Shown here: positions 1 to 11,733 of the stretch, in pieces
Layout: each line of letters begins with the position of its first letter
How positions within the stretch are numbered: the stretch's first letter is position 1
Source of the DNA: a virus
IMG/VR virus record: IMGVR_UViG_3300045988_021489
Strand: one strand, 5' to 3'
DNA: 11,733 nucleotides
Notes under the pieces: model-generated
Seen by the model: only the letters and a program-made list of their open reading frames with translations
Told to the model about the DNA's origin: nothing
Databases searched by the model: none
Program-made: the position numbers and the translations under genes

Positions 1-52
1 GACGGCATACGATATCGGTCTCGGCATTCCTGCTGAACCGCTCTTCCGATCT
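1..52. other. Illumina paired-end adapter / PCR primer sequence (library artefact, not biological)
   Basis: Reads GACGGCATACGATATCGGTCTCGGCATTCCTGCTGAACCGCTCTTCCGATCT. As I recall it, this is the 3' part of Illumina PE PCR primer 2.0 with one base different (GATATC here, GAGATC expected). The exact reverse complement is at 11682-11733. Confidence 0.9.
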
Positions 53-95
53 AAAGGTACGCTACTGACCCCTATTTAACGTTTCCCAACGCACT

Positions 96-211
96 TTTAA
101 CATTTGCAAACACTTTGTGGCACGCTTTTTGCTATGGGTCGCAATTACCAAAATTTAACACATTGCGCCCGACTTTGGCACGGTTTTTGTTATGCGTGTG
201 CGCCCGTGAAA
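96..211. repeat. Two degenerate tandem units of about 58 bp inside the ITR
   Basis: Unit A starts at 96 (TTTAACATTTGCAAACACTTTGTGGCACGCTTTTTGCTATGGGTCGC...). Unit B starts at 154 (TTTAACACATTGCGCCCGACTTTGGCACGGTTTTTGTTATGCGTGTGCGC...). Shared blocks are TTTAACA, ACTTTG, GCACG, TTTTTG and TATG. A further TTTAAC lies at 74. The same structure is mirrored in the right ITR. Confidence 0.7.
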
Positions 212-271
212 TTGTTTCACGTGGAACACTGCCACACCGATGCACAAAATAAATTGTTTCACGTGGAACAC
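209..271. repeat. Two perfect 21-bp direct repeats (AAATTGTTTCACGTGGAACAC) with a CACGTG-centred imperfect palindrome; likely protein-binding sites
   Basis: Copies lie at 209-229 and 251-271, 42 bp start to start (about 4 helical turns). Each contains GTTTCACGTGGAAC, a 14-bp palindrome with one mismatched pair. Mirror copies lie at 11463-11483 and 11505-11525. Confidence 0.9.
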
Positions 272-281
272 AACTGTTAAA

Positions 282-289
282 CAAAGTTA
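282..289 (-). promoter_or_regulatory. Outward-facing TAACTTTG box (Bacteroidota -7-like) just inside the left ITR border
   Basis: Plus strand caaagtta reads TAACTTTG on the minus strand. It points toward the terminus, and the final G is 7 nt from the ITR boundary. TTTG lies 16 nt upstream on the minus strand, which is shorter than consensus spacing. Confidence 0.35.
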
Positions 290-347
290 AAAGAATAATT
301 TAACACAAAATAACACGCCAACCGCTTGCACGTTCAAAACAAATGCT

Positions 348-355
348 TAACTTTG
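348..355 (+). promoter_or_regulatory. Candidate Bacteroidota-type promoter -7 box (TAACTTTG) for the left-end gene
   Basis: TAACTTTG lies 31 nt upstream of the ATG at 387. A cTTG at 324-327 sits 20 nt upstream of the TA, which fits -33 TTTG / -7 TAnnTTTG spacing. Confidence 0.55.
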
Positions 356-386
356 CAGCAAGTTAAACAATTAAATACATTGAGTT

Positions 387-749
387 ATGAATAACGTAAA
401 ATCATTAAGCGAAAACATCGCAAAGGCTGTTAGCGAAACAACAAAGCACGTAGAATTTTTGGCGGGTGCTTATCCCGAAATCCGTACCAACTTGCAAACT
501 ATTGCAGAAACTTTGCAAGTAGTACACCATTCGTTAGGTACGGTTTGTGAATTGTCCGAAATGCAAGAAAAGGTACACAAACAAACCGTGTCAAATTTTG
601 AGGTTGAAAAGGCTTGCAAAAATCAAGCATACGACTTTATACTAACTGAAAGGCTGTTCAATCGTTTCAAAACCTTTTGTTCGTGTTATCCCGTAAGCAC
701 ATACAACGAAAAAACGGGTGCTGACATTCTTGCAAAGCACGTGAAATAA
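387..749 (+). CDS. Hypothetical protein, 120 aa (only plus-strand gene; left-end, inward-facing)
   Basis: ATG-initiated ORF ending in TAA. It is preceded by a promoter-like box and followed by a hairpin terminator. I recognise no motif. Confidence 0.7.
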   Translation: MNNVKSLSENIAKAVSETTKHVEFLAGAYPEIRTNLQTIAETLQVVHHSLGTVCELSEMQEKVHKQTVSNFEVEKACKNQAYDFILTERLFNRFKTFCSCYPVSTYNEKTGADILAKHVK

Positions 750-761
750 CAAGCAAGGCAC

Positions 762-802
762 AAAGAAAAGGCGGTAACAATCAAGTTGCCGCCTTTCTTT
801 TT
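762..802. terminator. Bidirectional rho-independent terminator between convergent genes
   Basis: Stem GGCGGTAAC (770-778) pairs with GTTGCCGCC (785-793), 9 bp with one G-U pair, loop AATCAA. It is flanked by AAAGAAAA on the left and TTTCTTTTT on the right, so it can work on either strand. Confidence 0.8.
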
Positions 803-816
803 ATCCTGCCTTGCAG

Positions 817-1965
817 TTACTCAATATATACCCCGTCAGACAAAGCCGTGTATATCATTTCTTGTTCCTCTGTCAGCATTTCGGCGGTGTGTATGGGTGT
901 AACATCATCGAACACATTAAACCCTCTGAAATCGCCTAAAATGCCCGTTTGTCGGTCGTTATTACGTCCGTTGCTTGCGCTCTCGTACCACTTGCAATAA
1001 ATGTAAGGTTCTAAACCGTAATATAACATTTCGTTCCAATCATCGCCGCCCACGGTCTTAACTTGGGTACTTGGTGAAAGGTATATTATTTCGCTGCTTG
1101 GTTCTGTTTCCTCAACTTGAAATACAACGCCGTTGCAGGACAAAAGCGCAACCCCGTTGCCCGTTACCACGTTTATAACGTACTGCAAACCTATCGTTTT
1201 GCCTGCATAATCGGTATTGAGGTTTACAAACCCTGCAAACGGCAAAAAGATTTGTATTTCGCTTTCGTAGTCGGTGTTGTCCTCATTGTGCGCTGGTACT
1301 ACCGCCGTGCCGAAATCAAGCGTTATTTTGTCTTGCGCTGGCTGGTGGCAAGATACGCCCGTATTGTAGTTGCCGCATCGTATTACATCGGTGCTGCTTG
1401 CCCCTATGTTGGTGTAAACACGGAGTATCTTGTTCACGTATGCGCCCAAATCTATGTTTTCGTATATAGGTGCGCCCGTGCTGGGGTCTGTTCCCGTTTC
1501 CTTGAAAAACCGTTTGCCGCTAAACTCTGCCAACTCATCAAGCGTTACCAAATATACGTTTATTGCGCCGTACTGCTCGCCCACAACGGTAACGGGGTAC
1601 GCACTGCCAATAACTGCAAAATCGCTCCAATTAGTGTTTACTTGTATGCTTCCCGTTGCCTTCTTTTTATCGCTTGAAATCGTAAGGTCTTGCGTTTGAG
1701 GGAAGCCGCTTGCGTTCTGGTAATAGAATTGCGGTGTACTTTGTTCGGTGTCAAATTCTGTGCCATCGTTTGCCGTTAATGTAACATTTACCGTTTCCCC
1801 GTCTTTCACATATTGCGGCAAATCCTCGTTAGCGGTGCAATTTGATAGGTTTGTAGAAATTTCTAACACATCATCGTAACTACCCGTAAGCGTTACGGGC
1901 TTTGTCGGGTCTATGTCGGTAATGGTTAGCGTTGCTTGTTGGCTGTATTCCAAATCCTGCACCAC
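817..1965 (-). CDS. Tail knob (phi29 gp9-like), C-terminal segment preceded by an Ig-like repeat domain. Has no ATG start and is in frame with the upstream ORF across one TAA
   Basis: 382-codon ORF whose only candidate starts are GTG GTG at 1965-1960; the first internal Met is about codon 320. The C-terminal block FNVFDD...LTEEQEMIYTALSDGVYIE resembles the phi29 gp9 C-terminus (FNYVQT...DLQEIRTIFDNGITLW) as I recall it. The central FLPFAGFVNLN...GKTIGLQYVINVVTG block is typical of tail knob/tube proteins. Confidence 0.6.
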   Translation of the reverse strand: MVQDLEYSQQATLTITDIDPTKPVTLTGSYDDVLEISTNLSNCTANEDLPQYVKDGETVNVTLTANDGTEFDTEQSTPQFYYQNASGFPQTQDLTISSDKKKATGSIQVNTNWSDFAVIGSAYPVTVVGEQYGAINVYLVTLDELAEFSGKRFFKETGTDPSTGAPIYENIDLGAYVNKILRVYTNIGASSTDVIRCGNYNTGVSCHQPAQDKITLDFGTAVVPAHNEDNTDYESEIQIFLPFAGFVNLNTDYAGKTIGLQYVINVVTGNGVALLSCNGVVFQVEETEPSSEIIYLSPSTQVKTVGGDDWNEMLYYGLEPYIYCKWYESASNGRNNDRQTGILGDFRGFNVFDDVTPIHTAEMLTEEQEMIYTALSDGVYIE

Positions 1966-2010
1966 AAACGGCGTTTTGGTCGCTGTTCCTGCCTTGTTCG
2001 TGTAACTCGC

Positions 2011-2670
2011 TTAGAGGTCAAAGAAACGCACTTTGTTCGGGGTGTATTGCCCCGTAACGGTGAAAGTTGCCGTTTCCCCGTCAAACGTATGTTGTTCGGT
2101 TACGCCGCTGCCCGTTATGTTGTTCGTTACGTTAAGTTCGGGTGTTCCCTCGCTGGCTGTCGTACCCGTAAGCGTGAAACTCTCGCCCGTGTCGGCATCG
2201 TCATACTCCCAACTTGCCGTTTTACCGTCTGGCGAAATTGTCAAGTCCTGCGTATCGGGGTAGCCGTAACTGTCCGTAAACTCCACTTGCGCCGCCGTTA
2301 TCTTGTAACCCTCGTTTGCCGTTACTTGTATGCTCGCATCATAATAACCGCTACCTTTTGTTCCCGTTGCTGTCGTGTTCGGTATGTTGTTTATAACTTC
2401 CAAATCGTTTTCGCTTCGGGTGTTTCCCGTGATAGTTATTTCCGTGTCTGCATCGGTGTCGGACAACTCACCAAATGCCCAAACCTTTGCGCCGTTCATA
2501 TCCAAAACAACGCTTTTCGGGTATCCGCTTGTATTGGTATAAACCGCCTTAACATCGCCTACAAACAAATAACCGTCATTCGTTCTTACGTTTATATCCC
2601 AATAACCGCCGCTTGCGTTCCACTGGCTGTTATCATCGTGTGCGTTAGGTATATTTACAATTACTGCCAT
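2011..2670 (-). CDS. Tail protein segment with Ig-like/beta-sandwich repeat domains (possible receptor-binding insertion)
   Basis: 219-aa ORF with an ATG start, in the same frame as both neighbours. It contains SYGYPDTQDLTISPDGKTA, paralogous to ASGFPQTQDLTISSDKKKA in the next ORF. T/G/E-rich beta-strand-like repeats (VTANEGYKIT, FTLTGTT, FTVTGQ). Confidence 0.55.
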   Translation of the reverse strand: MAVIVNIPNAHDDNSQWNASGGYWDINVRTNDGYLFVGDVKAVYTNTSGYPKSVVLDMNGAKVWAFGELSDTDADTEITITGNTRSENDLEVINNIPNTTATGTKGSGYYDASIQVTANEGYKITAAQVEFTDSYGYPDTQDLTISPDGKTASWEYDDADTGESFTLTGTTASEGTPELNVTNNITGSGVTEQHTFDGETATFTVTGQYTPNKVRFFDL

Positions 2671-2676
2671 ACTCTT

Positions 2677-3129
2677 TTAATTTTCGGTTGTTCCTTTCAA
2701 AGTTACCATAATGATACCCCCGTTTTCATTCAAAAGCCCCGTTTCAGAAAACGGCACTTTCTCAAAATTCGGGGTGCGCTTGTAAACCGTATCACGGTTT
2801 GAAATATACGGGTCGGGGTTGTCGCTTTCAGATACACGCCCAGTTGCCTCCAAAATTTCGCTTTCGTAGGTTTTAAGCACATCAATACGCAATGCAAGTT
2901 CGTAGGCGTTGTTTCCCTCAAAACTTACCCTATCCACGAAATAATAACGCCCTAAATCGGGTATGTAACAATAATTGAAAGTCGGTCGGGGTTGCTTTCG
3001 TAGTGTTACGGTCGGGCGCAACACATCGAAAGTTTGCCGCAAATCGCCCTCAATCGCCGTAAACGTGCCTAACTGCTTGTTTACCGTGTTCGGGTGTCCG
3101 TTGTATGAATAAAAGTTTATCGTTGTCAT
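2677..3129 (-). CDS. Tail knob (phi29 gp9-like), N-terminal domain segment, 150 aa
   Basis: I place the start at ATG 3129 (MTTINFYSY). The ORF-track GTG at 3177 lies inside the terminator hairpin. The block NYCYIPDLGRYYFVDRVSFEGNNAYELALRIDVLKTY resembles the phi29 gp9 N-terminus ([42 protein letters not shown]) as I recall it. Confidence 0.6.
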   Translation of the reverse strand: MTTINFYSYNGHPNTVNKQLGTFTAIEGDLRQTFDVLRPTVTLRKQPRPTFNYCYIPDLGRYYFVDRVSFEGNNAYELALRIDVLKTYESEILEATGRVSESDNPDPYISNRDTVYKRTPNFEKVPFSETGLLNENGGIIMVTLKGTTEN

Positions 3130-3138
3130 ATCGGAAAG

Positions 3139-3181
3139 AAAAAAGGCGGTGCGGTGCGCTTTCACCTGCACCCACACCGCC
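3139..3181 (-). terminator. Rho-independent terminator/attenuator downstream of the capsid gene
   Basis: Minus strand reads GGCGGTGTGGGTGC-AGGTGAAAGC-GCACCGCACCGCC followed by TTTTTT. The stem is about 13 bp with one bulge and one G-U pair. It lies between the MCP stop (3211) and the tail gene start (3129). Confidence 0.8.
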
Positions 3182-3189
3182 CAAAGTTA
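3182..3189 (-). promoter_or_regulatory. TAACTTTG box immediately abutting the hairpin (function unclear)
   Basis: Minus strand reads GTTTAACTTTG, then the hairpin begins. The same box-plus-hairpin arrangement recurs at 10432-10465. Confidence 0.3.
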
Positions 3190-3210
3190 AACAATCTAAT
3201 ACCTATTGAG

Positions 3211-4443
3211 TTACTCAATAAAGAATACTACAAAGTTTTCGTTTGTATCGTTGAAATACCCTGCATCAAACTTGTAATAGTTGTTGAAAAACTCTGCCTT
3301 TGCGTTGTAGTTCGTTGTTACCCGTCTGTCAAGATTGCAAACGCCCAACGCATCACGGTCGAACATTACGCCCAACACGCCCGTAATTTCAACATCTTTG
3401 CCGCCGCTTTCCTTAACCTTAATGTGTCCCGTGCTGGCGAAATCGTAGTTCTTTCCGCTGCCTTGCCAAAAAGGTACGGTTTCGGCTTGCGGCAAAAGCA
3501 CATCGCCACGGTTGAACGTGTCGGAATAAAGATAGGTTTGCGCTGCCTTTGCAAAGTCGGACAAAAGTACAACGTGTAACATATCTTTCGGCGTAAACCG
3601 TTCCTTGCCGCCAACATTGAACACGGTGGAAATGCTTTGCAGGCGGTCGGCATACGTCCCCATAACGTAAGACGCAAAGCGGATAAAATCGGGGTCGGTT
3701 ATCGCCTTTGCCGCTGTCAGTGCGTCAGGGTTCGGGGTCGGCTCGCCCTCTCCCGTTGCAGGTGTTGCAGGGAAATACTTGTCATTGTACAACTTCAAAA
3801 GGTTTACACAACGTGCCGTGCTTGCGCTGGAAAGGTCTGCCCCTGCCATATCACCTGCTGCCGTTGCTCCAAACGCTTGCGCATCAGCCAACACGGTTTC
3901 CGCAATCATGTTGTTAATTGTGCGCATAATCAAAGCGTCTGCCTTGATAGTCATTGACTTTTCAACGGCTGCATAAATCATCGAAATAAAGCCGTTGAGT
4001 TGTGCGGCGTTGCTGAAACTTTCCTTAACCTGTCTTTCGGTGATTGATACGGGCACTTCAAACGTAACCTTTGAGTTGAAAAACTTTGCGGTAACGGTCG
4101 GTTTGTGGAACACATCTTGCTTGTATTCTGTTCCGTCCTTCAAATCCCACGTGTCGTTTTCTTCTGCTTCTGGAACATCGGCACTTATCTTTTCCAATAC
4201 GCTACCAAACTCCCACGCATCCATTAAAACGCTCGGCACTTTGCCCGCATAAGGTCGGTTTACGAAAATCACCTTGCCGATATGGTTTACAAGTGATTTT
4301 ACGTAGTTGTCAACTGCATTTTGGTTAAACACTTCCGTGCCCAAATCCACAATGCCCGTTAAATCGTCCTGCACAATGTCAGTCTTGCCCAGCACTTCAC
4401 TTGAAACGCTGTTAATAATCTGGTAAATCTGTTTTACGTTCAT
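3211..4443 (-). CDS. Major capsid protein (HK97-fold type expected), 410 aa
   Basis: It is the largest head-module ORF and lies downstream of the portal and a scaffold-like ORF. It is followed by TAA..TAG..TAA and a strong terminator, an arrangement typical of abundant capsid genes. The N-terminal pattern (IYQIINSVSSEVLGKTDIV...LTGIVDLGTEVF...) resembles small-podovirus MCPs from memory. This is not verified by search. Confidence 0.75.
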   Translation of the reverse strand: MNVKQIYQIINSVSSEVLGKTDIVQDDLTGIVDLGTEVFNQNAVDNYVKSLVNHIGKVIFVNRPYAGKVPSVLMDAWEFGSVLEKISADVPEAEENDTWDLKDGTEYKQDVFHKPTVTAKFFNSKVTFEVPVSITERQVKESFSNAAQLNGFISMIYAAVEKSMTIKADALIMRTINNMIAETVLADAQAFGATAAGDMAGADLSSASTARCVNLLKLYNDKYFPATPATGEGEPTPNPDALTAAKAITDPDFIRFASYVMGTYADRLQSISTVFNVGGKERFTPKDMLHVVLLSDFAKAAQTYLYSDTFNRGDVLLPQAETVPFWQGSGKNYDFASTGHIKVKESGGKDVEITGVLGVMFDRDALGVCNLDRRVTTNYNAKAEFFNNYYKFDAGYFNDTNENFVVFFIE

Positions 4444-4464
4444 ATTGCTAAAAATTAAAATTAG

Positions 4465-5037
4465 TTATTCGTAAATACTCGTTGTTAATTCTCTTACAAG
4501 TGCAAAGATAATGTTTTTTCTCCAATTATCACGCCTTAACTGCAATTCTTTTGCAATTTCACTTGAAATTGATTTGCTTGCGCCCGTTCCTTTGCTGGTT
4601 TCGGTTGTTTGGCGTTCCTCGGTGCGGTTTCTCTCATCGTTTGCGGTCTTTCGGTCGCTGTCTGAAAAATCGGTATCGTTAAACGCCTTGTTTGCGCCCG
4701 TTTCGGTGTTGTCCGTGCTTTCCTGCAAAGTAACCGTTTCCGTGCGTTCAATTTGCCCCGTTACGGGTGTCAGTACATCGTAATCGGCTAACATCGCCGC
4801 CGCTTCACGTTCCCAACCTTGCACGTTTACCGCAATCACCGCCGAAACAACATCTTTTGCGTTGTCCGCATTGATAGAGTTTACAACGGTCTTGCCGCCG
4901 TACATCAGTAAGGCGTAAGCGTCTAACTTGGTCGGGTCGGTATCGCCGAAAATAGCGGCGTACTCTGTCGGATATTCAGTCTTGAAAACGGTTGCGAATA
5001 TCCCGTTACCCGTTGTAAATAGTTCGCTGTATTTCAT
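4465..5037 (-). CDS. Hypothetical head-assembly protein, 190 aa (position suggests scaffolding protein)
   Basis: It lies between the portal and MCP genes, with its ATG overlapping the portal TGA (ATGA). The C-terminal half is charged with T/E/R-rich low complexity. I recognise no motif. Confidence 0.35.
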   Translation of the reverse strand: MKYSELFTTGNGIFATVFKTEYPTEYAAIFGDTDPTKLDAYALLMYGGKTVVNSINADNAKDVVSAVIAVNVQGWEREAAAMLADYDVLTPVTGQIERTETVTLQESTDNTETGANKAFNDTDFSDSDRKTANDERNRTEERQTTETSKGTGASKSISSEIAKELQLRRDNWRKNIIFALVRELTTSIYE

Positions 5038-6125
5038 TGCTTATCGTCTTTTGTTTCTGTTTCCTCTGTTTCCTCTGTTTCCTCTGTTTCGGTATCGTTA
5101 CCGTCCGTTTCCGTTTCCGTTTCTTTCGTTTCTTCTGTTTCCTCTGTTTCCGTGTCGTTTCCGTCTGTTTCGGTGTCGTTTCCGTCTGTTTCGGTTGTTT
5201 CCTCTGTCGGGTCGGGTTCGTCTGTCGGGTCGGGGTTTTCCTTTGCCGTTTCCAAATCAGCCGCCAAAGCGTTGTAATTATCCCTTTCCAAACCCCAACT
5301 TGAAGCAAGTTTAACCGAAATTTCGGTGTCAAACATCGCATTAATTTTCTCAACTGCATTTTGTCTTTCTTTTAGCATATTATCCACATACGGCAAAAGT
5401 ACATCTACATTCATACTTACCTCGCCCAAATTAAGGCGTTCACGCTTCATATTATAATTTGCGTTTAGCCCCAATTCGTTGTACATACTCGCTTTGTAGT
5501 ATTGTATCAGTTCAATAAGTTGTGTTATATACACGCTGTTTGTGGTCGGGGCTGTCTGCATATTTACGCCTTTGAAAAAAGCGTTTTCCCCGATAATTGA
5601 AAACTCGCCGTCTTGTATCTTGCGCAAAATCTCATCGGCACTCTGTTTCGTCTTGTCATCGCTGGCACTTATCAGCATTGTAATACGGGTCAAAATGCTT
5701 GCCGTGTTCAACGAAATAAGCCCGTCAGTATGCAAGACGGCATAACGCCCGATAAGCGGCAAAAGGCTTTCGCCGTTGCTGTCATTCTCAATCAAAACCC
5801 CGTCTTTCTGTATATCGTAGGTTTTGTTTAACTTTAATGCAGGGTTCGCCACGGTGTAAAGCGTTGCCCGTCCGTAAACATCGGGTTCGCCGCCTTTGCC
5901 GCCCGAAAGCGCATACAAAACCCCGTCCACGCTGGTAACAAAGGCGTTGCCCGTGGTCTGCAAAAGCCGCTCCAATTCCTTTTGCGGTATGCTGTCGGGC
6001 AAACCCTCATATTCAAACATACTTTGAGTTTTCGCCAACGTGTTCGCCATAAATTCGGTTACGGCGGTGTCTTTGTCCCTTACTTGTTGCTGGTACAACT
6101 TGTAAATGTTATCTTTCCTTTTCAT
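5034..6125 (-). CDS. Portal (connector) protein, phi29 gp10-like, with a roughly 70-aa acidic repeat tail
   Basis: FEYEGLPDSIP and NANYNMKRERLNLGEV resemble phi29 gp10 FEWENLPPTI and NANLEKKERMVTDEV as I recall them. Size and position fit a portal. Confidence 0.85.
   Translation of the reverse strand: MKRKDNIYKLYQQQVRDKDTAVTEFMANTLAKTQSMFEYEGLPDSIPQKELERLLQTTGNAFVTSVDGVLYALSGGKGGEPDVYGRATLYTVANPALKLNKTYDIQKDGVLIENDSNGESLLPLIGRYAVLHTDGLISLNTASILTRITMLISASDDKTKQSADEILRKIQDGEFSIIGENAFFKGVNMQTAPTTNSVYITQLIELIQYYKASMYNELGLNANYNMKRERLNLGEVSMNVDVLLPYVDNMLKERQNAVEKINAMFDTEISVKLASSWGLERDNYNALAADLETAKENPDPTDEPDPTEETTETDGNDTETDGNDTETEETEETKETETETDGNDTETEETEETEETETKDDKQ
5050..5240 (-). repeat. Tandem short repeats encoding the T/E/D-rich portal C-terminus
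   Basis: A perfect 21-bp tandem duplication lies at 5152-5172 and 5173-5193 (encodes TETDGND), with a diverged copy near 5091-5111. A 9-bp unit ctctgtttc repeats 3-4 times at about 5063-5090, and tctgtcgggtcggg occurs twice at about 5204-5236. Confidence 0.9.
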
Positions 6126-6315
6126 CTGTCAAAACTTTAATAAGCGTTGTAAGTTCGGCTAACACTTTCGTATTTTCCGCAATCGTGTCTTTTAGGTGTT
6201 CCGTTTCTTCTTGGTGCGCCTGCCTTTGTTTCACCATATACCAAAACAATGCGCCACACATCACAATCGGAAAACCCAAACTTGAAATGATTTGAATAAT
6301 AGTATTTGCGTCCAT
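6109..6315 (-). CDS. Small single-pass membrane protein, 68 aa (holin-like / YvrJ-like)
   Basis: The N-terminus IIQIISSLGFPIVMCGALFWYMV forms one hydrophobic helix, followed by a charged coiled-coil-like tail. It overlaps the portal start by 17 nt. The family assignment is from memory only. Confidence 0.45.
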   Translation of the reverse strand: MDANTIIQIISSLGFPIVMCGALFWYMVKQRQAHQEETEHLKDTIAENTKVLAELTTLIKVLTDEKER

Positions 6316-6340
6316 ATCAATAAATTTTTAGTTCCTATTG

Positions 6341-6348
6341 CAAAGGTA
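6341..6348 (-). promoter_or_regulatory. Candidate Bacteroidota-type -7 box (TACCTTTG) for the structural/late operon
   Basis: Plus strand caaaggta reads TACCTTTG on the minus strand, 25 nt upstream of the ATG at 6315 and just downstream of a terminator-like hairpin. Confidence 0.5.
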
Positions 6349-6362
6349 GTTATTTATTTCGT

Positions 6363-6399
6363 AAAACGGTCGGTTCGGCACGAAATTTGCACCAAACCG
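6363..6399 (-). terminator. Terminator-like hairpin after the packaging ATPase gene
   Basis: Minus strand reads CGGTTTGGTGC-AAATTTC-GTGCCGAACCG (11-bp stem including three G-U pairs), followed by ACCGTTTTAC. Confidence 0.5.
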
Positions 6400-6409
6400 C
6401 CCGTTATTT

Positions 6410-7540
6410 TCATTTAAGCGAAACAATGTTTGTCTTTGCGCTCGTAATTAAATAATTGCGTACTATTTCGCCTATTTCGTTATCTTGGTAGAAAACTTTG
6501 TCTATTGCGAAAAACCGTGCGACTTGTTGTTCCACGTAACTTGCCGTGCTTAACAACTTGCGTTTGTAGTTCGGTTTGCCGTTCATTTCCAAAGAATAAA
6601 TAAGGCTGTTTTCCTCATCTTTAATCGGTGTCGTTTTGGCGTGTATGTACGTGAAACATTCGTTGCCTACTTGTATAATGTTACCCTGCAAAACAACATC
6701 GTTAAACTTGATATAGTACACAAACAACACGTCTTGCGGCTTGTACTTACACGGCAAATGCGGATATACTGCAAGTTCCCACTTGCCGCCCGTAATCATC
6801 TGCAAATTTTGATTGTCGAAACAAAAATACTTGTTACTGGCTTTGTGTTGTACTATCGTGCTGCAATACTCCACCGCCACGATTGCGCCGTGTTCGCCAA
6901 AGCGGTATATATCTATCGTTCCCTGCTCCATAAACGGCACTTGCTTCAAACCCATTTCCGTAAAGTACGGGCAAAACTTGTTTACCGTGTTGCCCAACAT
7001 AAACACTTTGACATCGTTTCGCTGGCGTATTATCGTGCTTAACAAGTTCATAAATAACATAAACTCATCGGGCAAATAATACCGCCGTGTCAGAAACTCG
7101 TCAAATACTATCGTTGTAACATTCGGGTAACTGCTGCTTTTTTCGTGTTCCTGCTCTGAAAGGCAAAACCCGTAACAAAACGGGGTCGGGTCGGGTGTCC
7201 GCTTGTTTTTCTCTGCATCGTAGTAAGATAAAAACCACTTGTTCGACATATAGAACACTTCATTAAATTTGCCCTCTGTCAGTTCCTCAATAAGTCCGTT
7301 TGCCACGTGATTTGCAAACAGACTTTCGGCACGTTTGCCCCGTAAATCCTCACGCCAACGGCGTATATATGCCATTTGCTTGCCCGTCTTGATATAGTTT
7401 TCCAAACCATATTTTAAGGCGGCGTAAGTCTTGCCGTTTGACCGTTCGCCAAATATAACATTATAGTCGGCGTTCTTGCTTAAAATCGCTTTCAAGTCGT
7501 AAAATTTCGGCTTTTCTGTCTTTGTCTTTCTTGTTGTCAT
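6410..7540 (-). CDS. DNA packaging (encapsidation) ATPase, phi29 gp16-type
   Basis: Walker A is FGERSNGKTY. The Walker B block SSSYPNVTTIVFDEF closely matches phi29 gp16 SNAYPNVSTIVFDEF as I recall it. Also YIRRW vs YVRRY, and ML-GN-T-V vs CLSNAVSV. Confidence 0.93.
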   Translation of the reverse strand: MTTRKTKTEKPKFYDLKAILSKNADYNVIFGERSNGKTYAALKYGLENYIKTGKQMAYIRRWREDLRGKRAESLFANHVANGLIEELTEGKFNEVFYMSNKWFLSYYDAEKNKRTPDPTPFCYGFCLSEQEHEKSSSYPNVTTIVFDEFLTRRYYLPDEFMLFMNLLSTIIRQRNDVKVFMLGNTVNKFCPYFTEMGLKQVPFMEQGTIDIYRFGEHGAIVAVEYCSTIVQHKASNKYFCFDNQNLQMITGGKWELAVYPHLPCKYKPQDVLFVYYIKFNDVVLQGNIIQVGNECFTYIHAKTTPIKDEENSLIYSLEMNGKPNYKRKLLSTASYVEQQVARFFAIDKVFYQDNEIGEIVRNYLITSAKTNIVSLK

Positions 7541-7552
7541 ACTCTTATTATT

Positions 7553-9382
7553 TTAGTCCTTAAATTTAATTCCACGCAAATAATTTATGTACATAACCGA
7601 AAGGGAAAGGCTGTATCCGGTCGGCTCTAAATGTACGCCCGTGCGTTCGTTGTAATGCGCCGTGCTGCCTTTGTAGTCGGTTATTTCGCCTTGTATCTCG
7701 TAGTCTATGTACGTATGTATGTTTTTGCCCGTTGCTTGCGGCGGTATATCCAAATAGTTGGTAAACGCATCAAAGATACCGTTTTCGCCGTACTTTTCAA
7801 TAAGATACGGTATCGCCGCCTTTTTGTTCACTCCCGACACGGTTAAACTGAAATCGTATGCCCGTCCGCCTGCTTTTAGTGCGTTGGGTTCTTGCACCAT
7901 ATAGCGTTTAGCCCCCAAAGTCTTAAACCTTGTATATGTACCCTCGAAATCCCAAACGCCCAAAGTCTTTGTTATGCCTTTTATCGTTTGCGGCTCGCAA
8001 AGCGAAAACGGCAAACCGTGGTACTTGCAGGCTGCACGTAATTTCATTTGCACCTGCATATTATAAGCCTTGAAATACGCTTCGTGCGCTTTGCCGTTCA
8101 TTATTTTAATGCTGTCGGTGTCGCTGTATATGTAATCGTCTTTCGCTTCGTGTATGCCCGTGAAAAGGTTGCGCCGTGCGTATGCGGTTACGAAAATGCC
8201 CCACGGGTAAAACAAGAAACGGTTTTTGCTGGTGTTGTACTTGTATAAAAGTTCCTGCTTTTGTTCGGCTGTCATTGAGTTAATATCCCATTCGCCGTTA
8301 TATGTAAACTCATCACGCAAAGGGTTGGTAACACTCATACCGTAACAACTGTTTAACATTTCCTTGCTGTTAAGATATTCCACTTCTTTGCCCTCAACTC
8401 CTTTTAATTTCGTCTTGCTTTCGTACAAATGAAGGATAGATTTTACAAACGGGGTCGGCAAATAGTCTTTCTTGTAACAATACATTTCACCCACACGCAT
8501 ACTTTCCCACGTATAAAAGTTTTTGATTATATTAAAATCCACGTCCGTAATTGTCAGCGCAATTTTTGAAGCCGCCACAATACGCCCGTTATTTTCGCAC
8601 GGGTTTTCTTTCACAAAACATTTGCTTGCGCTTATCGGGTTGTCTTGCGTTTCGCTGGCAAATATGTTGGTAAACTCAATATCAAACACGCAACAATACT
8701 TTGATATTAAAAACTCAAATTGCGCCATACTCTTAACCGTGATTGCAACGCCTTGCGACATCGGGTATTTTTCCGCTATCATTACATACGGGTAACTGCT
8801 TGTAAAGTCGTAACTATCCACGTTGTACATTATTTCGTCTGTATATTCGGCGATGGCGTGTGTAAAACCGCCTGCAAACGCACGTTGCAGCATATTAAAT
8901 TCATTCATACCCGTAATTTGTAATTCCTGCATCAAGTTCACGTAATCCCAATTTGGTACGGTCTTTCCTGCATCGCTTTTTTCACGCAAACAATGCGCAC
9001 GGCAATACTTGCGCACAAACCCCGTCTTTGTTATCGGTATGTGCGTTATCCCCTTGCTTTCCTCTATACGTTCCTGTATGTAGCACATCACTACTTTAAT
9101 ATCGTTTATGCAATAGTGTATTTCCGCATCAGTAAGCGGCGTTTCGCTGTGCCTTATTTGCTGGTAGTCCAAATCGCCAACGGCTTTTGCACACTTGTAT
9201 TTCATAAGTTGTTCGCCCAACTTTGCAAGCGAATAACCCGAAAGCAAGTAACTGCATCTAAACTCAATGTTGCCCGTTGTTATTGCGTAAATCGGTTTGC
9301 GCAAATCAATACTGAAAACCCGTTGCCACTCAAACCACTTGCGCAAAAACTGAAATTCGTATGAAAGGTTATGCACATACAC
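7553..9382 (-). CDS. Family-B protein-primed DNA polymerase, C-terminal 609 codons (ExoII to the end). No ATG start; in frame with 9395-9763 across one TAA
   Basis: ExoII is YVHNLSYEFQFL and ExoIII is HYCINDIKVV. Motif A is YDFTSSYPYV, motif B is KEMLNSCYGMS, motif C is IYSDTDSIKI, and the KxY motif is GAKRYMV. The ORF-track start is GTG. Confidence 0.95.
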   Translation of the reverse strand: MYVHNLSYEFQFLRKWFEWQRVFSIDLRKPIYAITTGNIEFRCSYLLSGYSLAKLGEQLMKYKCAKAVGDLDYQQIRHSETPLTDAEIHYCINDIKVVMCYIQERIEESKGITHIPITKTGFVRKYCRAHCLREKSDAGKTVPNWDYVNLMQELQITGMNEFNMLQRAFAGGFTHAIAEYTDEIMYNVDSYDFTSSYPYVMIAEKYPMSQGVAITVKSMAQFEFLISKYCCVFDIEFTNIFASETQDNPISASKCFVKENPCENNGRIVAASKIALTITDVDFNIIKNFYTWESMRVGEMYCYKKDYLPTPFVKSILHLYESKTKLKGVEGKEVEYLNSKEMLNSCYGMSVTNPLRDEFTYNGEWDINSMTAEQKQELLYKYNTSKNRFLFYPWGIFVTAYARRNLFTGIHEAKDDYIYSDTDSIKIMNGKAHEAYFKAYNMQVQMKLRAACKYHGLPFSLCEPQTIKGITKTLGVWDFEGTYTRFKTLGAKRYMVQEPNALKAGGRAYDFSLTVSGVNKKAAIPYLIEKYGENGIFDAFTNYLDIPPQATGKNIHTYIDYEIQGEITDYKGSTAHYNERTGVHLEPTGYSLSLSVMYINYLRGIKFKD

Positions 9383-9394
9383 AATAAGGCGTAA

Positions 9395-9763
9395 TTAGTC
9401 ATTCAGCCCTAAAACCTCGCTTACGGTCTGCATCATCGTGACAAACTCGCCCCACGTGCGCCCCATTATCGTATATCCGTTTATGCCAAACTGCCAAACG
9501 TACATTATTGCGGCTTTCTCTAATTTCGCCTTGCGCCCGTTCCCGTCCTGCATACGCTGCATTTGCTCGTATGTGTACGCCCGTCCGTCCGTATCACGGT
9601 AAAAACTTGTTGTTTCAATATCAAAGGCGCACGGGATATTGTAAAACCTTTCGCCCTTGCTGTTTCCGATAATGTTCTTTTCGTTTACGGCACGTTGCAA
9701 CACGCTTGCAATTTCGGTCGGGCTGTTTATTCTTTCTTGTAACTCAAAAGGTATTTTTTTCAT
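9395..9763 (-). CDS. Family-B protein-primed DNA polymerase, N-terminal 122 codons (ExoI only)
   Basis: The ExoI motif is CAFDIETTS (D48, E50). The ATG overlaps the upstream TGA (ATGA). It ends ...SEVLGLND-TAA, immediately followed in frame by LRLIVYVHNL. Confidence 0.9.
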   Translation of the reverse strand: MKKIPFELQERINSPTEIASVLQRAVNEKNIIGNSKGERFYNIPCAFDIETTSFYRDTDGRAYTYEQMQRMQDGNGRKAKLEKAAIMYVWQFGINGYTIMGRTWGEFVTMMQTVSEVLGLND

Positions 9764-10413
9764 AACCCAAACTTATTAAAGTTGCGCAATATCCGTTCTA
9801 TATCGTTTTGCATATCCTCCATTTGGTCGGCTACTTCATTTGCCTGCCTTTCTATTTCCGCATCAATCGCCCGTGATATGCTTTGCGCTTCACTTTCTAT
9901 TTGGGTGCTTATATCGCTTGCGCTTTGCTCCATTTCGCCCGTGAAATCTTTGTACCGCATCAAATAACGCTCCACGAAATCACTATCCGAAACGCTGTTT
10001 AACTTGCCTTGCAAGTTCCTTGCCATTAAATTGTACTCATCGGGCGTTAAATCGTACATACGTTGCAGGTGTTGCCCGTACTGCCTTGCACCTTGCGCCG
10101 TACTTGTCGGCTGGCGTAAAAACGAAATCGCCTTGCCGTACTCAATTTTTAGGGTGTTCCAATCGCCTTTCATTGAAAACTTGGTAAACCCTTTTACATC
10201 GCCTTTGTTTAACGCTTGCACGGCTGGCGAAAGTTGTCCGCTTTGCTCTATATTCTGTATTCGGCGGTTCGCCATTTGGAAAACCCTTGCAATCTCTTTT
10301 CTATATTCGGGGCTGCTTTCCACGGCTTGCAATATCTCTTTTTTGATTTTCGCCCGTTGGGTTGCTCCAAATACAGACTTTGTAAATTTAATCTTGAAAC
10401 CTAACTTTGCCAT
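9760..10413 (-). CDS. Candidate terminal protein (protein primer), 217 aa
   Basis: It lies immediately upstream of the polymerase and is translationally coupled to it, as phi29 gene 3 is to gene 2. It has a basic N-terminus (MAKLGFKIKFTK...RAKIKK) and an acidic, Ser-rich C-terminal region (EMEQSASDISTQIESEAQSIS...). I recognise no sequence motif. Confidence 0.5.
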   Translation of the reverse strand: MAKLGFKIKFTKSVFGATQRAKIKKEILQAVESSPEYRKEIARVFQMANRRIQNIEQSGQLSPAVQALNKGDVKGFTKFSMKGDWNTLKIEYGKAISFLRQPTSTAQGARQYGQHLQRMYDLTPDEYNLMARNLQGKLNSVSDSDFVERYLMRYKDFTGEMEQSASDISTQIESEAQSISRAIDAEIERQANEVADQMEDMQNDIERILRNFNKFGL

Positions 10414-10431
10414 AACGGTATTATATTAAAT

Positions 10432-10456
10432 AGGGGTTGCAAACATTGCAACCCCT
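10432..10456 (-). terminator. Perfect 10-bp-stem hairpin in the intergenic region (terminator or 5'-UTR structure)
   Basis: Minus strand reads AGGGGTTGCA-ATGTT-TGCAACCCCT followed by ATTTAATATAAT. It sits between the 118-aa gene's stop and the ATG at 10413. Confidence 0.55.
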
Positions 10457-10457
10457 A

Positions 10458-10465
10458 CAAAGTTA
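10458..10465 (-). promoter_or_regulatory. TAACTTTG box (Bacteroidota -7-like) upstream of the TP-polymerase-ATPase genes
   Basis: Minus strand reads GTTTAACTTTG one nt before the hairpin. The final G is 44 nt upstream of the ATG at 10413. Confidence 0.45.
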
Positions 10466-10484
10466 AACATAACTTTCCAAACTC

Positions 10485-10841
10485 TTACAAGTCCACAAAC
10501 GAAATAGAATAACACTTCTTGCCGTGGCTCTCGTACTCGTAAATCGTGTACCCGACTTTGCCGTCTTTGATAGTTTGTACCGCCTCATCATCGGCAAGTA
10601 TTTCACGCACCGTTTCGGCGGTGTGGCTTGGCAGGTTCACCAGCCGTTTGTTTTCCTCATCAATAATTACGGGGCTGTCGCCTAATTGCGACTTGTGGAC
10701 ATAAAGCCCATTGATTTTGTGTACCACATCTTTGCCGCCCTCATTTTCAGAGTTGAAAATATCGGTTAACTTGGTGTACTGAAAATCGGTTGTGTCAATG
10801 CCAAACGTGGTCTTGTTAAATTTACTTGCAAAACTTTTCAT
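10485..10841 (-). CDS. Hypothetical early protein, 118 aa (candidate ssDNA- or dsDNA-binding replication accessory protein, by position only)
   Basis: ATG ORF ending in TAA, located in the replication module upstream of TP and pol, where phi29 has genes 5 and 6. The function is not supported by any motif I can name. Confidence 0.6.
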   Translation of the reverse strand: MKSFASKFNKTTFGIDTTDFQYTKLTDIFNSENEGGKDVVHKINGLYVHKSQLGDSPVIIDEENKRLVNLPSHTAETVREILADDEAVQTIKDGKVGYTIYEYESHGKKCYSISFVDL

Positions 10842-10869
10842 TGTAGTAATTCTTTTAATTGTTAAACTT
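10842..10869 (-). promoter_or_regulatory. Conserved intergenic cassette copy 1 (AAGTTTAACAATTAAAAGAATTACTACA-ATG)
   Basis: Near-identical to 11094-11120 (17-nt and 8-nt identical blocks flanking a 3-nt vs 2-nt variable spacer). It ends exactly at the start codon. Confidence 0.6.
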
Positions 10870-10880
10870 GGTGTTAATTG

Positions 10881-11093
10881 TTATTCGGCTGTCTGTCCTT
10901 GCGGTTCGCCGTCAAACGGCAAATTTGGATCGGGGTTGGCTTGCGGCTTCAAGTCCATAAGCCACGCACGAAAGCGGTTTATTTTCATAACTGCCCGTTG
11001 GTTGCGGCATACTTCATTACACGCCATAAGGCTACCCAAAGCCGACAAAGCGGCAAACGAAAACTCGTCAAATGCGTTTCTTTTTTCTTCCAT
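10881..11093 (-). CDS. Hypothetical early protein, 70 aa
   Basis: ATG ORF ending in TAA, preceded by the conserved cassette. No motif recognised. Confidence 0.55.
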   Translation of the reverse strand: MEEKRNAFDEFSFAALSALGSLMACNEVCRNQRAVMKINRFRAWLMDLKPQANPDPNLPFDGEPQGQTAE

Positions 11094-11120
11094 TGTAGTA
11101 AACTTTTAATTGTTAAACTT
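11094..11120 (-). promoter_or_regulatory. Conserved intergenic cassette copy 2 (AAGTTTAACAATTAAAAGTTTACTACA-ATG)
   Basis: See 10842-10869. A related plus-strand version, CAAGTTAAACAATTAAATAC, precedes the ATG at 387. Confidence 0.6.
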
Positions 11121-11124
11121 ATTG

Positions 11125-11355
11125 TTATTTTGTTTTTGGAAACTTCACCGTACCGCCGTGGTAGATATACGTTGTATCGGTTGTTATTATCACTGCTTTG
11201 CCGCTGCTTGCGCTTTCACGTTGTACGCTGCAACCCTGCAAGATTGCAGATAGAAACAACATCGCACCGCAAACGGCAAAAATCATTACACACATTGCAA
11301 CTTCTTTAATTGCTTCTTTCGGTTGCTCTTTGAAATGCTTTATTAACTCTTTCAT
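11125..11355 (-). CDS. Small membrane protein / possible lipoprotein, 76 aa (first gene of the right-end operon)
   Basis: A hydrophobic stretch MCVMIFAVCGAMLFLSAIL is followed by QGC (lipobox-like L-Q-G-C), then a short soluble tail. The charged N-terminal 20 aa are atypical for a signal peptide. Confidence 0.55.
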   Translation of the reverse strand: MKELIKHFKEQPKEAIKEVAMCVMIFAVCGAMLFLSAILQGCSVQRESASSGKAVIITTDTTYIYHGGTVKFPKTK

Positions 11356-11382
11356 ATTTCAACTTGTTTAAGTAACACGTTG

Positions 11383-11390
11383 CAAAGATA
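11383..11390 (-). promoter_or_regulatory. Candidate Bacteroidota-type -7 box (TATCTTTG) for the right-end early operon
   Basis: Plus strand caaagata reads TATCTTTG on the minus strand, 27 nt upstream of the ATG at 11355. Several TTTG/TTG elements lie upstream, but none has ideal spacing. Confidence 0.5.
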
Positions 11391-11459
11391 CAACTTTTTT
11401 CAAACATACAAGCATAAGCGCACAAATTATTTTCGTTTTAACTTTTCTTAACTCTTGGT

Positions 11460-11681
11460 GTTGTGTTCCACGTGAAACAATTTATTTTGTGCATCGGTGT
11501 GGCAGTGTTCCACGTGAAACAATTTCACGGGCGCACACGCATAACAAAAACCGTGCCAAAGTCGGGCGCAATGTGTTAAATTTTGGTAATTGCGACCCAT
11601 AGCAAAAAGCGTGCCACAAAGTGTTTGCAAATGTTAAAAGTGCGTTGGGAAACGTTAAATAGGGGTCAGTAGCGTACCTTT
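11460..11681. repeat. Right inverted terminal repeat, 222 bp
   Basis: Exact reverse complement of 53-274, abutting the adapter at 11682. Confidence 0.97.
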
Positions 11682-11733
11682 AGATCGGAAGAGCGGTTCA
11701 GCAGGAATGCCGAGACCGATATCGTATGCCGTC
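11682..11733. other. Illumina adapter sequence (artefact), reverse complement of 1-52
   Basis: Reads AGATCGGAAGAGCGGTTCAGCAGGAATGCCGAGACCGATATCGTATGCCGTC. Confidence 0.9.

Follow-up and report, generated by a model that had tools for sequence, protein, structure and literature searches.

The window, the whole 11,733-nt stretch of viral DNA that was analysed (IMG/VR record IMGVR_UViG_3300045988_021489), is bounded by a 274-nt perfect terminal inverted match. Its outer 52 nt at each end are sequence that we take to be the Illumina paired-end adapter, and the remainder forms mirrored inverted terminal repeats (ITRs) of 222 bp at 53-274 and 11460-11681. The palindrome GTTTCACGTGGAAC has eight strand-wise matches against 0.02 expected. 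Pfam matches to the Phi29 capsid protein, connector, gp16 ATPase and DNA_pol_B_2 identify the phage as phi29-type, and its gene order is that of Salmonella phage Astrid and Acinetobacter phage Phanie. The sole plus-strand gene is 387-749; the remaining genes lie on the minus strand (Table 1).

Table 1. Genes, candidate expression signals and protospacers of the window, in order of position.
Feature	Position	Strand	Details
Presumed Illumina paired-end adapter (artefact)	1..52, mirrored 11682-11733	.	read directly; within the 274-nt inverted match
Left ITR, 222 bp	53..274	.	mirror copy 11460-11681; contains two GTTTCACGTGGAAC palindromes
Box TAACTTTG facing outward into left ITR	282..289	-	no ORF downstream
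-7 box TAACTTTG	348..355	+	TTG 19 nt upstream; ends 31 nt before ATG of 387-749
Hairpin terminator between convergent genes 387-749 (+) and 817-2670 (-)	767..796	+	-24.1 kcal/mol, z -5.5
Tail gene, broken by TAA at 2011-2013	817..2670	-	syntenic with Astrid ORF010
Protospacer of uncultured gut Prevotella MGYG-HGUT-00658	1587..1616	+	30/30
Box TAACTTTG in last codons of 150-aa gene	2698..2705	-	27 nt before tail-gene ATG 2670
Box TAACTTTG 3182-3189 fused to putative capsid-operon terminator	3138..3189	-	hairpin 3144-3182, then U6 tract 3138-3143
Major capsid protein (Phi29_MCP)	3211..4443	-	E 3.9e-56
-7 box TATCTTTG in 3' end of 190-aa gene	4503..4510	-	59 nt before capsid ATG
Portal / upper collar connector	5034..6125	-	PF05352, E 6e-15
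68-aa holin-like membrane protein	6109..6315	-	phrog_4898 holin, E 1e-10
-7 box TACCTTTG, candidate promoter of holin-like/portal/190-aa/capsid operon	6341..6348	-	ends 25 nt before ATG 6315
gp16-type DNA packaging ATPase	6410..7540	-	PF05894, E 2.8e-24
CAG:755 protospacer	7188..7217	-	28/29, 3' flank GACCCC
PolB gene (DNA_pol_B_2), broken by TAA at 9395-9397	7553..9763	-	PF03175
CAG:755 protospacer	8167..8196	+	30/30, 3' flank TGCCCC
CAG:755 protospacer	8254..8283	+	3' flank TATCCC; genome search 96% over 28 nt; blastn-short 25/25 (local alignment)
Box TAACTTTG 10458-10465 fused to 13-bp hairpin 10430-10458	10430..10465	-	between small early genes and 217-aa gene
-7 box TATCTTTG, candidate right-end early promoter	11383..11390	-	ends 27 nt before ATG of 76-aa gene
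Second box TATGTTTG, within spacer of 11383 promoter	11401..11408	-

Two genes are interrupted by stop codons private to the window. The TAA of the PolB gene is AAA or AAG in 76 of 76 relatives, and that of the tail gene is AAA in all 25 alignable ones. The GTG codons at 9382 and 1965, which follow these stops, were therefore rejected as starts. They belonged to the 14 start codons counted in an earlier, sequence-only reading, in which GTG 3177 is also better replaced by ATG 3129. The absence of Shine-Dalgarno (SD) sequences claimed there was confirmed: the best anti-SD duplex at -20..-3 averages -0.8 kcal/mol, and none of the 14 starts reaches the threshold of -4.5 kcal/mol. The corresponding values in cultured relatives are -6.3 for Astrid (12/15 starts with SD), -7.1 for Phanie (9/13) and -4.1 for Vibrio K58g2 (7/13). 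All genomes with an SD fraction of at most 0.13 form a single clade (support 99/94), except for L107, a 5-gene fragment. This clade is nested among SD-using genomes, and most of its members have boxes before genes.

All six TAnnTTTG boxes proposed previously are present, at 348-355 on the plus strand and at 11383-11390, 10458-10465, 6341-6348, 3182-3189 and 282-289 on the minus strand. Their orientation was judged correctly apart from 282-289, a box directed into the left ITR and followed by no ORF. A seventh non-coding box lies at 11401-11408 (-), two further ones are found in gene 3' ends near the next start (4503-4510 and 2698-2705), and the identical 8-mer TAACTTTG recurs at 282, 348, 2698, 3182 and 10458. 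Chance had been underestimated: 5-6 boxes were thought likely over the whole window, where 14.8 +/- 3.9 are expected and 26 observed, and 0.3 in about 0.6 kb of intergenic DNA, where the non-coding DNA, adapters excluded, amounts to 1,127 nt and 2.05 +/- 1.41 are expected, about seven-fold more. With 7 boxes observed there (P = 0.006, dinucleotide shuffles of non-coding DNA), the enrichment taken alone is modest; of the 19 boxes within genes, 15 are on the sense strand. Box placement gives a stronger result. A same-strand box stands 15-65 nt before the start of 7 of the 14 genes against 1.16 expected, a number reached in none of 20,000 random placements. No sigma-70-type site of at least 10/12 faces a gene in non-coding positions.

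Primary sigma factor (sigma-ABfr) promoters of Bacteroides and Flavobacterium combine a -7 box TAnnTTTG with TTTG or TTG at -33 (Bayley 2000, Vingadassalom 2005, Chen 2007). The six listed boxes are not equally credible in this respect, and we regard as credible promoters only 11383, 6341, 348 and, probably, 4503. Only two of these four have the canonical -33 element, spaced 18-20 nt from the box, and several phage boxes lack it. At 11383-11390 a TTG lies 18 nt upstream (11409-11411), the box block is conserved and the leader variable among 72 relatives, and an equivalent terminal promoter also occurs in the diverged relatives L091, L092 and L112. The box at 11401-11408 is probably part of the upstream region of this promoter; its ATGTTTG stretch is also present in host tRNA-Gln promoters. 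For the holin-like gene, a TAnnTTTG box 17-32 nt before the ATG is found in 8/8 SD-less relatives (42-57% protein identity) and 0/7 SD-using ones; the -33 element is missing at 6341 in the window and present in four diverged relatives. In 69 relatives the TA and TTTG of the 348 box are conserved and the two n positions vary. The box at 4503-4510, a likely extra capsid promoter, is found in close relatives only.

Three of the phage boxes lie in stretches of 25-32 nt that are near-identical to Bacteroidaceae promoters. Positions 11374-11411 match 27/27 and 30/31 to a stretch whose end lies some 20 nt 5' of tRNA-Gln(CTG) genes in Bacteroidaceae genomes, and 26/26 to the promoter of a short terminator-ended transcript. 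Positions 4486-4529 match 29/32 to a promoter-like stretch that six Bacteroidaceae genomes conserve 5' of a Dps-like gene, and 334-368 match 30/32 to the upstream region of an rpsA-like gene of the genus Prevotella. With at most one mismatch, GTTGTATCTTTGCA has nine sites in the two spacer-bearing Prevotella genomes, where the reversed sequence used as a control has two. The nine sites lie mostly directly 5' of ORFs or tRNA genes (among others HU-like, tRNA-Ser/Glu, valyl-tRNA-synthetase-like). No promoter-region match was found in 399 Clostridia genomes.

Cas9-type spacers matching the phage occur in two human-gut Prevotella genomes, as the sequence-only reading, which proposed this check, would predict for a Bacteroidota host. 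In Prevotella sp. CAG:755 (OZ006989.1), a chromosomal array with a 47-nt repeat holds four spacers, out of about 25, that match the phage lineage; three of them match the window itself, and all four share an NNNCCC 3' flank. The 399 Clostridia genomes, used as a control, gave no spacer-like match. The spacers show exposure of Prevotella to the phage DNA, not productive infection. Together, the spacers, the host-promoter identity, the Clostridia control and the clade of relatives support a Bacteroidota host that would use sigma-ABfr-type -7 boxes and SD-independent translation. Hence, we consider it highly probable that positions 53-11681 are the complete linear genome, of about 11.6 kb, of a protein-primed phi29-type podovirus of human-gut Prevotella (Bacteroidota), which uses the host polymerase and TAnnTTTG promoters. 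Infection of human-gut Prevotella, for which as part of this reading we have good confidence, is a sound but moderately new host extension for the phi29-type group. The host list given earlier (Firmicutes, Mycoplasma, Actinomyces) is outdated, the nearest cultured relatives being phages of Gammaproteobacteria.

There is about an even chance that only some of the boxes are promoters, with the GTTTAACTTTG boxes at 3182-3189 and 10458-10465 representing another lineage-specific element or chance matches and the adjoining terminator or processing hairpin being the working element at both places; the same may perhaps apply to 282-289 and 2698-2705. Strong hairpins lie directly 3' of both boxes (10430-10458, about -20.5 kcal/mol, centroid -20.4, z -4.7; 3144-3182, -28.8 kcal/mol, z -3.8), and diverged SD-less relatives retain the hairpin, at 3182 with its T-run, and not the box. 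By chance alone, the non-coding DNA should contain about two boxes. For the box at 282, facing the ITR, Rfam gives no pRNA match, and the fold of 135-280 (-) is no better than shuffles (z -1.26). The box at 2698-2705, uncertain as a promoter, is lost in the relative L089. On the other side, the recurrence of TAACTTTG exceeds what chance suggests, and more than 60 close relatives retain its boxes, though these genomes are >90% identical throughout. If a promoter begins within a terminator's 5' arm, transcription could re-initiate beyond the terminator; the two functions may thus coexist.

It is very unlikely that the host belongs to another SD-poor gut lineage, e.g. Gastranaerophilales (Melainabacteria), or to the Firmicutes of MAG bins. 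Whole related phage contigs are indeed binned in MAGs labelled Scatosoma, Melainabacteria, Christensenellaceae and Tissierella; however, the bins that hold contigs of the same phage clade include a Prevotella MAG, the 399 Clostridia genomes searched hold no matching spacer, and TAnnTTTG with TTG at -33 is, to our knowledge, specific to Bacteroidota. Since these contigs are entire phage genomes of about 11 kb, binned by coverage and composition, they are not host evidence, and their presence in MAGs of many phyla is uninformative rather than contrary. Least likely of all is that the boxes are chance matches in A/T-rich non-coding DNA and the host a Gammaproteobacterium: the cultured phages with the most similar capsids (53-58% identity) do have Salmonella, Shigella, Pectobacterium, Enterobacter, Acinetobacter and Vibrio hosts, and chance boxes are more numerous than first estimated, but in these phages 54-80% of starts carry SD and no more than one gene per genome has a box before it, no sigma-70 consensus site precedes any phage gene, and spacers and promoter matches point to Prevotella and Bacteroidaceae.

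In the expression scheme that we propose for the Prevotella phage, the host polymerase would transcribe the genome, as no RNA polymerase gene was found in the annotation of its 11.6 kb. Sigma-ABfr would recognise the -7 boxes TAnnTTTG, in many cases extended to gTAnCTTTGCA, together with a TTG or TTTG that precedes them by 18-20 nt. We infer that boxes fire in vivo; the transcript starts and operon boundaries are likewise predicted. The box at 11383-11390 (-) would act as the right-end early promoter, 6341-6348 (-) would drive the holin-like/portal/capsid block, with a probable extra capsid promoter at 4503-4510 (-), and 348-355 would drive the single plus-strand gene. Hairpins 10430-10458, 3144-3182 and 767-796 may punctuate the transcription units. 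Translation would start without SD pairing from A/T-rich leaders 20-60 nt long, the usual mode in Bacteroidota.

The putative promoters share the -7 motif with sigma-ABfr promoters, with TTG 18-19 nt upstream at two of them; the distance from box end to start codon is 25-60 nt, and the box regions are near-identical to host tRNA or gene promoters. Unlike those of the host, they are carried on a protein-primed phage genome, several without the -33 element. With the Astrithrvirus-like phages (Salmonella astrithr, Astrid and assan, Pectobacterium DU_PP_III, Acinetobacter Phanie, Vibrio K58 g2) the phage shares a linear genome of about 11-12 kb with ITRs, the capsid at the identity given above, and the order of small early genes, putative terminal protein, PolB, gp16 ATPase, small membrane protein, connector, capsid and tail genes. 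These phages differ in their Gammaproteobacteria hosts, clear SD and lack of TAnnTTTG boxes before genes, and there is no megablast-level nucleotide match. The ITR of the phage is longer (222 bp versus 83 bp in Astrid), and no recognisable CHAP or amidase endolysin gene lies 3' of its tail genes. With Bacillus phage phi29 (Salasmaviridae) it shares the capsid, connector, gp16 ATPase, protein-primed PolB and reliance on host RNA polymerase. Phi29 has 19 kb, a 6-bp ITR, sigma-A promoters, SD-led genes and a pRNA, whereas the phage has its long ITRs, almost all genes on one strand, a Gram-negative host and no pRNA detectable with Rfam. A Bacteroidales host has already been suggested for another phi29-like phage from human faeces, Bacteriophage sp. 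isolate 2692_55609 of 'cluster 30' (~12 kb, 42.5% GC; Evseev 2024, PMC11476376). By its description this isolate is set apart from the present phage, with a different capsid cluster related by its authors to Amedibacillus phages (PMC11476376). Its host was proposed from protein similarity, and that of the present phage from CRISPR spacers and promoter identity.

The six TAnnTTTG boxes listed by the sequence-only reading, which had proposed a Bacteroidota host from these boxes and from the lack of Shine-Dalgarno (SD) sequences, are all present at their positions. TAnnTTTG is the -7 element of Bacteroidota sigma-ABfr-type promoters. The whole window contains 26 such boxes against 14.8 ± 3.9 expected from dinucleotide shuffles, and the earlier estimate of 5-6 chance boxes was too low. 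The non-coding DNA without adapters amounts to 1,127 nt and holds seven boxes, namely the six listed and that at 11401-11408; shuffling of the segments gives an expectation of 2.05 ± 1.41 (P = 0.006), not the 0.3 assumed earlier. The placement of the boxes is a stronger test than the non-coding enrichment. A same-strand box ends 15-65 nt upstream of the start codon in 7 of 14 genes, with 1.16 expected, and this number was reached in none of 20,000 random placements. The tally takes in the boxes at 4503-4510 (capsid gene) and 2698-2705 (tail gene), which had been overlooked because they lie inside the last codons of the preceding gene. The boxes had also been called correctly oriented, which does not hold for 282-289, facing into the inverted terminal repeat (ITR) with no ORF there. 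Hence, the observation is real, but its statistics were overstated.

The absence of SD sequences before the starts is borne out. The best anti-SD duplex at positions -20 to -3 has a mean of -0.8 kcal/mol, with none of the 14 starts at -4.5 kcal/mol or lower, and anti-SD complementarity is also missing upstream of starts across the whole clade of related phages. SD-less initiation on A/T-rich leaders is normal for Bacteroidota, and we suggest that translation of this phage would begin in the same way, without SD pairing. We note that the small early genes with ATGs at 10841 and 11093 have near-identical leaders (10842-10880 and 11094-11124) of the form AAGTTTAACAATTAAAAG(a/t)(a/t)TTACTACA-ATG, and a TAnnTTTG box is absent from both; the plus-strand gene has the related leader AGTTAAACAATTAAATAC. 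The AAGTTTAACAATTAAAAG/TTACTACA element may be a common translation-initiation or regulatory leader.

The assignment to phi29-like phages is correct, given the Pfam matches of the capsid, connector, gp16 ATPase and polymerase (see the table) and the ITRs. Both ends of the window, 1-52 and 11682-11733, are what we take to be Illumina paired-end adapter. The perfect terminal inverted match reaches position 274, 222 bp of it being genome; the genome itself runs from 53 to 11681, and each of its ITRs is 222 bp long. Since adapters are fused to both physical ends, the contig holds the true termini, which start with AAAGGTACGC. All genes are on the minus strand except one (387-749, plus). The polymerase translation shows the ExoI (FDIETTS) and ExoII (HNLSYE) motifs. 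The PHROG search of nine remaining ORFs gave no match apart from that of the 68-aa ORF, as holin-like. A candidate for the terminal protein gene is the 217-aa ORF (9760-10413), which has no PHROG match and lies directly upstream of the polymerase, as in the cultured Salmonella phage Astrid; the Pfam scan covered ten other proteins. The Rfam search at E <= 1 revealed neither a packaging pRNA nor another RNA family, apart from a chance miRNA match; to our knowledge, pRNA is not universal outside Salasmaviridae. A pRNA analogue transcribed from the outward box at 282 into the ITR is unsupported, its fold being no better than that of shuffles (z -1.26).

Genes and protospacers of the phage in window coordinates, with the supporting match
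Feature	Position	Strand	Evidence
Major capsid protein, Phi29-type	3211-4443	-	Pfam PF25622, E 3.9e-56
Connector	5034-6125	-	Pfam PF05352, E 6.4e-15
gp16 packaging ATPase	6410-7540	-	Pfam PF05894, E 2.8e-24
DNA_pol_B_2 polymerase, family B, protein-primed type		-	Pfam PF03175, E 1.4e-11
Holin-like 68-aa protein		-	PHROGs match
Protospacer, Prevotella sp. CAG:755	8167-8196		30/30
Protospacer, Prevotella sp. CAG:755	8254-8283		
Protospacer, Prevotella sp. CAG:755	7188-7217		
Protospacer, MGYG-HGUT-00658	1587-1616		30/30

Two genes are interrupted. The polymerase has one in-frame TAA at 9395-9397, where 75 relatives have AAA and one has AAG (76/76 sense), and the long tail gene has one at 2011-2013, where 25/25 alignable relatives have AAA. 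Both arise from the same private A-to-T change, so the genome is either a defective variant or holds two errors. Recoding of these two stop codons is ruled out by the sense codon in all alignable relatives, and the remaining TAA stops checked are ordinary and conserved. With the private TAA codons recognized, the GTG codons at 9382 and 1965, earlier taken for starts, are not start codons.

The host is indicated by CRISPR spacers. The whole phage was searched against 401 genomes of the family containing a Prevotella MAG, and three matches of ~30 nt were found, all within 400 bp of one chromosome. The matches lie in the 2.67-Mb chromosome assembly of Prevotella sp. CAG:755, in a CRISPR array whose repeat measures 47 nt and whose spacers measure 29-30 nt; 4 of its ~25 spacers match the phage lineage and three match the window. 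Each of the four protospacers, in crRNA orientation, has NNNCCC directly 3' of it (TGCCCC, TATCCC, GACCCC, TATCCC), a common flank as expected of real Cas9 acquisitions. A search of all 148 genomes of the genus revealed a second array in the uncultured human-gut Prevotella MGYG-HGUT-00658, bringing the total to five spacers from two species. The same search of 399 Clostridia genomes yielded mis-binned phage contigs and low-complexity matches, and no spacer-like match. In total, ~550 genomes of Bacteroidaceae and 399 of Clostridia were covered by the spacer search, and two candidates were scored in each. The portal C-terminal coding repeat (5034-5260), which encodes an acidic Thr/Glu/Asp tail, gives low-complexity matches to many unrelated bacterial genomes, and matches to it are to be disregarded in spacer screens. 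Bin labels were rejected as evidence of the host, since whole related phage contigs of ~11 kb (L089-L120) are binned in MAGs of at least six phyla, labeled Prevotella, Scatosoma, Melainabacteria, Christensenellaceae, Tissierella, Omnitrophota, Bifidobacteriaceae and others. In such binning, small phages of high coverage systematically contaminate public MAGs. Thus, the interpretation of the host as a member of the Bacteroidota is right, as follows from the CRISPR spacers and from the identity with host promoters.

Each of the two 47-nt repeats itself carries, in crRNA sense, a -7 box (TACCTTTG or TATCTTTG) aimed at the next spacer. Repeat-internal crRNA promoters are known for type II-C arrays, and the boxes would fit such promoters.

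The phage boxes resemble promoters of the host. The search of the 401 genomes gave many matches of 25-45 nt centred on three boxes, and no box-centred match was found among the 399 Clostridia genomes. Phage positions 11374-11411 (minus strand: TTGTATGTTTGAAAAAAGTTGTATCTTTGCAACGTGTT) match the upstream regions of Bacteroidaceae tRNA-Gln(CTG) genes at 27/27 and 30/31 nt, the host stretches stopping ~20 nt upstream of these genes. In another genome they match at 26/26, and here the match falls at the start of a short transcript that ends in a terminator. For the box region of the capsid gene the match is 29/32, to a stretch conserved in six genomes, which in one of them lies 5' of a Dps-like gene, and the plus-strand box region matches at 30/32 the upstream region of an rpsA-like gene. 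With at most one mismatch, the 14-mer GTTGTATCTTTGCA occurs at nine sites in the two spacer-bearing Prevotella genomes, and its reversed control at two. In most of the nine cases an ORF or tRNA genes follow directly, including HU-like, tRNA-Ser/Glu, DEAD-box helicase-like and valyl-tRNA-synthetase-like genes. In two Bacteroidaceae genomes (L141, L155) the stretch AAAAAGTTGTATCTTTGCAACGTGTT, of which 26 nt are identical to the predicted phage early promoter, is followed by a hairpin and a T-run within ~50-65 nt; this locus resembles a gene for a small, conserved RNA. The sequence CA(A/C)CGTGTT after the box is common to the phage and the related contigs L091 and L092.

We predict, with good support, promoters at 11383-11390, 6341-6348 and 348-355, and an additional capsid promoter is likely at 4503-4510. 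It is uncertain whether the boxes at 3182, 10458, 2698, 282 and 11401 are promoters. With the -33 element defined as TTTG/TTG ~17-21 nt upstream of the -7 box, TTG is present at 11383 (N18) and 348 (N19), and the window lacks the element at 6341 and 4503. A sigma-70 consensus scan found no convincing site before any gene. The annotation of the 11.6-kb genome contains no RNA polymerase gene, and we therefore infer that transcription is carried out by the host enzyme. Probable boundaries of the transcription units are three hairpins, at 10430-10458, at 767-796 and, with a U6 tract, at 3144-3182. Close relatives alone share the boxes at 3182 and 10458, and at both positions it is the hairpin that is conserved.

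The nearest cultured relatives, with capsid identity of 53-58%, are phages of 10.4-11.9 kb infecting Salmonella (Astrid, astrithr, assan), Shigella, Pectobacterium, Enterobacter, Acinetobacter (Phanie) and Vibrio. The gene order is the same as in these Astrithrvirus-like phages. Three of them have SD sequences at most starts (12/15, 9/13 and 7/13 at or below -4.5 kcal/mol, with mean duplexes of -6.3, -7.1 and -4.1 kcal/mol), and the group is almost without boxes. In ICTV practice a genus requires ~70% nucleotide similarity across the genome. Searched by megablast, this genome matched no record in the phage collection, and the capsid identity is only 57%; the phage is not a member of the genus Astrithrvirus. 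In a 2024 review (PMC11476376), the Astrithrvirus-like phages are already counted among the phi29-like phages, with Gram-negative hosts, and Bacteroidales are suggested as the host of 2692_55609, another genome from faeces. In view of this review and of the Gammaproteobacteria relatives, the mainly Firmicutes host list of the sequence-only reading is outdated.

IMG/VR contains 338 related stretches, the best 80 of which have 91-98% capsid identity and come mostly from one dataset. In the comparison of 38 capsid sequences, a single clade (support 99/94) unites the genomes whose SD fraction is 0.00-0.13, and it is nested among SD-using genomes that include the cultured Gammaproteobacteria phages; the one exception outside it, L107, is a fragment with only 5 called genes. 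Most members of the low-SD clade have boxes before genes. The holin-like gene has a box 17-32 nt upstream in 8/8 clade genomes versus 0/7 SD-using genomes, and this box is kept in diverged members despite unalignable flanks and 42-57% protein identity. In L091, L092, L112 and L117 it has TTG/TTTG exactly 20 nt upstream (N20), and a predicted terminal early promoter of the form TTTG-N20-TATCTTTGCAccgtgtt occurs in L091 and L092 as well.

A tentative joint reading, to which we give rather low probability, is that a lineage of ~11-kb protein-primed podoviruses crossed once from SD-using hosts (Proteobacteria or Firmicutes) to Bacteroidota. Every ribosome-binding site and promoter would have been replaced, with the gene order and the replication and packaging machinery kept. 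The strongest early promoter might then be a copy of the host tRNA-Gln promoter (27/27 nt) rather than convergent, and the lineage would now be among the most often recovered small tailed phages of the human gut (338 IMG/VR stretches).

As expression signals of a Bacteroidota phage, those found here are ordinary, and the extension of phi29-like phages to Gram-negative, probably Bacteroidales hosts has already been published. New are the firm assignment of a large gut clade to a Prevotella host and the clean switch of its signals within a single clade; the literature searched contained no description of the clade or its host. Human-gut Prevotella is the CRISPR-backed host for a large clade of the smallest tailed phages that had lacked a host until now, and a single compact design spans Gammaproteobacteria, Bacteroidota and a large set of SD-using relatives, with transcription and translation signals fully exchanged to match the host. 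Since the signals are swapped to suit the host, the lack of SD together with TAnnTTTG boxes could be an inexpensive marker of the host for such contigs; binning places these in many wrong phyla. Prevotella is hard to manipulate, and an 11-kb phage that depends on the host polymerase and has short, defined promoters could be a convenient model or tool for its genetics.

Finally, the near-palindrome GTTTCACGTGGAAC occurs twice per ITR (214-227, 256-269, 11465-11478 and 11507-11520), giving 8 strand-wise matches versus 0.02 expected. A similar motif, GTTTCACGTGAAAC or GTTTCACGTAAAAC, lies at several places between genes in the diverged relatives L112 and L117, the -33 position of the predicted holin-gene promoter among them. 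Motifs of the GTTTCACGTGGAAC type are candidate operators for a phage or host DNA-binding protein.

Follow-up and report, generated by a model that had tools for sequence, protein, structure and literature searches.

The tail knob region of this phage genome raises the question of whether a single structural protein is produced across two in-frame stop codons, or whether the stops have a more ordinary origin. The window, i.e. the whole stretch of 11,733 nt that was analyzed, is bounded by inverted terminal repeats (ITRs), and their full complementarity indicates that it is a complete linear genome of this length:

1..274, no strand: left inverted terminal repeat, 274 nt, 100% complementary to 11460-11733
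11460..11733, no strand: right inverted terminal repeat, pairs with the left repeat

Besides the ITRs, a phi29-like core is present, as Pfam and PHROG searches identified a protein-primed PolB, a gp16-type ATPase, a gp10-type connector and a phi29-type MCP. Comparison of the whole window with the phage database by megablast gave no match, and an exact-product look-up of six window proteins (the two cut-off products described below, the connector, orf118, the MCP and the 382-aa tailB fragment) found none of them on record. Hosts derived from genome bins were inconsistent (Prevotella, Scatosoma, Christensenellaceae and others); the lineage is likely from the gut and possibly associated with Bacteroidales.

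On the minus strand, positions 3129..817 constitute a single frame of 771 codons, of which the sole breaks are two TAA codons at 2677-2679 (junction 1) and 2011-2013 (junction 2). The original prediction had described three same-frame ORFs separated by these codons and had interpreted them as pieces of one phi29 gp9-like knob protein. The arrangement itself was borne out: junction 1 reads ...TLKGTTEN-TAA-KSMAVIVN... and junction 2 ...NKVRFFDL-TAA-ASYTNKAG..., no stop occurs in frame over the 45 nt that separate the second TAA from the GTG at 1965, and the last segment is devoid of methionine until near its own C-terminus. The region comprises the following features, all on the minus strand:

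2677..3129, minus strand: tailA, small knob gene, 150 aa, ATG at 3129 and TAA at 2677-2679
2677..2679, minus strand: junction 1 TAA, genuine conserved stop of tailA, TAA in 88/91 aligned relatives
2668..2670, minus strand: ATG start of tailB, 6 nt past the tailA stop, MAV... start conserved in relatives
817..2670, minus strand: tailB, large ("major") knob gene, 617 codons plus stop, broken at codon 220 here, open in relatives
2161..2547, minus strand: Ig-like repeat unit 1, tailB residues 42-170
2011..2013, minus strand: junction 2 TAA, private nonsense change from AAA (Lys) where the second Ig-like unit begins
1600..2010, minus strand: Ig-like repeat unit 2, tailB residues 221-357
820..1596, minus strand: conserved C-terminal knob domain of tailB, 259 aa, common to 890 representative proteins

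The first TAA is the stop codon of tailA

The 120 tailA homologues listed, of 169 found, are 85-193 aa long and extend down to 43% identity. The expectation that relatives would encode the knob as one uninterrupted ORF did not hold, as no fusion of tailA and tailB was present among these 120. A natural fusion was considered for the three of 91 loci that do not have the junction 1 TAA; these carry a shifted stop or spacer instead, and the fusion was ruled out.

The region in between was compared among relatives. tailB possesses its own initiation site, a conserved ATG with a typical leader; the sequence upstream of this ATG is AAGAGTATG, and the same context precedes the ATPase gene. In 85 of 106 close relatives tailA and tailB lie in frame with a spacer of 6-9 nt, while in the remaining 21 of this clade, and in 70/80 loci of a clade with 44% identity, they are out of frame or overlapping. 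The spacer variants include 5 nt, 2 nt, a TAATG overlap and a 14-nt overlap with TGA. Even in L100 and L054, which are very close relatives, the spacer measures 5 nt, and gp9 and gp10 of phage Phanie overlap by 1 nt. Overall, the frame shared with tailA is lost in 91/187 loci, although the junction 1 stop is conserved. By chance alone, the prior probability of a shared frame is 1 in 3, and relatives do not conserve it. The first TAA is thus an ordinary tailA stop at a conserved gene boundary, and the frame that it shares with tailB is incidental.

These results bear directly on the proposal of programmed TAA readthrough, according to which occasional passage of both TAAs would yield a minor fusion of ~770 aa that sets the ratio of tube module to full-length knob. 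The three segments do share one frame, the spacing is in frame in the majority of close relatives as described above, and in phi29 a single chain carries the counterparts of tailA and tailB at its two ends. Nevertheless, readthrough is disfavored because of the out-of-frame and overlapping relatives, some of which terminate tailA with TGA, and stop and frame are conserved together at neither junction. The conserved ATG of tailB argues against it as well, and UAA followed by A, G or U is generally an efficient terminator in bacteria. Since junction 1 is a gene boundary and junction 2 is a lysine codon in nearly all alignable relatives (see below), we regard the proposed 770-aa product as extremely improbable.

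tailA resembles the phi29 tail knob's N-terminal domain

The likeness of the first ORF to the N-terminal domain of phi29 gp9, which had been suggested from its sequence, was supported by three approaches. The tailA profile matched the phage C1 knob (PDB 4EO2, E=7.7e-4), alignment with the gp9 family by hhalign gave E=2.3e-4 over gp9 residues 59-120, and an AF2 model of tailA resembled 5FB4, 5FB5 and 4EO2 in Foldseek. By tblastn, tailA further matched the small knob genes of Astrid, Phanie (annotated as "putative tail knob protein") and DU_PP_III. With the Pfam family PF16838 (Caud_tail_N), the gathering threshold was not reached by the window proteins, and one of 19 tailA homologues was hit at E=0.026. 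Pfam and PHROG searches with the three knob pieces gave no matches.

tailB is one gene in all relatives

In relatives, tailB is a single open frame of about 440-619 aa that was uninterrupted in 103/103 cases, and intact versions of 528 and 619 aa were also found in ENA and Logan contigs. Upstream of the C-terminal domain, tailB contains Ig-like repeats. The original prediction of a paralogous Ig-like repeat on both sides of the second TAA is supported by self-alignment of tailB, in which units 1 and 2 scored 114 against 42 +/- 8 for shuffled sequences. The number of these units differs among relatives, resulting in tailB proteins of 440, 525 or 619 aa. In proteins of 291-1030 aa, the conserved domain (259-290 aa) always forms the C-terminal end and is preceded by an N-terminal part that varies. 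DU_PP_III and Astrid encode large knob proteins that tailB matched by tblastn.

The last ORF had also been suggested to resemble the C-terminus of gp9. Using hhalign, the extreme C-termini of tailB and phi29 gp9 aligned weakly and collinearly over 42 columns (E=0.09), and the similarity between the domains was not significant. Neither a PDB profile search nor Foldseek yielded a gp9 C-terminal match for tailB, and PF20934 (phi29_gp9_C) was matched neither by the window proteins nor by any of 20 sequences compared with it. For relatives, a homology of the tailB-type C-terminal part to the C-terminal part of gp9 is reported from HHpred (PMC11476376), and the possible correspondence for tailB follows this published result. 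The idea that homology to one protein is split at the stops is correct insofar as the knob is divided between genes, but it fails at the second TAA, which lies inside one gene, tailB.

The second TAA is private to this contig

At the position of the second TAA, 42/44 alignable relatives have AAA (Lys) and none has TAA. In 18 relatives the codon has the same flanking sequences, a 27-mer that includes the TAA was not found in IMG/VR or in JGI metagenome contigs, and the cut-off tailB product of 219 aa is encoded on one contig only. The predominance of AAA together with the intact tailB of all relatives identifies the junction 2 TAA as a private nonsense substitution and not as a recoding signal. 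Being a single-base nonsense substitution within one gene, it is in frame by necessity, and the segment behind it has no start of its own for the simple reason that it belongs to the inner part of tailB. An initial scan had returned 15 apparent TAAs in the tailB genes of relatives; these were an artefact, in which the junction 1 stop had been aligned into shorter variants.

A third in-frame TAA interrupts the DNA polymerase

Apart from the knob region, a further in-frame TAA, not part of the original prediction, was observed in the DNA polymerase gene:

7553..9763, minus strand: protein-primed family B DNA polymerase, 736 codons, interrupted here (PF03175, phrog_1907)
9395..9397, minus strand: private change of AAA to TAA, as judged by the codons of relatives, between ExoI (FDIETT) and ExoII (HNLSYEF)

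Among 110 relatives, this codon is AAA in 108 and AAG in 2. The polymerase is one open frame in all 110 as well as in relatives down to 33% identity, and it is open with 736 aa in ENA and Logan contigs. The flanks of the TAA are identical in 29 relatives, and the 27-mer containing it was absent from other viral and metagenome contigs (IMG/VR, JGI). The cut-off proteins were encoded on a single contig of 11,733 nt. As a second private change of AAA to TAA, it demonstrates that the phenomenon is not specific to the tail. It also argues further against readthrough at the knob, since a ratio-setting role would make no sense in a polymerase.

The substitutions that are private to the window were compared with those of its relatives. 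Of 11 such SNPs, 4 are synonymous, 5 missense and 2 nonsense, and the count is at or below the population median. A<->T transversions account for 6/11, in comparison to ~11% of the private SNPs of relatives, and the overall pattern looks unselected. No shared motif surrounds the private substitutions beyond ttT>Ag at the two nonsense sites. The ITRs are perfect and frameshifts are absent. Across about 110 relatives and 9 genes, a comparable interruption was found only in orf217 of L060. For a viable phage, it is unexpected that a genome which is otherwise ordinary carries nonsense codons in two essential genes.

Reinitiation and decoding as alternative explanations

One way to maintain function despite the stops would be termination followed by reinitiation, whereby the downstream parts start at GTG 1965 (tailB) and GTG 9382 (polymerase) to give functional split proteins, namely a shortened knob and a two-piece polymerase. 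GTG codons are indeed present 45 nt and 12 nt past the TAAs in tailB and the polymerase, respectively, and the 382-aa C-terminal fragment of tailB is similar to natural homologues of 291-356 aa that have few or no Ig-like domains. However, such a split exists in no relative, and neither GTG has the start context of the other genes of the genome, which consists of an A-rich leader and ATG. In addition, the polymerase fragment would lack the ExoI motif along with the N-terminal 122 aa, and the tailB fragment would lack the conserved MAV... N-terminus. Reinitiation is considered very unlikely.

Alternatively, the private TAAs might be genuine and decoded, either as lysine by an ochre-suppressor tRNA-Lys of the host strain or through unusually leaky termination, so that viability of this phage variant would require a suppressing host. 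The two substitutions, AAA to TAA in each case, would be silent under a Lys-inserting ochre suppressor, and the presence of two nonsense codons in essential genes of a complete, normal genome would be easier to understand if they were tolerated. On the other hand, searches of the window and of 200 related loci detected no tRNA gene, the variant occurs on one contig only, and recurrent in-frame TAA at Lys codons was not seen in relatives. Suppression would also affect the 11/16 genes of the genome, including the capsid gene, that terminate with TAA. Moreover, AAA is a common codon, so that two hits in AAA are only mildly unlikely by chance. We consider decoding very unlikely. If true, the window would represent a natural suppressor-dependent (conditional-lethal-like) phage variant and would give a first indication that ochre suppression operates between a gut phage and its host.

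The polymerase TAA also led us to consider a recoding of TAA throughout the genome. In gut phages, TAG is reassigned to Gln and TGA to Trp; such phages contain many in-frame stops that are conserved in relatives, avoid the reassigned codon as terminator and often encode suppressor tRNAs. Reassignment of TAA is not known in phages. At first sight the window resembles recoded phages, since only one type of stop codon lies in frame within its essential genes, the polymerase among them. In contrast to these phages, it has two private sites, TAA is its main terminator and no tRNA was found; the codon is thus neither recurrent nor avoided, and genome-wide recoding was ruled out.

A probable two-gene knob with two private nonsense substitutions

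Taken together, the tailA stop is conserved, the other two TAAs are private, and the genes that they interrupt are intact in all relatives. We are confident that the region represents a two-gene knob with two private nonsense substitutions, most likely reflecting either a defective or minor variant or an error of the assembly consensus, and that no recoding is involved. The two private stops would accordingly be non-functional. In the group of this small phi29-like podophage of the human gut, the knob would be built from two separately translated proteins. tailA (150 aa) would be the counterpart of the N-terminal tube-like domain of phi29 gp9, and tailB (617 aa), presumably translated from its own ATG 6 nt past the tailA stop, would contribute lateral Ig-like domains and, behind them, the conserved C-terminal knob domain. 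The TAA at 2011-2013 would have arisen within tailB by a single-base change of AAA (Lys), and the polymerase TAA by a similar change. As a defective or minor variant, the genome bearing these TAAs would have accompanied intact genomes belonging to an abundant phage population.

Comparison with known systems

A two-gene knob with variable Ig-like domains has been described for phi29-like phages of Gram-negative hosts, represented by Astrid, Phanie, DU_PP_III and a faecal MAG (Evseev et al., 2024, PMC11476376; Pourcel et al., cited there). For DU_PP_III, the published knob is a hexameric tube with inter-chain beta-sheets. The window shares with these Astrithrvirus-like phages a genome of ~11-12 kb with ITRs and the gene order ATPase, small ORF, connector, ORF of ~190 aa, MCP, small knob and large knob. 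It also shares a small protein of ~150 aa resembling the N-terminal part of gp9 and a large protein in which Ig-like domains, variable in number, precede a conserved C-terminal part. Both knob proteins are homologous by sequence to those of the window, yet identity is only about 25-35%. Further differences are the endolysin gene downstream of tailB, which was not seen in the window, and the nonsense codon inside the large gene of this contig. The very abundant gut lineage to which the window belongs, comprising hundreds of near-identical genomes of 11-12 kb, is a member of the Astrithrvirus-like group. The striking pattern of three in-frame ORFs is therefore the published two-gene architecture combined with sporadic nonsense substitutions in one metagenomic contig.

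The knobs of phi29 (gp9) and Streptococcus phage C1 (gp12; 5FB4, 5FB5, 5FEI, 4EO2) are similar to tailA in their N-terminal domain, both by profile and by predicted fold. They consist of one polypeptide of ~590 aa, whereas the window has two genes with inserted Ig-like domains. The likeness to Qbeta A1 is merely formal and consists of an in-frame stop between two structural modules. In Qbeta, the stop is a leaky UGA that is conserved and required, whereas the first stop of the window precedes an independent ATG with the frame often lost, and the second is confined to one contig.

Annotations of this record should list two genes for the region, tailA and tailB, and should mark tailB as well as the polymerase as interrupted or pseudogene-like. 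The main value of the analysis lies in this correction; novelty would arise only if the stops were real and decoded, in the form of natural ochre suppression. Among the members of the Astrithrvirus-like group, at least one, Phanie, depends on the tail of a helper phage.

A two-gene tail knob in a complete phi29-like genome

By the identities of its major genes, all of which lie on the minus strand, the window is a phi29-like podophage. Perfect inverted repeats at both ends indicate that the linear genome is complete at 11,733 nt; at 274 nt these repeats are far longer than those of phi29 (6 nt).

Main features of the window
1-274 and 11460-11733, inverted terminal repeats (ITRs), perfect, 274 nt
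3211-4443, minus strand, phi29-type major capsid protein
5034-6125, minus strand, gp10-type connector
6410-7540, minus strand, gp16-type packaging ATPase
7553-9763, minus strand, protein-primed family B DNA polymerase

From 3129 to 817 on the minus strand, a single frame of 771 codons is stopped only by TAA codons at 2677-2679 (...TLKGTTEN(stop)KSMAVIVN...) and 2011-2013 (...NKVRFFDL(stop)ASYTNKAG...). The 45 nt ahead of the GTG chosen by the ORF caller are open in frame, and the last of the three segments lacks a Met until near its C-terminal end. In the original prediction this frame was read as a gp9-like knob split over three ORFs and made by programmed TAA readthrough. Knob homology is indeed distributed over separate genes and the Ig-like repeats are genuine, but programmed readthrough did not hold, as the frame at the first junction is not kept in relatives and the second TAA is private to the window. 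Residues 42-170 of the large knob protein align to residues 221-357 with a score of 114 (shuffles 42 +/- 8), and the second TAA falls precisely where a repeat unit begins (D-V-K-AVYTN versus D-L-stop-ASYTN).

The region encodes a tail knob of the known two-gene type, an architecture already published (Evseev et al., 2024; PMC11476376). There, the knob is split into a small protein resembling the N-terminal part of gp9 and a large protein in which lateral Ig-like domains, variable in number, precede a gp9-like C-terminal part; with AlphaFold3 the assembly was modeled as a hexamer of heterodimers. In tblastn searches the small knob gene (tailA, 2677-3129, minus strand, 150 aa) matched the phages DU_PP_III (E=9e-11), Astrid (2e-10) and Phanie (6e-8), and the C-terminal domain of the large one (tailB, 817-2670, minus strand) matched DU_PP_III (2e-7) and Astrid-group phages (5e-5 to 4e-4). 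Judged by sequence, TailA and TailB are directly homologous to the published proteins. The gene order of Phanie is the same as that of the window, whose phage is a new Astrithrvirus-like relative of phi29 from the gut.

A TailA profile matched the phage C1 knob protein (PDB 4EO2, residues 48-128; E=7.7e-4), and hhalign placed TailA on gp9 residues 56-120, both against phi29 gp9 (E ~1e-3) and against a 7-member gp9-family alignment (E=2.3e-4). Its AlphaFold model (pLDDT above 82 over residues 1-100) matched 5FB4, 5FB5, 4EO2 and siphophage neck proteins (E ~0.01-0.03, probability near 1); for Pfam Caud_tail_N, TailA stayed below threshold. The last 259-290 aa of TailB belong to a large family: 890 representatives carry this domain, always C-terminally, in proteins that span 291-1030 aa and vary in their N-terminal part. 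Against the gp9 C-terminal domain, the TailB domain showed a weak, collinear match of 42 columns lying at the extreme C-termini (E=0.09), for which no PDB, Pfam or Foldseek support was obtained. The gp9-like motifs noted in the original prediction are thereby supported in the N-terminal piece and only weakly in the C-terminal one.

In close genomes (loci L001-L111; proteins P0121-P0240) the length of TailB steps by ~85-95 aa (440, 525, 619 aa), indicating that whole Ig-like domains are gained or lost within one species-level population. This turnover suggests that host range or adhesion varies rapidly.

An ordinary gene boundary at the first junction

Three TAA sites, the two in the knob region and one in the polymerase gene, were aligned to 111 related loci. 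The first TAA is kept in 88/91 aligned relatives; a tailA-tailB fusion was considered for the other three and rejected, as they carry shifted stops or spacers. Among the best 120 of 169 tailA homologues found (identity down to 43%), all encode 85-193 aa with the same ...MVTLKG... C-terminus and none is fused to a large protein. TailB starts at a conserved ATG (MAV...), and its leader AAGAGTATG is also found ahead of the ATPase gene. Both genes share a frame in 85/106 loci of the window's own clade; the remaining 21 have a spacer of 5 nt, 2 nt or another length, or else a TGA stop and a 14-nt overlap of the genes. In another clade, whose TailA is 44% identical, they are out of frame in 70/80 loci, being either 2 nt apart or overlapping at TAATG. 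A spacer deletion of 1 nt is all that sets L100 and L054, both very close relatives, apart, and the two genes of Phanie, a cultured relative, have a one-base overlap. Since the shared frame is not conserved, readthrough cannot be a conserved route to the knob protein.

Private nonsense codons in tailB and the polymerase gene

The polymerase gene is likewise split by an in-frame TAA (9395-9397), absent from the original prediction, which lies between the ExoI (FDIETT) and ExoII (HNLSYEF) motifs and leaves ORFs of 122 and 609 aa. Relatives comprised hundreds of closely related 11-12-kb genomes in IMG/VR, and more in ENA, Logan and GTDB MAG bins. The site at 2011-2013 is AAA (Lys) in 42/44 relatives and the polymerase site AAA in 108/110 and AAG in 2/110; at both, the 24-nt flanks on each side match many relatives except for a single A-to-T change. 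The polymerase is one open frame in 110/110 relatives, and also in relatives down to 33% identity. TailB is unsplit in 103/103. On independent contigs from ENA and Logan, the genes called encode a polymerase of 736 aa, TailA of 150 or 163 aa and TailB of 528 or 619 aa. Products of the exact window sequence are recorded from one contig only (11,733 nt; JGI/IMG and ENA), and 27-mers bearing either TAA occurred nowhere in the viral and metagenome collections scanned. Given the intact codons and frames in relatives and the absence of these 27-mers elsewhere, both TAAs are private single-base nonsense substitutions; tailB and the polymerase gene each carry one such sporadic codon.

Genome-wide recoding of TAA, raised by the polymerase stop, was rejected: TAA ends 11 of the 16 window genes, including the capsid gene (the remainder end in TGA, three in ATGA overlaps), and no tRNA gene was found in the window or in 200 related loci. 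A lysine-inserting ochre suppressor would silence both AAA-to-TAA changes, but nothing positive supports this reading, which we regard as very improbable. Termination and reinitiation at nearby GTG codons is conceivable for tailB, for which natural short forms of 291-356 aa exist, but implausible for the polymerase, whose product would be deprived of the ExoI segment.

Compared with ~110 relatives, 11 window positions are private (4 synonymous, 5 missense, 2 nonsense). Their number is typical (9 in the 8-kb core; relatives' median 12), but A-T transversions make up 6/11, against ~11% of the relatives' private SNPs (binomial P ~4e-4, our own calculation). Two nonsense changes far exceed what is seen in relatives, where a comparable interruption occurs in one, L060, besides a few truncations of the acidic connector tail. 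This pattern looks like unselected change and fits errors in the consensus or, alternatively, a variant that is defective or minor, which would have been assembled from an abundant heterogeneous population and kept by complementation. L060 carries a CAA-to-TAA change at codon 66 of its putative terminal-protein gene (orf217 homologue), and in the ENA contig L115 the polymerase is called in three pieces (299, 160 and 261 aa), indicating that these data include defective or erroneous copies at a low rate.

Host and further genome features

Whole genomes of the group (GTDB MAG contigs L209-L219) are binned with unrelated taxa, among them Prevotella sp., Candidatus Scatosoma, Christensenellaceae and Lachnospiraceae. 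Free phage contigs were probably mis-binned here, and bin-based host assignment is unreliable. Gene starts have A-rich leaders instead of Shine-Dalgarno motifs, which would fit a Bacteroidota host.

Downstream of tailB (1-816) no endolysin or holin gene was recognisable, and the sole ORF is a 120-aa plus-strand gene (387-749; 117 aa in relatives). In contrast, Phanie, a helper-dependent phage, has an amidase gene after its large knob gene. Between the connector and capsid genes, a 190-aa ORF (4465-5037, minus strand) without a family match is placed like Phanie_0070 and the 'shortened lower collar' described for this phage group (Evseev et al., 2024; PMC11476376).

The connector C-terminus (5034-5300, minus strand) is a long acidic repetitive tail (TETDGNDTETEETEE...), whose repeat gives rise, as mirror artefacts, to basic 117-aa and 128-aa ORFs in other frames. 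As its length varies among relatives, with earlier stops in L006, L099 and L108, the tail seems dispensable. In each ITR a 21-nt element, AAATTGTTTCACGTGGAACAC, is present twice (209-229 and 251-271); it includes the palindrome CACGTG and is a possible replication-origin or terminal-protein recognition element.

Follow-up and report, generated by a model that had tools for sequence, protein, structure and literature searches.

Why should the DNA polymerase gene of an otherwise complete phage genome be broken by a stop codon in its own reading frame? The question is raised by a complete linear phage genome of 11,733 bp (about 11.7 kb), the whole of which was analysed and is referred to here as the window, and whose genes are nearly all encoded on the minus strand. 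On that strand a TAA at 9397-9395, codon 123 of the polymerase gene, falls between the ExoI and ExoII motifs. The first-pass annotation of this DNA had offered four explanations, namely programmed readthrough, an ochre-suppressing host, a two-piece polymerase with reinitiation at a GTG, and a nonsense lesion or assembly error. Only the last of these is supported, since the TAA is private to the window whereas its relatives carry AAA. With a probability of about 0.9, the stop results from a single-base lesion private to one assembled genome, and is neither an evolved feature nor a recoding device.

The polymerase gene and its genomic setting

The window has the form expected of a genome replicated by protein priming, being linear and bounded by inverted terminal repeats. 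Between the repeats, profile searches reveal a set of genes of phi29 type:

1 to 274, no strand: left inverted terminal repeat, 274 nt, 100% complementary to 11460-11733
11460 to 11733, no strand: right inverted terminal repeat, pairing with the left repeat
7553 to 9763, minus strand: predicted protein-primed family B DNA polymerase (PF03175, PHROG 1907)
7540 to 6410, minus strand: phi29 gp16-type packaging ATPase (profile search)
6315 to 6109, minus strand: holin-like protein (profile search)
6125 to 5034, minus strand: phi29-type connector (profile search)
4443 to 3211, minus strand: phi29-type major capsid protein (profile search)

Among GenBank phages the polymerase is best matched, at 94-99% coverage, by those of Astrithrvirus-like podophages, a group described in PMC11476376. 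These phages (astrithr, Astrid and assan of Salmonella, Phanie of Acinetobacter, DU_PP_III of Pectobacterium and Entb_47 of Enterobacter) are phi29-like, tailed and have Gram-negative hosts. Like that of the window, their genome is linear (some 11.5 kb) and carries terminal repeats, and it too encodes a protein-primed polymerase of family B, a packaging ATPase of the gp16 type, and a connector and major capsid protein of phi29 type. The resemblance is nonetheless distant. Polymerase identity is only some 40-47%, so that the closest cultured representative among GenBank phages stands at no more than about 47%; megablast with the whole window found no nucleotide-level match among GenBank phages, and the window comes from an uncultured clade of the human gut, documented by hundreds of metagenomic contigs. 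Metagenomic relatives, by contrast, number in the thousands, mostly from the human gut, where the clade is very abundant, and the protein cluster to which the clade's polymerase and ATPase belong numbers 10,329 members. The exact ATPase sequence of the window occurs on 10 contigs among about 15 billion proteins; when it was used to seek a much closer relative none was found, the best relatives still being about 94% identical genome-wide.

Translated from the ATG at 9763 to the TAA at 7553, the gene gives a single frame of 737 codons that is interrupted internally by one stop only, at codon 123. The family B motifs follow one another in order across this stop: FDIETTS (ExoI), HNLSYEF (ExoII), YCINDIKVV (ExoIII), DFTSSYP (motif A), KEMLNSCYG (motif B) and YSDTDS (motif C). 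Pfam PF03175 matches the product with E = 8e-12, and PHROG 1907 (DNA polymerase) aligns residues 36-678 as one stretch over the stop with E = 1.5e-69. The match to the phi29 polymerase structure 1xhx (E = 4e-5) is a weak alignment in which ExoII, ExoIII and motifs A, B and C are aligned. Judged by these sequence matches, the gene is predicted to encode a phi29-type protein-primed family B DNA polymerase. Its parts are as follows:

7553 to 9763, minus strand: polymerase gene read across the stop, 736 codons plus terminal TAA; 98% identical to an intact homologue (P0001, 736 aa) and alignable to phi29 polymerase
9398 to 9763, minus strand: upstream fragment, 122 codons, with ExoI (FDIETTS); exact fragment on one contig only
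9395 to 9397, minus strand: in-frame TAA, codon 123; AAA (Lys) in relatives
7553 to 9382, minus strand: downstream open reading frame, 609 codons from a GTG, with ExoII, ExoIII and motifs A, B and C; exact fragment on one contig only

In the frame of the gene, the minus strand reads GAG GTT TTA GGG CTG AAT GAC ahead of the TAA and TTA CGC CTT ATT GTG TAT GTG CAT AAC after it; read from 9420 to 9361 in another frame, the same strand begins GCG AGG TTT TAG. Measured from stop to stop the downstream piece comprises 613 codons, of which 609 are counted from the GTG at 9382. This GTG, 5 codons past the stop, and a second at 9376 are the candidate starts; the first ATG lies 64 codons downstream. The first-pass annotation had thus read the DNA accurately, both in the place of the TAA and in the division into a 122-codon frame with ExoI alone and 609 codons with the remaining motifs, and likewise in the frame being unchanged across the stop and in the absence of an ATG for about 60 codons beyond it. 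It is the interpretation that has to be decided.

The two stop sites in relatives

A protein search returned thousands of homologues, of which the best 120 were examined. Almost all of these are uninterrupted, at 725-752 aa, the closest being 98% identical over 736 aa. The residue that relatives carry at the stop column, which the first-pass annotation had proposed to read from an alignment, is Lys in 21 of 27 aligned homologues and Asn, Asp or Glu in the others; every homologue in this alignment with at least 80% identity has Lys. The DNA tells the same story. In place of the window's AATGACTAATTACGCCTT, the closest relative has AATGACAAATTACGCCTT. A flank pattern in which the base was left free matched viral contigs 117 times, in 116 stretches, and the base was A each time. 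Patterns with the base fixed found AAA on 69 contigs of a metagenome collection and 3 of a genome collection, and the TAA allele, which the first-pass annotation had suggested looking for in related metagenomic genomes, was absent from the viral, metagenome and genome collections alike. A pile-up of 179 non-redundant sequences gives AAA at codon 123 in 173 of the 173 relatives that align there.

The polymerase is not the only gene affected. As the first-pass annotation had also recognised, a second gene presumed essential is interrupted in the same manner:

817 to 2670, minus strand: tail or host-recognition gene, 617 codons, its role assigned from position; a single gene in relatives
2011 to 2013, minus strand: second in-frame TAA, codon 220 of the tail gene; AAA (Lys) in relatives

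Pfam and PHROG profile searches gave no match for this gene, which in relatives is one uninterrupted gene of 528-703 aa; the second TAA falls within a repeated domain. Here too the relatives are unanimous, codon 220 being AAA in 43 of the 43 that align in the same pile-up, and the pattern with TAA found no match in viral contigs. Around both stops the flanks are otherwise identical to those of the AAA-bearing relatives. The exact 122-aa, 609-aa and 219-aa fragments that the two stops would create each occur, among about 15 billion proteins, on one contig only, that of 11,733 nt. On this sequence evidence both stops are private AAA to TAA changes and the ancestral codon is AAA. An allele in one assembly only, with an ancestral sense codon one substitution away, is what a lesion or an error should look like.

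These observations bear directly on the suggestion that low-level readthrough of TAA is programmed so as to limit the amounts of polymerase and tail protein, after the fashion of Qbeta A1 or retroviral gag-pol. The window resembles those systems in having one in-frame stop per gene with the frame kept, and its two stops do fall in two essential genes. In Qbeta A1 and gag-pol, however, the stop is conserved and placed at a domain boundary, whereas that of the window is private and, by the weak alignment with phi29 polymerase, interrupts the exonuclease fold some nine residues ahead of the Asn of ExoII. Relatives with a sense codon and a TAA confined to one genome were indeed the pattern that the first-pass annotation had itself named as telling against readthrough. 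Intact relatives have the same flanks, so that no context dedicated to readthrough has evolved. Nor is there downstream structure: the 91 nt from the polymerase stop onward fold less well than shuffled sequences (z = +1.74), and no Rfam family matches the window. Among the stops of bacteria UAA leaks least, and UAA followed by U terminates efficiently; the context at the polymerase site is TAA-T. Programmed readthrough is therefore extremely unlikely.

A different possibility is that the polymerase works in two pieces, with a separate 122-aa ExoI fragment and a 609-aa piece made by reinitiation at the GTG at 9382, the second of which alone would be an exonuclease-deficient mutator. The closeness of this GTG to the stop is in its favour. 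The GTG is, however, preceded by no purine-rich ribosome-binding motif, and the sequence there is the same as in intact relatives. The break would moreover divide the exonuclease fold itself, and no relative is split at this place. Polymerase matches were obtained at 188 loci: 178 show one full-length open match, 3 are cut by contig ends and 7 are disrupted elsewhere, mostly by frameshifts and always at positions other than codon 123. When the 122-aa fragment was compared with 1.84 billion representatives many short matches were obtained, with no pile-up at residue 122; the short homologues that were inspected proved to be contig-end or frameshifted fragments which run past the stop column or end before it, none ending at it. 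The first-pass proposal of reinitiation thus finds no counterpart in the clade, and a two-piece enzyme is highly improbable.

The disrupted loci are informative in another respect. One is a contig with a coverage of 2.2. Another (L008) is broken 12 nt upstream of the site, and was considered as a possible parallel and set aside as unrelated: its assembly contains several frameshifts, and the break is a homopolymer deletion (GGG to GG). Further broken polymerase copies occur in Logan and ENA assemblies. Sporadic, non-recurrent breaks of this kind are a normal feature of the public assemblies of this clade.

Private substitutions and the meaning of TAA

The two stops do not stand alone. Private sites were defined as those at which the base of the window is absent in all relatives and the relatives agree at a level of at least 90%. 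Nine such sites were found against 120 loci and seven against the 179 non-redundant sequences. The seven are as follows:

9397: polymerase, K123*
2013: tail gene, K220*
8853 (codon 8852 to 8854, minus strand): polymerase, N304I, AAC to ATC; AAC in 173 of 173 relatives
5630: connector, F166I
10766: small protein, A26T
2128: tail gene, synonymous
7832: polymerase, synonymous

Five of the seven are A-T transversions (in either direction), with a single transition among the other two. Classed by coding effect, two are nonsense, three missense and two synonymous. The Asn lost through N304I is nearly invariant and belongs to the GGFTHAN segment, which lies a short way upstream of motif A. The relatives themselves provide the control. 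When the same procedure was applied to 115 of them, about half of the private changes were transitions and A-T changes were a small minority, as judged by eye from per-genome counts. In 45 relatives whose changes were classed by coding effect, 608 private changes comprised 350 missense, 258 synonymous and no nonsense, whilst about 27 nonsense changes would be expected without selection (a rate of 4.5%). Natural variants in the clade have therefore been purged of stops. The private set of the window, unlike those of its relatives, looks as though it had arisen without purifying selection. Two nonsense changes among 6-9 random substitutions would occur with P of about 0.06-0.08.

This alters the weight of the second interrupted gene. 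The first-pass annotation had taken it to make a random error less likely, an argument that loses its force once the second TAA is seen to be as private as the first and part of the same unselected-looking set. That both stops replace Lys codons is likewise explained by the A to T bias: within the window, an A to T change can create a stop from 117 AAA, 105 AAG and 14 AGA codons and from no other codon, so that AAA is the commonest route.

The coincidence of the two Lys codons is the chief attraction of a further explanation, in which the stops are real and tolerated in a host where a Lys-inserting ochre suppressor tRNA, or misreading by a near-cognate Lys-tRNA, restores the wild-type residue. 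Lys is the residue to be expected from an ochre suppressor derived from tRNA-Lys, and such a suppressor would restore the wild-type protein exactly at both stops, a point which counts against the lesion or error reading. Against this, the bias just described would itself produce the coincidence, and the allele is on one contig only. No tRNA gene was found in the window by ARAGORN. Efficient ochre suppression would also lengthen most of the proteins of the phage, for TAA terminates 9 of the 12 genes of the window. In relatives it ends the polymerase gene in 179 of 180 cases, the capsid gene in 159 of 160 and the tail gene in 146 of 150; across the TAA-terminated genes of the window, 128-179 copies per gene end in TAA. 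The ochre-suppressing host put forward in the first-pass annotation is accordingly very unlikely.

The same data dispose of the idea that TAA has been reassigned to an amino acid. This idea was prompted by the layout of the genes, those of the minus strand from 5040 to 817 lying in one frame broken only by TAAs, and those from 9772 to 6410 (polymerase and ATPase) likewise, as though the TAAs were sense codons within polyproteins. It was rejected, TAA being the standard terminator. The TAAs that end genes are followed by normal starts within a few codons, and the sharing of a frame is not conserved: F is in frame with the capsid gene in 53 of 165 relatives, and the polymerase gene is out of frame with that of the ATPase in 34 of 180. 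Internal TAAs number two among about 3,400 codons in 12 genes, and both are private. Recoded gut phages (crAss-like, Lak and others, with TAG read as Gln under code 15 or TGA as Trp under code 4) resemble the window in having in-frame stops in replication and structural genes. They carry many in-frame copies, tend to avoid the recoded codon as a terminator and often encode their own suppressor tRNA (doi 10.1101/2021.08.26.457843; PMC9523058), whereas the window has two private TAAs, uses TAA as its main terminator and has no tRNA. The recoded phage clades described in the first of these papers, a survey, are of the TAG and TGA kinds, with none for TAA. The probability of reassignment is close to negligible.

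Origin of the stops and implications

The preferred explanation, a lesion private to this assembled genome, can be set out simply. An A to T change at 9397 on the coding strand would turn the conserved Lys codon AAA into a stop. Taken as written, the gene would be translated for 122 residues only; ExoI would sit on a useless fragment, no functional polymerase would be made, and a like AAA to TAA change at 2013 would truncate the tail protein. In form the changes recall the laboratory sus (amber or ochre) mutants of phi29, T4 and lambda, in which a single-base change also converts a sense codon of an essential gene to a stop with the wild-type residue recoverable. Those mutants are viable only with suppression or complementation, as that of the window would be. 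They differ in having been selected on suppressor hosts, whereas the allele of the window is seen in one assembly only and may be a sequence error.

How such a lesion came to be present is a separate matter, on which two accounts are available. The likelier is that both stops, along with the other private A-T changes, are consensus or base-call errors of the assembly. We infer this because two null mutations, together with a change to a near-invariant residue in the catalytic core of the polymerase, are unexpected in a lytic phage's dominant genotype whose genome still assembled complete. A spectrum dominated by A-T changes is not known as the usual signature of the common sequencing platforms, which tells against this account. 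The other account, which is possible though less probable, holds that the changes are real and that a defective genome was sustained through complementation by intact co-infecting relatives. The contig is otherwise complete and its terminal repeats are perfect, which counts against the lesion or error reading. The remaining probability, shared by readthrough, suppression in the host, a polymerase in two pieces and reassignment of TAA, is small. Of the four explanations in the first-pass annotation, then, the nonsense lesion or assembly error is the one that stands.

It is worth considering what would follow were the stops genuine. That both TAAs belong to a living lineage, either being read back as Lys by a host suppressor or near-cognate Lys-tRNA, or leaving a proofreading-deficient polymerase made by reinitiation at the GTG, is very improbable. 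In the latter case the A-T-rich private substitutions could be read as a mutator footprint, the excess of A:T to T:A changes being its trace, a speculation based on seven changes. Were the stops programmed, they would provide the first case of readthrough at an ochre codon, or of TAA recoding, in a virus of bacteria, measured against the survey cited above (doi 10.1101/2021.08.26.457843).

The more general lesson concerns the use of assembled genomes. Among about 185 public assemblies of the clade in which no contig end cuts the gene, 7 (about 4%) have a polymerase broken at some position, and an in-frame stop met in one metagenomic assembly ought to be compared with relatives from the population before recoding is claimed. 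The phages themselves may merit attention in their own right, as a clade which has no close cultured representative and is nevertheless extremely abundant in the human gut.

Private substitutions and disrupted polymerase genes

Seven substitutions are private to the window, that is, they introduce bases absent from all of the relatives at sites at least 90% conserved among them (positions 2013, 2128, 5630, 7832, 8853, 9397 and 10766). A↔T transversions account for five of the seven, and in the relatives such changes form a small minority of the private substitutions. This excess in the window may be an artefact of its assembly or may reflect mutational bias. One of the seven falls in codon 304 of the polymerase gene (8852-8854), where it replaces a near-invariant asparagine within GGFTHAN, just upstream of motif A, by isoleucine. 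The codon is AAC in all 173 relatives, and N304I is probably a further damaging change in this gene. Polymerase genes disrupted by frameshifts or rearrangements are also present in other public assemblies of the clade, namely L008:1690, L083, L123, L171, L077, L190, L191 and L198, with the break at a different position in each; in L190 the connector gene is split as well.

Two genomes of the clade, L193 and L194, have been binned into metagenome-assembled genomes named Prevotella sp. and Candidatus Scatosoma sp. These names give a conflicting host hint for the phages, and a weak one, since binning is no evidence of infection.

Gene arrangement, connector and tail protein

On the minus strand of the window, a single reading frame (5040-817) is common to five successive genes, F, capsid, H and the two tail pieces, with TAA codons as their sole separators. 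The polymerase and ATPase genes (9772-6410, minus strand) likewise occupy one TAA-separated frame. Both arrangements look like chance, because the frames of these gene runs differ among the relatives. The 90%-identity protein cluster of P0001, the intact polymerase of the closest relative, has 10,329 members and places 736-aa polymerases together with 376-aa packaging ATPases, so that a fused polymerase–ATPase call may be present among them.

The C-terminus of the connector (5034-5250) is formed by a long acidic repeat, TETDGNDTETDGNDTETEETEETKETETETDGNDTETEETEETEETE, and in two relatives a TAA inside this repeat gives shorter tails. The tail protein, encoded at 817-2670 in the window and found also in the related assemblies L002, L003, L004, L195 and L196, contains internal repeats of ~100 aa each and has no match in Pfam or PHROG families. 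It ranges from 528 to 703 aa among the relatives, its N-terminal part being variable in length and its C-terminal ~250 aa highly conserved.

Terminal repeats and the gene upstream of the polymerase

The gene upstream of the polymerase matched no Pfam or PHROG family:

9760-10413, minus strand, 217-aa gene overlapping the polymerase start by ATGA

From its position, which is comparable to that of gene 3 in phi29, it is a candidate terminal protein gene. Within the 274-nt terminal repeat, the 21-mer AAATTGTTTCACGTGGAACAC, which contains the palindrome CACGTG, occurs twice with a spacing of 42 nt (209-229 and 251-271), and mirror copies lie in the opposite repeat (11463-11483 and 11505-11525). 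A replication or terminal-protein factor could bind to this element.
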